A stretch of 50,045 nt of DNA from positions 4,347-54,391 of the forward strand of contig JBHLLT010000018.1 in the NCBI GenBank assembly GCA_048938855.1, given 5' to 3'. Below the pieces are notes generated by a model. It saw only the letters and a program-made list of their open reading frames with translations. It had not been told where the DNA came from and did no database searches. Positions 1 through 50,045 of the stretch are shown piece by piece (the first letter of the stretch is position 1; the number at the start of each line of letters is the position of its first letter). Source of the stretch: Promethearchaeota archaeon (GTDB lineage: Archaea; Asgardarchaeota; Lokiarchaeia; Sigyniarchaeales; SOKP01). The position numbers and the translations under genes were made by a program.

Positions 1-492
1 CCCGCAAAGATCTATGCCTTAAGGAATGTTGATAGTGGTGATAATGCATTTGTTTGTGGAATTGGAAATAAACCATGTCCTTCATTGATTACAGGGGAAA
101 TAACAGGGACTATTGATGATCTCCTTTCAATTGGAATTGATAAAACTATTAGTGAAAAAATAATCGAAGGTGAAAAAGTTATTGAGACATACAGCAAAAA
201 TATCCATCAATCAAGATTTAGATTTTATGAAAATTTATCATCTTTAGACGATACAACTGAACCTATAAAAAAAATTCTTGAAAATAAGGCATTCTTTAAT
301 TCAATAATTTTTCTCTCAGAATCACAATATAATAAAGTGAGAGAACTTTTAGAAGATTTCCTCACAAAACTATATGAATTTATTGAAAGTAATAAAAAAG
401 AAAATTCAGAATCATATAAACCATATGTTTTTTTAGCTTCTGCAATGAACTTAAAAGAAATTCTTGAGAAAAATATTTCCTTACAAGATTAA
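1..492 (+). CDS. 5'-truncated protein, probably the C-terminal part of an ArsR/winged-helix transcriptional regulator
   Basis: Frame is open from base 1 (PAKIYALRN...). 'PAKIYAL' resembles a wHTH wing end, and the C-terminal 'LSESQYNKVRELLEDFL...YVFLASAM' resembles the tail of ArsR-type regulators. It lies upstream of the sulfatase cluster. Confidence 0.45.
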   Translation, partial: PAKIYALRNVDSGDNAFVCGIGNKPCPSLITGEITGTIDDLLSIGIDKTISEKIIEGEKVIETYSKNIHQSRFRFYENLSSLDDTTEPIKKILENKAFFNSIIFLSESQYNKVRELLEDFLTKLYEFIESNKKENSESYKPYVFLASAMNLKEILEKNISLQD

Positions 493-626
493 GATTAGAT
501 AAATTAGTCAATTTCGCCTTTTGGATAATCCAATAGCTATATATTTCTATGTGTCGTATTGATATTATAAGATTAGATCATATAATTGAATTAATCACTT
601 TTCTGAGATAATTTAATCTGATACAT

Positions 627-2153
627 ATGAGTGAAAAATTAAATGTTTTATTTATAATCACTGATGCAATGCGCGCAGACCATATGAGTTGTGCTGGTAA
701 TCCCATAGTTAGAACTCCTAACCTTGACAAATTAGCTTCGGAGGGAGTTAGATTTATTAATAATTTTTGTACTAATCCTATCTGTATGCCGAATAGAGCT
801 ACCTTAATTACTGGACTGTATCCAAATGTTCATGGTGTTAGAAGTAATGGAATAAATTTAAGAGAAGACATTCCTACAATCATTCAAACTCTTAGTAAAA
901 GGGGATGGTATACAGCTGCAATTGGCAAAATCCATCATCAATATTGGTTAGCTCCATTTAAACATAAGAGTAGATCCGCAGAAAGTCTAACTGATTGGGT
1001 TCTAAATAGAGATAAGAGCTATCCAGTTAGAGATAATTTTCCTTTACCGTATTATGGATATAAGGAAGTTGAAGTTATCTCTGGAAATGGTTCTGTATGT
1101 GCTGGGCATTATACAGAATGGTTGGAGGAAAAAGATCCTCAAATAGCTGAAGATATGAAAATTAGGGTTCAAAATTATGATAATCTTTTTAATCTTTTCT
1201 GTGATCCCATTCCTGAAGAATTATATAATACTACTTGGGTTACAGAAAGGACTTTAGCATTCTTAGAAAGATATACAAAAGGAGATTATGGAAATAACCC
1301 TTTCTATCTACATTGTTCTTTTCCTGATCCCCATTATCCACTATATCCACCTAAACGCTATCAAGATATGTATAAACAGAAAGATATCGATCTTCCTGCT
1401 AATTTTAATAATATTAAAAACTTGTATAATCATGATTTTATGGGTTATCATTTAAGAAATCCTCCCTTTAGAAAACAATTCCTACGTGAAAGTACAGAGC
1501 AAGAAGTCCGTGAGATAACGAGATTAACTTATGCTGCAATATCATATGTAGATTATAGTATTGGCTTAATTTTGGCTTCAATGGAGAAATTAGGAATTTT
1601 AGACAATACTATTGTGGTTTTTACGAGCGATCATGGAGATTTAATGGGTGAGCATAGCCTTTTATACAAGGGTCCTTGCCCTTTTAATGGAGTTTTACAA
1701 CTTCCCTTAATATGGAAGGTACCAGAATTTACAAAGCCAGGAGAAGTGTCTAATTCCCTAGTAAGTTCAATAGATTATCCTAAAACAATCTTAAATCTTC
1801 TAGATATAAAGGAAAGATACCAACCTCTAGATATGCAAGGATATGATATTTCACCAATTCTATTAGATCCAAAAAGGACCATTAGAAAGAATATCTTAAT
1901 AGAAAATGATGAGGAAATTGGTCCTTTTAGAGCTCGATTAAGACACCTTGTTACGGAAGATTATAAACTAACGGTTTATTCTGGACTAAATAATTTCGGA
2001 GATATTTATGATAGAAAAAATGATCCTCATGAATTGAATAATTTATGGAATGATAAAAGGTTTAGAAATCAGAGATTTGAATTAGTGAATAGCCTACTAC
2101 AAGAAAATCTTAAAGCTCAAACTCCATATCCTAAACGTATAGCGGGGACTTGA
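627..2153 (+). CDS. Cys-type sulfatase (arylsulfatase A/choline-sulfatase-like), cytoplasmic
   Basis: NVLFIITD, TPNLDKLA, formylglycine motif CMPNRATLITG (CxPxR), GKIH, SFPDPH, FTSDHG and DPHELNNL; no signal peptide. Confidence 0.93.
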   Translation: MSEKLNVLFIITDAMRADHMSCAGNPIVRTPNLDKLASEGVRFINNFCTNPICMPNRATLITGLYPNVHGVRSNGINLREDIPTIIQTLSKRGWYTAAIGKIHHQYWLAPFKHKSRSAESLTDWVLNRDKSYPVRDNFPLPYYGYKEVEVISGNGSVCAGHYTEWLEEKDPQIAEDMKIRVQNYDNLFNLFCDPIPEELYNTTWVTERTLAFLERYTKGDYGNNPFYLHCSFPDPHYPLYPPKRYQDMYKQKDIDLPANFNNIKNLYNHDFMGYHLRNPPFRKQFLRESTEQEVREITRLTYAAISYVDYSIGLILASMEKLGILDNTIVVFTSDHGDLMGEHSLLYKGPCPFNGVLQLPLIWKVPEFTKPGEVSNSLVSSIDYPKTILNLLDIKERYQPLDMQGYDISPILLDPKRTIRKNILIENDEEIGPFRARLRHLVTEDYKLTVYSGLNNFGDIYDRKNDPHELNNLWNDKRFRNQRFELVNSLLQENLKAQTPYPKRIAGT

Positions 2154-2220
2154 CATTAATGAAATATAGTTTTTATGCTTTAGTTTGAATTTTAAAAATG
2201 TCCAAGATTTTTTGATTATT

Positions 2221-3750
2221 ATGAGTGAAAAATTGAATGTGTTATTTATAAACACTGACCAACAGAGATATGACCATATGGGTTGCTCAGGAAATGCTCT
2301 ACTAAAAACGCCTAATCTTGACAAATTATCAAGTGAAGGAGTACATTTTACTAATGCATTTTGTACTAATCCAATGTGTATGCCCAATAGAGCAACATTA
2401 CTAACGGGATTATACCCAAACGTCCATGGAGTAAGAAGTAATGGCATGATTTTATCAAAAGATGTTCCTACAATAACTCAAACTCTTGTTAAGAGAGGAT
2501 GGTATACCGCAGCATTTGGAAAACTTCATCATCAATTTAATGTAGCACCCTATAAATCTTATTATAAATCTGCCGAATGTTTTCAGGATTGGGTATTTCC
2601 AGATGGAACTAATAAGTTCGTAGGTAAGAACTTTCCAATTCCCTATTATGGATATAATGAAGTTGAAACCGTATTAGGTCATGGAGCATGCTTATGTGGT
2701 CATTATTTAGATTGGTTGGAAGAAAAATCCCCTAAGCATGCTAAGAAAATGCGGAATAGATGGAAAACTAATGATAATTTTTTTGCTATATTTACTGAAC
2801 ATGAATTGCCTGTCGAACTTTACTCGACTGCTTATGTGAAAGATCAAACCATCGCCTTTCTTGAAAGACATGCTAATGGAGATTATGGTAAAAAACCATT
2901 CTATGTTCATTGCTCATTCCCTGACCCACATCAACCAGTTTGGCCTCCAGGAAGGTATAAGGATATGTACAAACCTGAAGATATTGAATTGCCTAAAAAC
3001 TTTAGCGACCTTAAGATTCTACGGAGTCATCCATATTTAGCACCGTATATTAATATAATGCCTGGAGCTATTTTAAGAGAAACAACGGAAGAAGAGGCAA
3101 AAAAATTTATTGCATATACGTATGGGACTCTTTCATTACTTGATCATAGTATAGGTCAGATTTTAGCGGCTCTGGAAAAGCTAGGATATTCAGATAATAC
3201 AATAGTAGTGTTTACGAGTGATCATGGCGATTTAATGGGTGAACATGGAATGCTTTTCAAAGGCCCTTCGACTTATAATGGTGTTTTTCATATACCTATG
3301 ATATGGAAAGTACCAGAATTAACAAACTCAGGGAGAACAGATGCCTTAATGAGTTCTATTGATTACCCTAAAACTCTCTTAAATATATTAGGGATAAATG
3401 AACACCATCAACCACCTAATATGCAAGGATATGATCTGACTCTCGTTTTAAAAGATCCTGAAAATATTGATATTCAACCACGGGATTGTTGTTTCATCGA
3501 AAATGATGAAGAAGTAGGGGCTCTTAACGTAAGATTGCGCCATCTTATAACAAAAGAATACAAATTAACTATTTATAGGGATTTAGATAATTTTGGAGAT
3601 GTATTTGATAGAAAGAATGATCCACTTGAAATTAATAATTTATGGTATAATGAAGAGTTTAAGGATAAAAGGTTCCAGTTAGTCAATAAACTTCTACATG
3701 AAAATCTTAGAGCTCAAACAAAATACCCCAAAAGAATTGCTGGAACATAG
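2221..3750 (+). CDS. Cys-type sulfatase, tandem paralogue of 627..2153
   Basis: Same motifs (CMPNRATLLTG, SFPDPH, FTSDHG). Start moved to ATG 2221 because MSEKLNVLFI matches the paralogue N-terminus; both end in YPKRIAGT. Confidence 0.93.
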   Translation: MSEKLNVLFINTDQQRYDHMGCSGNALLKTPNLDKLSSEGVHFTNAFCTNPMCMPNRATLLTGLYPNVHGVRSNGMILSKDVPTITQTLVKRGWYTAAFGKLHHQFNVAPYKSYYKSAECFQDWVFPDGTNKFVGKNFPIPYYGYNEVETVLGHGACLCGHYLDWLEEKSPKHAKKMRNRWKTNDNFFAIFTEHELPVELYSTAYVKDQTIAFLERHANGDYGKKPFYVHCSFPDPHQPVWPPGRYKDMYKPEDIELPKNFSDLKILRSHPYLAPYINIMPGAILRETTEEEAKKFIAYTYGTLSLLDHSIGQILAALEKLGYSDNTIVVFTSDHGDLMGEHGMLFKGPSTYNGVFHIPMIWKVPELTNSGRTDALMSSIDYPKTLLNILGINEHHQPPNMQGYDLTLVLKDPENIDIQPRDCCFIENDEEVGALNVRLRHLITKEYKLTIYRDLDNFGDVFDRKNDPLEINNLWYNEEFKDKRFQLVNKLLHENLRAQTKYPKRIAGT

Positions 3751-3848
3751 TATTCGAAATAGCACTCTTATTATTTTAAATTTTTAAATACTAGATCGTT
3801 TAATATCTAGATATTAGAATTCTAATTTTACAATAATAATTGATTTAT

Positions 3849-5159
3849 ATGAGTAATGCTAAAAAGATTACAAAATTTACGACTTTAGTTATATTATTAG
3901 CGGCATTTATTGCTTGGATGCATGATGGATATTCCTTAGTGATAATTACGTTATTAGCACCACAATTAAAAACCTTTTTTGGAGTAACAGATGCCGCTAT
4001 TGGTTTAGTAATTTCATTGCAATTTGTATTTACAGTTCCTGGTGCTATATTATTTGGTGAATTGGGTGATAGATTTGGGAGGAAAAATGCTTTAATTCTT
4101 TCTATAGCCTGGGATGCAGTTTTTTCTTCATTAACTTCATTAGTTCCAGCAAATCAATTTATACTCTTCGCTATAATGAGAATGATTTCTGGTTTAGGGG
4201 TGAGTTGGGGACTTTCTTTTTCATTAATTTCTGAATATATTTCTTCCAAGAGGCGAGGTGCAGCAGGAGGATTAGTTCATTCAACATTTGTAATAGGCTA
4301 TATTGGAGCAATTATCGCAACATTATTGATAGGTCAATGGCAATATTGCTTTCTAACAACTCTCTTTCCACTTCCCTTTTTAGTTCTTTTTTGGTTCGCT
4401 CTCCCTGAATCCGCGATCTGGTCAGAATATGATCATATTATGAAAGAGAGGAAAGTTAAACAGAAATTACGGATAAGAGAACTATTTAGTAGAAAATGGT
4501 TAAAATTAACATTATTGCTAATTCTCCTATTTTGGCTGGCAGAATTAGCATATCATGCTTTAGTAGATTTTGCACCTACGTTTTTCCAATACTTATTTGC
4601 TAATGCTGGGGTTATTAATTATGAAAGCGCTTCAAGACTTTTCATGTTAGTTCTTATGGTAATTGCTGCTCTAGGGTTAATTTTCTTTGGATTTCTGAGC
4701 GATTACATTGGGAGAAAAAAAGCATTTTTAGTAGATAATTTAGTAGGAATATTTGGTGGCATACTATTTGCGGTTTTTACAAAATTTCTCTTTAATGATA
4801 ATATACTACTAATATCATCTGTATTTATTACACTTGGTTTTGGCCTTCATGGAATCTTTGGAGTCTGGTCTTCTGAATTATATGATACTGAAATAAGAGC
4901 TTCTGCGAATTCTATAATATTTTCAGTTGCCCGTGGATTAGGATTAGGAGGTTTTGTTGTTGGTGTGATATCTGATTGGCTTAATCCATTTAGCGCAGAT
5001 CCCTTTAGTAATCCATTTATTTCTCTACAAGCACTGGGGACTGGTATGCTCCTTAGTTTAGCGGCTTTTATTGGAATCTTTATTGTACTCCGCTTTGTTC
5101 CTGAACCCAAAGATAAGACACTAACAGCACTTAGAAAAGAACGCCCACTAAAATCTTAA
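3849..5159 (+). CDS. MFS transporter (sugar/aromatic acid:H+ symporter-like)
   Basis: About 12 hydrophobic segments, motif A (GELGDRFGRK and GFLSDYIGRK), PES and SELY..EIRA motifs. ATG at 3849 is preferred over TTG at 3840. Confidence 0.9.
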   Translation: MSNAKKITKFTTLVILLAAFIAWMHDGYSLVIITLLAPQLKTFFGVTDAAIGLVISLQFVFTVPGAILFGELGDRFGRKNALILSIAWDAVFSSLTSLVPANQFILFAIMRMISGLGVSWGLSFSLISEYISSKRRGAAGGLVHSTFVIGYIGAIIATLLIGQWQYCFLTTLFPLPFLVLFWFALPESAIWSEYDHIMKERKVKQKLRIRELFSRKWLKLTLLLILLFWLAELAYHALVDFAPTFFQYLFANAGVINYESASRLFMLVLMVIAALGLIFFGFLSDYIGRKKAFLVDNLVGIFGGILFAVFTKFLFNDNILLISSVFITLGFGLHGIFGVWSSELYDTEIRASANSIIFSVARGLGLGGFVVGVISDWLNPFSADPFSNPFISLQALGTGMLLSLAAFIGIFIVLRFVPEPKDKTLTALRKERPLKS

Positions 5160-5288
5160 CTTTTTTTATATTATATTTACCCTAATTTTTATAAGCTTTA
5201 ATTTTATATGTTAAATAAACTAACGGAAGATATAAATAAATTAATTTATTTTATAGAATTAAGATAAGTTTAAGGGTATTAGGGGTAA

Positions 5289-7586
5289 ATGATTAAAAAT
5301 ATTACTGGAAAAGATAAAATCATAATTACTGTATTTATCTTATTCAATTTTTTTCTAATTTCAAATAATATAATCTCATTTTCAAGTGCTCAGCTTAGTG
5401 GTGAAGATTTTTCATTTTCATCTAAATTGCCTTTTAATGAATATTGCCAAATCGAAGGAGGAAAAGAGAATGCTAGTTCAATAATCATCGATTTACCAGA
5501 ACCTAATTGGTCAATTTCAAATCTTCAAATGAATTTTACTGACATAAGTTTAGGAAGTGAAACTAAAGTTATAGAAGAGACTGAATCAGGGCAGAGCCAG
5601 ATATGGAATAAAAATACTGTATTCAGGACATTTGCATTAGGGATGCAAATTAAAATTTTGGCAGTTACGGACTTACTAGGTGTTTACATCAAAGGATATA
5701 AAACCCCACAAGCAAACGATACAATTAAATTCCAACTTCAAGGGTTTAACGGAATTAATTTGAGCCCTAATGGTACAATTCTTAGATCAATCGATTTAAA
5801 TATATCTACTGATTTAGATTGGTATTATCAAGATTTTTCTTCAAATCCTATTACTCTACCGATTGGAAATTATTCACTTGTGATGAATGGAACAAATATA
5901 CCTACCAATCCTGATGCAAAGTATTTTTGGCAGATAGACAGTCTGGATCCAGAAATTCCTTTTTTACATACATCCTCTTATATAACCTCCTGGACGCTAG
6001 GCACTGTAAACTCAAGTTTTTTATGCAAATTGAAAGTTTCTAATCCAAATCAATTTTATTTTCCTTCAGAATTAAATATGTCTGCTCAGGTTAATGGAGA
6101 TAATTATCAAATAATAGATGGCTTGACGAAAGGGAATGGGTTTTTAAATTTATCTAATTTAAATTACTCCTCTGAGGAGATTGATTTAAACATACCAATC
6201 TCGATTAATCAATCTCTGATATTAAATTATAATTATAATTATTCAATTACTCTGATAAATAACTTTAATGTCACTACAGATGCTAATATTAAAGAATTGA
6301 ATAATAAATGGACATTAGAACCAATATTCAATAGAATTACATCAAATTATTATGTAGAATTCAATTTTCCAAAAAATTGGTATAATTTAACGCTGGATCG
6401 GAAAATAGGATTGACATGGGAAAATGTTACATCAGAAATTAATATAAATATTAATACAAGCGGGATTATCATTCCTAATGGGAGTATCTCAGATGGAGCT
6501 GAATGGAGAATAACAGCGAACTCTCCAAATATTCCGCTTTCGTTAAATGTGCCTTCAACTGAATTCGGACCTAACCAAGAAATTCAGTTTTCTGTTATTG
6601 CTCCAATTTATCCTGGAAATTTAACTTTTAGGTTAGTAAATTCTTTAGGTTTTCTAGCTCAATCAGATGTTGTATATATGTTCAAATCAATTGAAACAGA
6701 AGATCTTTTGCTTAATTATCAACTTTCAGCCAATCCTCACAAAGGAATTTATAAGGCTTACGTTTTTTGGTATAATGATACAGCGGGAGGAATAATAACT
6801 CAAGAATTTAAAGTCAACGTTCCATTTACTATACCTCCTATTTGGATCGTTATTGGTATAACAATTGCAATTACAGGGATTACTGCTGGAGTGATGTCTT
6901 ATCGAACGATCAAGAAATATAGGATTAGAAAGATGGAAGAAGAGCAAAAACTCTTCCATAAATGTATGGATGTTTTAAATTTATATCATGTTATTGTTTC
7001 AGATAAAAAATCTGGCTTAAATATATATCAACAGGATTTTACAGAGAAAAAAATTGACGCAGCTATGATTTCGGGATTTTTACAAGCAATTCATAATTTT
7101 GGTATTGAATTGATCAAAATTGAAGATAGTTCCCAGACTATAAAGCTAGAATACAAGGATTCAATCATAATAATGACTGAATTCGTAAATATAAGACTCA
7201 TCTTAATAATGAAAGCAGCTCCTTCCTCTAATTTCTTATATTCACTTGAAGATTTGGCCTATGATGTCTATAAATATTTTGGTGAGGCAATTGATAAATT
7301 TAATGGTGACATTAAACCATTTAAATCAATAGAAAAATTTTTAAAACAACATCTTAATACAACTCTTACTTATCCAACAAAACTTACCAATCTAGCAAAT
7401 TCAGATAAAATTAGAATAAATCCAAGTGGAAGAGAAATGATAAGTAAAGCAAGATCAATTATGAAAAAAAGAAATTCGGATACTTTTTACCTATCCTCTT
7501 TACTGCTCGAAAAAGAGTGCAGTCCCAAAGATTTAGAAGCAATACTGAATTTGATTGATAAAAAAATTATTGAAATAATAGAGTAA
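5289..7586 (+). CDS. Single-pass membrane glycoprotein: large beta-rich ectodomain, TM, cytoplasmic longin/roadblock-like domain (paralogue A)
   Basis: N-terminal signal/TM, many N-X-S/T sequons, TM at 'IWIVIGITIAITGITAGVM', then 'DKKSGLNIY...MISGFLQAIHNFGIEL' typical of Asgard longin-like domains. Confidence 0.75.
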   Translation: MIKNITGKDKIIITVFILFNFFLISNNIISFSSAQLSGEDFSFSSKLPFNEYCQIEGGKENASSIIIDLPEPNWSISNLQMNFTDISLGSETKVIEETESGQSQIWNKNTVFRTFALGMQIKILAVTDLLGVYIKGYKTPQANDTIKFQLQGFNGINLSPNGTILRSIDLNISTDLDWYYQDFSSNPITLPIGNYSLVMNGTNIPTNPDAKYFWQIDSLDPEIPFLHTSSYITSWTLGTVNSSFLCKLKVSNPNQFYFPSELNMSAQVNGDNYQIIDGLTKGNGFLNLSNLNYSSEEIDLNIPISINQSLILNYNYNYSITLINNFNVTTDANIKELNNKWTLEPIFNRITSNYYVEFNFPKNWYNLTLDRKIGLTWENVTSEINININTSGIIIPNGSISDGAEWRITANSPNIPLSLNVPSTEFGPNQEIQFSVIAPIYPGNLTFRLVNSLGFLAQSDVVYMFKSIETEDLLLNYQLSANPHKGIYKAYVFWYNDTAGGIITQEFKVNVPFTIPPIWIVIGITIAITGITAGVMSYRTIKKYRIRKMEEEQKLFHKCMDVLNLYHVIVSDKKSGLNIYQQDFTEKKIDAAMISGFLQAIHNFGIELIKIEDSSQTIKLEYKDSIIIMTEFVNIRLILIMKAAPSSNFLYSLEDLAYDVYKYFGEAIDKFNGDIKPFKSIEKFLKQHLNTTLTYPTKLTNLANSDKIRINPSGREMISKARSIMKKRNSDTFYLSSLLLEKECSPKDLEAILNLIDKKIIEIIE

Positions 7587-7808
7587 GTATTTCACTAATT
7601 AGACTATTAATTAGTTGAATATTACGGAGAAAATTATACCCAAATAATATTTAAATCAAATTTTCTTTACACTTTTGAATTAAATTTAGATTATTGATTT
7701 AAAATTTTGTAAAGGTTTTAGGATATTTAATTAAAATTTAAATAATCAGATATAGATTAAGATATTAATTCTGAATTGTAATTTTCAAAAAAATATTTAG
7801 GGTTAATT

Positions 7809-10064
7809 ATGAGGAAAATCGTCAAAAAATACTATTTAATTATATTCATTCTTTTTTTATCTTTAATCTCTTTAAATTTTTTAGTGAAAAAATCATATGC
7901 TCAAATTGATCATGATTCCTTATATTCAAATTCAGATTTCATAATCACTGAACTCTCAGAATATATAAGCAATAGTAATAATATAACTTCCATTGACATT
8001 CCATTAGCTTCTGAAACCTGGAATATTACAACTATGGAGATGAATTTCACAGATATTAGATTAGGTGAGGAAGTTAAGACAATTGAGGCTTTAAGTGATG
8101 GTAGCTCAAAAATAACAGTTGGTAATGGTCTTAAAGGTTGGGGAGTACAAGTCAATATTACTGAACCTACAATTATCTTTGGTGCCTATATTTTTGGTTA
8201 TAGAAGTATACAAACTCCAACTACACCACTACATTTTCAATTGACTGGATATGATAGTGGTACTGATACTCCTAACGCTAACATCATAAGTTCCAATTTG
8301 TTCAATATCTCAACAATTCCTAATTGGTATCTTCAAACATTTGAAAATGAAGTTTCTCTGGTTCCAGGACAATATTACCTCACATTAAATGGTTCACAAT
8401 TAATCCCTCAAGAAAAAACAGCATATTATTGGTACTTTAATGACTCAAATTCTGTTAATACAAAATTACATACATCCAAGTATGATGGCTCTAAATGGAA
8501 TCTCGAAGCAACAGGAGAACCTTTATTATATAAATTAATCCAGAGAGTTAATAGAACATATAATCCTCAAGAAATAAACATGTCTTTGAATATTGAGGGG
8601 ATTTCTTATCCAATTAATGCAGATGGAAGTTTTTCATTAAATAAAACTATTTCTCCTAATAGTGATGTATTTCATATTCCTGTTACTAATAACCGCTCAA
8701 TAACTCCATTATTTGACCTAAAGTATCAATTAAAATTAAGAAATCTTCTAAATACCACTGGAAATGTGCTAATCCAAGAAAATTCAGCAAATAATTGGAC
8801 TATTGAGCCTGATATACAAAGAAGTTTTAGTAATTATTCTATTAAATTTAAATATCCCTTAGGTTGGTATAACCTAAGAGTCTTTAGAGACATAGGAGGA
8901 GGCTGGATGGATATAACTTCACAAGTTATTGTAAATACAACAAACTATTTTGTCAGTATACCAGATAATACTATTCTTGAAGGTTCTAATTGGAGAATAA
9001 CAGCAAACTCTCCAAACATCCCACTTTCCTTAAATGTGCCTACAACTGAATTCGGACCAGGACAACAAATCCAATTTTCTGTTATTGCTCCAATAAATCC
9101 TGGAAATTTAACTTTCAGATTAGTTAATTCTTTAGGTTTCCTTGCTCAATCAGATGTTACCTATGTACTAGATTCAATTCGAGTAGAAGATTTATTGATA
9201 AGTTATCAACTTTCAAACAATCCCTATCCAGGAACTTATAAAGCCTATGTATTTTGGCATAATGGAACAGCAGGAGGCGTAATTACTCAAGAATATGAAA
9301 TTATTATTCCTTTTACTTTGGATCCAATGTTAATTGTTATTATTGTTGGGGTAATCGCTTTCATTTCAATATTCAGTTATACCACGTATAAAGTGGCTAA
9401 GAATTCCAAATTGAAGCATGAAGCACATAGACAAAAAATATTCAATAAATACATGGATGTCCTAAACTTAGATTATTTTATAATAATCCATAAGAAGTCA
9501 GGATTAAACGTTTACGAGCAGATTCTTGCAACAAAAACTATTGATGCATCTCTAATAACTGGATTTTTAGAAGCAATTCGAACATTTGGAATTGAGCTTA
9601 CCGGTGCTGATGAACAATCTCAAACAATAAAATTGGAATACCATCAATCAAAAGTTCTTATGTCAGAATTTAAAAGCTTCAGAATCTTACTAATTATGAA
9701 AGAAAATCCCTCTCAAGACTTTTTAGAATCAATTAAAACTCTTTCATATGATATTGATAATAAATATGGAAGTCAAATAGAAAATTTCAAAGGAAATCTT
9801 GATGCGTTTATAGGAATTAGAGATTTACTTGAACAACATCTTCAGACTTCATTGATTTACCCATTGAAAATAGTCGAACAACCGGTTAAATTAAAATCAG
9901 ATGAAAAATCAATGCTGAATAGAGCAAAAAGTTTTATGAAAAAGAAAAGCACAGACTATTTTATCGTCACAAATCTCCTCTCTATAAGAAAAGGTTTTTA
10001 CGCAAAAGAAGCTGAAATAATACTTAATTTAATAAAAAAGAAGGTTTTTCAACCTAAAATCTAA
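7809..10064 (+). CDS. Single-pass membrane glycoprotein with cytoplasmic longin/roadblock-like domain (paralogue B)
   Basis: Same architecture, with 'HKKSGLNVY...LITGFLEAIRTFGIEL'; collinear with paralogue A. Confidence 0.75.
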   Translation: MRKIVKKYYLIIFILFLSLISLNFLVKKSYAQIDHDSLYSNSDFIITELSEYISNSNNITSIDIPLASETWNITTMEMNFTDIRLGEEVKTIEALSDGSSKITVGNGLKGWGVQVNITEPTIIFGAYIFGYRSIQTPTTPLHFQLTGYDSGTDTPNANIISSNLFNISTIPNWYLQTFENEVSLVPGQYYLTLNGSQLIPQEKTAYYWYFNDSNSVNTKLHTSKYDGSKWNLEATGEPLLYKLIQRVNRTYNPQEINMSLNIEGISYPINADGSFSLNKTISPNSDVFHIPVTNNRSITPLFDLKYQLKLRNLLNTTGNVLIQENSANNWTIEPDIQRSFSNYSIKFKYPLGWYNLRVFRDIGGGWMDITSQVIVNTTNYFVSIPDNTILEGSNWRITANSPNIPLSLNVPTTEFGPGQQIQFSVIAPINPGNLTFRLVNSLGFLAQSDVTYVLDSIRVEDLLISYQLSNNPYPGTYKAYVFWHNGTAGGVITQEYEIIIPFTLDPMLIVIIVGVIAFISIFSYTTYKVAKNSKLKHEAHRQKIFNKYMDVLNLDYFIIIHKKSGLNVYEQILATKTIDASLITGFLEAIRTFGIELTGADEQSQTIKLEYHQSKVLMSEFKSFRILLIMKENPSQDFLESIKTLSYDIDNKYGSQIENFKGNLDAFIGIRDLLEQHLQTSLIYPLKIVEQPVKLKSDEKSMLNRAKSFMKKKSTDYFIVTNLLSIRKGFYAKEAEIILNLIKKKVFQPKI

Positions 10065-10111
10065 AATTTTTTTAATATTAAAAAAAGATAAAAAAAGTTT
10101 TTTTTTAATTT
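10065..10111. terminator. Probable bidirectional oligo-T/oligo-A terminator region
   Basis: T7, A7, A7 and T9 runs between convergent stop codons; archaeal termination uses oligo-T tracts. Confidence 0.45.
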
Positions 10112-10696
10112 TTATTTAGTTTTTTTTCTCCAATAGGCAAAATAAACGATAAGAAGAATAATCGCTACAGGTATACCAATGACAATTACTATCCACATTA
10201 CAGTCAAGAAGAAAGTACTAACCCAAAATGCATAGCCAAAAGTACCAAATGTGGTGTGGAATGTGCCATTTACACCGTGGTATATACAATATGCTAAGAA
10301 CATAAAAAAACCACCTCCACCGCCTCCACCAGCAGTTTTAGCATTTTTTCTATTCTTTTCTCTACTCTTAAATGCTTGTTTTTCTTCTTCAGGTAATCTA
10401 CGCCAAAATAGATATCCTCCTATGCTAAAGAATAAACCAGCTGGGACTCCTATAAATAAAAGTTCCCACAAAAAGATAAGAATAAAAGAAGCTAACAATG
10501 CATCGAGAGTCCATTGATCTAATGTCCATGCACCATAATTTCCAATAGGAGAAGAATTGATATACCAAAATATCACAGTAATAGCTCCTAATATTAAACA
10601 AACTCCAGCGATGATAACTACGATAAATACTTTCCAGTGTTCCTTGATCTTACTGGTCCAGAATTTCTCATCACTCATTTCATTACTATTTTCCAT
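10112..10696 (-). CDS. Hypothetical membrane protein (about 4 TM, Gly7 run)
   Basis: Hydrophobic segments; 'TAGGGGGGGFF' follows a basic loop. Confidence 0.7.
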   Translation of the reverse strand: MENSNEMSDEKFWTSKIKEHWKVFIVVIIAGVCLILGAITVIFWYINSSPIGNYGAWTLDQWTLDALLASFILIFLWELLFIGVPAGLFFSIGGYLFWRRLPEEEKQAFKSREKNRKNAKTAGGGGGGGFFMFLAYCIYHGVNGTFHTTFGTFGYAFWVSTFFLTVMWIVIVIGIPVAIILLIVYFAYWRKKTK

Positions 10697-10877
10697 TGTA
10701 ATTTCCTTTTATTTTTGTAAAAATTTTGTGTATTAGAAAATCAAAAAGAGTATTTAAAATTAACTAACATTAGATATTGGTACCCCTAAAATATATAAAG
10801 AGAGTTCTTCTATATTATCTATTAGAACTATACTTCTATTCAGAGTAAAAAAATAATTAGAATTTTAGACGCCTTTT

Positions 10878-11759
10878 TTAATGTCCAAATCTTCTCTTCT
10901 CCTTTTCAAGATAGCTTTTTTCTGTTAATATGTCCAATTCAGCGTTTAACCAACATAACTCATCATAAGTGCATGAAGATTTAAATACCTGTTCTGCCTT
11001 TTGTTTAATATCTTCAATTGAAGGCATGTTAAGGCTGATTTTTTGAATTTTTTCGGCCAAAATCCAACATAGTTCGTCATAGGTATAACCTTTTAGAGAT
11101 AAATAATATGCTGCTTCTCTAATTTGATATTTAAGGTCATTTTCTTCTGGTTCTTCTTCAATGATTTCTGGTACAGGTTCTAGTATTGATTCAGATTCTG
11201 TTATTGGTTCAGGTGCTTCTTTTAGTTCAGGTTCAATTTTAGCTTCGAATTTGAATGTGGGCTTTTCAAACTTAACAAATTTGACAGTACTGGTAGATTC
11301 TTGTGTTTCTTTTAATGGTTTAATCTTTCGATGAGCTTTAATTTGTTCAAGCCATTTTATTATTCTCTCCTCAGTCGTAACTTCTCTTTCCTTCGGTATT
11401 CCATCAAGTCCTATTGATTTGATTTCTTCTGGAGGAGTCTTAAATATAAATTCTGGTCTGCGCTCAATTGTTTTACCTGGTATAAGCCCCTTTTCAAGAT
11501 TATGCATCATCGCTAAAAAGGAGCCATATTCTCGTTTTTGTTTCATGATTAAAATTTTTACAGACCCACCACGATCTTTATCAATCTTTCTTGCTATATC
11601 AGCTGTTATATCTTTTTGTGATTGTGATACTTCTAACCCGACCCAAATATAAATTGTATTTTTCTCTTTGTCATCAACAAGATATACATCATTTTCCTTA
11701 AAATTTAACCTACCTAACTGATTTAGTTCTCCTTTTTCACTAATACTAAATAATTGCAT
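10878..11759 (-). CDS. One-domain gelsolin-like protein with a C-terminal duplicated helical domain
   Basis: 'FKENDVYLVDD..NTIYIWVG..VSQSQK..TADIARKI' fits a gelsolin repeat. An acidic Pro/Glu linker follows, then two 'YDELCWxxAE' repeats. Confidence 0.75.
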   Translation of the reverse strand: MQLFSISEKGELNQLGRLNFKENDVYLVDDKEKNTIYIWVGLEVSQSQKDITADIARKIDKDRGGSVKILIMKQKREYGSFLAMMHNLEKGLIPGKTIERRPEFIFKTPPEEIKSIGLDGIPKEREVTTEERIIKWLEQIKAHRKIKPLKETQESTSTVKFVKFEKPTFKFEAKIEPELKEAPEPITESESILEPVPEIIEEEPEENDLKYQIREAAYYLSLKGYTYDELCWILAEKIQKISLNMPSIEDIKQKAEQVFKSSCTYDELCWLNAELDILTEKSYLEKEKRRFGH

Positions 11760-11981
11760 AGCAGTCTCTCATAAGAAGAGTCAAATATTATAAAAATAGA
11801 TTAATTACAAGTATATAATTTTTTTTGTTTATTCACATCTCTCTTCTTTCATAGAACCAGTTGTTAATATTTGAAATTATCTATAAGTTTTCAGATTCCT
11901 TAAGCTTTTTAATACTAACTTTATTATATCTTTAATGAAGATAAGTAAATTACTTATAATTAAATTTAAAATATTAGAAAG

Positions 11982-12422
11982 ATGAGTCAAGAGAATATTG
12001 ATGGAAAGGATCCGAATCTCATAATAAATAAATTGAGAGAAGAAAATAAGAGTTTAAAGATCAGGATTGCTGAATTAGAAGAAGAGATTAAAATCATTCT
12101 TGGACCCAAAGAACCAATTAAGGAATTAAAGCCTCTAGAAGTTAGATATGAACCAATAACACCTATATCAACCCCAGAAAAAGAAGTGATTGTTTCTAGT
12201 TCAGATTTTTCTTCAGATACAGTTCCATTAGAAATGGGTAAGGGGCCTATAATAGAAGGTATATCAAGACGAGAGTGTCCTATATGTGGAAATACTAATA
12301 AAGCTCTTATCTATGAAAATATTGACAGAACACATCTAATCAGTGCATATCCAAGAATGTACGGCAAGAAATATAAATGTGGTGAGTGTGGTCGTGAGTG
12401 GCGGATTCCCCTAGAAATGTAG
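11982..12422 (+). CDS. Coiled-coil protein with C-terminal zinc ribbon
   Basis: N-terminal heptads (LREENKSLKIRIAELEEEI) and CPICG...YKCGECG. Confidence 0.75.
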   Translation: MSQENIDGKDPNLIINKLREENKSLKIRIAELEEEIKIILGPKEPIKELKPLEVRYEPITPISTPEKEVIVSSSDFSSDTVPLEMGKGPIIEGISRRECPICGNTNKALIYENIDRTHLISAYPRMYGKKYKCGECGREWRIPLEM

Positions 12423-12571
12423 ATTAATTTTTAATTAATTAAACTTATCTAAAAATCCTATCCCTTCAAAAAGATTAGTAACTCTTTAATTTTTTAAACA
12501 TGTTCGGTTTTAGATTTAAATCATATATTGCTTTTTAATTATTATAAAATAAAATAGCAAAAGAGTAGCTT

Positions 12572-12898
12572 ATGAGCAATCAAAATATCAAAAAGAGTAT
12601 CTTAAACTTGAACTCTTTACTTGATTATCAAGAAGGATCGGTTGTTAGTCGAGCTTTAATAAATAAAGATGTAGGAACAGTAACTTTATTTTCATTTGAT
12701 AAAGGTGAAAGCTTAAGTGAACATACTGCGCCGTTCGATGCACTTGTTTATATATTCAATGGCGAAGCAGAAATAATAATTTCAAAAGAAAAATTCATTT
12801 TAAAAACTGGTCAGATGATTATTATGCCTGCAAATGAGCCACACGCATTAAAGGCAATAGAGAAATTCAAAATGATGTTAATAATGATAAAATCTTGA
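12572..12898 (+). CDS. Cupin domain protein
   Basis: 'LSEHTAPFDA..GEAEI...MPANEPHAL' cupin_2 metal motifs. Confidence 0.88.
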   Translation: MSNQNIKKSILNLNSLLDYQEGSVVSRALINKDVGTVTLFSFDKGESLSEHTAPFDALVYIFNGEAEIIISKEKFILKTGQMIIMPANEPHALKAIEKFKMMLIMIKS

Positions 12899-12945
12899 AT
12901 GTCTAAATAAAAAAAATATTTATTTTCCTTTAATTTTTAAAATTT

Positions 12946-13104
12946 GTGAATGATAAAGACTTCCTAGATGATGAATTAGAAGAAGAACTTGAAAAAGCTC
13001 TAGAAGCTAATGAGAAAAAAAGTAATGTTTTCAAAATTATACGCAATGAAAAAGAATCTTTAGATACAAAAGAAAAACGATTTAAAAGGAAGGTTAAGCA
13101 TTAA
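12946..13104 (+). CDS. Small 52-aa charged protein, not in the ORF track
   Basis: GTG...TAA frame reads MNDKDFLDDELEEELEKALEANEKKSNVFKIIRNEKESLDTKEKRFKRKVKH. Purine-rich coding-like composition; it fills the gap between the cupin and MFS genes. Confidence 0.5.
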   Translation: MNDKDFLDDELEEELEKALEANEKKSNVFKIIRNEKESLDTKEKRFKRKVKH

Positions 13105-13150
13105 CATTTCTCTGTTTTTAAAAAAGTAATAATTTAATGACAATTTTTAA

Positions 13151-14380
13151 TCATTTACGAGAATTAATTTCTTCTGAAACTATGCGTTTGGAATAGAGAT
13201 ATAATAACAATGTAACCAATATAAATAAAATAGACGCCATTAATATCGCAAGATAAACTCCTGTAATCCCAAAATTAACAGAAAAAGACGCTAGGGTGAA
13301 TGGAACAAGCGCAATACCCGTAAAATAACTTGCAGTTAATGATCCTGCTAAAGCTCCACGCCTTTTAGGTGATAAAACTTGACTATAGTAAGTTATTGTT
13401 GTAAATAAGATTCCTCCTGAAAGTCCAGCAAGAATCCAACCTATTGCTAATAATAAAAATCTTTCTGGATTTGTTATATCTCCAACAATTAATAAAATAA
13501 CTAACGAGGATAATAAGATTAATGAACCAATCAATAATGGTATTCTAGCTCCATTCTTTTTAATTTTAAAACCTGTTAGAATTCCTGTTGTTGCAGCACC
13601 AACACCAGATAAGCAAAGAATAAATCCTATTATTCTTGTATCTAATACTCCTGAAAGTACTCTAGATGTCCAAATATTTAATGCGATATAGGTATGTGAT
13701 ATAAAAAACGCAGATAATATCATTAGTATTACTGAGAAGCGTCGCCATTCTTTTGAAAGTTGGGATAAAAATATCAAAATTCCTGACTTTTCTGGGACAT
13801 TTTGATGAGGCCTTCGTGCAAAAGCAAAATATACCAAACAAAAGCAAGTTATAACTATGAATAATATATAAATTGACTGCCACCCAATAAATATCATTTG
13901 AGATGCAATTAGAGGACCTAAACCTACTCCTAAATTAGCACTTGCTCCCAAATATCCCAATTTTTTAGCTATATTTGTTGGGGGAGTGATGTCTGTCATT
14001 AAAGCTATAAGAACTGGATTTATAAATCCAAAACCTATTCCACCGATAATATTTGCGATTACATACATTCCTAAATTAAAAGATACCGCTGCAATCAGCA
14101 TTGCAATTCCGAATACGATCAAACCAATTATCAGCACGGGGACTCTACCTTTATTATCTGAAATTGCCCCAGAAAACAGTTGTGTTATCCCAAAGGGGAA
14201 CATAAATGCTGGAATTGCTAAGAATAAATCATCAGCTGAAACATGAAAACTACTCGATAAAACATCAAATAATACATTTATTATATTTCCAGTTAGAGGA
14301 CCCAATAAAAACAGTAGAAATATTACAAATTCAAGCCATATAGAATGATTTCTAGGATTTTTTTGGATATTTTGATTCAT
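13151..14380 (-). CDS. MFS transporter (DHA1 drug:H+ antiporter-like)
   Basis: About 12 TM, 'GAISDNKGRVPV' motif A and 'GVGLGPLIA' motif C-like. Confidence 0.88.
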   Translation of the reverse strand: MNQNIQKNPRNHSIWLEFVIFLLFLLGPLTGNIINVLFDVLSSSFHVSADDLFLAIPAFMFPFGITQLFSGAISDNKGRVPVLIIGLIVFGIAMLIAAVSFNLGMYVIANIIGGIGFGFINPVLIALMTDITPPTNIAKKLGYLGASANLGVGLGPLIASQMIFIGWQSIYILFIVITCFCLVYFAFARRPHQNVPEKSGILIFLSQLSKEWRRFSVILMILSAFFISHTYIALNIWTSRVLSGVLDTRIIGFILCLSGVGAATTGILTGFKIKKNGARIPLLIGSLILLSSLVILLIVGDITNPERFLLLAIGWILAGLSGGILFTTITYYSQVLSPKRRGALAGSLTASYFTGIALVPFTLASFSVNFGITGVYLAILMASILFILVTLLLYLYSKRIVSEEINSRK

Positions 14381-14475
14381 TATTTTTGCTATTGATAATT
14401 CTTATTTAAAGTATTCTTTTTTAAATTAAAGAAGCTAATAATATTGTCTCTAATCAATTACTTTAAGATATTATA

Positions 14476-14940
14476 ATGATACTAATCAGAGAAGCATTTG
14501 ATAAAGAATTAACAAATCAAGCTCGAAGCCTTTTTATTGAATATGGTGAATCTCTTAATATTGATTTAAGTTTTCAAGACTTTAAGCAAGAATTAAAGTG
14601 GCTTCCAAAACCTTATTGTCTTCCAAGAGGATGCCTATTATTAGCATATTTTGATAATAAATTGGCTGGATGCGCAGCTTTAAGAAAGTTAGAAAATGAT
14701 ATTTGTGAAATGAAACGTTTGTATGTTCGTCCAGAATTTCGAAGAAAAAGAATAGGGTTAGAATTATCAAAATCTATTATTACAAGAGCAATAGAATATG
14801 GTTATAGATATATGCGCTTGGATACCTTACCTTTTATGAAAGAAGCAATTAATTTATACCATTCTTTAGGATTTAAAGAAATTGCTCCTTATTGTTATAA
14901 TCCCATTGAGAATGCAAAATTTTTTGAATTAGAACTATAA
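14476..14940 (+). CDS. GNAT family N-acetyltransferase
   Basis: 'CEMKRLYVRPEFRRKRIG', 'MRLDTLPFMKEAINLYHSLGF'. Confidence 0.92.
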   Translation: MILIREAFDKELTNQARSLFIEYGESLNIDLSFQDFKQELKWLPKPYCLPRGCLLLAYFDNKLAGCAALRKLENDICEMKRLYVRPEFRRKRIGLELSKSIITRAIEYGYRYMRLDTLPFMKEAINLYHSLGFKEIAPYCYNPIENAKFFELEL

Positions 14941-15002
14941 CTTATTGAAAAACTAATAAGAATTATATAGGAATTCTATCAATTTAAGTCATAAATAAAA
15001 TT

Positions 15003-15086
15003 ATGGATCCTGAGATAATAACTACTGTGCACACAGATAATCCAGAATGGTTTAGTAAGCAATTTGATAATGTCATTCTTTTATAG
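15003..15086 (+). pseudogene. Possible remnant of the C-terminus of an RNase J-like/beta-CASP metallo-hydrolase
   Basis: Translates to MDPEIITTVHTDNPEWFSKQFDNVILL*, resembling the 'P..iiPvHT..PEwF' C-terminal motif; no upstream body of the gene. Confidence 0.3.
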
Positions 15087-15262
15087 GTTACTAAACCTTA
15101 CCTATTTTGATTTTATATTAGTTAAAAAATAAAAAAAAGGGAATCTGTAAGATTAAAATACTACTAAATTTAAGTCCAAAAACTCATTTTCATATATTTC
15201 AGATCTTCCAAAATTCCTAATATTTAAACCATTTTCCTTTTTTTAATTAATATTTTAACTAA

Positions 15263-15529
15263 TTAATAAAAAGATTTTCGGCTACGGGAGTTCGATCGTG
15301 GACCTTTTTCTACTACTTTCACATTACTAGCTTGTGGACCTTTTTTTCCCTCTGTAATCTCGTATTCAACAATATCACCCTCATAAACAATCTTGAATTC
15401 ATCTTCTCCACCTTTAATAGCAGAATAATGAATAAAAATATCGGCAGATCCGTCATCTGGGGTAACGAAGCCATAGCCTTTTTTCTTATCAAACCATTTT
15501 ACAGTTCCTTTTCCCATTGATACAACCAT
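15263..15529 (-). CDS. cspA: Cold-shock domain protein (CspA family)
   Basis: '[26 protein letters not shown]...[10 protein letters not shown]' contains RNP1 and RNP2. Confidence 0.95.
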
Positions 15530-15718
15530 ATTACAATATATATTCGGTTAATATTGTACCAATTAAGATTCTTAAGGAATACAGAATAATAAGTTTATGG
15601 TAAAAAGAATATAAAATCGTTAAAAAACAATCAAAGAATTTTCATTCGATTCTATCAAAAAAATATTTGAACGGAGTATTATTTTTCTTTTTTAACTCAA
15701 TACTATTAAAGTAAAATA

Positions 15719-16990
15719 ATGACACTGTGGAATAAAGCCAATTCTGTTCAAGATCAATCAAATTATAGAACATGGCCAGTGTTTTTACTCGCATTTGTAA
15801 GATTATTTTATATTGCAATTTTTGAAAGGGCTTTATCTAATTACTTATTATTTGAAATAGGGATTGAATCGAGTGTTTTAGGCTTTATCTCTTCAACAGG
15901 AGCGATTACTTATATTTTTGCTCCGATGTTAGGGCAATTAATTACCAATAAATTTTTAGGTATAAGAAATGCACTCATATTAACTTCAATATCAACACCA
16001 ATTTTCACCGGTCTTCAAATCGTGTATCCCGAAGCGTGGTTTTTAATTATATGTCGAGTATTACTAGGATTGACGTTAGGATTTTTCTGGCCGAATTTAC
16101 TTAATCTTTTAAGTATCTGGCAGAGATTAGGTACTGCTGAAAAGTCAAAGAAGAATTTTTCTTTTTATAATCTTTCTTGGAATGCAGGATTCATAATTGG
16201 GCTTATTGTTGGTTTCTTTTGGGCTCTTATATGGAGCGATTTTTTTGCGATGATTATATCATGGTTATTGTCATTTCTATTAATCCCTGTTAGTTTCTTT
16301 ATAAAACGAGAAATAAAACCAGATATTTCAAAAGAAATTGTAATATATCAGTCAGAAGATCCCCTCTCTCACTTAGATATGAAAGAAGATTTAACTGTCA
16401 ATTCACATACTCCTATGATTATATTTCCCATTATTTTTTCATGGCTTTGTATAATGTTCTTAGCAATATCAAAATCAATTTTCATTTTTGGGTATCAATT
16501 TCTCGTTGATTACTCTTTGCCTAATGAATTTTCTTATCTCACTTATCTTGCACAATGTGGATTACAATTCATGCAACTTCTTGGTCTAACATGGATAAAT
16601 TCAATTAAAACATACAGTAAGAAATTATATTCGTTAGTAAGTGTTATAATCATTGGTGTAATTAGCCTCACAATTGCTCTTATAGGGGATATATGGTATA
16701 TTTCTATTATAACTCCAATTGTTGGTTTATTTTTAGGATTAATTCATGGTGTTGGCATGAAAATTATGCTTGAATACGGGACAGCAGAAAATACTTCAAA
16801 ATATTCAACAATAAATGAAATAATAGTAGGATTGGGCTTTGGATTAACCCCAATAGTCGCAGGTTTCATCATCGATATGTATCTATACGGAATACATTGG
16901 TTTTTAACTTTCCTTAGCCCTCTTATCTTGATATCTCTAATTATACTTTCCAAAAATATCAAAAGGAAAAAGATGAATATTTTTAGCTAA
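15719..16990 (+). CDS. MFS transporter
   Basis: About 12 TM in two halves with a central hydrophilic loop; 'GFGLTPIVAG'. Confidence 0.8.
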   Translation: MTLWNKANSVQDQSNYRTWPVFLLAFVRLFYIAIFERALSNYLLFEIGIESSVLGFISSTGAITYIFAPMLGQLITNKFLGIRNALILTSISTPIFTGLQIVYPEAWFLIICRVLLGLTLGFFWPNLLNLLSIWQRLGTAEKSKKNFSFYNLSWNAGFIIGLIVGFFWALIWSDFFAMIISWLLSFLLIPVSFFIKREIKPDISKEIVIYQSEDPLSHLDMKEDLTVNSHTPMIIFPIIFSWLCIMFLAISKSIFIFGYQFLVDYSLPNEFSYLTYLAQCGLQFMQLLGLTWINSIKTYSKKLYSLVSVIIIGVISLTIALIGDIWYISIITPIVGLFLGLIHGVGMKIMLEYGTAENTSKYSTINEIIVGLGFGLTPIVAGFIIDMYLYGIHWFLTFLSPLILISLIILSKNIKRKKMNIFS

Positions 16991-17023
16991 TTATCTGCTA
17001 ATATTTATCTAAAAGGTAGAGAT

Positions 17024-17494
17024 TTAGCTTCTTACTATTCCATTTAGGTGATCCATCAATTTTAATTCTAAAGTTGGATTAGTAGGATATCCTTTTTCTA
17101 TTTTGCCTAAAATCAAAGTTCTTAAAAAATCTTCAAGGTCATTTGACTTACCAATTTTATTAATAAGATAATCCATTCCCTGTTCATTATCTAAAATATT
17201 GATTAAGTACATGTAAAAGATGATACTTAAAGCTTCTTCTAAATCCCTAGCTCCAACAACAAGAGTAGGACCTTCCCTAAATAAATCTCCTTGATAACTA
17301 AAGAGATTTGTATTTCCCCATTTTTTGATCTTATCTTTCAAAAAATCTAAAACACCAAGTATTTCTAACGGAGATTTTTCAGGTTCAAGCTTAAAAAAAA
17401 TTCCACATTCTGCCTTTTGTTCATAAATCTTAATTAAATTATTTATTTGTATTTTTAATTTAACTTTGAGAGATGCAGAATTAGTCTTTGACAT
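17024..17494 (-). CDS. Hypothetical protein
   Basis: Open frame with ATG at 17494 (alternative TTG at 17518); no motif recognised. Confidence 0.65.
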   Translation of the reverse strand: MSKTNSASLKVKLKIQINNLIKIYEQKAECGIFFKLEPEKSPLEILGVLDFLKDKIKKWGNTNLFSYQGDLFREGPTLVVGARDLEEALSIIFYMYLINILDNEQGMDYLINKIGKSNDLEDFLRTLILGKIEKGYPTNPTLELKLMDHLNGIVRS

Positions 17495-17565
17495 AGAATC
17501 ATATAGTAGAATTATCAAGACTAATTATAGATTTCCTTATTGTTAATAAATTAAAGGTAAGATTG

Positions 17566-18249
17566 TTAGAAATGGTAATTATCTCCAAGACAAATGTGCT
17601 TAAATTGCTCAGGAAATGTCTTTTTAATCAAATCTACATTTCTAGAGCAATGGCATGCTCCTATTAATTCAATATTTTCTAAATATGACAATTTATTAAA
17701 TCCATGAAATCCACCTATAATTGCTTTAATCTTAGAAACATGTTGAGCATTTATGATAAATTTCTCTAATCCGGGATGAGCACAACCTACTAATAAAATT
17801 AACTCTTTATTTTTTGTTTTTAAAAATACTGATAGTTCAGGTATAAAATCCTTAATTTGTCCAGAAATTACAAGGTTTTTTTCAATTTCGATCATTTCAG
17901 AAATACCATGAAATTGACTATTAGGAAATGCCCTAAAAAACGATTTCAAATTATTTATTGGAACATAAATATCTACATTAGGGTTGAATCGAAGAATTCC
18001 TTCTAATCCTCCAGCATGGTCATGATGATTATGAGAAATTATAACATTTTTTATAGATGAGATATCCACATTAAATTTTTTTATATTATGAATTAATACA
18101 TTACTCTTACCACCTGTATCAAAGAGGGAATATGTTTCAGTAAAATAATTAAATATCATAACAGAAAATCCAAAACCTGTTAGAAATCCTGGCTTAGGAC
18201 ATTTATCATCAAATACAATACTGATTTCAAAGGATAAATTTGGTTTCAT
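17566..18249 (-). CDS. MBL-fold metallo-hydrolase (archaeal DHPS-like/MJ0301-type family)
   Basis: 'LFDTG', 'SHNHHDHAGG' (HxHxDH), 'GCAHPG', 'IGGFH', 'ACHCS'. Confidence 0.88.
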   Translation of the reverse strand: MKPNLSFEISIVFDDKCPKPGFLTGFGFSVMIFNYFTETYSLFDTGGKSNVLIHNIKKFNVDISSIKNVIISHNHHDHAGGLEGILRFNPNVDIYVPINNLKSFFRAFPNSQFHGISEMIEIEKNLVISGQIKDFIPELSVFLKTKNKELILLVGCAHPGLEKFIINAQHVSKIKAIIGGFHGFNKLSYLENIELIGACHCSRNVDLIKKTFPEQFKHICLGDNYHF

Positions 18250-18364
18250 ATATGTTTTATAATATTAAGAACTACTAAAGATTATCATAATATAAAATGA
18301 TAAAATTTTTTGAAGCTATATATCTATATTAGTTTAATATTGAATAAATGATCAGGTTAATTCT

Positions 18365-19465
18365 ATGTTTTGTCATAATTGCGGTAAAAAACTTGATGGT
18401 TCAGCAATCTACTGTGAACAATGTGGTGTAAAAGTAAGAAAAGAAGATGCTTCTAAATGGATTAGTGAATCTGAAGGTCTTAATCGATATCACGAATTAG
18501 AGTTTGAATTTGGGGATATAAATGATGAAATTAGAACATTGCCTTCAAAAAATGCTTATTTAAACCGCTTGATTCAATCGAGAGATCAGAAGCATAATCA
18601 ACTTGAAATGGTGCGAAATATTATGCTCAAAGAAAAAAAAGATTATGATTCTCTTTTAAAAGTAAGTTTTTCTTCTTTAAAAGCCCGATTAGGCGGGGAT
18701 CTAGATGATAGAAAACGAAAAGAAGAAACAGAATACCTAGAGGCATTAGCAAATTTCGAATTTGTAGAAAAAGAATATAAAAATCTTCAAAACGAGGTTC
18801 AAGAGATTCAAAATGAAATAGATCAAATTCAAGTTTTAAAATCGCGTATTCCTACAATAGAATCCGAAATGGAAAAGCTATTAACTCAAATAACTGCCGG
18901 TAAAACAACAGATAATCTAAAAGCATTGGAATATCGATATGAAGAATTACAAAAAGAAATTTCTAAAACTCAAGATATTGAAAATAGTTTTAGACAAGCA
19001 GATTCACTTTTAGGTGAAGCAGAAAGTTATCTAAACAACTCAGTAAACAGTTTAAAATCAGCAGAAGGACTGGGCACGTGGGATACTTTTTTTAGAGGTG
19101 GTTTCTTTGTTGATTCAATGAAACATGGTAATTTAAATACAGCACGTCATGAAATCAATCAAGCTCAAACTCTTGTAAGACGTGCAAAAGATATGGTAGA
19201 TGTTATTGATGATATTTATATTGATTTTGAAGCGCCTAACCTATTTTTTGATATGTTTTTAGATAATTTCTTCTTTGATATGTTTGGAAATATGAAAATT
19301 ACTCGAACAAGAGAACGTGTTGAAAATTCTCTTTATCAACTCAATAATAGTAGAAAGACATTAAATAAACAACTAGATCAATGGATACAGAAAAGGAATC
19401 AATTAGTTGTTGATATAAATAAATTAAGAAATCAAATTCGAGAAGAACGATTATCCCTGTTATAA
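18365..19465 (+). CDS. Zinc-ribbon plus long coiled-coil protein of unknown function
   Basis: N-terminal CHNCG...CEQCG, heptad-rich body, and Phe/Gly-rich segments 'GLGTWDTFFRGGFF' and 'FFDMFLDNFFFDMF'. Confidence 0.8.
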   Translation: MFCHNCGKKLDGSAIYCEQCGVKVRKEDASKWISESEGLNRYHELEFEFGDINDEIRTLPSKNAYLNRLIQSRDQKHNQLEMVRNIMLKEKKDYDSLLKVSFSSLKARLGGDLDDRKRKEETEYLEALANFEFVEKEYKNLQNEVQEIQNEIDQIQVLKSRIPTIESEMEKLLTQITAGKTTDNLKALEYRYEELQKEISKTQDIENSFRQADSLLGEAESYLNNSVNSLKSAEGLGTWDTFFRGGFFVDSMKHGNLNTARHEINQAQTLVRRAKDMVDVIDDIYIDFEAPNLFFDMFLDNFFFDMFGNMKITRTRERVENSLYQLNNSRKTLNKQLDQWIQKRNQLVVDINKLRNQIREERLSLL

Positions 19466-19492
19466 TATCCTCGCATAAATAAATTTAATTTT

Positions 19493-21550
19493 TTATTTTC
19501 TTAGATAATTATCTATAATTTTAACCCATTGATGATTTTTAATAAAAATCATATCTCTATTTATATCATCATCATTTTGTATATTCAAAATATGTTCTTG
19601 AATATTTCCCATTGAATTTACATCACCTACAGTTAAATATTGAGATATTTGATTTATCAAGTTTGTATTGAATTTCAAATTGTGATTGAAAGCAAGTTCA
19701 TAAATTAAGCAATCAATTAGGTCATAAAAGAAATTTATGATATCTTTATTTTCTTCTCTTATTAACTTACTCTTATTCAACTGTACCATCATATCTGAGA
19801 TTAGATTAAAAATCTCATACTTTTCAGGTAAAATTAGTGGTAATTTATTGATATTGCTTACCGATATTTCTGTAGTTAAATGCGCTCCTAAATTAAAAAC
19901 AAAATCATAATAAAAGTTGATGAGTTTTGAATTCATAAACAAGAGAAGATATTTTATAGTAATTTCTTTTTCTATTCTATCTCTAGGGATTATAACAATA
20001 CATGTACTTAAAGGATAATAATTCTGGTCATCATAAGCTACAGTAAGACTTGAGCTTATTGTTTGCATTATCAGTTTTTCTGGTTTTAAAAATATATTTT
20101 CATCCCTGGCTCTATGTAATATTTTTTGACTATAGTATATGTATAAATTGTTGAAATCTATATAATATCGTCCAATATCCTTACCTCTCAAGGTTTTTTT
20201 ATATTTTTCACTTATTTTATTCTCTTTTAAAAATCTCTCGTCATCACCAGTAGCTATACATGTTTTTGCTTCAAAAAATTTAGATAAATCACAATTTTTA
20301 GTCCTTTTAATAAAATTTATAATTTCAAGTTCCTTATATCCAAGATTTAAGTTGATATTATAATTTTCTTGCTCTAAAAAAATATTTTGGAGTATCTCCT
20401 TCTGTACTAATCCTTCAGGTGTAAAAAATTTTTGATTTGGAAATCTATTTTTTATCAATATTTTATGATTCTCAGGTGGTGGTTCTGGTTTTAATATAAT
20501 AACTATTGTCTCAGCTGTTACAAATTGAAAAATTCCTGCCCCCAAATCAATTATTTCGTCAATGGTTGTGCTTTTTAGCAAAAATTTCCTTAACGAATAA
20601 TAATTGTTCGAACGTATTAGGTTTTTGTGAACGATATTGCTAATTCTTGACGAACAATGGCATAAATCAATTGAACGCTCAATAAACATTCCAAATGTAT
20701 TCATTAAACCTTTAGGAGTTTTATATCTATCTTCGAATATTGCTTTTTCAAGAGGACTTAATTGTCTATTAGAAATATATGGAGGATTTTGAAGTATAAT
20801 ATCGAACCCTCCATTTAACATAATATCTGGAAACTCTAAAAACCAATGAAATGGTTTTAGCTTATTTACCATTTTTTTTTTTTCTGATTCACTTAAATCT
20901 TTCCTTCTTAAATCCTTATGAGTTTGAAACACATTTTTGATTTTGTCATAAAATACATTGGTTATGTTGGTTTGAACTGGTATATTTCTTTCTGGTTTCC
21001 TAACAAATCCGACTAATGCATTACCCAATCTAAAATTAGAATCTATATTTGTTAAATTAATAAAATTATTAAACTCATCACTCAACTCCGTTAGTAGCGA
21101 CAATACCCGTTGTTTAGTAATGTTAATTGCTTCACTTTCAATATCTACTCCATATAAAATATTTGATAAAATGAATTTTCTGATCTGATAATGAGACCAC
21201 TCAATCAATTTCAGTATTTTTAGACGGATAAAATATGATTCTAATACATTTAAGGCGGCAATTAGTAAATCTCCATTTCCTACTGAAGGATCCAAAATAG
21301 AAAGATTCTTTAAAAGGATAAAAATATATTTAAATTGCTCTTTATCTTGCTTAACAAATGAAGATTCGACTAAGAATTGATTTTTCGTATTATCTTGAAT
21401 GTACTTTTCAAATAATTTATCTAAATTTGTGTTTTTTATACCAAACTTACTGGAAAGATTTTCTACTAAAAAGTGGTCAATAGTAGTTTTCGCTATAAAG
21501 TTTGTTATACTTTCTGGTGTATAGACTATTCCCTCTTTTTGTAAACTCAT
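19493..21550 (-). CDS. N6-adenine DNA methyltransferase, gamma class (Eco57I/TaqI-like), with TaqI_C-type target recognition domain
   Basis: 'GIVYTPE', motif I 'ILDPSVGNG', 'LYGVDI', 'FHWFLEFP', motif IV 'FDIILQNPPY' and C-terminal 'LFMNSKLINFYY'. Confidence 0.9.
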   Translation of the reverse strand: MSLQKEGIVYTPESITNFIAKTTIDHFLVENLSSKFGIKNTNLDKLFEKYIQDNTKNQFLVESSFVKQDKEQFKYIFILLKNLSILDPSVGNGDLLIAALNVLESYFIRLKILKLIEWSHYQIRKFILSNILYGVDIESEAINITKQRVLSLLTELSDEFNNFINLTNIDSNFRLGNALVGFVRKPERNIPVQTNITNVFYDKIKNVFQTHKDLRRKDLSESEKKKMVNKLKPFHWFLEFPDIMLNGGFDIILQNPPYISNRQLSPLEKAIFEDRYKTPKGLMNTFGMFIERSIDLCHCSSRISNIVHKNLIRSNNYYSLRKFLLKSTTIDEIIDLGAGIFQFVTAETIVIILKPEPPPENHKILIKNRFPNQKFFTPEGLVQKEILQNIFLEQENYNINLNLGYKELEIINFIKRTKNCDLSKFFEAKTCIATGDDERFLKENKISEKYKKTLRGKDIGRYYIDFNNLYIYYSQKILHRARDENIFLKPEKLIMQTISSSLTVAYDDQNYYPLSTCIVIIPRDRIEKEITIKYLLLFMNSKLINFYYDFVFNLGAHLTTEISVSNINKLPLILPEKYEIFNLISDMMVQLNKSKLIREENKDIINFFYDLIDCLIYELAFNHNLKFNTNLINQISQYLTVGDVNSMGNIQEHILNIQNDDDINRDMIFIKNHQWVKIIDNYLRK

Positions 21551-21665
21551 TTTTCTAAGATGAATCTGACCATTAAAATATAGTATTTTTTTTTCTCTTT
21601 GTAATAATTATATTAGGTTTATTATGAATTTTAAATGCAAATAATGATTTCATTATTTAGAAAAA

Positions 21666-21884
21666 ATGGCAGAATTAGACAAAATTGATAAAAATTTTAG
21701 AAATCTCGGGCTAATAATAATTATAATCGGTATCTTGCTTTTGATTATATGGATTGTGATTATCGTTAATATTCCGCATACAACAATACCATTATTAATG
21801 TCAATAGCTATAGCACTGTTAATAGCTGGAATTTTACTTTTTACACGAGTCCAGTATATTATATGGATGAAAAAAAAATATTAG
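21666..21884 (+). CDS. Small 2-TM membrane protein
   Basis: Two long hydrophobic stretches in 72 aa. Confidence 0.65.
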   Translation: MAELDKIDKNFRNLGLIIIIIGILLLIIWIVIIVNIPHTTIPLLMSIAIALLIAGILLFTRVQYIIWMKKKY

Positions 21885-21980
21885 TTAATTATTTTCTATA
21901 TAAATAGTTTTGGTCATGAGATATAAATTTATTAAATCTAATTCTCATTAATATTTAGATAAGAATATTTTAAGATAAAA

Positions 21981-22505
21981 ATGGGTAAATATTTCTTCAA
22001 GATATGTATAGTTGGGGATTTTGGAGTAGGTAAGACTACATTGCTCCATCAATATCTAGAAAGGAGATTTAACCCAAATATAACAACAACTATTGGTTCA
22101 AACTTTTTTGTAAAACGTCTTAAAATTCCGAATGTTGAAGGGTTAATTACTTTACAGATTTGGGATCTTGCAGGACAACCACGTTTTAAATGGGTGAGAC
22201 AGGAATTTTATAAAGGCGCAAAAGGAATAGTTTTTGTATTTGATTTAACTAATCGAGGAACTTTTGAATCTCTTCCAAAATGGAAAAAGGAGATAGAATA
22301 TGTGGTTGATAGATTCTCTAGTGTAATTGTCGGTAATAAGGTTGATTTATTAGATAATGAACATAGGGTATTTGAGAAAGAAGAGTTAATTTATCTCAAG
22401 GAATTTCTTTCTGCATGTCAATATTTTGAAGCTAGTGCAAAATTCGGTAAAAATGTAGAAGAATTTTTTTTAGAATTAGTATCTCACTTGTATAATCATA
22501 GTTAG
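21981..22505 (+). CDS. Rab-like small GTPase
   Basis: G1 GDFGVGKT, G2 TIG, G3 WDLAGQ, G4 NKVD, G5 SAK; RabF-like 'TLQIW' and 'FYKGA'; no C-terminal Cys prenylation motif. Confidence 0.93.
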   Translation: MGKYFFKICIVGDFGVGKTTLLHQYLERRFNPNITTTIGSNFFVKRLKIPNVEGLITLQIWDLAGQPRFKWVRQEFYKGAKGIVFVFDLTNRGTFESLPKWKKEIEYVVDRFSSVIVGNKVDLLDNEHRVFEKEELIYLKEFLSACQYFEASAKFGKNVEEFFLELVSHLYNHS

Positions 22506-22565
22506 GTAAGTGTCATAGATATTATTATGACTAATATTAAACAATCTTTATTTTCATTATTGTTC

Positions 22566-23315
22566 CTATCCTTTTATCATCTTAATAAACATCCAAGCAA
22601 GGTAGAATTCGATCTCTTCATTTTTAAAAGGAGAATTAGATATTAATTCTTTTATTTCTATTGGAGTGTACCCTGCTTGCAGAGAACCAATTGGTTCCTT
22701 AATTTTCTTTAAAGGCTTAGGGACTACTACTTTAGTTGCAAAAGTTAATAATCCATAAAAGAATTTTCTCGAATCTCTACGGAAATCGAAGATCTCTAAA
22801 ACACCATTGTGCTTCAATACTCGATGTGTTTCTTTTAAAACGATAGAAGGATCCTTCCAATGATGAAGTGAAAGGCTACTTATTATAAAATCGACTGAAT
22901 TATCTGGGAAAGGTAAATTATCAGCACTCCCTACTTTAAAGTCAACATTACCAGTTAGTTCATTATCTTGTGTTTTTAATCTAGCTAATTCTAATATTTC
23001 AGATGAAATGTCAACTCCAATTAGTTCAAGATTAGGATATTTTTTTGAAATCAAGACAAGTAGATTCCCCGATCCACAACCCAAATCTACTAATTTTCCC
23101 TCAGGATTATATTTTTTCAGTTCTGATAATATTCTTCTCCTAAGAATTTTAAAAGGAACTAGATTAGTCATTTTTTCAAAGGCTTTAGCTACTTCAGGGT
23201 CATCTAGCCCTTCAATACTAGGTTTTCTGGCATTTTTCTTTCTTGGGAGTCCTAATACTAGAAAAATAATTAAGATAATTCCAATGATTAAAAAAGCAAT
23301 ATAAAAATAAGCCAA
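22566..23315 (-). CDS. Class I SAM-dependent methyltransferase with N-terminal membrane anchor
   Basis: 'VDLGCGSG', 'GVDIS', 'LPFPDNSVD', 'SLHHW', 'RVLKHNG'. Confidence 0.92.
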   Translation of the reverse strand: MAYFYIAFLIIGIILIIFLVLGLPRKKNARKPSIEGLDDPEVAKAFEKMTNLVPFKILRRRILSELKKYNPEGKLVDLGCGSGNLLVLISKKYPNLELIGVDISSEILELARLKTQDNELTGNVDFKVGSADNLPFPDNSVDFIISSLSLHHWKDPSIVLKETHRVLKHNGVLEIFDFRRDSRKFFYGLLTFATKVVVPKPLKKIKEPIGSLQAGYTPIEIKELISNSPFKNEEIEFYLAWMFIKMIKG

Positions 23316-23327
23316 CTATTTACACCA

Positions 23328-23708
23328 TCATGACATTATTTCCATAAACCATTCAAACACAGCTGGAATGTTTTCAATTATGCGATATTTAATACTTTTA
23401 TGTAAAACTACAACGAAGATTTCTGGACGTTCTCTTACTAATAGATAATAATCATTGTCTTGAATCTCTTTCATATTATTCTTGTCTTCAATATCAATAT
23501 GAAAAAGATTATAATCTGCGATATTAGAATCTTCAGTACCCCAAGAATACTCAATTTCTTCTTGAACCAGAGATATTAACTCGTCTAAGGATGGCTCCAT
23601 TGAGATCCATCCCTCGAGATAAGACTCCTCATCTCTATGCAAAACGAAGAAATTAGCAATTTTTTCTGGAGTTTCATTATTCATCATAATTTTTTCAAAA
23701 TCTGGCAC
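23328..23708 (-). CDS. Hypothetical acidic protein
   Basis: 126-aa ORF 12 nt upstream of the methyltransferase gene. Confidence 0.65.
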   Translation of the reverse strand: MPDFEKIMMNNETPEKIANFFVLHRDEESYLEGWISMEPSLDELISLVQEEIEYSWGTEDSNIADYNLFHIDIEDKNNMKEIQDNDYYLLVRERPEIFVVVLHKSIKYRIIENIPAVFEWFMEIMS

Positions 23709-23979
23709 AATGAATTTAAAAATTAAAAATCAGTTAAAAATTTATTATTATCTTATTTACCGATCTGCTTTCCAACACCATAATACATTAAATAAGCCCA
23801 TAACAGAATCGATAATGAATAGATGGAAATTATTGTTCGAAAAGTCGAATCGTTTAAGAAATATTTAGCGACATAATTATATTAGTTGCTTTAGGAGATG
23901 CTTGTGTAATAGAAATCTCAAAAGGACTCCAAAGAGGAAAAAGGGATTTATTAAGACTCATCCATTTACCTATTATAAA

Positions 23980-25533
23980 TTAGTGCTTGGAGATATCTCG
24001 AAAGATTCCTTGGATTATAGATTCTCCTCCTATCAAGGTTACGGAAGCTGTGATGTGAACGGGTATTATTTTTCCTGATTTTGTTATTACTGACGCATCC
24101 TCATTAAGTGCTCCGCTCTGTTCTATATGTATCTTAAACATCTTTGCATATTGTTCTGACACATCTGGAGGGTGAAGAGTAGTTTGATGTGATCCAATAA
24201 TCTCTTCTTTTTTCTTCTCCAAAAGGATTTCTGCTTTTTTATTGCAGTTAATAATCAAGCCCGTCTTAACATCTGCCCAAATTATTGCATCTGCTGCATT
24301 TTCAAAGGCTAATCTAAATTTTTCTTCTGATTCTCTTAATTTTTGTTCGGCTTCTTTCTTTTCAGAGATATCTAAAAGAGTTGCTAAAAATGCATTTTTT
24401 CCTTTATATTGAATGGTTCTGGAATAACTCTCAACCCATTTAATTTCTCCCGATTTAGTAAAAACTCTATAAGGATGAACTATCGAATCTGCTAATTCTG
24501 CATCTACTTTCCTTCTTACTCTTTCCATTGCTATTGCTCGATCTTCTGGATGAACAGCTTTAAAAAATTCAAGTGCAGGCCAATTCGTCATTTCTTCAAT
24601 AGAATAGCCATAAATAATTGATATTGCTTTATTCACATATTTGAGAAGATTATCTTGAATAATTACAACTCCTAAAAATGATTGTTCTGTTATGGTTCTA
24701 AATTTTTCCTCACTCTCTTTTAAAGCTTCTTCTATGCTTTTATGTTGAGTAACATCAGAAAAAACACCATCTGCGTATAATACACCTTCCTTCTCATAGA
24801 CTATTTCTGATCTATCATGTATCCAAATCCATGTTCCATCTTTTCTTTTAATTCTGTACTCTACATCAAATGGACTCCTTTGTTTGAAAAAAGCTTTATA
24901 GGCTTCCATTATATTCTCAACACTGTCGGGATCTATCCTTCCAAACCAAATATCTTCCCCTTCCCTACTATAAATTTCTTCAGGACTATACCCATAGATT
25001 TTTTCTACATTGGGACTGATAAACGCAGTATTACCATCTTGATCTTTTGTCCAAGCCACATCTGGGATGTTTTCAATCAATTCTTTATATTTAAACTCAG
25101 TTTCTTTTAATTTCAACTCTGTAAGCTTGAAAAGTGAAATATCCGAAGTAAGGCCATCAGCATAAAATACTCCAGCTCTCTCATAGACATTGGTAGATAC
25201 ATCCCTTAACCAGATTATATCTCCATCTTTTCTTTTATACTGATACTCAATATTAAATGGTAAATTTTTATGAAACAGCTTATCATAAGCTTGTCTTACA
25301 TTTTCAACATCATTAGGATGTATTCTCTCATACCAAATCTGTTCACTATCTCCTTTATAAAACTCTGCTTGACTATAACCAAAGATTTTTTCAACATTGG
25401 GACTTATGAATGTGATATTCCCTTCAAAATCTTTAGTCCAGATAACATCTGGTATCGTATGAATTAAAAATTCATATTTTTTTTTTAATTCATTTAGTTC
25501 TTCTTCATTCTTAGTGAAATTAGGATTGTCCAT
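23980..25533 (-). CDS. PAS-only sensor protein (4 PAS/PAC domains, no output domain)
   Basis: Four PAS S-box units (IPDVIW..FISP; IPDVAW..FISP; SFLGVV..YVN; AADAII..CN), each ending in D[IV][ST]. The stop codon follows the last PAC. Confidence 0.9.
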   Translation of the reverse strand: MDNPNFTKNEEELNELKKKYEFLIHTIPDVIWTKDFEGNITFISPNVEKIFGYSQAEFYKGDSEQIWYERIHPNDVENVRQAYDKLFHKNLPFNIEYQYKRKDGDIIWLRDVSTNVYERAGVFYADGLTSDISLFKLTELKLKETEFKYKELIENIPDVAWTKDQDGNTAFISPNVEKIYGYSPEEIYSREGEDIWFGRIDPDSVENIMEAYKAFFKQRSPFDVEYRIKRKDGTWIWIHDRSEIVYEKEGVLYADGVFSDVTQHKSIEEALKESEEKFRTITEQSFLGVVIIQDNLLKYVNKAISIIYGYSIEEMTNWPALEFFKAVHPEDRAIAMERVRRKVDAELADSIVHPYRVFTKSGEIKWVESYSRTIQYKGKNAFLATLLDISEKKEAEQKLRESEEKFRLAFENAADAIIWADVKTGLIINCNKKAEILLEKKKEEIIGSHQTTLHPPDVSEQYAKMFKIHIEQSGALNEDASVITKSGKIIPVHITASVTLIGGESIIQGIFRDISKH

Positions 25534-25629
25534 TACAATTTTTTCTCTTTTTGCACTTTTCTATAAGTAAGATCATATATTTAACTTTATTTATTTTATA
25601 GTATTATTTTTCTTGATTAACCCCCATAA

Positions 25630-26520
25630 CTAAGTAACCCAACCAATTCCAGCAAGCAGTCCTTTTTCATTTAAAACGTTATACTTAGATATTCCCACTT
25701 GAGTGAAATCTTCTTTAAAATCTTCATCAAAAAAAATTCTTTCTTTTATAGATTCGCCATAAGACTTTAATAAATTATCAGCAAAAAAATTTTGAGTTAC
25801 TGGTAAATTACCCATTGCACTTAAAAGTATTACACCCCCCTTTTTTGTAACTCTAACACTTTCTTTTAAAATATCTATACGCGATAAATTAAACAAATCG
25901 GGATTATGGCAATACCCAGAAATTACCACTGCATCAAAAAAATTATTAGGTTCACGAATAATTCCATTTATAACATCAGAAATCTTTATATCATCATATC
26001 CCAATTTACTAAAATCTTCCTGTCTTTCCTTTTTGATTAAAACAAATACATCTTTACTATTTTTAATTGCTAATTCAAGATTTGGCACATTAAAGAAATC
26101 TTCTAACATTATTACTAGGGCAGAATCAACGCTGGGACGTCCAACTATTTTTTTAACGATTTCAAACGTCTCTTTTACAAATTGACCTTCATCTATAAAT
26201 GCATTTCTTAAAAAATGATGAAATATATAATTAATAGCAGAAGCTCCTAATCTAGTTGATTCTACCATTATTCTTTTACTCGATCCTTCTTGTATATATG
26301 AAACATATCCCCTACGTTCAAGATTATTTAAACTATTATAAAAACTTGAAGTTGAGAGTGTTTTTGTCTCTTTTAAAAATTGATTTACTTCGATAAATAA
26401 TACATATCTTATCACTGGTCTGGAATATCGAAGAAGAATCTGAAGGGTAATCATTTCAACTATTGAGATATCAGGAAATTCTTCCAATCTATCTTGAGAT
26501 TTGCTCTCTTCACTCTGCAT
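25630..26520 (-). CDS. Winged-helix (PadR-like) regulator fused to a degenerate methyltransferase-like domain
   Basis: 'STSSFYNSLNNLERRGYV' recognition helix and wing; C-terminal 'REPNNFFDAV...LKESVRVTKKGGVI' with no GxGxG. Confidence 0.7.
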   Translation of the reverse strand: MQSEESKSQDRLEEFPDISIVEMITLQILLRYSRPVIRYVLFIEVNQFLKETKTLSTSSFYNSLNNLERRGYVSYIQEGSSKRIMVESTRLGASAINYIFHHFLRNAFIDEGQFVKETFEIVKKIVGRPSVDSALVIMLEDFFNVPNLELAIKNSKDVFVLIKKERQEDFSKLGYDDIKISDVINGIIREPNNFFDAVVISGYCHNPDLFNLSRIDILKESVRVTKKGGVILLSAMGNLPVTQNFFADNLLKSYGESIKERIFFDEDFKEDFTQVGISKYNVLNEKGLLAGIGWVT

Positions 26521-26558
26521 TCTTATTCACTTCTTTACTTTCTTTTCAAGAATTTTTT

Positions 26559-27572
26559 TTATGAAACCCAACCAATTCCTATTAAGTCTCCTTCGAACTT
26601 GAAAACCTTCATATTAGAAATACCCACATCTTTAAAATGTTGTTCAAGCTCTTCTATTTCATAGATCGTTTGAGCATTTGCTTTTTCATAAATATCTATT
26701 AATTTATTAAGGAGAAATCCTTCGGTTCTTGGCAATTTTGCTTGAGCTGTTATTATAATAACCCCATCTTTCTTGGTAACCCTCACTGCTTCTTTAAGGC
26801 AATCAGTAAGATTTAGCCCAAATAGTTCTGAATCTCTATAATAAAAAGGAAAAAATGTCAAATCAAATATTTTATTTGGTTCTCGTATCTTTTTATTATA
26901 AATACTTGAAAAATTTATTCCCTTAAAACCAGTATTTTCTAATTCTTTAGAAAAATCTTCTTTTGATAAAATGAACATGGATCTTGAAACATTTTTGGCT
27001 ATACGAAGAATATTAATATCAATATATTCATTTAGCCAAATAACAAATAAACTTTCAAATTGTATCCTCCCAATTTGTTCAAGTATCGCTTTTTTCATAG
27101 CTTCCATAGTAATTTCTTCCGCTCGCACGCCAAAGCGTATAAAATGTCGAAGAATAACTTCTATTAAAGGACGTGTAAGTGAAGTGATCTCAATAGATTC
27201 AATTTTTCCTTTTTCGTTAAGATTTGAAGTGATAAGACCTCGTTCTTCAAGATTTTTTAAATTGTTATAAAAACTAGAAGTAGAAAATTTCCTAGATTTT
27301 TGTACAAATTGGAAATATCTCTTTTCGTTCGGATCGAGCTTTTTTTTATCAATTGAATCAAGTGAAGTTTGTTCACTATCTAAGAATTGAGCAACTTCTA
27401 AAAATAAGGTATGCCTGATAACCGCTTCAGAATGTCGTAATAATAATTCTAAAGTTAGTATTTCGACAAGAGAAAGATCAATAAAATCCGCAATTGAATA
27501 TGTCAGAATAGAAGAATTATTTTTCATCGATTTTTTAACATTCTCCATAATAAATAATAGCAATTTCATCAA
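26559..27572 (-). CDS. Winged-helix regulator fused to a degenerate methyltransferase-like domain (paralogue of 25630..26520)
   Basis: 'STSSFYNNLKNLEERGLI', 'REPNKIFD', 'LKEAVRVTKKDGVI', ending in IGIGWVS. The true start may be a downstream Met. Confidence 0.7.
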   Translation of the reverse strand: MMKLLLFIMENVKKSMKNNSSILTYSIADFIDLSLVEILTLELLLRHSEAVIRHTLFLEVAQFLDSEQTSLDSIDKKKLDPNEKRYFQFVQKSRKFSTSSFYNNLKNLEERGLITSNLNEKGKIESIEITSLTRPLIEVILRHFIRFGVRAEEITMEAMKKAILEQIGRIQFESLFVIWLNEYIDINILRIAKNVSRSMFILSKEDFSKELENTGFKGINFSSIYNKKIREPNKIFDLTFFPFYYRDSELFGLNLTDCLKEAVRVTKKDGVIIITAQAKLPRTEGFLLNKLIDIYEKANAQTIYEIEELEQHFKDVGISNMKVFKFEGDLIGIGWVS

Positions 27573-27841
27573 TTTAAAATTTTCACTTTTGAAAAAAAAA
27601 AATATTATTTTTTGAAAAAAATACTATAGAAAAATAGAAAAAATTGCTTTAGAAAAGTGGAAAACCCCTTAAAACCATAGTTCAAATTTCATAATCATGC
27701 TTTCCAAATCTGAAAAAACCAAAGATTTAAATATGAAATTTAATACTTAGAAAATTGAAGAAAAAAAATTATAAAAAATAAAAAAAAAACTTTTTAAAAT
27801 TTTAAAATTAAAAATTCAAAAATAAAAAAAAGGTTTAGACA
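27573..27841. promoter_or_regulatory. Divergent promoter region shared by the wHTH/PAS arm and the GTPase-7TM-TFB arm
   Basis: 269-nt extremely A-rich non-coding gap between divergent starts, with several TATA-like boxes (TTTAAATA, TTATAAAA). Confidence 0.55.
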
Positions 27842-28750
27842 GTGATAAAAAGCATTTTAAAACGAGTTTTTTCATCTGATAGAAAAGTAGTTATATGTGG
27901 TCTTGACAGCGCTGGAAAAACTACAATGGTAACTTTTCTTCAAACAGGGACATTTTTTGAAAATATCCCAACTATGGGAAAACAAGAAACTATAATGAAG
28001 GTTCAGGGGATAAGGCTAAATTTAATGGATATGGGAGGTCAAAAAGATTTCCGTCCTTTATGGTTAGGTGAAATGGATAATGCTGAATGTGTCATTTTTA
28101 TGCTTGATGCAAGTGCTCAAGAAAGATTTAAGGAAGCTAAAATAGAATTGTGGAAATTAGCATCGATCATGAAAAAAAAGCCACTTATAGTCTTAGCGAA
28201 TAAATATGATCTTCCTAATGTTGCATCTATTAGTGATATAATAGAAACACTTGAATTAGCTAAATTAGCATCATTTGAGGTTTTGCCAATATCCTGTAAA
28301 ACGGGATTTGGAATTGTGGATGCATTCTCTAAAATGTACTATAAAATAACGGGTAAACTTCTAAGCAAACGATTATCACCAAAAGCTTTAACGATATTTG
28401 ATAAAGGAGGGGTTCCTCTGACTACCAAAGCAGGCGAACATCAGGATCAAGATATTTTACGAGGGGGGTTATATTCTGCAATTACTAGCTTTGCTAAGGA
28501 ATCTTTTAATTCCGAATTAAATCTGTTAAAACTTGAAGGGCTCCTCATAATATTCAAAAGAACTAAACATTTAATGGGGTCAATTATTATTGAGGATACA
28601 GAAAATATTGATACTCGTGAAGCAGAGTTAAGATTATCAGAATTACTTGAGCATCTTGAAAATATGTGCCCTGAGCTTGATAGAGACCAGTTAGACCGAG
28701 AAAAAATAGATTTTCTTACTAAACAATTTGCTACCAACATACTAAATTAA
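27842..28750 (+). CDS. Arf-family small GTPase fused to a C-terminal longin/roadblock-like domain
   Basis: G1 GLDSAGKT, G2 PTMG, G3 DMGGQ, 'FRPLW', G4 NKYD, G5 SCK; amphipathic N-terminus MIKSILKRVFS; C-domain 'LTIFDKGGVPL...GGLYSAITSFAKESF'. Confidence 0.9.
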   Translation: MIKSILKRVFSSDRKVVICGLDSAGKTTMVTFLQTGTFFENIPTMGKQETIMKVQGIRLNLMDMGGQKDFRPLWLGEMDNAECVIFMLDASAQERFKEAKIELWKLASIMKKKPLIVLANKYDLPNVASISDIIETLELAKLASFEVLPISCKTGFGIVDAFSKMYYKITGKLLSKRLSPKALTIFDKGGVPLTTKAGEHQDQDILRGGLYSAITSFAKESFNSELNLLKLEGLLIIFKRTKHLMGSIIIEDTENIDTREAELRLSELLEHLENMCPELDRDQLDREKIDFLTKQFATNILN

Positions 28751-28810
28751 TTTTTTTATTTTTTTTATTTTTTAAATAGAAGAGGGAAATAATAAGAGAA
28801 GGGAAAAAAA

Positions 28811-29311
28811 ATGGAATCGACAAAAATTATAATATCCGAACTAAAGGGAACGATTAATTCTAATCCCGAAATTTTATACTCATTTCCTCCACTTGATATA
28901 GCTGATTTAGAATCTAAAAATCTAATAACAAAATTTTTACCATTTGGCTCCAAATCAGGGGAATTTATTTCCTCTGCATTTGGTAAGAAAAAATCAATTC
29001 TATCCTACATTTTTTCAATTAAAAATTCAAGCAATCGAGATAATTTAGTTTCGATCTCAATAATTATAGCCAAAAAAGATAATCCAGATATATATAAACC
29101 AGCTCTGAAGGAAATTATTGATCAACTCGACAATAATAAAGTACTAACAGAAGAAATATTAAAAACTTATTTAGAAGTTATTTTCAAGGGCATAAATAAA
29201 GAAGAAGAAATCTATATTGAGAATATTTTGATTAATCTTCCTGAAATTTTTAATGAAATTAAATCTAAAATAATTAAAACAAAACCACAAATAAGGGGGA
29301 GTTTTTTCTAA
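28811..29311 (+). CDS. Hypothetical protein with a uDENN/longin-like signature
   Basis: 'PEILYSFPP....ITKFLPFG' resembles the uDENN pattern P-x-(I/V)-x-x-x-(F/Y)P...F-x-(F)-P-x-G; recognised by eye only. Confidence 0.55.
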   Translation: MESTKIIISELKGTINSNPEILYSFPPLDIADLESKNLITKFLPFGSKSGEFISSAFGKKKSILSYIFSIKNSSNRDNLVSISIIIAKKDNPDIYKPALKEIIDQLDNNKVLTEEILKTYLEVIFKGINKEEEIYIENILINLPEIFNEIKSKIIKTKPQIRGSFF

Positions 29312-29955
29312 TGGTGGATGCGCTAGTTTCTATTTTGGATAAAATAATTAACTGTGTGAATATATTTTTATTACCCATTATCACTCTACTACTTGTCATT
29401 AAGATAAAAAATGAGAAAAGCGAGACGGGAAAATATAATATAATTCGCTCTCTTATATGTGGATGTTATGCCTGTTTTAGTTGGCTTGTAATTTGGGAAT
29501 TTATAGATGAAAATATACCTATAGGACAAACACTCCATGAATTGATTGGAAATCAATCTCACACTTTTGGTTTGTTTAATTTCGGATATGGAATAATGGT
29601 TTGCCTAGGTCTTATGATGATTGTCTATGCTAATCAAAAAGAAACCCTATATTATACTCCCATTTTTATTTTTAGTGGGATGGTTATATTTTATTTATTA
29701 ACCGGTTTTCAAGAATGGTTAATGATATACATTTATACGGGTTCAGTGCTTGGTCTACTTTTTTTATATATTACAGGATTTCGGCTTAAAGATAATGGTT
29801 CATTGGGTATAGCAATTATGTTTTCTTTGGCATTTAGTACTATATTCTTACAAAATACGTTATTAGCATCTATTATAAGTTTTGGATATATAATATTCGC
29901 AATCGTTTTTGCACTTGGATATTTTGAACCATTTAAAGAACAGGAGGTAAATTAA
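29311..29955 (+). CDS. 7TM membrane protein 1
   Basis: Seven hydrophobic segments counted by eye; start overlaps the previous stop (TAATG). Confidence 0.75.
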   Translation: MVDALVSILDKIINCVNIFLLPIITLLLVIKIKNEKSETGKYNIIRSLICGCYACFSWLVIWEFIDENIPIGQTLHELIGNQSHTFGLFNFGYGIMVCLGLMMIVYANQKETLYYTPIFIFSGMVIFYLLTGFQEWLMIYIYTGSVLGLLFLYITGFRLKDNGSLGIAIMFSLAFSTIFLQNTLLASIISFGYIIFAIVFALGYFEPFKEQEVN

Positions 29956-29956
29956 A

Positions 29957-30619
29957 ATGATCGAAACTCTAATTTGTGAATTAGCATTTCTGATAATAAG
30001 TTTTTTATGTTTAATCTATTCGATAAAAACTTATAGAGAAAGGAAGAATAAAATTGATATCGTTATATTTTTATTCATATCTGCTATAATTTCCCAGTCT
30101 ATTATTCGCTTAGCTCTAATGATTAATTTACCCTTGTTTTTTACTATCGGAGCGTTATTTAATATAACTAATATTGGAATGCTAGTATATGTATGTATTG
30201 AACTAGAGTTTTTACTCTACTTGAAGAATGCGAAAAAATTCTATTCTCTCCCATTAGTAATTAGCTTCTATATAGCAAGCGGTTTAATTTTGTATAATAA
30301 TGGTATCGCATTGTATTTTTTTGCTCTATTCTCGGGGATCTTAACTTTTTATTTACTTGCTCGGGAAGGAGCGAAAAATCAAAATGGAATTGCCTTAAGC
30401 ATTGCAATATTTATAATTATTAATGGGAGTATTCAAACAATAGACATATTTATATTCAATTTTAGTATTATTGGGCCAATTTTAAGAATAATTTCTATTA
30501 CTATCATGCTCTTAGGCGCATCAGGATTTATTGATAAACATATCTTGATTGATAAAGAAAAAGAGCAAAATATCACCAATATTTGGATTTCAAAAATTGT
30601 TACTAAAACAAATAAATAA
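29957..30619 (+). CDS. 7TM membrane protein 2 (distant paralogue of 29311..29955)
   Basis: Seven hydrophobic segments; GGAGGT SD-like site upstream; shares motifs with 7TM-1. Confidence 0.75.
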   Translation: MIETLICELAFLIISFLCLIYSIKTYRERKNKIDIVIFLFISAIISQSIIRLALMINLPLFFTIGALFNITNIGMLVYVCIELEFLLYLKNAKKFYSLPLVISFYIASGLILYNNGIALYFFALFSGILTFYLLAREGAKNQNGIALSIAIFIIINGSIQTIDIFIFNFSIIGPILRIISITIMLLGASGFIDKHILIDKEKEQNITNIWISKIVTKTNK

Positions 30620-30636
30620 TAAAAGATGCTGATAAA

Positions 30637-31089
30637 ATGTCAACAACTATCAACAAGATCTTTAACGGGATTACTAATAACTCTTGGATTAAACGAAAAC
30701 CTCCTAAAAATCTTACAATCTTAAGTAATGGAGGAGTTATTTTGACTAGGAAAGGTGAGCAATACCATTGTGATTCAACTTTTGAAGGGGCTTTTTTAGC
30801 AGCAATTACGATGTTTACTGAAACATTTTTTCAAAAACAATTGATTCAAGTAAGATTAAACAGAAATTCCATCATCATCAAGCGCTCAGATCATTTTATT
30901 ATATATATTATTGCTGAGAATAATAAACATCCTAAAGAGTTAGAAATGGAAGAAGTCTTAGATGATCTTTTAAATTATCTTGAAGTTAATTATCGAATTT
31001 TAGAGGATTGCCCAGGATATATCAACCCCCATAAAGTACAATACCTTCTAAAGCAATTTGCTAATATAAATCATAAAATAAAGAAATAA
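30637..31089 (+). CDS. Stand-alone longin/roadblock-like protein, homologous to the GTPase C-terminal domain
   Basis: PKNLTILSNGGVILT..GAFLAAITMFTETFF..IIIKRSDH aligns with PKALTIFDKGGVPLT..GGLYSAITSFAKESF..IIFKRTKH. Confidence 0.75.
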   Translation: MSTTINKIFNGITNNSWIKRKPPKNLTILSNGGVILTRKGEQYHCDSTFEGAFLAAITMFTETFFQKQLIQVRLNRNSIIIKRSDHFIIYIIAENNKHPKELEMEEVLDDLLNYLEVNYRILEDCPGYINPHKVQYLLKQFANINHKIKK

Positions 31090-31096
31090 GAAAAAA

Positions 31097-31306
31097 ATGT
31101 TTAAAATAGAGACTGAAAAATGGGTTGAATGTTTAATGATCTCAAAAGAAAAACTAATGCGATGGAAAATTGAAGCAGCTCATATCTTTAATGAATGCCG
31201 CCCAGTTGATTTTGACACAATTAGGTTATGGAAATTAATTTCTGACATCTTAATTGAATTGGATGGATCTGTTCTTAAACCAAAATTAGATGAAAAAGTG
31301 AAATAA
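31097..31306 (+). CDS. Small hypothetical protein
   Basis: 69-aa ORF tightly packed in the cluster (7-nt and 13-nt gaps). Confidence 0.6.
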   Translation: MFKIETEKWVECLMISKEKLMRWKIEAAHIFNECRPVDFDTIRLWKLISDILIELDGSVLKPKLDEKVK

Positions 31307-31319
31307 GAGTTGATGTTAC

Positions 31320-31598
31320 TTGGAGGATTATACTGAAATTTTACATTTTTTTAATTTAGGTAATCGAACCAGGCAAGAAACGAAAATTTGGTGCTATAAA
31401 AAGATATTAAATTTGATGTATAAATATATTGAAAATCCAAATAGAATAGAAATTAAAAATAGCTTAATCCTAATCTTGAACCTATTCTTTATCGATACTC
31501 CTGACCATTTTCATTCTCAAGGAAGGGATTATATCACCTTAACTGAGAATGAAAAAAGTCAGGTATTAAAAATATTATCAAAAGAGCTAAGAGGGTGA
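31320..31598 (+). CDS. Small helical protein, TFB-adjacent family copy 1
   Basis: 'NSLILILNLF...PDHFHSQG'; paralogous to 32884..33180. Confidence 0.65.
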   Translation: MEDYTEILHFFNLGNRTRQETKIWCYKKILNLMYKYIENPNRIEIKNSLILILNLFFIDTPDHFHSQGRDYITLTENEKSQVLKILSKELRG

Positions 31599-31603
31599 GA
31601 TAA

Positions 31604-32482
31604 ATGGTATTAGTAGAGAATAAATTTGAAATAGATTATGTATGTCCCGAATGTAATGGTAATTTAATCTTAGTTGAAGAGAAAGGAGAAACCGTATGTT
31701 GTCAGTGTGGACTAATTATCTATGAGAGAGAATTAGATCTCTCACGAAGCGGAAAGAGAGTATATAATGCACAAAAATCAGAAAATCCTCAGATAAGATC
31801 TCCTATCTCTCCGCTTATACCAGATATTGGATTATACACCTTTATAGGTAAAAAAAATATTAATAATTCAGATTTAAAGCGAGCTTCTAAAAGGGATTCT
31901 CATTTAACTTGGAAGAGCCGTAATTTTTTAATTGCTACTATAGAAATTAAAAGAATTGGTCATGTTTTAAATCTCCCCATTTATGTGAAAGAAGCAATAT
32001 TAAAACTATATAAAAAAACCTATAGAAGAGATTTACTAAGAGGCCGATCAATCAATGGGATGGTTGCAGCTTGTATATATTATATCTGTAAGCATAAAAA
32101 AATCCCAAGAACTTTCTCAGAAGTTATTGCCGAAAGTTCTGCAAAAAAAGAAGATATTATGAATTGCTTTAAAATTTTAATTAAGGAATTTAACTTAAAA
32201 ATACCAGTTACAGACCCAATATCGCTTATTTCTAAATATTGCGCTAATCTATCATTTACATCTGAAACAGAAATGCTAGCAATTAAAATTCTAAAGACTT
32301 ATTATGAAAAATATTCGCTTGGTGGAGTAGATCCGAAAGGTTTATGCGCGGGGTCTTTATATTTAGCATCAAAATTGAAAAACCAAAGAATAAATCAAAA
32401 AAAAATAGCTGATGTTGTTGGTACCACAGTAGTAACCTTGCGTTCAAGATATAGAGATCTCCTAAAAAGTCTAGAGATATAA
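31604..32482 (+). CDS. tfb: Transcription initiation factor IIB (TFB) paralogue
   Basis: Zn ribbon CPEC...CCQCG; cyclin repeats 'LLRGRSINGMVAACIY..C..KKIPRT' and 'GVDPKGLCAGSLY'; HTH 'QKKIADVVGTTVVTLRSRY'. Confidence 0.93.
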   Translation: MVLVENKFEIDYVCPECNGNLILVEEKGETVCCQCGLIIYERELDLSRSGKRVYNAQKSENPQIRSPISPLIPDIGLYTFIGKKNINNSDLKRASKRDSHLTWKSRNFLIATIEIKRIGHVLNLPIYVKEAILKLYKKTYRRDLLRGRSINGMVAACIYYICKHKKIPRTFSEVIAESSAKKEDIMNCFKILIKEFNLKIPVTDPISLISKYCANLSFTSETEMLAIKILKTYYEKYSLGGVDPKGLCAGSLYLASKLKNQRINQKKIADVVGTTVVTLRSRYRDLLKSLEI

Positions 32483-32505
32483 AAAAAAGATGAAGGTGTC
32501 AATAT

Positions 32506-32868
32506 TTGGTAAGAATCTTTATTGTTGATGATGAGGAAGATATTCGTACCCTCTTTGAAAGGTTTTTAATTTTGAGAGGTTTTGATGTTTTAACTCCCGC
32601 ATGTAATGGAAAAGAAGCGATTGATATGTTTATTCAATTTAATCCTAAACCTGATATAATTTTAATGGATCATCATATGCCCTTAAAAACCGGGATTGAA
32701 GCAGCTAAGGAAATTAAACAACTTAACGGGAATGTAAAAATAATTTTTATTAGTGGGGATACCCAAATAAAAGAAAAAGCGCTTGCTACAGGGGCTATTG
32801 ACTTTATAATAAAACCATTTAAGGTGAATGATATAATAGAATCAATTACTAATGCATTAGCCTCATAG
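32506..32868 (+). CDS. Single-domain response regulator receiver (CheY-like)
   Basis: 'IVDDE', phospho-Asp in 'ILMDHHMP', 'FISG', 'IIKPF'; GAAGGTG SD-like site before the TTG start. Confidence 0.92.
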   Translation: MVRIFIVDDEEDIRTLFERFLILRGFDVLTPACNGKEAIDMFIQFNPKPDIILMDHHMPLKTGIEAAKEIKQLNGNVKIIFISGDTQIKEKALATGAIDFIIKPFKVNDIIESITNALAS

Positions 32869-32883
32869 AATAAAAAACTTAAA

Positions 32884-33180
32884 ATGAAAGGAAAATATGT
32901 TATGGATATTTATGATGAAATTTTAAAGCTTTTTGACGAACAAGAATTAAAAAGTGAAATTAATCTTATCTCTATTCTAATAATATTAATCAGAATTTCA
33001 AGATATAATTTTAAGATAATCTCAAAAGGTAATTATCTTAATTATTTAATTTTGATTCTTAATTTATTAATGGTAAATATCCCAGATTACTGTCATAGTA
33101 AAGGAAAGGCAATCAAGATGCTAAATCTCCCAGAATATAAAATATTCATGGAAGAATTGAGGAGAGAATTTCTACACTAA
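32884..33180 (+). CDS. Small helical protein, TFB-adjacent family copy 2
   Basis: 'NYLILILNLL...PDYCHSKG'. Confidence 0.65.
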   Translation: MKGKYVMDIYDEILKLFDEQELKSEINLISILIILIRISRYNFKIISKGNYLNYLILILNLLMVNIPDYCHSKGKAIKMLNLPEYKIFMEELRREFLH

Positions 33181-33288
33181 GACAAATCTAATACAGGAAA
33201 TAGATCATCAACATTTAGGAAAACTAAATTTAACATGATCGTTGTATATGAGCATTTTGGATCTTCCAATATTTCTCATACCTAAAAC

Positions 33289-33322
33289 AGGCTAGAATGG
33301 AATTAATCCTTCATTCTAGCCT
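33289..33322 (+). terminator. 11-bp perfect hairpin followed by a T-rich tract at the end of the GTPase-TFB cluster
   Basis: AGGCTAGAATG (33289-33299) and CATTCTAGCCT (33312-33322), then TTATTCTT. Confidence 0.4.
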
Positions 33323-33469
33323 TTATTCTTATTCTAATAGATTATTTTTAGTTTGAATTTATTGAAATATTTATTTTTAAATGATTTCGCATTTTATAAT
33401 TTTATAAAAGATCTATCTGAGATCTTAATAAAATTCAATTATGTAATGAACTAGATTTGGTTTAATAAG

Positions 33470-34459
33470 ATGGTTAAATTATTAACTAAAGAAGATGTAG
33501 CTGGGCTATTAAATATGCCAGAAGCATTAGAATACGTAGAAGAAGCTTATAAACAATTAATTCTTGGGAATGCCTTAGTACCTCAAAGGATCGCCATTAA
33601 AGAACCAGCGCCCGGATTAACATTAATAATGCCTGGAATTATAGGAGGTAAGATGAATGCTCTTGCTACTAAAATTGTCTCTGTCTATAAACAAAATCCT
33701 GAAAAATATAATATGCCTACAGTGTTAGCAAAAATTATGATCCAAGATATAAACACAGGGGATATTGTAGGAATTATGGATGGAAGTCTTATAACTGCTA
33801 TGAGAACCGGAGCTGCCACAGGGGTTTCAGTTAAATATCTTGCAAGAAAAAATAGTACCACTTTGGGTATTTATAGTGCTGGGGTTCAAGCCAGAAAGCA
33901 AGTTCTTGCTGTATATTGGGGATTAAATGAAAAATTAGAAAAGTGTAAAGTTTATGATTTAAAAAGGGATGTCGCTGAAGATTTCAAGAAAGAAATAGAG
34001 AGAGAAGTAGGAGTAGATGTGGAAATTACTAATTCTGGAGATGAACTCCTTTCAAATACAGATATTATAGTTGCTGCTACCACAAGTACCACACCTCTCT
34101 TTTCAGGAAATAAAGTATCTGAGGGAACACACATCTCTTCCATTGGAGCTCATGCACCTGATGCTCGAGAATTAGATTCCATTATTATAAGAAGAGCTTC
34201 TCTCCTTACTGCTGGGTTAAAAGAAGCATGTTTAGCTGAGGCAGGAGATTACATAATTCCTATCGAAGAAGGCTTAATTACTGAAAATGACATAATCTCT
34301 ATTGGTGAAATTATAACTAATAATAAACCAGGACGTACATCTGATTCAGAAATTACTGTTTTCAAATCTGTTGGAATAAGTGCTCAGGATGTTGCTGTCG
34401 GAAAACTTGTATATGATAAAGCATTAAAGAAAGGAATTGGACAAGATATCGAATTTTAA
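33470..34459 (+). CDS. Ornithine cyclodeaminase/mu-crystallin family protein (archaeal alanine dehydrogenase-like)
   Basis: 'IMPG', 'ITAMRTGAATG', 'AGVQA', 'THISSIGA', 'GRTSDSEITVFKSVGISAQD'. Confidence 0.92.
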   Translation: MVKLLTKEDVAGLLNMPEALEYVEEAYKQLILGNALVPQRIAIKEPAPGLTLIMPGIIGGKMNALATKIVSVYKQNPEKYNMPTVLAKIMIQDINTGDIVGIMDGSLITAMRTGAATGVSVKYLARKNSTTLGIYSAGVQARKQVLAVYWGLNEKLEKCKVYDLKRDVAEDFKKEIEREVGVDVEITNSGDELLSNTDIIVAATTSTTPLFSGNKVSEGTHISSIGAHAPDARELDSIIIRRASLLTAGLKEACLAEAGDYIIPIEEGLITENDIISIGEIITNNKPGRTSDSEITVFKSVGISAQDVAVGKLVYDKALKKGIGQDIEF

Positions 34460-34611
34460 ACAAAAAATTGTTAATTTTAATAATTTTCTTCTAATTTTCT
34501 AAAAAATTTTAAATTGACTTAATAACTTTTTAGAACAATATGTAAGATATAATCCAAAGTTTTTTAAATTAGATATACTGAATTATCAATAGAAATCAAG
34601 AAATATTTAAG

Positions 34612-36894
34612 ATGAATCCTTTTCCAAATTTGAAAAAAACATTAATTTTTATTATTCTCTTCAGTTTTTTTAGTATAGCGTTATCTATTGATATTAGTTA
34701 TGCATCAGAAGAGGATATGCCGCTATATTTTGATTTTAAATATCAAATGTTTCAAACCTCTATAAAACAAGGAACTTTTCAAAATGCTAGTTCATTTGAC
34801 ATTGAATTACCTTCCTCAGACTGGAACATTAAAGATGTTGAGATAAATTTTACTAATATAAAATTTGATACTGAAACTATTGTAATTGAAGATAATCCTA
34901 TTGATTCAAACCTTATTTCAAAAGCTAAGCACGGTTGGGGAGTACAAATTAGGATCTTAGATCCAACAATAATATATGGAGTTCAGATTTATGGCAATAA
35001 TTATTCAACTCAGTCAGCTTTAGTCTATGTTCAGATTAATGGATACAATAACCAAACTAATGCTCCAGATAATGATTTCTATGGATCACCAATACTTCTT
35101 AACATGTCATATTCTGCTACACCTGCATGGCATACTCAAACATTTTCATCACCAATTAATTTAGAACCTGGAAATTACTATTTAGTTCTCAACGGAACGG
35201 AAATAGGACTTAGACCTCAACCTAAATATTATTGGTATTATAATAATGTTAATCCAACTTATCCTGAATTATACAAATCTAGTTACGACTCTAGCTCATG
35301 GTCAGATGGTACGCAAGGAGCTCCTGTTTTATATAAACTAATTCAAAAAATTAACGCTCCTGTTTATCCAGAAGAAATAAATATGACGGCAAATATTAAT
35401 GGAAATACACTTAGCGTTTCAAATGGAAAATCTCAAAATACAGGGTATCTTAGTAAAATAGATTTTAATTATAAACCAAATACTACCAATCTAAACATCA
35501 AAATTAGTAATAATAAAACCTCAACACTGACATTTAATGGTACATATAATTTTGAAATAAATAATATTTTTATGATCCCCAGTCAATTAACCGTGGGGAT
35601 TAATCAAACAAATAAATGGATTCTGACCCCTCAAATAACTAGATTTTCAAATGATGATACTATAAGATTTGAATACCCAAATAGTTGGTATAACTTAACA
35701 ATATCTCGAAACTTAGGGTTATTATGGGAAAATATCAATTCAGAAGTTATAATTAATACAATTAATAAATTTATAATAATACCTAATGAAACAATTCAAG
35801 ATGATGTTCTATGGAAAATAGAAGCAAATTCTCCTAATATTGAATTTGAGCTCAATTATACTCCAAACCCTCTTAAAGTAGATCAAAAATTACTTATCTC
35901 TATTAAATCACCTCTTTTAGAAGGTAATTATACATTCAGATTATATGATGCTCAAGAACAAGTATATACAATTACAAAACAACTACCTTTACAAGAAAAT
36001 ACCTTCAATTACAACATAACTCAAGAACCAGTTGGAGGTATTTATTATGCTTATGTAGTATGGAGTAACAAAACAGATGCAGGGGTTCAGATGGCTAAAT
36101 TTGAAATAATTAGTGGTGATGGTCCAATCCCAATTCCCTGGCTACCTATAATTATTATTATTGGATCAGTTTCAATTGGAGGCTTAGCTATTGGAGAAAC
36201 TACTTATAAATTAATTAAAAGATTGGAATCTAAGAAAAGAGAAAATATTAAGCTTATTCTTGAGAAATGTACTGAAATTACGAGTTTAAAGCATATAATC
36301 GTGCTCCATAGTAAATCAGGGATTGATGTTTATTCTGAATCATATGAAGAAGAGGAACTCGATCCTACTTTAATATCCGGATTTCTTCAGGCGATCCATA
36401 ATTTTGGTACAGAGGTTTTAGAAAAATCTAAAGAAACGCGAACTGTTAAAGTTGAATATAAAAAATCTATAATTTTAATGACAGAATTTGTTAATTTAAA
36501 ATTAATAATTATTATGGGAAAAAATCCTTCCAAAAACTTCCTATATTCTGTTGAATCACTTGCTTATTATATATACAAATACTATGGTAATTTACTTGAT
36601 AACTTTGATGGTGGTCTTAAAAAATTTCTAGGAATAAGTAAATTAATTGAAAAAATCCTCAATGTTTCATTTATTGCACCCCTAAAAATATCAATGAATA
36701 AAAATATTAAATTGACCGCAAATGAAAAGGATATGATAAATAAAGCATCTAAGTTTATGCGAGAACATGATTTTGACCATTTCTATTCTCTGTATCTCCT
36801 CCCTGATAATGCTTGTAGTCCAAAAGATTATGATATTATTCTTAAATTGATTAAGAAAGGGATATTCAGTCCAATAGAAAAAACTCCTGATTAG
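34612..36894 (+). CDS. Single-pass membrane glycoprotein with cytoplasmic longin/roadblock-like domain (paralogue C)
   Basis: Collinear with A and B; 'HSKSGIDVY...LISGFLQAIHNFGTE'. Confidence 0.75.
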   Translation: MNPFPNLKKTLIFIILFSFFSIALSIDISYASEEDMPLYFDFKYQMFQTSIKQGTFQNASSFDIELPSSDWNIKDVEINFTNIKFDTETIVIEDNPIDSNLISKAKHGWGVQIRILDPTIIYGVQIYGNNYSTQSALVYVQINGYNNQTNAPDNDFYGSPILLNMSYSATPAWHTQTFSSPINLEPGNYYLVLNGTEIGLRPQPKYYWYYNNVNPTYPELYKSSYDSSSWSDGTQGAPVLYKLIQKINAPVYPEEINMTANINGNTLSVSNGKSQNTGYLSKIDFNYKPNTTNLNIKISNNKTSTLTFNGTYNFEINNIFMIPSQLTVGINQTNKWILTPQITRFSNDDTIRFEYPNSWYNLTISRNLGLLWENINSEVIINTINKFIIIPNETIQDDVLWKIEANSPNIEFELNYTPNPLKVDQKLLISIKSPLLEGNYTFRLYDAQEQVYTITKQLPLQENTFNYNITQEPVGGIYYAYVVWSNKTDAGVQMAKFEIISGDGPIPIPWLPIIIIIGSVSIGGLAIGETTYKLIKRLESKKRENIKLILEKCTEITSLKHIIVLHSKSGIDVYSESYEEEELDPTLISGFLQAIHNFGTEVLEKSKETRTVKVEYKKSIILMTEFVNLKLIIIMGKNPSKNFLYSVESLAYYIYKYYGNLLDNFDGGLKKFLGISKLIEKILNVSFIAPLKISMNKNIKLTANEKDMINKASKFMREHDFDHFYSLYLLPDNACSPKDYDIILKLIKKGIFSPIEKTPD

Positions 36895-36906
36895 TTTTTT
36901 TTAAAA

Positions 36907-37740
36907 TTAGAAAAATATAAACGATTCTAAGTTAAGTAGTCCAAACTCACTTTCTATTAAATCACCCAAACGTGAAATAAAACGAGCTGCTGGTGCCCCA
37001 TCAATTACATCATGATTAATTAATATGGTCATTGGTAAATATTCTCTAATTTTAATTTTATCTCCAATAGCAGCAGGTTTTTTAGTAATACTTCCAACAC
37101 CAAATGCTAATGGATGACAAGTAGTAGGAATTGGCCATCCATAAAGGTTACCGAACATACCCATCGAAGTCACTATAATAGTACCCATTATTTGTTTGGC
37201 TTTAACTGGATCTTTTAGTTTTTTCCTTATCAGATATCTTCTCATCCAACCTGGAAGTGAAAGATAATATTTCATTTTATTTTTTATTTCATTTTCTCCT
37301 AAAACTGTTGCTTCACTTAATTCTTCAGATTGTGCTTTTCTAATCTCATCATTGATCTGCATAACAGTTTTTTTATTCGTTTTTCTGATAACGAGCGGCA
37401 TTGGACTCTTCACACCTTTAATTGTTTTCTCAACTGTTATTGAAATATCAACATCATTAAATGTGATGATTTTATCTTTCCCCATCCTCATTGAATGTAC
37501 CTCTTTAAATTCATGGGCAGCTTGACCAATGCATTTTAAGAGCCAGGCAGTGAACGATATTTTATTTCCTGTATTCTTTTCATGTTCCCGAATTTTATTT
37601 CTACCGTTAGTAACATCAAATTCAATCAAACCCTTTACATAATGGTTTCTATCTCCTAATGAAAGGAAATCTAAACTAGGGATTCTCGCTTTCGGAAAGT
37701 CGGTAATTTCATAATAGCCAATATTATCTGATTTTTTCAT
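36907..37740 (-). CDS. Stand-alone 2-oxoacid dehydrogenase E2-type acyltransferase catalytic domain
   Basis: 'GTIIVTSMGMFG' and catalytic HxxxDG in 'NHDVIDGAPAARF'; no lipoyl domain. Confidence 0.88.
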   Translation of the reverse strand: MKKSDNIGYYEITDFPKARIPSLDFLSLGDRNHYVKGLIEFDVTNGRNKIREHEKNTGNKISFTAWLLKCIGQAAHEFKEVHSMRMGKDKIITFNDVDISITVEKTIKGVKSPMPLVIRKTNKKTVMQINDEIRKAQSEELSEATVLGENEIKNKMKYYLSLPGWMRRYLIRKKLKDPVKAKQIMGTIIVTSMGMFGNLYGWPIPTTCHPLAFGVGSITKKPAAIGDKIKIREYLPMTILINHDVIDGAPAARFISRLGDLIESEFGLLNLESFIFF

Positions 37741-37844
37741 TTTTTAAAGCCTTTTATAGGTTTCGAATCTAAGATAATTTAGACCGTACAATTTATAAAC
37801 TTAATCTTGTAATCGATTAGAAGAATAAGATTTTAACTTCTGTT

Positions 37845-39035
37845 CTATCTTTCAATTGTTTTTTCTAAAAAAACACCAATAATAATTAAAAATACGCTTA
37901 TATATGGACCTATTATTCCAAATCCTAGTATGGATTGGCTCCTTTGGGTTACTTCTTCAAAATTTTGGCTATATTCATAATTCAAATTCAATATAAGTAA
38001 GCAAAATGTTATTACAAAGAAAATAATACTAGCTAAAATCTTTTCAAAATACCAAAATTTCTTGTAAAGTCCTCGAAATTCATTAATCTTTAATGCAAAA
38101 ATGAAAGTTAGGATGGTACAAATAATGAATATTCCTAAACATGTCATCAAGGAAAAATCAAATAGGATTGTTTGCTCAAATGTAAAATCATATGTAATCA
38201 CAGGCAATGCTTCAAAAGCAATTCTGATAAGGAATTTATACCCTAGTACCCATATACTCTCAAATCTAATATATCCCTCCATATATGTAGTATTAAATAT
38301 AAATACATTATAGTTGATGAGAGGTGTAAATAATGATACTATCATGATCACAAATGCTATAAAGTAAAGATAGTTACCAGATTTTTTATAAGATTTATCA
38401 AGAGCAATTCTTAGTCCAATAAGTGTAACACTAAGAAACAATCCATAAATCGCAAATCCTGGCGAAAAATAGCTCCAGAAACTATATCTTTGAATATTTG
38501 CACTTATATATACTGGTCTTAGAACAATATTTTCATCAGAAAATATTTCCATCATAACAATCCATGATAACACTAAAAAAACTAAAATAACTAATAATTT
38601 AATCCAGAGATTTTTGGATTTTTCATAGGTTGTTCTCTTCCTTTTTATTCGAATGGCTATGACTGAAAAAGTTATTCCAATTATTATGATTAGCAAAGTT
38701 AAGATCACAGATATAGATGTTAGTATCTGAGATAAATTCAGAAATTCCCCGTTCAAAGAAACACTTGAATATGTAAATGTAGCATAGAAATTCCAAATCC
38801 AAAGCATATCGATTGTAGATAAATTTCCAGATGGATATCTATACATTGATGTGTAAGCAGCGGGAAACAAAAGTGATATTAATATTAGTACTCCTGTGCT
38901 AAGAGGAATTAACCAATCATATTTTTTATCTAACTTAATTTTGCTATAATCTTTATAAATTTGGAAAGTAGTGAAATCCTCTTCATCTTCCAAATCAGTT
39001 TGAATCATGGCGCCCCAAATTAATTTTATGTTCAT
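37845..39035 (-). CDS. Membrane protein with an internal duplication (2 x 4 TM)
   Basis: Repeat 1 'ISLLFP..LWIWNF..PGFAIYGLFL' matches repeat 2 'VSLFTP..IWVLGY..LGFGIIGPYI'. Confidence 0.72.
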   Translation of the reverse strand: MNIKLIWGAMIQTDLEDEEDFTTFQIYKDYSKIKLDKKYDWLIPLSTGVLILISLLFPAAYTSMYRYPSGNLSTIDMLWIWNFYATFTYSSVSLNGEFLNLSQILTSISVILTLLIIIIGITFSVIAIRIKRKRTTYEKSKNLWIKLLVILVFLVLSWIVMMEIFSDENIVLRPVYISANIQRYSFWSYFSPGFAIYGLFLSVTLIGLRIALDKSYKKSGNYLYFIAFVIMIVSLFTPLINYNVFIFNTTYMEGYIRFESIWVLGYKFLIRIAFEALPVITYDFTFEQTILFDFSLMTCLGIFIICTILTFIFALKINEFRGLYKKFWYFEKILASIIFFVITFCLLILNLNYEYSQNFEEVTQRSQSILGFGIIGPYISVFLIIIGVFLEKTIER

Positions 39036-39129
39036 GATAAGATAGTTAAGACTCCTTATAAAACTATTTATCTAACTTCTCTCTTAATTTGTTATTTACT
39101 ATAAATTTTAATTGAAGATGAGCCAAACA

Positions 39130-39180
39130 TTTATATATGGAATTCAATATATATTTTTACAGTAAAAAATAGATTTTACT
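39130..39180 (+). promoter_or_regulatory. TATA box and downstream inverted-repeat operator of the ArsR-ARPP-1 pair
   Basis: TTTATATA at 39130-39137 preceded by BRE-like AGCCAAA; AGTAAAA-N6-TTTTACT at 39161-39180. Confidence 0.55.
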
Positions 39181-39219
39181 ATAAAAAAGTTTTTAAAATA
39201 TTTTTGGTAAATTTTAATT

Positions 39220-39627
39220 ATGACAAAGAAGAACGATAAGAAGAAAGAAAAAAAGAAACCAATTTTTGAGAAAGTTGGGCTTGTATTTAGAAGTCCTATT
39301 AGAGCGGATATCATGAGAGAACTTTCTCAGAATATACAGAGACCTCAAGAAATTTCGGATAAATTCGACCTTCCCAAACAAAACGTCAATTATCACTTAA
39401 ACGCATTGAAGAAAGGAGGTTTAATAAAGACACATACTGAAGAAGTAGAGGAACCTGAATTACCATCACAAAGAGGTATGAGATTTGATGGAAGAAGTGA
39501 GACTGGAAAACTCCAAATTTCTTACGGTGTAGAACTTACCAAAAATGGAAAAAAAATTGTAAATGAATTTATAGATCCTCTTTACGGAGAGGCCGAAAAT
39601 AAAAATAATGAAAAGGAGGAAGATTAA
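39220..39627 (+). CDS. ArsR-family winged-helix transcriptional regulator
   Basis: 'SPIRADIMREL...PQEISDKFDLPKQNVNYHLNALKKGGLI...LTKNG'. Confidence 0.88.
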   Translation: MTKKNDKKKEKKKPIFEKVGLVFRSPIRADIMRELSQNIQRPQEISDKFDLPKQNVNYHLNALKKGGLIKTHTEEVEEPELPSQRGMRFDGRSETGKLQISYGVELTKNGKKIVNEFIDPLYGEAENKNNEKEED

Positions 39628-39629
39628 GT

Positions 39630-40664
39630 TTGAAAAATGAAAATATACAAATTGTGAATTCTTTGTTTAAAAATCCTTTAAATTTTCTTAAATTAGATAC
39701 TCCTCAGACTTATGAAAACATGACAGTAATTCCTATTATTTTACAAGATGACAAATTTATTGATTTTATAAGTATAAAAGAAGCAGAAGAATTAGAGCTA
39801 ATTGAAATTATCGAAACTGATACTGTTAATCAGTTAGAAGTCATTAATAAAAGTGATAAACAGATTTTAATCCCTTTTGGGATGACCGTCCATGGAGGAA
39901 AGCAAGATAGAACTATTTGGGAGCCAATATTACTACCTGTCGGAGGAAAACAAAGTATTGTTAGTCAAAATCCTGGAATTCACCCACAAAAATATAACAT
40001 TCCTGCTAAATGTGTAGAACAATCAAGATGGAATTATAAAAAAGGGCGAGGATTTAAAACCTCAAATACGAGACTTCATCCCAATATTGCTTATGAGGCG
40101 ATTTCACCAGCAGGACAAGGAGGAGTATGGAATGAGATACAATCCCATAGAGCTGAAATGAACTATTCTCTTGCTGTAGCTCCTTCTCAAAGTTATCTTG
40201 AGATGACAAAAGAATCTGAAAAAAGAACTGAAGATTTTGTAAAAAATTTCAGTTTAGTACCCAATCAATGTGGAATCGCTGTATTTATCAATAGTGAATT
40301 TATAGGCATTGAATTTTATGCAAACTCTGACGTATGGGCGACTATGAATAATGATATTCTCAATGCGTTTTCTGTCGAAGCATTTAGATTTAAAAACAAA
40401 CCTCAACATGAAGTTCTTGAATTTCATGAAGAAATCATTAAAATGTTGGGATCTTTAAAGTTAAATTTCTCTTCTAGACAAGGAGTAGCCCTTGGAACTG
40501 TAGTAGATATTAAATCTAATAATAATAAATGGCGAGGAATAACATTAGTGCATAAGAAATCTTTCGTTCAATTCTACTTAGTTTCAAAAAGAGGAGGGTA
40601 TCAAGAGAAACCTCAATCGAATATTCAGTTTCAAACCATTATTAATCAACGGTATGAAATCTAA
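39630..40664 (+). CDS. ARPP-1/DUF6569-like domain protein
   Basis: 'NMTVIPI', 'TVNQLEVINKSDK.ILI..G..V.GGKQDR', 'CVEQSRW', 'QGGVW', 'QCGIAVFIN'. Confidence 0.72.
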   Translation: MKNENIQIVNSLFKNPLNFLKLDTPQTYENMTVIPIILQDDKFIDFISIKEAEELELIEIIETDTVNQLEVINKSDKQILIPFGMTVHGGKQDRTIWEPILLPVGGKQSIVSQNPGIHPQKYNIPAKCVEQSRWNYKKGRGFKTSNTRLHPNIAYEAISPAGQGGVWNEIQSHRAEMNYSLAVAPSQSYLEMTKESEKRTEDFVKNFSLVPNQCGIAVFINSEFIGIEFYANSDVWATMNNDILNAFSVEAFRFKNKPQHEVLEFHEEIIKMLGSLKLNFSSRQGVALGTVVDIKSNNNKWRGITLVHKKSFVQFYLVSKRGGYQEKPQSNIQFQTIINQRYEI

Positions 40665-40777
40665 ATTATAATTATTAATCTAAACTTTTTTTTTTCTTAT
40701 AACTATTATTTTAAAATTAGACGGAAATCATATCATAATTGAAATTCTTCAGGCATCTAAAAAGCAAAAAAAATGTC

Positions 40778-41515
40778 TTATATGATTTCTTGTTCGTTTT
40801 CTTCAGTATTTTCCGATTTATCTTCTTTAGTATTTTCCGATTTATCTTCTTCAGTATTTTCCAAATTATCTTCTTCAGTATTTTCCAATTTATCTTCTTC
40901 AGTATTTTCCAATTTATCTTCTTCAGTATATTCCAATTTATCTTCTTCAGTATATTCCAATTTATCTTCTTCAGTATTTTCTGATTTATCTTTTGTTGAG
41001 TTAATCTGATCGATATAATTTGCATAATATTCATTAATAAAATCGAATTTGAGAGAATGTTTATCTTTATCTAAGTTAATAATCAAATAATCATTGAAAT
41101 TCACTTTTTTTTTCATTTTTGCTCTATGTCGAACAATCGGTAAAATTAACGATACAAGAAACAAACCAATGCTAAGGAAAATTGATAATGTTATAGTGTA
41201 TAGAATAATGCTAACAATAAATCCAATTAAAGACGAGATCAAGATTAACTTACCGCTTTTACTGGCAATTCCCGTTTTCATATTGATTTTTTTATAGCAA
41301 TCTTCGCAGATTGGTATATTCATAATGTAATCTTCTTTATATTCACTCGTGGGTACAAAAGTACCAAAAAATATTTTTTTTAATTGGTTTTCTGTATTAG
41401 TTCCGCATATAACACAAATTTTTGGAAAAAGGATATCTTGAGTTACTTGAAATTCAAGAGTTTTGCGTGTAGATTCTTGACTTTTTGATTTTTTAATTGC
41501 ATTTCCATATGACAT
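40778..41515 (-). CDS. 2-TM protein with a split zinc finger (CVIC...CEDC) and an acidic repeat tail
   Basis: CxxC pairs, two TMs and a C-terminal 8-aa repeat; abuts the stop of the caspase-like gene. Confidence 0.78.
   Translation of the reverse strand: MSYGNAIKKSKSQESTRKTLEFQVTQDILFPKICVICGTNTENQLKKIFFGTFVPTSEYKEDYIMNIPICEDCYKKINMKTGIASKSGKLILISSLIGFIVSIILYTITLSIFLSIGLFLVSLILPIVRHRAKMKKKVNFNDYLIINLDKDKHSLKFDFINEYYANYIDQINSTKDKSENTEEDKLEYTEEDKLEYTEEDKLENTEEDKLENTEEDNLENTEEDKSENTKEDKSENTEENEQEII
40799..40990 (-). repeat. Coding tandem repeat, 8 x 24 bp
   Basis: Unit on the plus strand is approximately TTTATCTTCTTCAGTATTTTCCAA; it encodes D[KN][SL]E[NY]T[EK]E x8. Confidence 0.95.
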
Positions 41516-44479
41516 TTATATTACCCTCCCACAATTATAGCAATATTTTGCCGTATTTTGATTTAAACTTCCACACCAACTACATTTCTTTTTAGGTATA
41601 GGTTCTTGTTGTGTACTTGAACTAGATGGGCCAGCAGCACGATTTAATGAATCTAGAAGTATATTCTTTATTCTACTATTCATTGGCTCGGGTACGCCTA
41701 ACATTAATGCAGTGATCATATAATCAAATGCTTTCTTAAAATCTCCTCTATTTATGAGATCAAATGCCATATTTGCTATAAGTAGAGTTTTTCTTCCTTC
41801 TTCAGAATAAGGTGTTTTTGGAGGAGGCATGCCATATAAAATGGAATCCCTTATTCTATTGAGATCTGCTTGACCTATTGGAGTGCTTGGTTGAGTTGGT
41901 GGCGTATATATTGGCCTAGAAGGAGTATAACTAGGTCTATAAGCATATGGAGATATTTTTGGCTTAGGTTTGGCAGTCTTTCTTACACTTAGAATATTGT
42001 AAGACTCTTGGTCTCCTAAGATTGGGAATTTTTCTATTACTCTTTTTTCATCCTTCTTACGTCTTTCTTTAATAACTTGAGTATATACAGCAAAAGATCC
42101 TGCACTTACAATTACTACTCCACCTATTATGTTTAAAAAAACTGTTGTTAAAGAGATTCTTGGGTCTAAGGGATTAGTACCCCAAGCTATTTCAAGCCCA
42201 TCTGAATATCCATCTCCATCAGTATCCGGATTTAAAGGATCTGTTGAATAAGTATTTACTTCCATTCCATCATTTAGTCCATCATTATCAGTATCAGCAT
42301 CGATTGGATTTGTAGTTTGAATGTATTCCTCTATGTTATCAAGTCCATCATTATCCTCATCATCATAAGCATCATTTCCCATAATCTCCAAACCATACGT
42401 ATATTCCCAGAAATCAGGCAAAAAATCATTATCAGAATCAGTATCATCAGCATAGGAACCCAATTGACATTCAAGAAGATTATTCAAACCATCGTTATCA
42501 TAATCTAAGTTAGAATCATCAACAAAAACGTTTAATTCGTGATCATATTCATACCCATCAGGCATGTTGTCATTATCTGTATCCGGATCATTCGCATAAC
42601 AACCTAATTGACATTCTAGAAGATTATTCAAACCATCATGATCATAATCTAAATTTGAATCATTACTAAATGGATCAAGATTATTATTAACTTCATAGCC
42701 ATCACCCATACTATCCCCATCTGTATCTGGATTTGTTGCATTTGTTAAGTAAGTTATTATTTCTTCATAATCTGTCAGTTGGTCGTCATCAGTATCTTCA
42801 TCCCTCGCATCAGTAAAGTAAATTAATAATTCCTCATTATCTAATAAACCGTCATTGTCTGTGTCATTTGAGGAAGGATCTAGACCTAAATTATACTCAT
42901 ATCCATCAGAAAGTCCATCATTATCCGAGTCAGTTTTCCCTGGATCTGAACCCAGCATTATTTCTAACGCGTCATCTAAAGAATCAGAGTCAGTATCCTC
43001 TGAGTATGTTCCATTCAACATTATAATCTTATTACCACGAATTTTTGCATAAATTCCATAGCCTGTTAGACCTGAAAAACCATCTAATTGAAGAACCCCT
43101 GAATAATTACCAAAACCTGTATCGGATGTTGGTGTAAGGGTTAAATCTGAGACAGTATAATTCATGCCTTGTGAGTTGTTACATACAACTAATTTTAAGT
43201 CCTCGATAGATCCAGTTCCATACATGTTGAAAGAATAAGTTAGCAAATTCCCAGATGGAACTAATGAAAGAGCTCCAAAAGCAGTACTTAAAACGGATTC
43301 TCCAGATATACCGTCATACTCTTGAGGGTGGTGTGTATAACCTAAGGATCCTGAATAGGATACAACATTTGAATATGCATAATCATAACATTCTTCCATT
43401 GATCTAACTCCATCTCCATTTGTGTCTGTTGCTGAATTTATTGATTCAAGAAAATAATTTGTAAAAACACCATGTTGTAGAGTAGGATCTTCTAAGCTAA
43501 ATTCTTCATCAGCACATGCAGTCATAATATACCTACCAATATCTTGGACTTCAGGAATAATTCCCCCCGAATTACAAGAATCTGTTATAACGTATTTCTC
43601 AGCAGCATTCATTGCATCTAACTTTGTATTAATAAGAGAATCCAGATAATAATTACTTGGAGAAGATGGGATTGAATCATAGGAGCATAAGTAATGTGTA
43701 CCATCATAAGTCATTACTTCATACCGGTCTATACTGAATCCCCACTTCGTAACAGAATAATCAGTAATCATTCTAATATAGATTTTGTTGTCGCTAAGAA
43801 GTGGAATCCAACCGGACCAAAAACCATTACTGTATCCGGAATAACCTTCATAAACATAATCATAGACTATGTCACTATCTCCCAAGTATACCCAATCATA
43901 ATTACCCTCTGTATCAAAATGATCAAAATAGACTCTCATATAGGCAGCATTGGGATGGTAAATACTCCACGTGTGGTCATAGTAATTAGAATATGGATGT
44001 GGAGAATCTACATCATAAAAATGTGTCCCATCATTTACTATATTAGCCCCCCCATGTCCAGAATAATAAAAGAAAAATACATCATTTTGAGTTATTTGAG
44101 AGTTAATTGTATTAAAAGCGGCATTAATTTGAGCTTTAGTAGCGCTTGAATCCTGTAGATAAATGATATTATCAGATTCAAAATTATACTCATTTATCAG
44201 CATAGAATATACATCTTGAGCGTCATCATCGCAATATGTTAAATCATAATCAGATTCAGGGTAATCAGAAATTCCAATAACGATAGCATATGCATTTTTG
44301 GCTGTTAGTGGAGCAGAAGTCTCAAACTTCTCATATGGTATTTTAAGATCATCATAATCACATTCTAAAGGTTCATTGGCTTCGAAGCTATTAGGATTCG
44401 AGGTATAGATAGTGATTGTGAAAACGCAACTCCCTAAAAACGTCAGCACAAAAATTATCAGATATTTTTTATTTCTCAT
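41516..44479 (-). CDS. Membrane-anchored caspase-like (peptidase C14) protein with CUB-like insert, Ca-binding DxDxDG repeats, TM and C-terminal zinc ribbon
   Basis: 'AYAIVIGISDY', 'CDDDA', 'FYYSGHG' (His), 'TDSCNSG' (Cys), 'HGVFT'; CUB-like 'SPHPYSN..W.I...RVYFDHFDTEGNYDWVYL'; many DTDxDGLxD repeats; CSWC...CYNC. Confidence 0.85.
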   Translation of the reverse strand: MRNKKYLIIFVLTFLGSCVFTITIYTSNPNSFEANEPLECDYDDLKIPYEKFETSAPLTAKNAYAIVIGISDYPESDYDLTYCDDDAQDVYSMLINEYNFESDNIIYLQDSSATKAQINAAFNTINSQITQNDVFFFYYSGHGGANIVNDGTHFYDVDSPHPYSNYYDHTWSIYHPNAAYMRVYFDHFDTEGNYDWVYLGDSDIVYDYVYEGYSGYSNGFWSGWIPLLSDNKIYIRMITDYSVTKWGFSIDRYEVMTYDGTHYLCSYDSIPSSPSNYYLDSLINTKLDAMNAAEKYVITDSCNSGGIIPEVQDIGRYIMTACADEEFSLEDPTLQHGVFTNYFLESINSATDTNGDGVRSMEECYDYAYSNVVSYSGSLGYTHHPQEYDGISGESVLSTAFGALSLVPSGNLLTYSFNMYGTGSIEDLKLVVCNNSQGMNYTVSDLTLTPTSDTGFGNYSGVLQLDGFSGLTGYGIYAKIRGNKIIMLNGTYSEDTDSDSLDDALEIMLGSDPGKTDSDNDGLSDGYEYNLGLDPSSNDTDNDGLLDNEELLIYFTDARDEDTDDDQLTDYEEIITYLTNATNPDTDGDSMGDGYEVNNNLDPFSNDSNLDYDHDGLNNLLECQLGCYANDPDTDNDNMPDGYEYDHELNVFVDDSNLDYDNDGLNNLLECQLGSYADDTDSDNDFLPDFWEYTYGLEIMGNDAYDDEDNDGLDNIEEYIQTTNPIDADTDNDGLNDGMEVNTYSTDPLNPDTDGDGYSDGLEIAWGTNPLDPRISLTTVFLNIIGGVVIVSAGSFAVYTQVIKERRKKDEKRVIEKFPILGDQESYNILSVRKTAKPKPKISPYAYRPSYTPSRPIYTPPTQPSTPIGQADLNRIRDSILYGMPPPKTPYSEEGRKTLLIANMAFDLINRGDFKKAFDYMITALMLGVPEPMNSRIKNILLDSLNRAAGPSSSSTQQEPIPKKKCSWCGSLNQNTAKYCYNCGRVI

Positions 44480-44910
44480 AGTCTCATACCCTTATCTTTT
44501 GGATAGTAAATTGATGTTCGGATTTTTGATTTTATCAAAATTTTTGTATAATAACAAATGGTAATTACTATTATATAAAATCTTTGATGGGATAAAACAA
44601 AATTATGCATTGCAAATTAGTTAAACATTTAATAATCTCATGGATTATCTTGCTAAATCTATAATTCGAATTTTATCCCCAGATCAAAGAATTTAGCTGA
44701 TATAAATTTTTATTTTCAAAGTAAAATTTGCTTTTGTGGTAAAAAAATCAATTTTTCGTTATAATAGAACAGAATCATAAAAGTTCTAAAAACTATAAAA
44801 ATTTTGAATTTTTTATTTATGTGCGTGGATACAAATGAACTATTTAAAAGAAATGTTATTAAAAACTTCCTTTCAATTCATGATTAAGAATATAGGGTTA
44901 AAAAATATCA

Positions 44911-46281
44911 ATGGTTTATTTTCAGATTAGTCCTGTTGGATTTGACTGTGGAACGGATAAAAATAATTGTGAAAGATATCCAGATTTCTGTAAAGAGTGT
45001 GTTAAAGCTCAACTTGAAAAACTTGGTCTAAATCTTGATTATAATTTGAAATTTACAATTATAGATTCAGAAGAAAAACGGATTCATATGTTCCAAGACA
45101 TAATATGGCAAAAATTCTTGGATCTTTTGAATATTAAACATATACTATTAATGGCCAAAGAATCTGGATTGGCAATCGTAGATTATCCAATTTCTGGTGC
45201 TGGAGTAAACACACAATTACTAACTGGATTTATTCAGGCAAATGTCTCGTTTTCAGAAACAAGTCTTGCAGATAATGGCAATAACAATGGATTGAATCAA
45301 CAATTCTATGAATTTCAATATGATGCGTTTAATATCTTGCTTAAAAATGGAGAATTTATTAGAATTTGTTTAGTTTTGGATCATAAATGCTCTGCTAGTC
45401 TAAAATCACTAGCAACTGACTTTTTAAATGATTATGAGAGTAAATATTTAGACAAAATTAGAGATCATATACAAAAAGGAAAGATGAAATTTGATGATAC
45501 AAAAGATTTTATTATCGATACTTTTAACATTAAATTAGTTTTTCCTATGGTTTTAACCCACCAGTTATTACCAGATGAAATTGAGCTAATTAAAAGGAAT
45601 CCTATTCAAAAAGCAATAATAGATTTCGCAGAAAAATTACTTGCTTCAAAAACATTCTTTTTTATCATTAATCTAATTGATGAAGTAAATAAAATTGTAC
45701 ATATAGATGCGAATAAGATACTTTATGAGATCTACCAACTTATAGAGAAAAAAATCATTCTTCCAACAACGATTGAAATTGCTGAAGATAAATTAAATAA
45801 TTTCCAAGAATCACGAGCAGTCAGGTTGGCTAATAATGAATTAATTTCTTCAATAACTGCAAATAACGAAGCTTTAGACGAATTAAAGGAAAGAGCGAAA
45901 CATATGGATGAAGAAGAAGTTAATACTTCTATAAATTCCTTTATACGTAAAGCTGAAACTGCCGAAAAAGGGTTAGCTTACAAAGAAGCGCAAAAAGAAT
46001 ATGAAAAGGCTTTATACTTGGCATCCGGCTTTGATTATACAGAAGAAGTTGGGAGAATATCCTTTATGATTTTAGAACTTGATAAAAAGATTAAAGAATT
46101 GGACTTAGAATATGCTTTAAAAATGGGAGATAAAGCTGAGAAAAGGAAGGATTTTATCACAGCAATTAACTATTATAAACAAAGTTTGAAAATACTGGAA
46201 GATGTTCAAGAATTTAATGGAAATGAGTCTCGAATCAAAAAATTAAAGAAAAAGATTACAAACCTTCAAAAGAGTTTATAA
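44911..46281 (+). CDS. Soluble protein: N-terminal Cys cluster, longin/roadblock-like domain, TPR-like helical C-terminus
   Basis: C-x6-C-x6-C-x2-C; 'MAKESGLAI...LLTGFIQAN..F'; 'EAQKEYEKAL' and 'AINYYKQSL'. Confidence 0.7.
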   Translation: MVYFQISPVGFDCGTDKNNCERYPDFCKECVKAQLEKLGLNLDYNLKFTIIDSEEKRIHMFQDIIWQKFLDLLNIKHILLMAKESGLAIVDYPISGAGVNTQLLTGFIQANVSFSETSLADNGNNNGLNQQFYEFQYDAFNILLKNGEFIRICLVLDHKCSASLKSLATDFLNDYESKYLDKIRDHIQKGKMKFDDTKDFIIDTFNIKLVFPMVLTHQLLPDEIELIKRNPIQKAIIDFAEKLLASKTFFFIINLIDEVNKIVHIDANKILYEIYQLIEKKIILPTTIEIAEDKLNNFQESRAVRLANNELISSITANNEALDELKERAKHMDEEEVNTSINSFIRKAETAEKGLAYKEAQKEYEKALYLASGFDYTEEVGRISFMILELDKKIKELDLEYALKMGDKAEKRKDFITAINYYKQSLKILEDVQEFNGNESRIKKLKKKITNLQKSL

Positions 46282-46299
46282 TAGTTTGCTATAATATTT

Positions 46300-46878
46300 T
46301 TATAATTTAAGACCTTCATTAAATGCCTTAATGTTTAATTCTAACGTCATCCCTGAGAAATTAATTGCTAAAGATTTCTCAATATCTTTTTTATTTATAG
46401 ATAAAAATTTTAAAATGTATCCCAATAAAACACTATTCATAGTTTTTATATTTTCAGTGTGTTTTAAAGCGATATCATTTAAGGGGATGACATAAATATA
46501 ATCTGAAATTTTATAAATTTCATTTAAAATATAGTCAACAGAAGGATACTTAACGCCAAGAATTTGCTTTTCATAGGAAGATATTATGATTTTAGTAGTT
46601 TTATTTGGCTTGGCGTATTTTAATGCATTTAAAATACAACTTTCTTCTAATGCTATTATCATGTCTGCTGTTCCTATCATTGGTATAGGAGAACTTAAAG
46701 ATTTTCCAAATCGTATGAAACATATAACTTTCCCACCTCTCTGACTCAGACCATGAGTCTCAGAAGTTATTACTTCATACCCATTTATCATTATTGCATT
46801 TCCAAGAATTTGAAGCAATTTTATTAAACCTTGTCCACCTAAACCACTAATAACAATAGTATAATTATTTGAACTCAT
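46300..46878 (-). CDS. iorB: Indolepyruvate:ferredoxin oxidoreductase beta subunit
   Basis: 'GLGGQG', 'SETHGLSQRGG', 'NSVLLG', 'NIKAF..G'; 4-nt overlap with iorA. Confidence 0.93.
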   Translation of the reverse strand: MSSNNYTIVISGLGGQGLIKLLQILGNAIMINGYEVITSETHGLSQRGGKVICFIRFGKSLSSPIPMIGTADMIIALEESCILNALKYAKPNKTTKIIISSYEKQILGVKYPSVDYILNEIYKISDYIYVIPLNDIALKHTENIKTMNSVLLGYILKFLSINKKDIEKSLAINFSGMTLELNIKAFNEGLKL

Positions 46879-48830
46879 TCAATATCCTCCATCTTTATTG
46901 CTTTATTTGGGCAAAGTTCTTCACATATCCCACACCCTGAGCATAAATGTGAATCAATATAGGCTTTTTCTTCTCTCTCATCGATCGCAGGGCATAAAAA
47001 TTGTGAATAACATATACCACATCTGTTGCATAAATCTTGGACAACATATCTAATTTCTGGTAATCGCCTTTTAATTGTTTTTTGAATACATTCGTCTTTG
47101 ATAATAATAACATGTAATTCTTTATTTTCCATAACTCGTAATCCAATTTGAAAAATTAACTCTTTTAGCTTCTTAAAATAGCCATCATCTTGCTTATCAT
47201 TATGCTTAATTACATTAAGGTGAGCTCCAGAACTCTCTACTAAATCTTCTATGATTATATTTCTCTTAGAGGATCCTTCTTTATAATAGCGCGTATCACT
47301 GCCTGGATGTGGTTGTTGGCCAGTCATTCCTATCCAACCATTATCTAATATTAAGATTAATATTGGTGCTTTATTATAAACTCCATTTAAAAGTGCTGGA
47401 ATTCCAGAGTGAAAAAAAGTCCCATCTCCTATAATGGCAATATTGAGACTGTCACTTGTATGAGCAACACCTTGAGCTAAAGCTATACTCGATCCCATAC
47501 AATATTTTACATTAGCAAAATTAAAAGGTGGAAGTGCAAGTAGCGTATAACAGCCAATATCCTGGTAGAAATAAACATTTTTTCCAGTTTTAGCTTTAAT
47601 TTTCTTAACAGCCTTTTGTAAAGCATATCCAGTTGTTCTGTGGGGACATCCAGCACACATTACAGGGGTTCTTGGTACTTTTTTATGATCTATCTTATCG
47701 ATTTCCTTTAAATCTATTTTTGATTTTAAATTTGTAATTTTCGCTAATGCTAGGGCAACTTTTGTTGGATTTAACTCTCCTACAAATGGTAATATTGATT
47801 TTTTTTCTGAATAGGAAAAGGGATCTTTGCCATGAACTTTTATATTAAGCCTATTCTTTTGAGCAATAGCAAGAATTTGTGTTTCGAGGTATGGATCATT
47901 CTCTTCGACTATAAACAGCCCTTTAATACGACTAAGAAACTTTAAAATTAATTTCTCAGGTAAAGGATTAATAAATCCAAGCTTTAGTATTGGAACTTCG
48001 AGTTCAAGAAATCTCAAAGCTTCTATTACATACATATACGACACACCGCTTGTTATTATGCCTATATTAAATTCATTTTTAATCTCCCCATTTTCTATTC
48101 TGTTTAGGGAACTATTTTCTGATAAATCTAACGCCCGGTTCATCCTATCATAAATATGGTTTTTCTTCATTTCTAGAAAATAAATTCGTAAAGCAACGTT
48201 TACCTCCTTAGATAAATCAAAATTGTTCTCTAGTTTGGATTTAATTATTTCCCCAATACACACATTACTTCTTGCATGAGAAACCATCGTTACGGTTCTT
48301 AATATAACTGGTAATTTTAATTCCCTAGATAATTTAAATGCTTCTCTCGTAAATTCTAAACATTCTTGAGGATTACTTGGTTCCAATGCAGGAATTTTAA
48401 ATATTTTTAAAAAATTTCGAGAATCCATTTCTACAGCACTAGAATGTTGTTGAGGGTCATCAGCAACTAAAATTACTAAAGCACTACTCTCGTTTTTGGG
48501 ACGTGTAGTTGCTAGAGCCAAGAGAGGATCAGAAGCCACATTCAGCCCTACATTTTTCATACCAACCATAGCTTTAGCTCCTCTTGCATATGCAGCTCCT
48601 GCGATCTCAATCGCAACTTTTTCATTTATACTGCTTTCCACCCATTTCATCCCTATATTTTTAAATATCTCTATAAAGATTTCTCCAACTTCAGAACTTG
48701 GAGTTCCTGGATAAAAAGTATAAACATCAATCCCACTTTCTAAGGAACCACGAACAATTGCTTCATTACCAAGATAAAATTTTTGTTCACCAGGGTTTCC
48801 CATAAAAATTTTTTCATAAATATCTTCCAT
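46875..48830 (-). CDS. iorA: Indolepyruvate:ferredoxin oxidoreductase alpha subunit
   Basis: 'GNEAIVRG', 'YPGTPSSE', 'NEKVA', 'CAGCPHR', 'DIGCY', TPP motif 'GDGTFFHSG..LDN', and two ferredoxin-type Cys motifs. Confidence 0.95.
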   Translation of the reverse strand: MEDIYEKIFMGNPGEQKFYLGNEAIVRGSLESGIDVYTFYPGTPSSEVGEIFIEIFKNIGMKWVESSINEKVAIEIAGAAYARGAKAMVGMKNVGLNVASDPLLALATTRPKNESSALVILVADDPQQHSSAVEMDSRNFLKIFKIPALEPSNPQECLEFTREAFKLSRELKLPVILRTVTMVSHARSNVCIGEIIKSKLENNFDLSKEVNVALRIYFLEMKKNHIYDRMNRALDLSENSSLNRIENGEIKNEFNIGIITSGVSYMYVIEALRFLELEVPILKLGFINPLPEKLILKFLSRIKGLFIVEENDPYLETQILAIAQKNRLNIKVHGKDPFSYSEKKSILPFVGELNPTKVALALAKITNLKSKIDLKEIDKIDHKKVPRTPVMCAGCPHRTTGYALQKAVKKIKAKTGKNVYFYQDIGCYTLLALPPFNFANVKYCMGSSIALAQGVAHTSDSLNIAIIGDGTFFHSGIPALLNGVYNKAPILILILDNGWIGMTGQQPHPGSDTRYYKEGSSKRNIIIEDLVESSGAHLNVIKHNDKQDDGYFKKLKELIFQIGLRVMENKELHVIIIKDECIQKTIKRRLPEIRYVVQDLCNRCGICYSQFLCPAIDEREEKAYIDSHLCSGCGICEELCPNKAIKMEDIE

Positions 48831-48886
48831 GTATTATTTAATTCGTCATTACAAATAGATTTTAATTATTTTTAATTCAATTTAAT

Positions 48887-49006
48887 GTGGATCCAGTTAC
48901 TTTTCTCATTACTTATGGAATATTATTTATTGGTGAATTGGGAGATAAAACTCAATTAATTGTCTTTAATCTTGCTTTAGATTATAAAAATAAAATAATA
49001 AAATAA
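48887..49006 (+). pseudogene. Truncated GDT1/TMEM165 (UPF0016) family fragment
   Basis: GTG frame reads MDPVTFLITYGILFIGELGDKTQLIVFNLALDYKNKIIK*, containing the ExGDKT signature. It stops after 39 aa in an A-rich tract. Confidence 0.7.
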
Positions 49007-49035
49007 TTAAATATTCCAATATCGAAATTATTTAT

Positions 49036-50045
49036 ATGAATAGCTTTGAACGAATCTGGACTGCGTTAAATCTTGAGAAACCCGATAGAATCCCAACTCA
49101 TACCATAAATATTGACGGAAATGTTGCAGATAAGATTTTAGGAAAACCACAAAGAACTGCATTTGATATCTTCAACGAGATGGAACAAGAATATCCAAAT
49201 GACTGGGTTGAAAGAATTAATAAAATTCTAGATGATATTGAAATAAGTGTATTTGCAAAAACAGTCAGGGCGGGCTATGAATTAGGTTTTGATGGCGTTG
49301 GAATACAATATATCCCATTTATTCTTGAAAGTCAAACTGAAATGACAGATATTTTTGGGAAGAGACATAAAGTAAGAAATATTGACGGAAATCCTTACCC
49401 AGATTATTATGGAGGATATATTAAGAATAGAGCAGATTGGGAAGTATATCCTAAACCTGATTTGAAAGAAGAATATAGAAGAGCAAAGAAATTCTATAAA
49501 GGAGTCTTAAGAAAATGCCGTGATATTAAAAATAACATCTGTATTTTTGCACAAAACGCTCTTACTTCGATCTTTCCACCAGTTTGGCAGGGAATGGGAA
49601 TGACTAATTTTGTTCGAGCACTGAAAAATGAACCTAAATTAATTAAAGAACGTTTTAGATATACAACAGACTTTGTTCTAACAGTATTTAAAGCATATTC
49701 AGATTGTGGTGCTAAAATTTTTTTAGAAGGTGGAGATATTGCACATAGTGGAGGTCCAATGATCAATCCAAAGTATTTTAACCAATATTTATTACCCTGT
49801 TATCAAGAAGTAGCAGAAACGATTCATAACTGGGGAGGTAAATATATTTTACATACGGATGGAGATATTACATCTCTCTTAGATTTTATCGTTGAATCTG
49901 GTTTTGATGGACTCCAATGCTTAGAACCTCCATTAGTGGATCCTTATTTGGTTAAAAAGAAAATAGGGGATAAATTATGTTTATCTGGAAATATTGATAC
50001 TAGATATATTTTAGTAAAAGCAAAGAAAGAGGAAGTTATACAAGC
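49036..50045 (+). CDS. Uroporphyrinogen decarboxylase (URO-D)/MtaA-like methyltransferase family protein, 3'-truncated by the window end
   Basis: MNSFERIWTALNLEKPDRIP..., 'GGDIA...PMINPKYFNQYLLP', 'LHTDG', 'GFDGLQCLEP', 'LSGNID'. Missing from the ORF track because no stop falls inside the window. Confidence 0.88.
   Translation, partial: MNSFERIWTALNLEKPDRIPTHTINIDGNVADKILGKPQRTAFDIFNEMEQEYPNDWVERINKILDDIEISVFAKTVRAGYELGFDGVGIQYIPFILESQTEMTDIFGKRHKVRNIDGNPYPDYYGGYIKNRADWEVYPKPDLKEEYRRAKKFYKGVLRKCRDIKNNICIFAQNALTSIFPPVWQGMGMTNFVRALKNEPKLIKERFRYTTDFVLTVFKAYSDCGAKIFLEGGDIAHSGGPMINPKYFNQYLLPCYQEVAETIHNWGGKYILHTDGDITSLLDFIVESGFDGLQCLEPPLVDPYLVKKKIGDKLCLSGNIDTRYILVKAKKEEVIQ

What the first reader, a model, noticed from the sequence alone, without database searches (positions are those of the whole stretch)
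23980..33180. Divergent signalling island joining PAS sensing, wHTH regulators, GTPase/7TM signalling and TFB
Seen: 13 consecutive genes on two arms from one 269-nt gap. All recognisable ones are sensory, switch or transcription proteins, with no metabolic enzyme or histidine kinase. Four components come as paralogous pairs (wHTH-MTase-like, 7TM, longin-like, small helical). Inference: one self-contained regulatory circuit built from heterodimers, perhaps controlling a developmental or stress programme.
Basis: partly seen in the sequence, partly recalled or inferred. Interest (0 to 1): 0.8.

Follow-up and report, generated by a model that had tools for sequence, protein, structure and literature searches.

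The report
Asgard Arf-switch signalling gene island
A Lokiarchaeal (Asgard) genome carries a signalling island whose conserved core pairs an Arf-type GTP switch with a probable NPRL2-like switch-off protein and two receptor-shaped membrane proteins, which names testable native partners for archaeal Arf proteins, whose regulators are still unknown.

Summary
The 13 genes, two arms and four paralogue pairs are real. The locus is layered, not one fixed circuit.

Core: an Arf-related GTPase-longin fusion, an NPRL2-like longin and two paralogous 7TM proteins. They stay together in 36 of 40 loci examined across the order, including cultured Ca. Lokiarchaeum ossiferum. The longin folds like NPRL2 (Z 13.6) and keeps an arginine in 37 of 39 homologues. 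It is modelled on the GTPase's P-loop and switch regions (0.74 vs best control 0.00), so it is probably the GTPase's GAP. The 7TM fold is GPCR-like, but homology and coupling are not shown.

Extended island: both arms are divergently joined in one other genus, and the longin-helical-TFB tail, whole or in part, recurs in three more loci. Most cassettes lack these extras. The gap holds a conserved palindrome, probably the wHTH operator, next to a TATA box.

'Self-contained' and 'built from heterodimers' are not supported. The scan found the core earlier on other DNA; the extended island and operator are new here. I found no paper describing either.

The parts
23980..25533 (-). PAS-only sensor (four PAS domains, no output domain)
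   Evidence: Pfam PAS_3, four stretches; 42% identical PAS-only orthologue beside wHTH2 in G110
25630..26520 (-). wHTH2: PadR-like winged helix plus degenerate methyltransferase-like domain; island-associated copy
   Evidence: Atlas features PadR/Methyltransf_11 0.93 for its paralogue wHTH1; clade with the gap-proximal G110 copy, support 99
26559..27572 (-). wHTH1: same family, resident copy (likely start 27548)
   Evidence: 59-71% identical orthologues, most of those with upstream DNA divergent from REC or MCP-REC; separate clade
27580..27595 (.). Palindromic site 1 (TTTYCA-N4-TGRAAA), probable autoregulatory operator
   Evidence: Conserved about 47 nt upstream of wHTH1 orthologues
27701..27716 (.). 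Palindromic site 2, 9 nt upstream of the right-facing TATA box
27726..27733 (+). TATA-like box TTTAAATA for the right arm
   Evidence: Core invariant in six aligned gaps; function inferred from archaeal promoter anatomy
27842..28750 (+). Arf-related (ArfR) GTPase with N-terminal amphipathic-like helix and C-terminal longin domain; cassette gene 1
   Evidence: Pfam Arf E 3e-33; best solved relatives 8oun/8oum; P-loop, T44 and Q67 invariant in 37 sequences
28811..29311 (+). NPRL2-like longin with conserved Arg76 (codon 29036-29038), probable GAP; cassette gene 2
   Evidence: Fold: NPRL2 Z 13.6, rmsd 3.2, 144 aligned; Foldseek E 7e-7; Arg in 37/39; complex model
29311..29955 (+). 7TM protein A with GPCR-like topology; cassette gene 3
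   Evidence: AF2 pLDDT 89, seven long helices; top 50 fold matches all GPCR folds, best Z 14.7
29957..30619 (+). 7TM protein B, paralogue of A; cassette gene 4
   Evidence: Profile match 97.4%; not folded separately
30637..31089 (+). Stand-alone longin homologous to the GTPase's C-terminal domain; marks the extended island
   Evidence: also after the 7TM pair in G110, G081, L189, L210
31097..31306 (+). 69-aa protein of unknown family
   Evidence: 63% identical orthologue in the same position in L189; not found in 153 other genomes of the order
31320..31598 (+). Small helical protein 1 (Lokiarchaeal family, no Pfam)
   Evidence: 68% to L189 copy
31604..32482 (+). Accessory TFB paralogue
   Evidence: Pfam TFIIB; clade with island TFBs of L189 and G081, support 98, apart from the more conserved TFB clades
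32506..32868 (+). Single-domain receiver with intact acid pocket, phospho-Asp and Lys; resident gene
   Evidence: Pfam E 8e-24; 65% to the REC of the cassette-free G008 locus
32884..33180 (+). Small helical protein 2; resident gene, fused to REC in relatives
   Evidence: 69% to G008 copy; REC-helical fusion in L163/L016

Best explanation
The locus is a conserved four-gene GTPase switch placed under a wHTH-controlled divergent promoter, together with accessory signalling genes. Shown by comparison: the four core genes travel together, and the extended layout recurs in a small subgroup. Inferred (about 65%): the NPRL2-like longin is the GAP of the Arf-related GTPase, binding switch I/II and supplying Arg76 to work with Gln67. 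Inferred (about 40%): the two 7TM proteins form a membrane sensor whose conserved cytoplasmic loops recruit or gate the GTPase or its GAP. Inferred (about 65%): the wHTH protein(s) bind the two palindromes in the gap, repress their own arm and regulate the right arm. Inferred (about 30%): PAS, the accessory TFB, REC and the helical proteins are wired to the switch as input and output rather than merely co-regulated.
For: All four core genes in 36 of 40 loci, in permuted orders and as block duplications, across three families of the order. NPRL2 is the best fold match of the longin. Arg76 is kept in 37/39 homologues and lost only in the two aligned copies that lack the cassette. Complex model 0.74, best control 0.00; mark reached by 58 of 80 solved and 2 of 110 mismatched pairs; runs agree in at least 97% of contacts; partner pLDDT at least 85; interface is P-loop 21-23, switch I 40-48 and switch II 67-69 against longin 11-19, 43-49 and 76-79. 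Interface columns are more conserved than the rest, 0.72 vs 0.57. In both 7TM proteins the K/R-rich (cytoplasmic) loops are the conserved ones, 0.55-0.76 vs 0.20-0.57. The palindrome lies upstream of 11 of 48 wHTH genes outside the loci used to define it, against 4 of 2391 background genes. Both arms are joined in G110. The GTPase-first subtype is a supported clade, 99/96.
Against: No biochemical or expression data. The complex pass may reflect likeness to solved GATOR1-Rag or C9orf72-SMCR8-ARF1 complexes, and close cousins also pass. The model does not use a second longin, which eukaryotic longin GAPs need (PMC8213707). The Lokiarchaeal longin has NP where GAP longins have the GP motif (PMC12290439). 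The 7TM model also resembles HisKA_7TM (TM 0.55) and HlyIII (0.60) domains. The extended island rests on five partial loci, with only one besides this window showing both arms. Nine of the 11 held-out palindrome hits belong to one clade.
Confidence: 0.6

Rival explanations
1. The longin is an effector or GEF/adaptor of the GTPase, like SR-beta with SRX or Arf with adaptin longins. The 7TM pair is cargo or a transporter, so the cassette serves membrane trafficking rather than receptor signalling.
For: Effectors also bind switch I/II, the interface seen. AP, DENN and Mon1-Ccz1 longins score Z 7-9. The GP motif is altered. 7TM bundles occur in non-GPCR roles.
Against: NPRL2/Npr2 stand above other eukaryotic longins, Z 13.6 and 12.8 vs 9.3 or less. 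The arginine tracks the cassette and is kept in three Heimdall longin-ArfR loci.
Confidence: 0.2
2. One reading: all 13 genes form one self-contained circuit of heterodimers controlling a developmental or stress programme.
For: Tight co-directional packing. Both arms are joined in G110. The longin-helical-TFB-REC tail recurs. The shared gap has operator-like sites.
Against: Most cassettes lack the extras. wHTH1, REC and helical-2 are resident genes that occur without the cassette. wHTH paralogues are mostly single-copy and in different clades. There is no kinase for REC in the island.
Confidence: 0.12
3. The extras are a chance accretion at an insertion hotspot. The cassette merely landed behind the wHTH1 promoter and has no functional tie to PAS, wHTH or TFB.
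For: The same gap drives REC alone or MCP-REC in relatives. Gene order differs between G000 and G110.
Against: The GTPase subtype, wHTH2, the PAS protein and the TFB each group with their island counterparts from other genera. G110's own gap carries the palindrome.
Confidence: 0.08

Closest known systems
Eukaryotic longin-domain GAP complexes: GATOR1 NPRL2-NPRL3 (yeast Npr2 R84) on RagA/Gtr1; C9orf72-SMCR8 (R147) on ARF1; FLCN-FNIP
   Same: NPRL2-type longin fold with a conserved arginine in the loop before the last strand; modelled on switch I/II of a small GTPase; an Arf target, as for SMCR8 (PMC8213707, PMC12999518).
   Different: A 166-aa stand-alone protein without DENN domain; NP instead of GP; residue after the Arg is mostly Asp (Asn in 5 of 39); no proven second longin; encoded in an operon with its GTPase.
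Asgard ArfR/AArf GTPases (bioRxiv 10.1101/2024.02.28.582541; PMC11914678)
   Same: Arf-type G motifs and N-terminal helix; best solved relatives are 8oun/8oum.
   Different: C-terminal longin fusion and a conserved operon. PMC11914678 states that native regulators remain to be established, and PMC10933270 that GTPases are hard to match to GAPs from genome layout.
Asgard Roadblock-Rab-DENN operon and NPRL2-like longins (Liu et al., bioRxiv 10.1101/2020.10.19.343400); GP-motif Asgard longins (PMC12290439)
   Same: Conserved GTPase-plus-regulator operon; NPRL2-like longins with an arginine finger are known in Asgard genomes.
   Different: Different GTPase class, no DENN or roadblock gene, two 7TM genes; those papers name no partner GTPase.
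LYCHOS/GPR155 binding GATOR1, and PQLC2 recruiting C9orf72-SMCR8-WDR41
   Same: A membrane protein with a 7TM domain controls a longin GAP rather than acting as a GEF (PMC11525196 abstract, PMC12290439); GPR155 appears among weak fold matches.
   Different: No transporter domain, no WDR41; homology not shown.
Actinobacterial conservon (CvnA-D)
   Same: Prokaryotic operon joining a membrane sensor, a small GTPase and its regulator (PMC13343842 abstract).
   Different: The conservon uses a histidine-kinase-like sensor, a roadblock protein and a Ras-like GTPase.
wHTH-methyltransferase fusion regulators (PadR + Methyltransf_11 cluster of Bathyarchaeia; ArsR-methyltransferase fusions such as SahR, from my own knowledge)
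   Same: Winged helix plus class I methyltransferase-like domain; palindromic site upstream of its own gene.
   Different: The glycine-rich SAM motif is not visible in the alignment; ligand unknown.

Membership tests
NPRL2-type longin GAP | NPRL2-like longin fold | tested here: met
   Z 13.6, rmsd 3.2, 144 aligned to 8fw5_B; Foldseek E 7e-7
NPRL2-type longin GAP | Conserved arginine finger facing the nucleotide site | tested here: inconclusive
   Arg76 in 37/39, in the loop before the last strand and in the modelled interface; residue-level superposition on NPRL2 and contact with the phosphate were not returned
NPRL2-type longin GAP | GP motif before strand 2 | tested here: not met
   N in 35/39 and P in 33/39 at these positions
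NPRL2-type longin GAP | Obligate longin-longin heterodimer | tested here: inconclusive
   The GTPase's own longin is not in the confident interface; the stand-alone longin was not modelled
NPRL2-type longin GAP | Measured GAP activity | not testable with these tools
   needs biochemistry
Asgard ArfR GTPase | Arf-type G1-G5 motifs with catalytic Gln | tested here: met
Asgard ArfR GTPase | Placement in the published ArfR clade | not tested
   no reference set used; only best-hit evidence
GPCR | Seven-helix bundle with GPCR topology | tested here: met
   (protein A); protein B by profile homology
GPCR | Demonstrable homology to a GPCR class | tested here: inconclusive
   Z 14.7 is near the level helical bundles reach by arrangement alone; identity 5-15%; HisKA_7TM and HlyIII score similarly
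GPCR | Coupling to a heterotrimeric G protein as a GEF | tested here: not met
   the linked GTPase is a small Arf-like protein with no G-alpha helical domain, and no beta/gamma genes are in the cassette
Actinobacterial conservon | Histidine-kinase-like sensor plus roadblock plus Ras-like GTPase | tested here: not met
Rag GTPase | Rag-type G domain | tested here: not met
   Arf E 3e-33 vs Gtr1_RagA E 4e-5; only the two-domain layout is Rag-like
SAM-sensing wHTH-methyltransferase regulator | Intact SAM-binding motif I | tested here: inconclusive
   no conserved glycine-rich loop in 24 sequences; not folded

The most novel reading that the evidence does not exclude
Lokiarchaea have a receptor-to-transcription pathway built from eukaryote-type parts. 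A GPCR-fold 7TM heterodimer gates an NPRL2-like GAP acting on an Arf-family GTPase, and in this subgroup the switch is wired to a wHTH/PAS-controlled promoter and an accessory TFB. This would be a prokaryotic forerunner of 7TM control of longin GAPs (LYCHOS-GATOR1, PQLC2-CSW).
Probability: 0.2. Interest if true: 0.92.

Novelty: new variant of a known kind. Interest (0 to 1): 0.72.

Why it matters
Three recent papers leave open which proteins regulate Asgard Arf GTPases and which GTPases the Asgard GAP-like longins act on (PMC11914678, PMC12290439, PMC10933270). This cassette supplies a matched GTPase-longin pair of small soluble proteins with a predicted catalytic residue, and it is present in a cultured organism (Ca. 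Lokiarchaeum ossiferum), so the question can be tested directly. If the 7TM pair is coupled, membrane control of longin GAPs predates eukaryotes. The extended island adds a candidate operator, regulator and accessory TFB, a rare handle on how such a switch is controlled in Asgard archaea.

Tried and rejected
My scripts read the REC gene on the wrong strand; this was corrected, and REC statements use onward. My first reading, that the arms are unlinked everywhere, fell with the G110 overlap.

Searches that gave nothing: the search for related loci with wHTH1 alone. Pfam and PDB sequence searches for the NPRL2-like longin, 7TM protein A and the helical family. Foldseek for 7TM protein A at E 0.001 or better (best 0.012, GABA-B). 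The TM1 profile was not found outside the order in 400 phylum genomes searched, although longin-ArfR-membrane triplets exist in Heimdall loci.

No RNA holder was listed. Laid contigs from three studies cover both arms, but none bridges the poly-A part of the gap; this neither confirms nor questions the assembly.

The palindrome is not enriched genome-wide (12 found, about 16 expected) or, with one mismatch, in the window, so it is evidence only by its position. Repeat search of the gap gave only A/T-rich chance repeats. wHTH genes lying 18-43 kb from the cassette in G124, G127 and G129 belong to another clade and are not divergent neighbours. The longin tree cannot resolve the origin of the stand-alone longin.
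Full report
Setting. The window lies in a 3.95-Mb genome whose named relatives are Promethearchaeota (Lokiarchaeia); a same-order genome is Ca. Lokiarchaeum ossiferum B35. Near-identical DNA occurs in sediment and mangrove metagenomes.

Observation. All 13 ORFs are present: PAS, wHTH2 and wHTH1 on the minus strand, and ten tightly packed genes on the plus strand, with 269 nt between the arms. There is no kinase or metabolic enzyme inside. The four paralogue pairs hold: wHTH 34%, 7TM profile probability 97.4%, GTPase C-terminal longin vs the 30637 protein E 7.5e-33, and the two helical proteins in one family. The 28811 protein is a different longin.

Layer 1, the core. The 28811 protein is found in 51 of 154 genomes of the order and the 7TM-A profile in 48 genomes, all in this order. 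Of 40 loci fetched around the 28811 homologue, 36 hold all four genes; one further locus is cut by a contig end. The order is permuted between lineages and the block is duplicated as a unit in several genomes, which is how a functional module behaves. Ca. L. ossiferum has it in the same order as the window.

The GTPase is Arf-type. Its best solved relatives are 8oun/8oum, which from my own knowledge are the Asgard ArfR structures, and it keeps the P-loop, T44 and Q67.

The 166-aa protein folds as a longin (pLDDT 89.5). Its best matches are NPRL2 and Npr2 (Z 13.6 and 12.8; Foldseek E 7e-7). Arg76 lies in the loop before the last strand. It is kept in 37 of 39 homologues and lost only in the two aligned copies that have no cassette. 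It is also present in three Heimdall loci where a homologue abuts an ArfR gene and a membrane-protein gene. In the modelled complex with GTP and Mg the score is 0.74 against a best control of 0.00; the mark was reached by 58 of 80 solved and 2 of 110 mismatched pairs, the runs agree in at least 97% of contacts, and the partner's pLDDT is at least 85. The longin sits on the P-loop, switch I and switch II, with residues 76-79 in the interface. This is the geometry reported for SMCR8-ARF1 and Npr2-Gtr1 (PMC8213707, PMC12999518), so the pass may come from likeness to those structures. The GP motif is NP here, and no second longin takes part in the model. GAP activity is therefore an inference, about 65%.

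The 7TM proteins. Protein A gives a confident seven-helix model. Its 50 best matches among 48,161 chains are all GPCR folds (best Z 14.7, rmsd 3.8, 191 aligned). However, Foldseek finds nothing significant, and HisKA_7TM and HlyIII domains score similarly. The topology is GPCR-like; homology is not shown, and Asgard 7TM/GPCR-like clusters have already been reported (bioRxiv 10.64898/2026.10.28.762692). In both paralogues the K/R-rich loops and the C-terminus, i.e. the cytoplasmic face, are the conserved parts. That suggests a conserved cytoplasmic partner. That the partner is the GTPase or its GAP is inference from linkage, about 40%.

Layer 2, the extended island. The window's GTPase groups with those of G029, G110 and L210 (99/96), all with the GTPase first. 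In G110, from another genus, one contig ends with wHTH-PAS-wHTH on the minus strand and another starts with GTPase-longin-7TM-7TM-longin. They share an exact 55-bp overlap found nowhere else in that genome, so both arms are divergently joined there too. G110's gap-proximal wHTH is the sister of wHTH2, and its PAS-only protein is 42% identical. G081, a third genus, has longin-7TM-7TM-longin-helical-helical-REC-TFB. L189 has 7TM-longin-69aa-helical-TFB-REC, which also shows the 69-aa gene is real. L210 has the cassette plus longin and a helical gene. The island TFBs form their own clade, with one further G029 TFB that precedes PAS genes. But this rests on five partial loci, and most cassettes have none of the extras.

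Layer 3, the resident divergon. wHTH1 orthologues of 59-71% identity are divergent from REC alone, MCP-REC or a REC-helical fusion. In G008 the flanks (Rab, 126-aa gene, REC, helical-2, ornithine cyclodeaminase) match the window, but the cassette, TFB, PAS and wHTH2 are missing from that locus. The window is therefore a mosaic of the island and this divergon.

The gap. It aligns with five cassette-free wHTH1 gaps and keeps two copies of the palindrome TTTYCA-N4-TGRAAA and a TATA-like box. The palindrome occurs exactly upstream of 18 of 55 wHTH-family genes: 11 of 48 outside the loci used to define it, in about three lineages including G110's gap. Only 4 of 2391 background genes have it. The only close pair in the genome is in this gap. 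Site 1 lies just upstream of wHTH1, which fits autorepression. Site 2 ends 9 nt before the right-facing TATA box, a position typical of archaeal activators (my knowledge). The wHTH proteins resemble PadR-methyltransferase fusions without a visible SAM motif.

How it most likely works. wHTH, perhaps tuned by the PAS-only protein, sets expression of the right arm. The 7TM pair senses an external or membrane cue. The GTPase cycles at the membrane and is switched off by the NPRL2-like longin, possibly helped by the stand-alone or fused longin. The accessory TFB, REC and helical proteins are co-expressed candidates for output. REC needs a kinase in trans; 18 HisKA hits pass the cut-off elsewhere in the genome. 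Gene linkage, folds and motifs are shown; every interaction is inferred.

Known and new. The parts belong to known families, and a different Asgard GTPase operon is published (10.1101/2020.10.19.343400). In eight literature searches I found no description of this cassette. PMC11914678, PMC12290439 and PMC10933270 state that the partners are unknown. The library lacks most subscription papers. This scan reported the core earlier on other genomes, and a later check of a related three-gene unit priced direct 7TM-GTPase coupling at 23 in 100; I set my odds with that in view. The extended island and the operator did not appear in the earlier notes returned to me.

Verdict. The feature is real and is a new variant of the longin-GAP/small-GTPase kind. 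Interest 0.72.

Noticed in passing
window 34621-34636: Third exact copy of the palindrome, at +9 of the 760-aa gene (34612-36894), which looks membrane-anchored with a C-terminal longin-like domain; a possible further target of the wHTH regulator or chance.
   Followed up: partly
L020, L021, L168, L170-L173: A separate clade of the wHTH-methyltransferase family sits divergently from a PFL-like glycyl radical enzyme and its activase, with the same palindrome in the gap: a likely regulator of that operon.
   Followed up: partly
L163:9237-9929 and L016:8898-9488: Receiver domain fused to the small helical domain, suggesting that this Pfam-less Lokiarchaeal family (54 of 154 genomes) is a receiver output domain.
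   Followed up: partly
L010:8059-9219, L018:8518-9672: A membrane protein with an MCP signalling domain followed by REC occupies the place of the cassette behind the wHTH1 gap.
   Followed up: partly
L091:11617-12300, L092:7825-8481: Homologues of the NPRL2-like longin with a Cys-rich N-terminal extension, no arginine and no cassette: possible non-catalytic derivatives.
   Followed up: partly
L072, L086, L094, L060/L061, L078/L079: Tandem, inverted or nearby duplications of the four-gene cassette (partial in L094).
   Followed up: partly
L166:10033-10686, L167:9200-9847: Divergent 7TM-A homologues (26-28%) without the other cassette genes in G096 and G097.
   Followed up: no
L256, L273, L283: Heimdall-type three-gene units: NPRL2-like longin with the arginine, plain ArfR, one membrane protein.
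   Followed up: partly
L063:4155-6771: In G029 the GTPase-first cassette is divergent from a REC-containing gene and lies next to a PAS histidine kinase instead of wHTH genes.
   Followed up: partly
window 27842-27850: The window GTPase lacks the Gly2 that most orthologues have (MIK vs MG).
   Followed up: no
window 31604-32482: The accessory TFB has a degenerate B-reader region compared with canonical TFBs (read from the sequence); the genome holds at least 11 TFB paralogues.
   Followed up: partly
window 21981-23708: Rab-like GTPase and a 126-aa gene flank the island and are syntenic with G008; a class I methyltransferase lies between them only here.
   Followed up: partly
window 19493-21550: Eco57I/TaqI-like restriction-modification methylase.
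   Followed up: no
L069 (G131) and L071 (G079): 7TM-A is split or carries internal stops in two genomes; decay or assembly error.
   Followed up: no

Follow-up and report, generated by a model that had tools for sequence, protein, structure and literature searches.

The locus analyzed here raises the question of why an archaeal GTPase gene shares its operon with a gene for a stand-alone copy of the GTPase's own C-terminal domain. According to the original prediction, the two proteins are homologs that form a Rag/Ragulator-like pair, the free domain heterodimerizing with the GTPase tail in order to tether or regulate it. The window (the whole analyzed stretch of DNA, 50,045 nucleotides from a Promethearchaeota archaeon contig) was confirmed to contain both open reading frames, which enclose three further genes:

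27842..28750, forward strand: GTPase, 302 aa, GTG start
27842..27874, forward strand: N-terminal amphipathic helix of the GTPase (aa 1-11), basic, candidate membrane anchor
28313..28351, forward strand: last G-domain helix, alpha5 (helix 158-170 in the model), the homologous part of the free protein being its N-terminus
28382..28750, forward strand: longin tail of the GTPase (aa 181-302), similar to the first longin of Fuz/Mon1
28811..29311, forward strand: 166-aa NPRL2-like longin, candidate GAP
29036-29038, forward strand: Arg76 of the 166-aa protein, candidate arginine finger
29311..29955, forward strand: 7TM protein a, start overlapping the stop of the 166-aa gene
29957..30619, forward strand: 7TM protein b, after a 1-nt gap
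30637..31089, forward strand: free alpha5-plus-longin protein, 150 aa, 17 nt 3' of 7TM b

An in-frame TAG lies two codons 5' of the GTPase start. A sigma-70 promoter scan of the locus, with a model ill-suited to archaea, produced hits at chance level only. An incomplete literature search found no paper on an operon of ArfR, NPRL2-like, and 7TM genes or on a free tail duplicate.

The homology between the GTPase tail and the 30637 protein is unequivocal. BLASTP aligned GTPase residues 163-298 with residues 6-143 of the free protein (47/142 identical, 33%; E 1e-18), and all four collinear motifs quoted in the original prediction fall within this alignment; the local score of 163 compares with a mean of 30.6 (sd 4.7, maximum 63) across 2000 shuffles. 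Pairwise HMM alignment, the check proposed at the outset, gave a probability of 99.9 and E 2.7e-32 over 135 columns. The match was initially put at about 110 aa; it is indeed collinear but extends over about 140 aa, covering alpha5 and the linker along with the tail, and the free Met1 pairs gaplessly with GTPase Ile/Val 158-159 in a 28-column gapless N-terminal match. The two share the same predicted fold: the Atlas model of the free protein matches an ArfR-tail cluster (TM 0.76 over 141 residues) and scores higher against longin clusters (TM 0.67-0.71) than against roadblock clusters (0.58-0.60). We conclude that the 30637 gene is a duplicate of the GTPase gene from which all sequence ahead of alpha5, and with it the G domain, has been lost.

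The GTPase itself matches Pfam Arf (E 2.9e-33) far better than Gtr1_RagA (E 3.9e-5). The closest structure of its AF2 model (pLDDT 85.6, pTM 0.81) is GerdArfR1 (8oum; Foldseek E 6.6e-17, 34% identity), which is also the best PDB profile match (E 1.2e-34), and the top 50-60 PDB matches are all Arf/Arl/ArfR, including Arl3/Arf1; in the whole-model fold search, the matches are taken up by the G domain, which swamps the tail. Among 80 orthologs, motifs G1-G5 are invariant or nearly so, with NKxD as G4 in 79; the switch region is WxxGGQ-like, with Met in place of Trp ahead of DxGGQ. In the Rag/Gtr GTPases, the G4 motif carries His (HKxD). The family is represented by a single copy in a 97% complete genome, where the 16 matches to the Rag-like PF04670 profile (E<=1e-8) all map elsewhere. 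By its best structure and profile matches, rather than by a reference tree, the GTPase is of the ArfR type.

The Arf-like amphipathic N-terminal helix was correctly recognized in the original prediction: residues 1-11 have a hydrophobic moment of 0.64 and a net charge of +3, and residues 2-10 are modeled as a helix, albeit at pLDDT <50. By analogy with HodArfR1 and GerdArfR1 (10.1101/2024.02.28.582541), this helix is a candidate membrane anchor. The missing Gly2, which was presented as part of the same trait, is a quirk of this one sequence, given that 71 of the 80 orthologs have Gly2, and Asgard Arfs are reported to be independent of myristoylation (PMC11914678).

In the GTPase model, a strand follows the linker as the first element of the tail, and two long helices close it, the complete order being strand-strand-helix-three strands-helix-helix; this is the longin pattern, as defined in PMC10933270, and not that of a roadblock; there is also a weak match to Pfam Fuz_longin_1. 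The alignment of alpha5 plus tail yielded weak profile matches to LAMTOR3 (E 0.1) and dynein roadblock (E 0.4), because roadblock and longin are the same superfold. These matches, together with roadblock models at TM 0.60, are compatible with a Rag-type GTPase that docks through its roadblock onto a Ragulator-like free roadblock acting as the membrane anchor. However, the G domain is Arf-type, with NKxD and a WxxGGQ-like switch, the elements are in the longin order, longin clusters outscore roadblock ones, and the genome has only one such GTPase. With the Rag-like hits located elsewhere in the genome, we reject the Rag/Ragulator label, to which we assign almost no likelihood. Among the ArfR family members examined, the tail is restricted to the Loki-type proteins, those of other Asgard families being tail-less; it appears to be a Loki-type add-on that would function as a dimerization or docking module.

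The genes between the two homologs turned out to be the more stable part of the operon. The genes for the GAP-like protein and both 7TM proteins adjoin the GTPase gene in 17 of 18 genome loci; the remaining locus is truncated by a contig end. They are also present in other Loki families and have homologs labeled Heimdallarchaeota and Lokiarchaeota; in 13 of 20 loci picked from distant hits, they accompany an ArfR of 175 aa that has no tail. No second longin was seen in the cassettes of the 13 tail-less loci. The conserved core thus consists of the GTPase, the 166-aa protein, and the 7TM genes. The free domain, proposed originally as the partner of the GTPase tail, is conserved in one subclade, and the conserved partner, the 166-aa protein, had been overlooked. 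Two genes upstream, most relatives additionally encode a 250-aa longin protein.

Each of the two 7TM proteins has seven hydrophobic segments. The Atlas model of 7TM a resembles bacterial 7TM sensor domains (TM 0.62-0.67); 7TM a has no Pfam family, and neither protein matched a GPCR family. Judging from profile alignment (hhalign probability 96.5, E 9.7e-10, 176 columns), 7TM b is a distant paralog of 7TM a. Synteny suggests that both have a role in the operon.

Sequence searches of Pfam and PDB with the 166-aa protein yielded nothing useful, and its assignment comes from structure. The AF2 model (pLDDT 87) has its best fold matches among GATOR1/SEAC chains (Foldseek E 2.8e-5 against GATOR1), led by 8fw5_B, taken as NPRL2 from the chain length (Z 13.9, rmsd 3.0, 142 aligned); the GATOR1/SEAC chains reach Z 13.9 and 13.1 compared with 9.8 for FLCN. 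Arg76, kept in 71 of 77 homologs, lies in the loop that connects strands 4 and 5 (residues 61-70 and 78-87 of the model), and from this position appears to be equivalent to NPRL2 Arg78. Catalytic longins carry a GP motif ahead of strand 2 (PMC12290439); at the corresponding position, the 166-aa protein has Asn18-Pro19, with NP in the window's clade, and the 77 homologs have Pro in 52 and Gly in 23, true GP being limited to a few distant members. A uDENN-type GEF is disfavored for this protein, given that DENND1B and DENND10 rank below the GATOR1 chains and the conserved Arg fits a GAP.

In the modeled complex, the GTPase and the 166-aa protein reached an ipSAE of 0.70, against 0.00 for the best of 3 controls. 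Of the solved pairs, 58 of 80 attain this mark, as do 2 of the 110 mismatched ones; these figures are only a rough guide for the present pair. At least 98% of the contacts recur between the runs, and the partner's pLDDT is 85 or higher. The contacts involve GTPase residues 22-23, 40-48, 67-69, and 95, that is, the P-loop and both switches, and residues 11-19, 36, 43-49, 69, and 76-79 of the partner, which include Arg76 and, with residues 15-19, the GP-motif position; no tail residue is named among the confident contacts, which counts as evidence neither way. This geometry is that described for SMCR8 on ARF1 (PMC8213707), and the model may pass on account of its likeness to solved longin GAP complexes. 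On this modeling, the 166-aa protein probably pairs with the ArfR GTPase as a candidate GAP.

The free gene has a narrower distribution. In one subclade, comprising three genera, 7 of the 8 scorable loci that begin with the GTPase gene have it as the fifth operon gene, and the free copies form one clade (support 98/95). The seven full-length copies have uninterrupted frames of 145-169 aa and share only 24-60% identity with the copy in the window, at dS 0.6-1.4. Comparison of the closest pairs gave dN/dS of 0.21-0.33, versus 0.09-0.10 for the tail, whose rate of evolution is exceeded by a factor of 2-4; these values show purifying but relaxed selection, which evidently maintains the gene in this subclade. 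Genome G029 and most of the relatives' operons lack a free copy, which is therefore dispensable.

Arguably, such a gene could be a slowly decaying leftover of cassette duplication and deletion with no lasting role. Tandem cassette duplications are frequent (L094, L097, L103, L106), and deletions left tail remnants, some of them clearly broken (L168, L170, L171); the faster evolution of the free gene and its loss in G029 fit this picture as well. Nevertheless, the seven diverged frames remained intact under the above dN/dS, and the window-type copies have invariant residues of their own, Glu50, Phe87, and Tyr90, so that decay appears very unlikely. In locus L100, a single in-frame fusion joins the GAP and the tail (275 aa).

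Free tails arose independently at least four times. In genus g27, lone tails remain open frames after the loss of the rest of the cassette (dS >1, dN/dS 0.22-0.38), and the respective genomes (71% and 91% complete) yielded neither the GAP-like gene nor a fused GTPase; retention of the tail therefore seems to require no GTPase partner. These persistent frames, their repeated origin, and the distinct invariant residues of the window-type copies raise the possibility that the free domain is an autonomous adaptor of, or competitor for, an outside target of the tail, with contact to the GTPase unneeded. Candidate targets are the cytoplasmic C-termini of both 7TM proteins, which are conserved, or another longin such as the 250-aa protein. 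Against this view, the free gene remains in the operon across the three genera of the window's clade, and one g27 frame has no ATG, GTG, or TTG start before the domain; we consider the adaptor role unlikely.

The free copies retain the GG of the hairpin and the small-residue motif of helix 1 on the face through which longins dimerize, and are altered at positions near-invariant in fused tails (G246, S247, E262, H271, N299); conservation among them shows no enrichment on this dimer face. At position 207, which corresponds to residue 50 of the free protein, all tails of the free-gene clade have Arg and all free copies have Glu, a contrast that amounts to a single event; distant fused tails have Glu as well, and Lys occurs in tails that lack a free partner. 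A longer loop is shared with the GTPase-first tails and Glu207 with distant tails. In the tree, the free copies fall outside all fused tails of family f1 (88/87, unstarred), and the AU test does not reject a clade that unites the free copies and the GTPase-first tails (p-AU 0.08). Derivation of the free gene from a GTPase remnant at its usual last position was not established. A metagenome scan with the free protein as the query produced no match.

Alternatively, the free longin, and the tail as well, could associate with the NPRL2-like protein and form the non-catalytic half of a GAP made of two longins, in the manner of NPRL3, C9orf72, or FNIP; the alpha5-tethered tail is perhaps out of reach in cis, so that a free copy would complete or sequester the GAP. 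Eukaryotic longin GAPs are longin heterodimers (PMC12290439; PMC8213707), the free longin and GAP-like genes share an operon, and the L100 fusion joins the two modules in one genome. Yet, GAP-like genes lie beside tail-less ArfR genes in the 13 loci, lone tails persist where the GAP-like gene was not found, the L100 fusion is a lone case and may have originated by deletion, as did the decayed remnant L170, and the tail is of the Fuz/Mon1 type, its profile showing no resemblance to that of the GAP longin (probability 0.9). This role is, in our estimate, rather unlikely.

Pairing of the free domain with the GTPase tail is the likeliest single role of the free protein, and one that we hold tentatively; the free tail would then be an accessory modulator rather than a Ragulator-type anchor. 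The locus as a whole can be read, with a confidence that stops just short of an even chance, as an ArfR switch that is coupled to the membrane and equipped with a longin GAP of its own, the free tail being a lineage-specific modulator. As in the characterized ArfR proteins, GTP loading would free the N-terminal helix and move the GTPase to the membrane, where, to judge from operon conservation, the paired 7TM proteins could provide the input or docking site. The 166-aa protein, as modeled, would bind the P-loop and both switches, insert Arg76, and turn the switch off. The free tail would replace one tail in a putative longin dimer, most simply converting tail-tail into tail-free, and therefore would tune assembly or location of the switch without a nucleotide. 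A bolder scenario, in our judgment distinctly unlikely, is that the operon is a complete archaeal forerunner of C9orf72-SMCR8/GATOR1, switched on by the 7TM pair and off by a two-longin GAP, in which Arg76 would come from the NPRL2-like protein and the second longin would be at first the GTPase's own tail and, in the window's clade, the freed subunit; if so, the window would show how a GTPase tail becomes a regulatory subunit in its own right, a transition that would have occurred several times.

Rag GTPases are heterodimers of two paralogous GTPases, in which the C-terminal roadblock has its own N-terminal and one C-terminal helix, and Ragulator consists of roadblock heterodimers that are held on the lipid-anchored LAMTOR1 and bind the Rag tails. 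With Rag and Ragulator, including LokiRagO (8yl2) and LokiRagM (9m28), the present operon shares the succession of a GTPase and a roadblock/longin superfold, with a free domain nearby, but it differs in the Arf-type G domain, the longin in place of a roadblock, and the lack of a second GTPase subunit. Unlike Ragulator, the free domain is a recent tail duplicate, patchy and dispensable, and the operon includes no Ragulator-type genes. The interest of the free tail is narrower: as a recurrent, conserved copy without a G domain, it shows how a stand-alone longin can split off from a GTPase fusion. Asgard GTPase-longin/roadblock fusions and NPRL2-like longins have both been cataloged (PMC10933270; 10.1101/2020.10.19.343400); the MK-D1 GTPases are generally found outside operons with longins (PMC10933270), and the operon reported in 10.1101/2020.10.19.343400 combines roadblock, Rab-like, and DENN genes.

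The characterized Asgard ArfR/AArf proteins (GerdArfR1, 8oum/8oun; HodArfR1, 8ouk/8oul; 10.1101/2024.02.28.582541; PMC11914678) have in common with GTPase 27842 the Arf-type G domain and an amphipathic N-terminal helix that does not need myristoylation, whereas the latter adds the longin tail, Met for Trp before DxGGQ, and a place in a conserved operon that also encodes a candidate GAP. Asgard Arf proteins were reported to have no identified native regulators (PMC11914678), and the 166-aa protein is a testable candidate for an archaeal Arf regulator. It shares with the longin GAPs (GATOR1 NPRL2-NPRL3, FLCN-FNIP2, and C9orf72-SMCR8 on ARF1; PMC8213707; PMC12290439) the NPRL2-like longin, the conserved loop Arg, Pro at the GP position, and placement, modeled here, on Arf-family switches; it differs in being stand-alone, without a DENN domain, in having NP for GP, in occurring in many operons without an obligate second longin, and in that its candidate substrate is a product of the same operon. 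A question already posed is which GTPases, ArfR or Rag, the arginine-finger longins of Asgard archaea act on as partners (PMC12290439). The operon supplies a matched single-copy GTPase/GAP-like pair, kept across Asgard families and modeled in GAP geometry, so that two small soluble proteins and a single point mutant would suffice to answer this question; if the pairing is real, Arf-directed longin GAP activity is older than eukaryotes.

The five genes of the operon share one orientation and are separated by gaps of 60, -1, 1 and 17 nt; genes 7TM a and 7TM b lie between the last two listed here.

Operon genes (window positions)
27842-28750, + strand: 302-aa ArfR-type GTPase with a C-terminal tail
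28811-29311, + strand: 166-aa NPRL2-like longin protein, candidate GAP
30637-31089, + strand: 150-aa free protein

The original prediction, that the GTPase C-terminal domain and the free protein are homologues in a Rag/Ragulator-like pairing, is confirmed as an observation and supported in part as an interpretation. Both open reading frames exist as described; the alignment of tail and free protein spans 142 residues, 33% of them identical (E = 1e-18), with a score of 163 against 30.6 ± 4.7 for shuffled sequences, and the pairwise profile alignment proposed at the time, now run, gives a probability of 99.9. Within the genome, the two are the only close homologues of one another. The collinear match, originally put at about 110 aa, is real but longer, reaching into the last G-domain helix and linker, which residues 1-28 of the free protein match in a gap-free alignment; at the sequence level, this identifies the free gene as a GTPase gene copy from which all parts upstream of that helix have been lost.

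The modelled structures identify the tail as a longin, not the roadblock (Ragulator-type) domain initially proposed. In the GTPase model (pLDDT 85.6), the linker leads into a strand pair and one helix, then three further strands and a pair of long helices, the longin order; Pfam produces weak matches to Fuz_longin_1, and for the free protein, the Atlas model aligns with the ArfR-tail cluster (TM 0.76 over 141 residues) and with longin clusters (TM 0.67-0.71 vs 0.58-0.60 for roadblock). The weak LAMTOR3 matches arise because longin and roadblock have a core in common. The GTPase itself is Arf-type, not Rag: Pfam places Arf ahead of Gtr1_RagA by 28 orders of magnitude, GerdArfR1 is the best structural and profile match, followed by Arl3 and Arf1, and NKxD is present at G4 in 79 of the 80 orthologues. 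Given this G domain, the longin tail and the location of the Rag-like genes of the same genome elsewhere, away from the operon, a literal Rag/Ragulator pairing is highly implausible. The N-terminal helix is amphipathic, as predicted, and basic, and the GTPase would bind the membrane through it; the lack of Gly2 is peculiar to the window's sequence, with Gly2 found in 71 of the 80 orthologues. Genomes of Promethearchaeota, Loki-type Asgard archaea, are the close relatives. A stand-alone Rab-like small GTPase (21981-22505; Pfam Ras, 2e-41) is encoded 5.3 kb upstream and did not appear among the members of the conserved cassette.

That cassette consists of the GTPase, 166-aa and two 7TM genes, which occur together in 17 of the 18 genome loci, with the GTPase usually last and the free copy absent. 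Of the 400 Asgard genomes searched, 73 yielded members of the 166-aa family; in more distant families, such a gene has a tail-less 175-aa ArfR and a gene for a multi-pass membrane protein as neighbours (13 of the 20 loci inspected). The 7TM proteins are paralogues resembling 7TM sensor domains and, judging from synteny only, would supply the input. Block duplications of the cassette (tandem, inverted or ~13 kb apart) occur at loci L094, L097, L103, L106, L008/L012 and L013/L018. In most genomes of family f1, the gene two positions upstream of it encodes a conserved protein of 250 aa whose N-terminus is longin-like (L005:1685-2437 and equivalents); in genome G000, which carries this gene at C65:18431-19186, ABC-transporter-like genes occupy the usual cassette place, so that the window's cassette is at a different locus. 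In family f13 (L112-L118), a cluster encoding ~467-aa proteins lies downstream of the GAP-ArfR-membrane trio; these proteins match longins weakly at the N-terminus. Divergent from the window operon (23980-27572, - strand) are genes for a PAS-only protein and for two winged-helix proteins whose C-terminal part weakly resembles methyltransferases; genes of similar kind precede the GTPase in L056 and L059. Three window paralogues of 750-765 aa (34612-36894, 5289-7586 and 7809-10064; 35-37% identical) combine a large region at the N-terminus, one membrane helix and, on the cytoplasmic side, a part longin-like in appearance; the first has no Pfam match.

The free gene takes fifth place in the operon of a clade in which the GTPase comes first (the window, L051, L052, L058, L059, L061 and L134); it is absent from L014 (genome G029) of the same clade and present in L050, where the contig is cut upstream. 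It was found in 3 of the 154 genomes of the order, in three genera. The free copies form one clade (98/95, a support that concerns the grouping, not the root position). In the closest pairs, their dN/dS is 0.21-0.33 vs 0.09-0.10 for the fused tail, indicating that the free gene is under selection, albeit relaxed. Free copies retain the hairpin GG and helix-1 motif, are altered at five positions that hardly vary in fused tails, and possess invariant residues specific to them. Position 207 is Glu in all free copies and Arg in all tails of the same clade, a single event; distant fused tails can also carry Glu. The free gene is followed, at 31320-33180, by a block in which a pair of paralogous small proteins (of 92 and 98 aa, neither with a Pfam match at E 0.01) flanks a lone response regulator and a paralogue of TFIIB; the block likewise comes after the free gene in L050, L051, L052 and, in part, L061.

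Free tails have at least four origins, forced by supported branches. The solitary tails L132:5189-5695 and L133:4468-4908 nest among the fused tails of family f2 and thus originated independently. In genus g27, the usual cassette locus has lost the G domain, the GAP-like gene and the two 7TM genes but keeps an open helix-plus-tail frame (dN/dS 0.22-0.38), flanked by a gene for an FAD oxidoreductase and a convergent gene for a 785-aa TPR protein.

Lone helix-plus-tail frames at the usual cassette locus
L164:2963-3421
L166:2485-2919
L167:4550-5026 (lacking a common start codon upstream of the domain)
L165:4609-5082

The tail can therefore persist without an adjoining GTPase, which weakens pairing with the GTPase as the only reason for the free copy. 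That the free protein binds an outside target is rather doubtful. In L100:5573-6400 (G280:C8), which lacks the G domain and the 7TM genes, an NPRL2-like protein and a longin tail form an in-frame fusion of 275 aa; a role of the free protein as partner of the GAP longin appears unlikely. Decayed tail remnants occur in other genomes and, with the relaxed dN/dS, might fit a relic, an improbable status for the free gene. Tentatively, we favor the free protein taking the place of one tail in a longin dimer, although we would not put this at even odds.

The 166-aa protein probably acts as a GAP on this GTPase, judging from models. Its best structural matches are GATOR1 and SEAC chains (Z 13.9 and 13.1; FLCN, 9.8); 71 of the 77 homologues retain Arg76, which lies in the strand 4-5 loop, and Asn-Pro occupies the GP-motif position. 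Its predicted complex with the GTPase, GTP and Mg reaches an ipSAE of 0.70 (best control, 0.00), a mark that 58 of the 80 solved pairs and 2 of the 110 mismatched ones attained; these figures are only roughly valid for this pair. At least 98% of contacts agree between runs, partner pLDDT is at least 85, and the GTPase P-loop and both switches face residues 11-19, 43-49 and 76-79 of the partner. The model thus favors binding, short of demonstrating it. In L101:5717-6400 and L102:5425-6081, an N-terminal Cys-containing (zinc-ribbon-like) domain is fused ahead of the NPRL2-like domain, with no ArfR nearby.

Asgard GTPase-longin fusions are known already (PMC10933270), and Asgard Arfs reportedly bind membranes without myristoylation (PMC11914678). 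The native regulators of ArfR are stated to be unknown (PMC11914678), and on which partner Asgard arginine-finger longins act has been posed as a question (PMC12290439). The modelled geometry is that described for SMCR8 on ARF1 (PMC8213707), so the ipSAE value may come from likeness to solved complexes.
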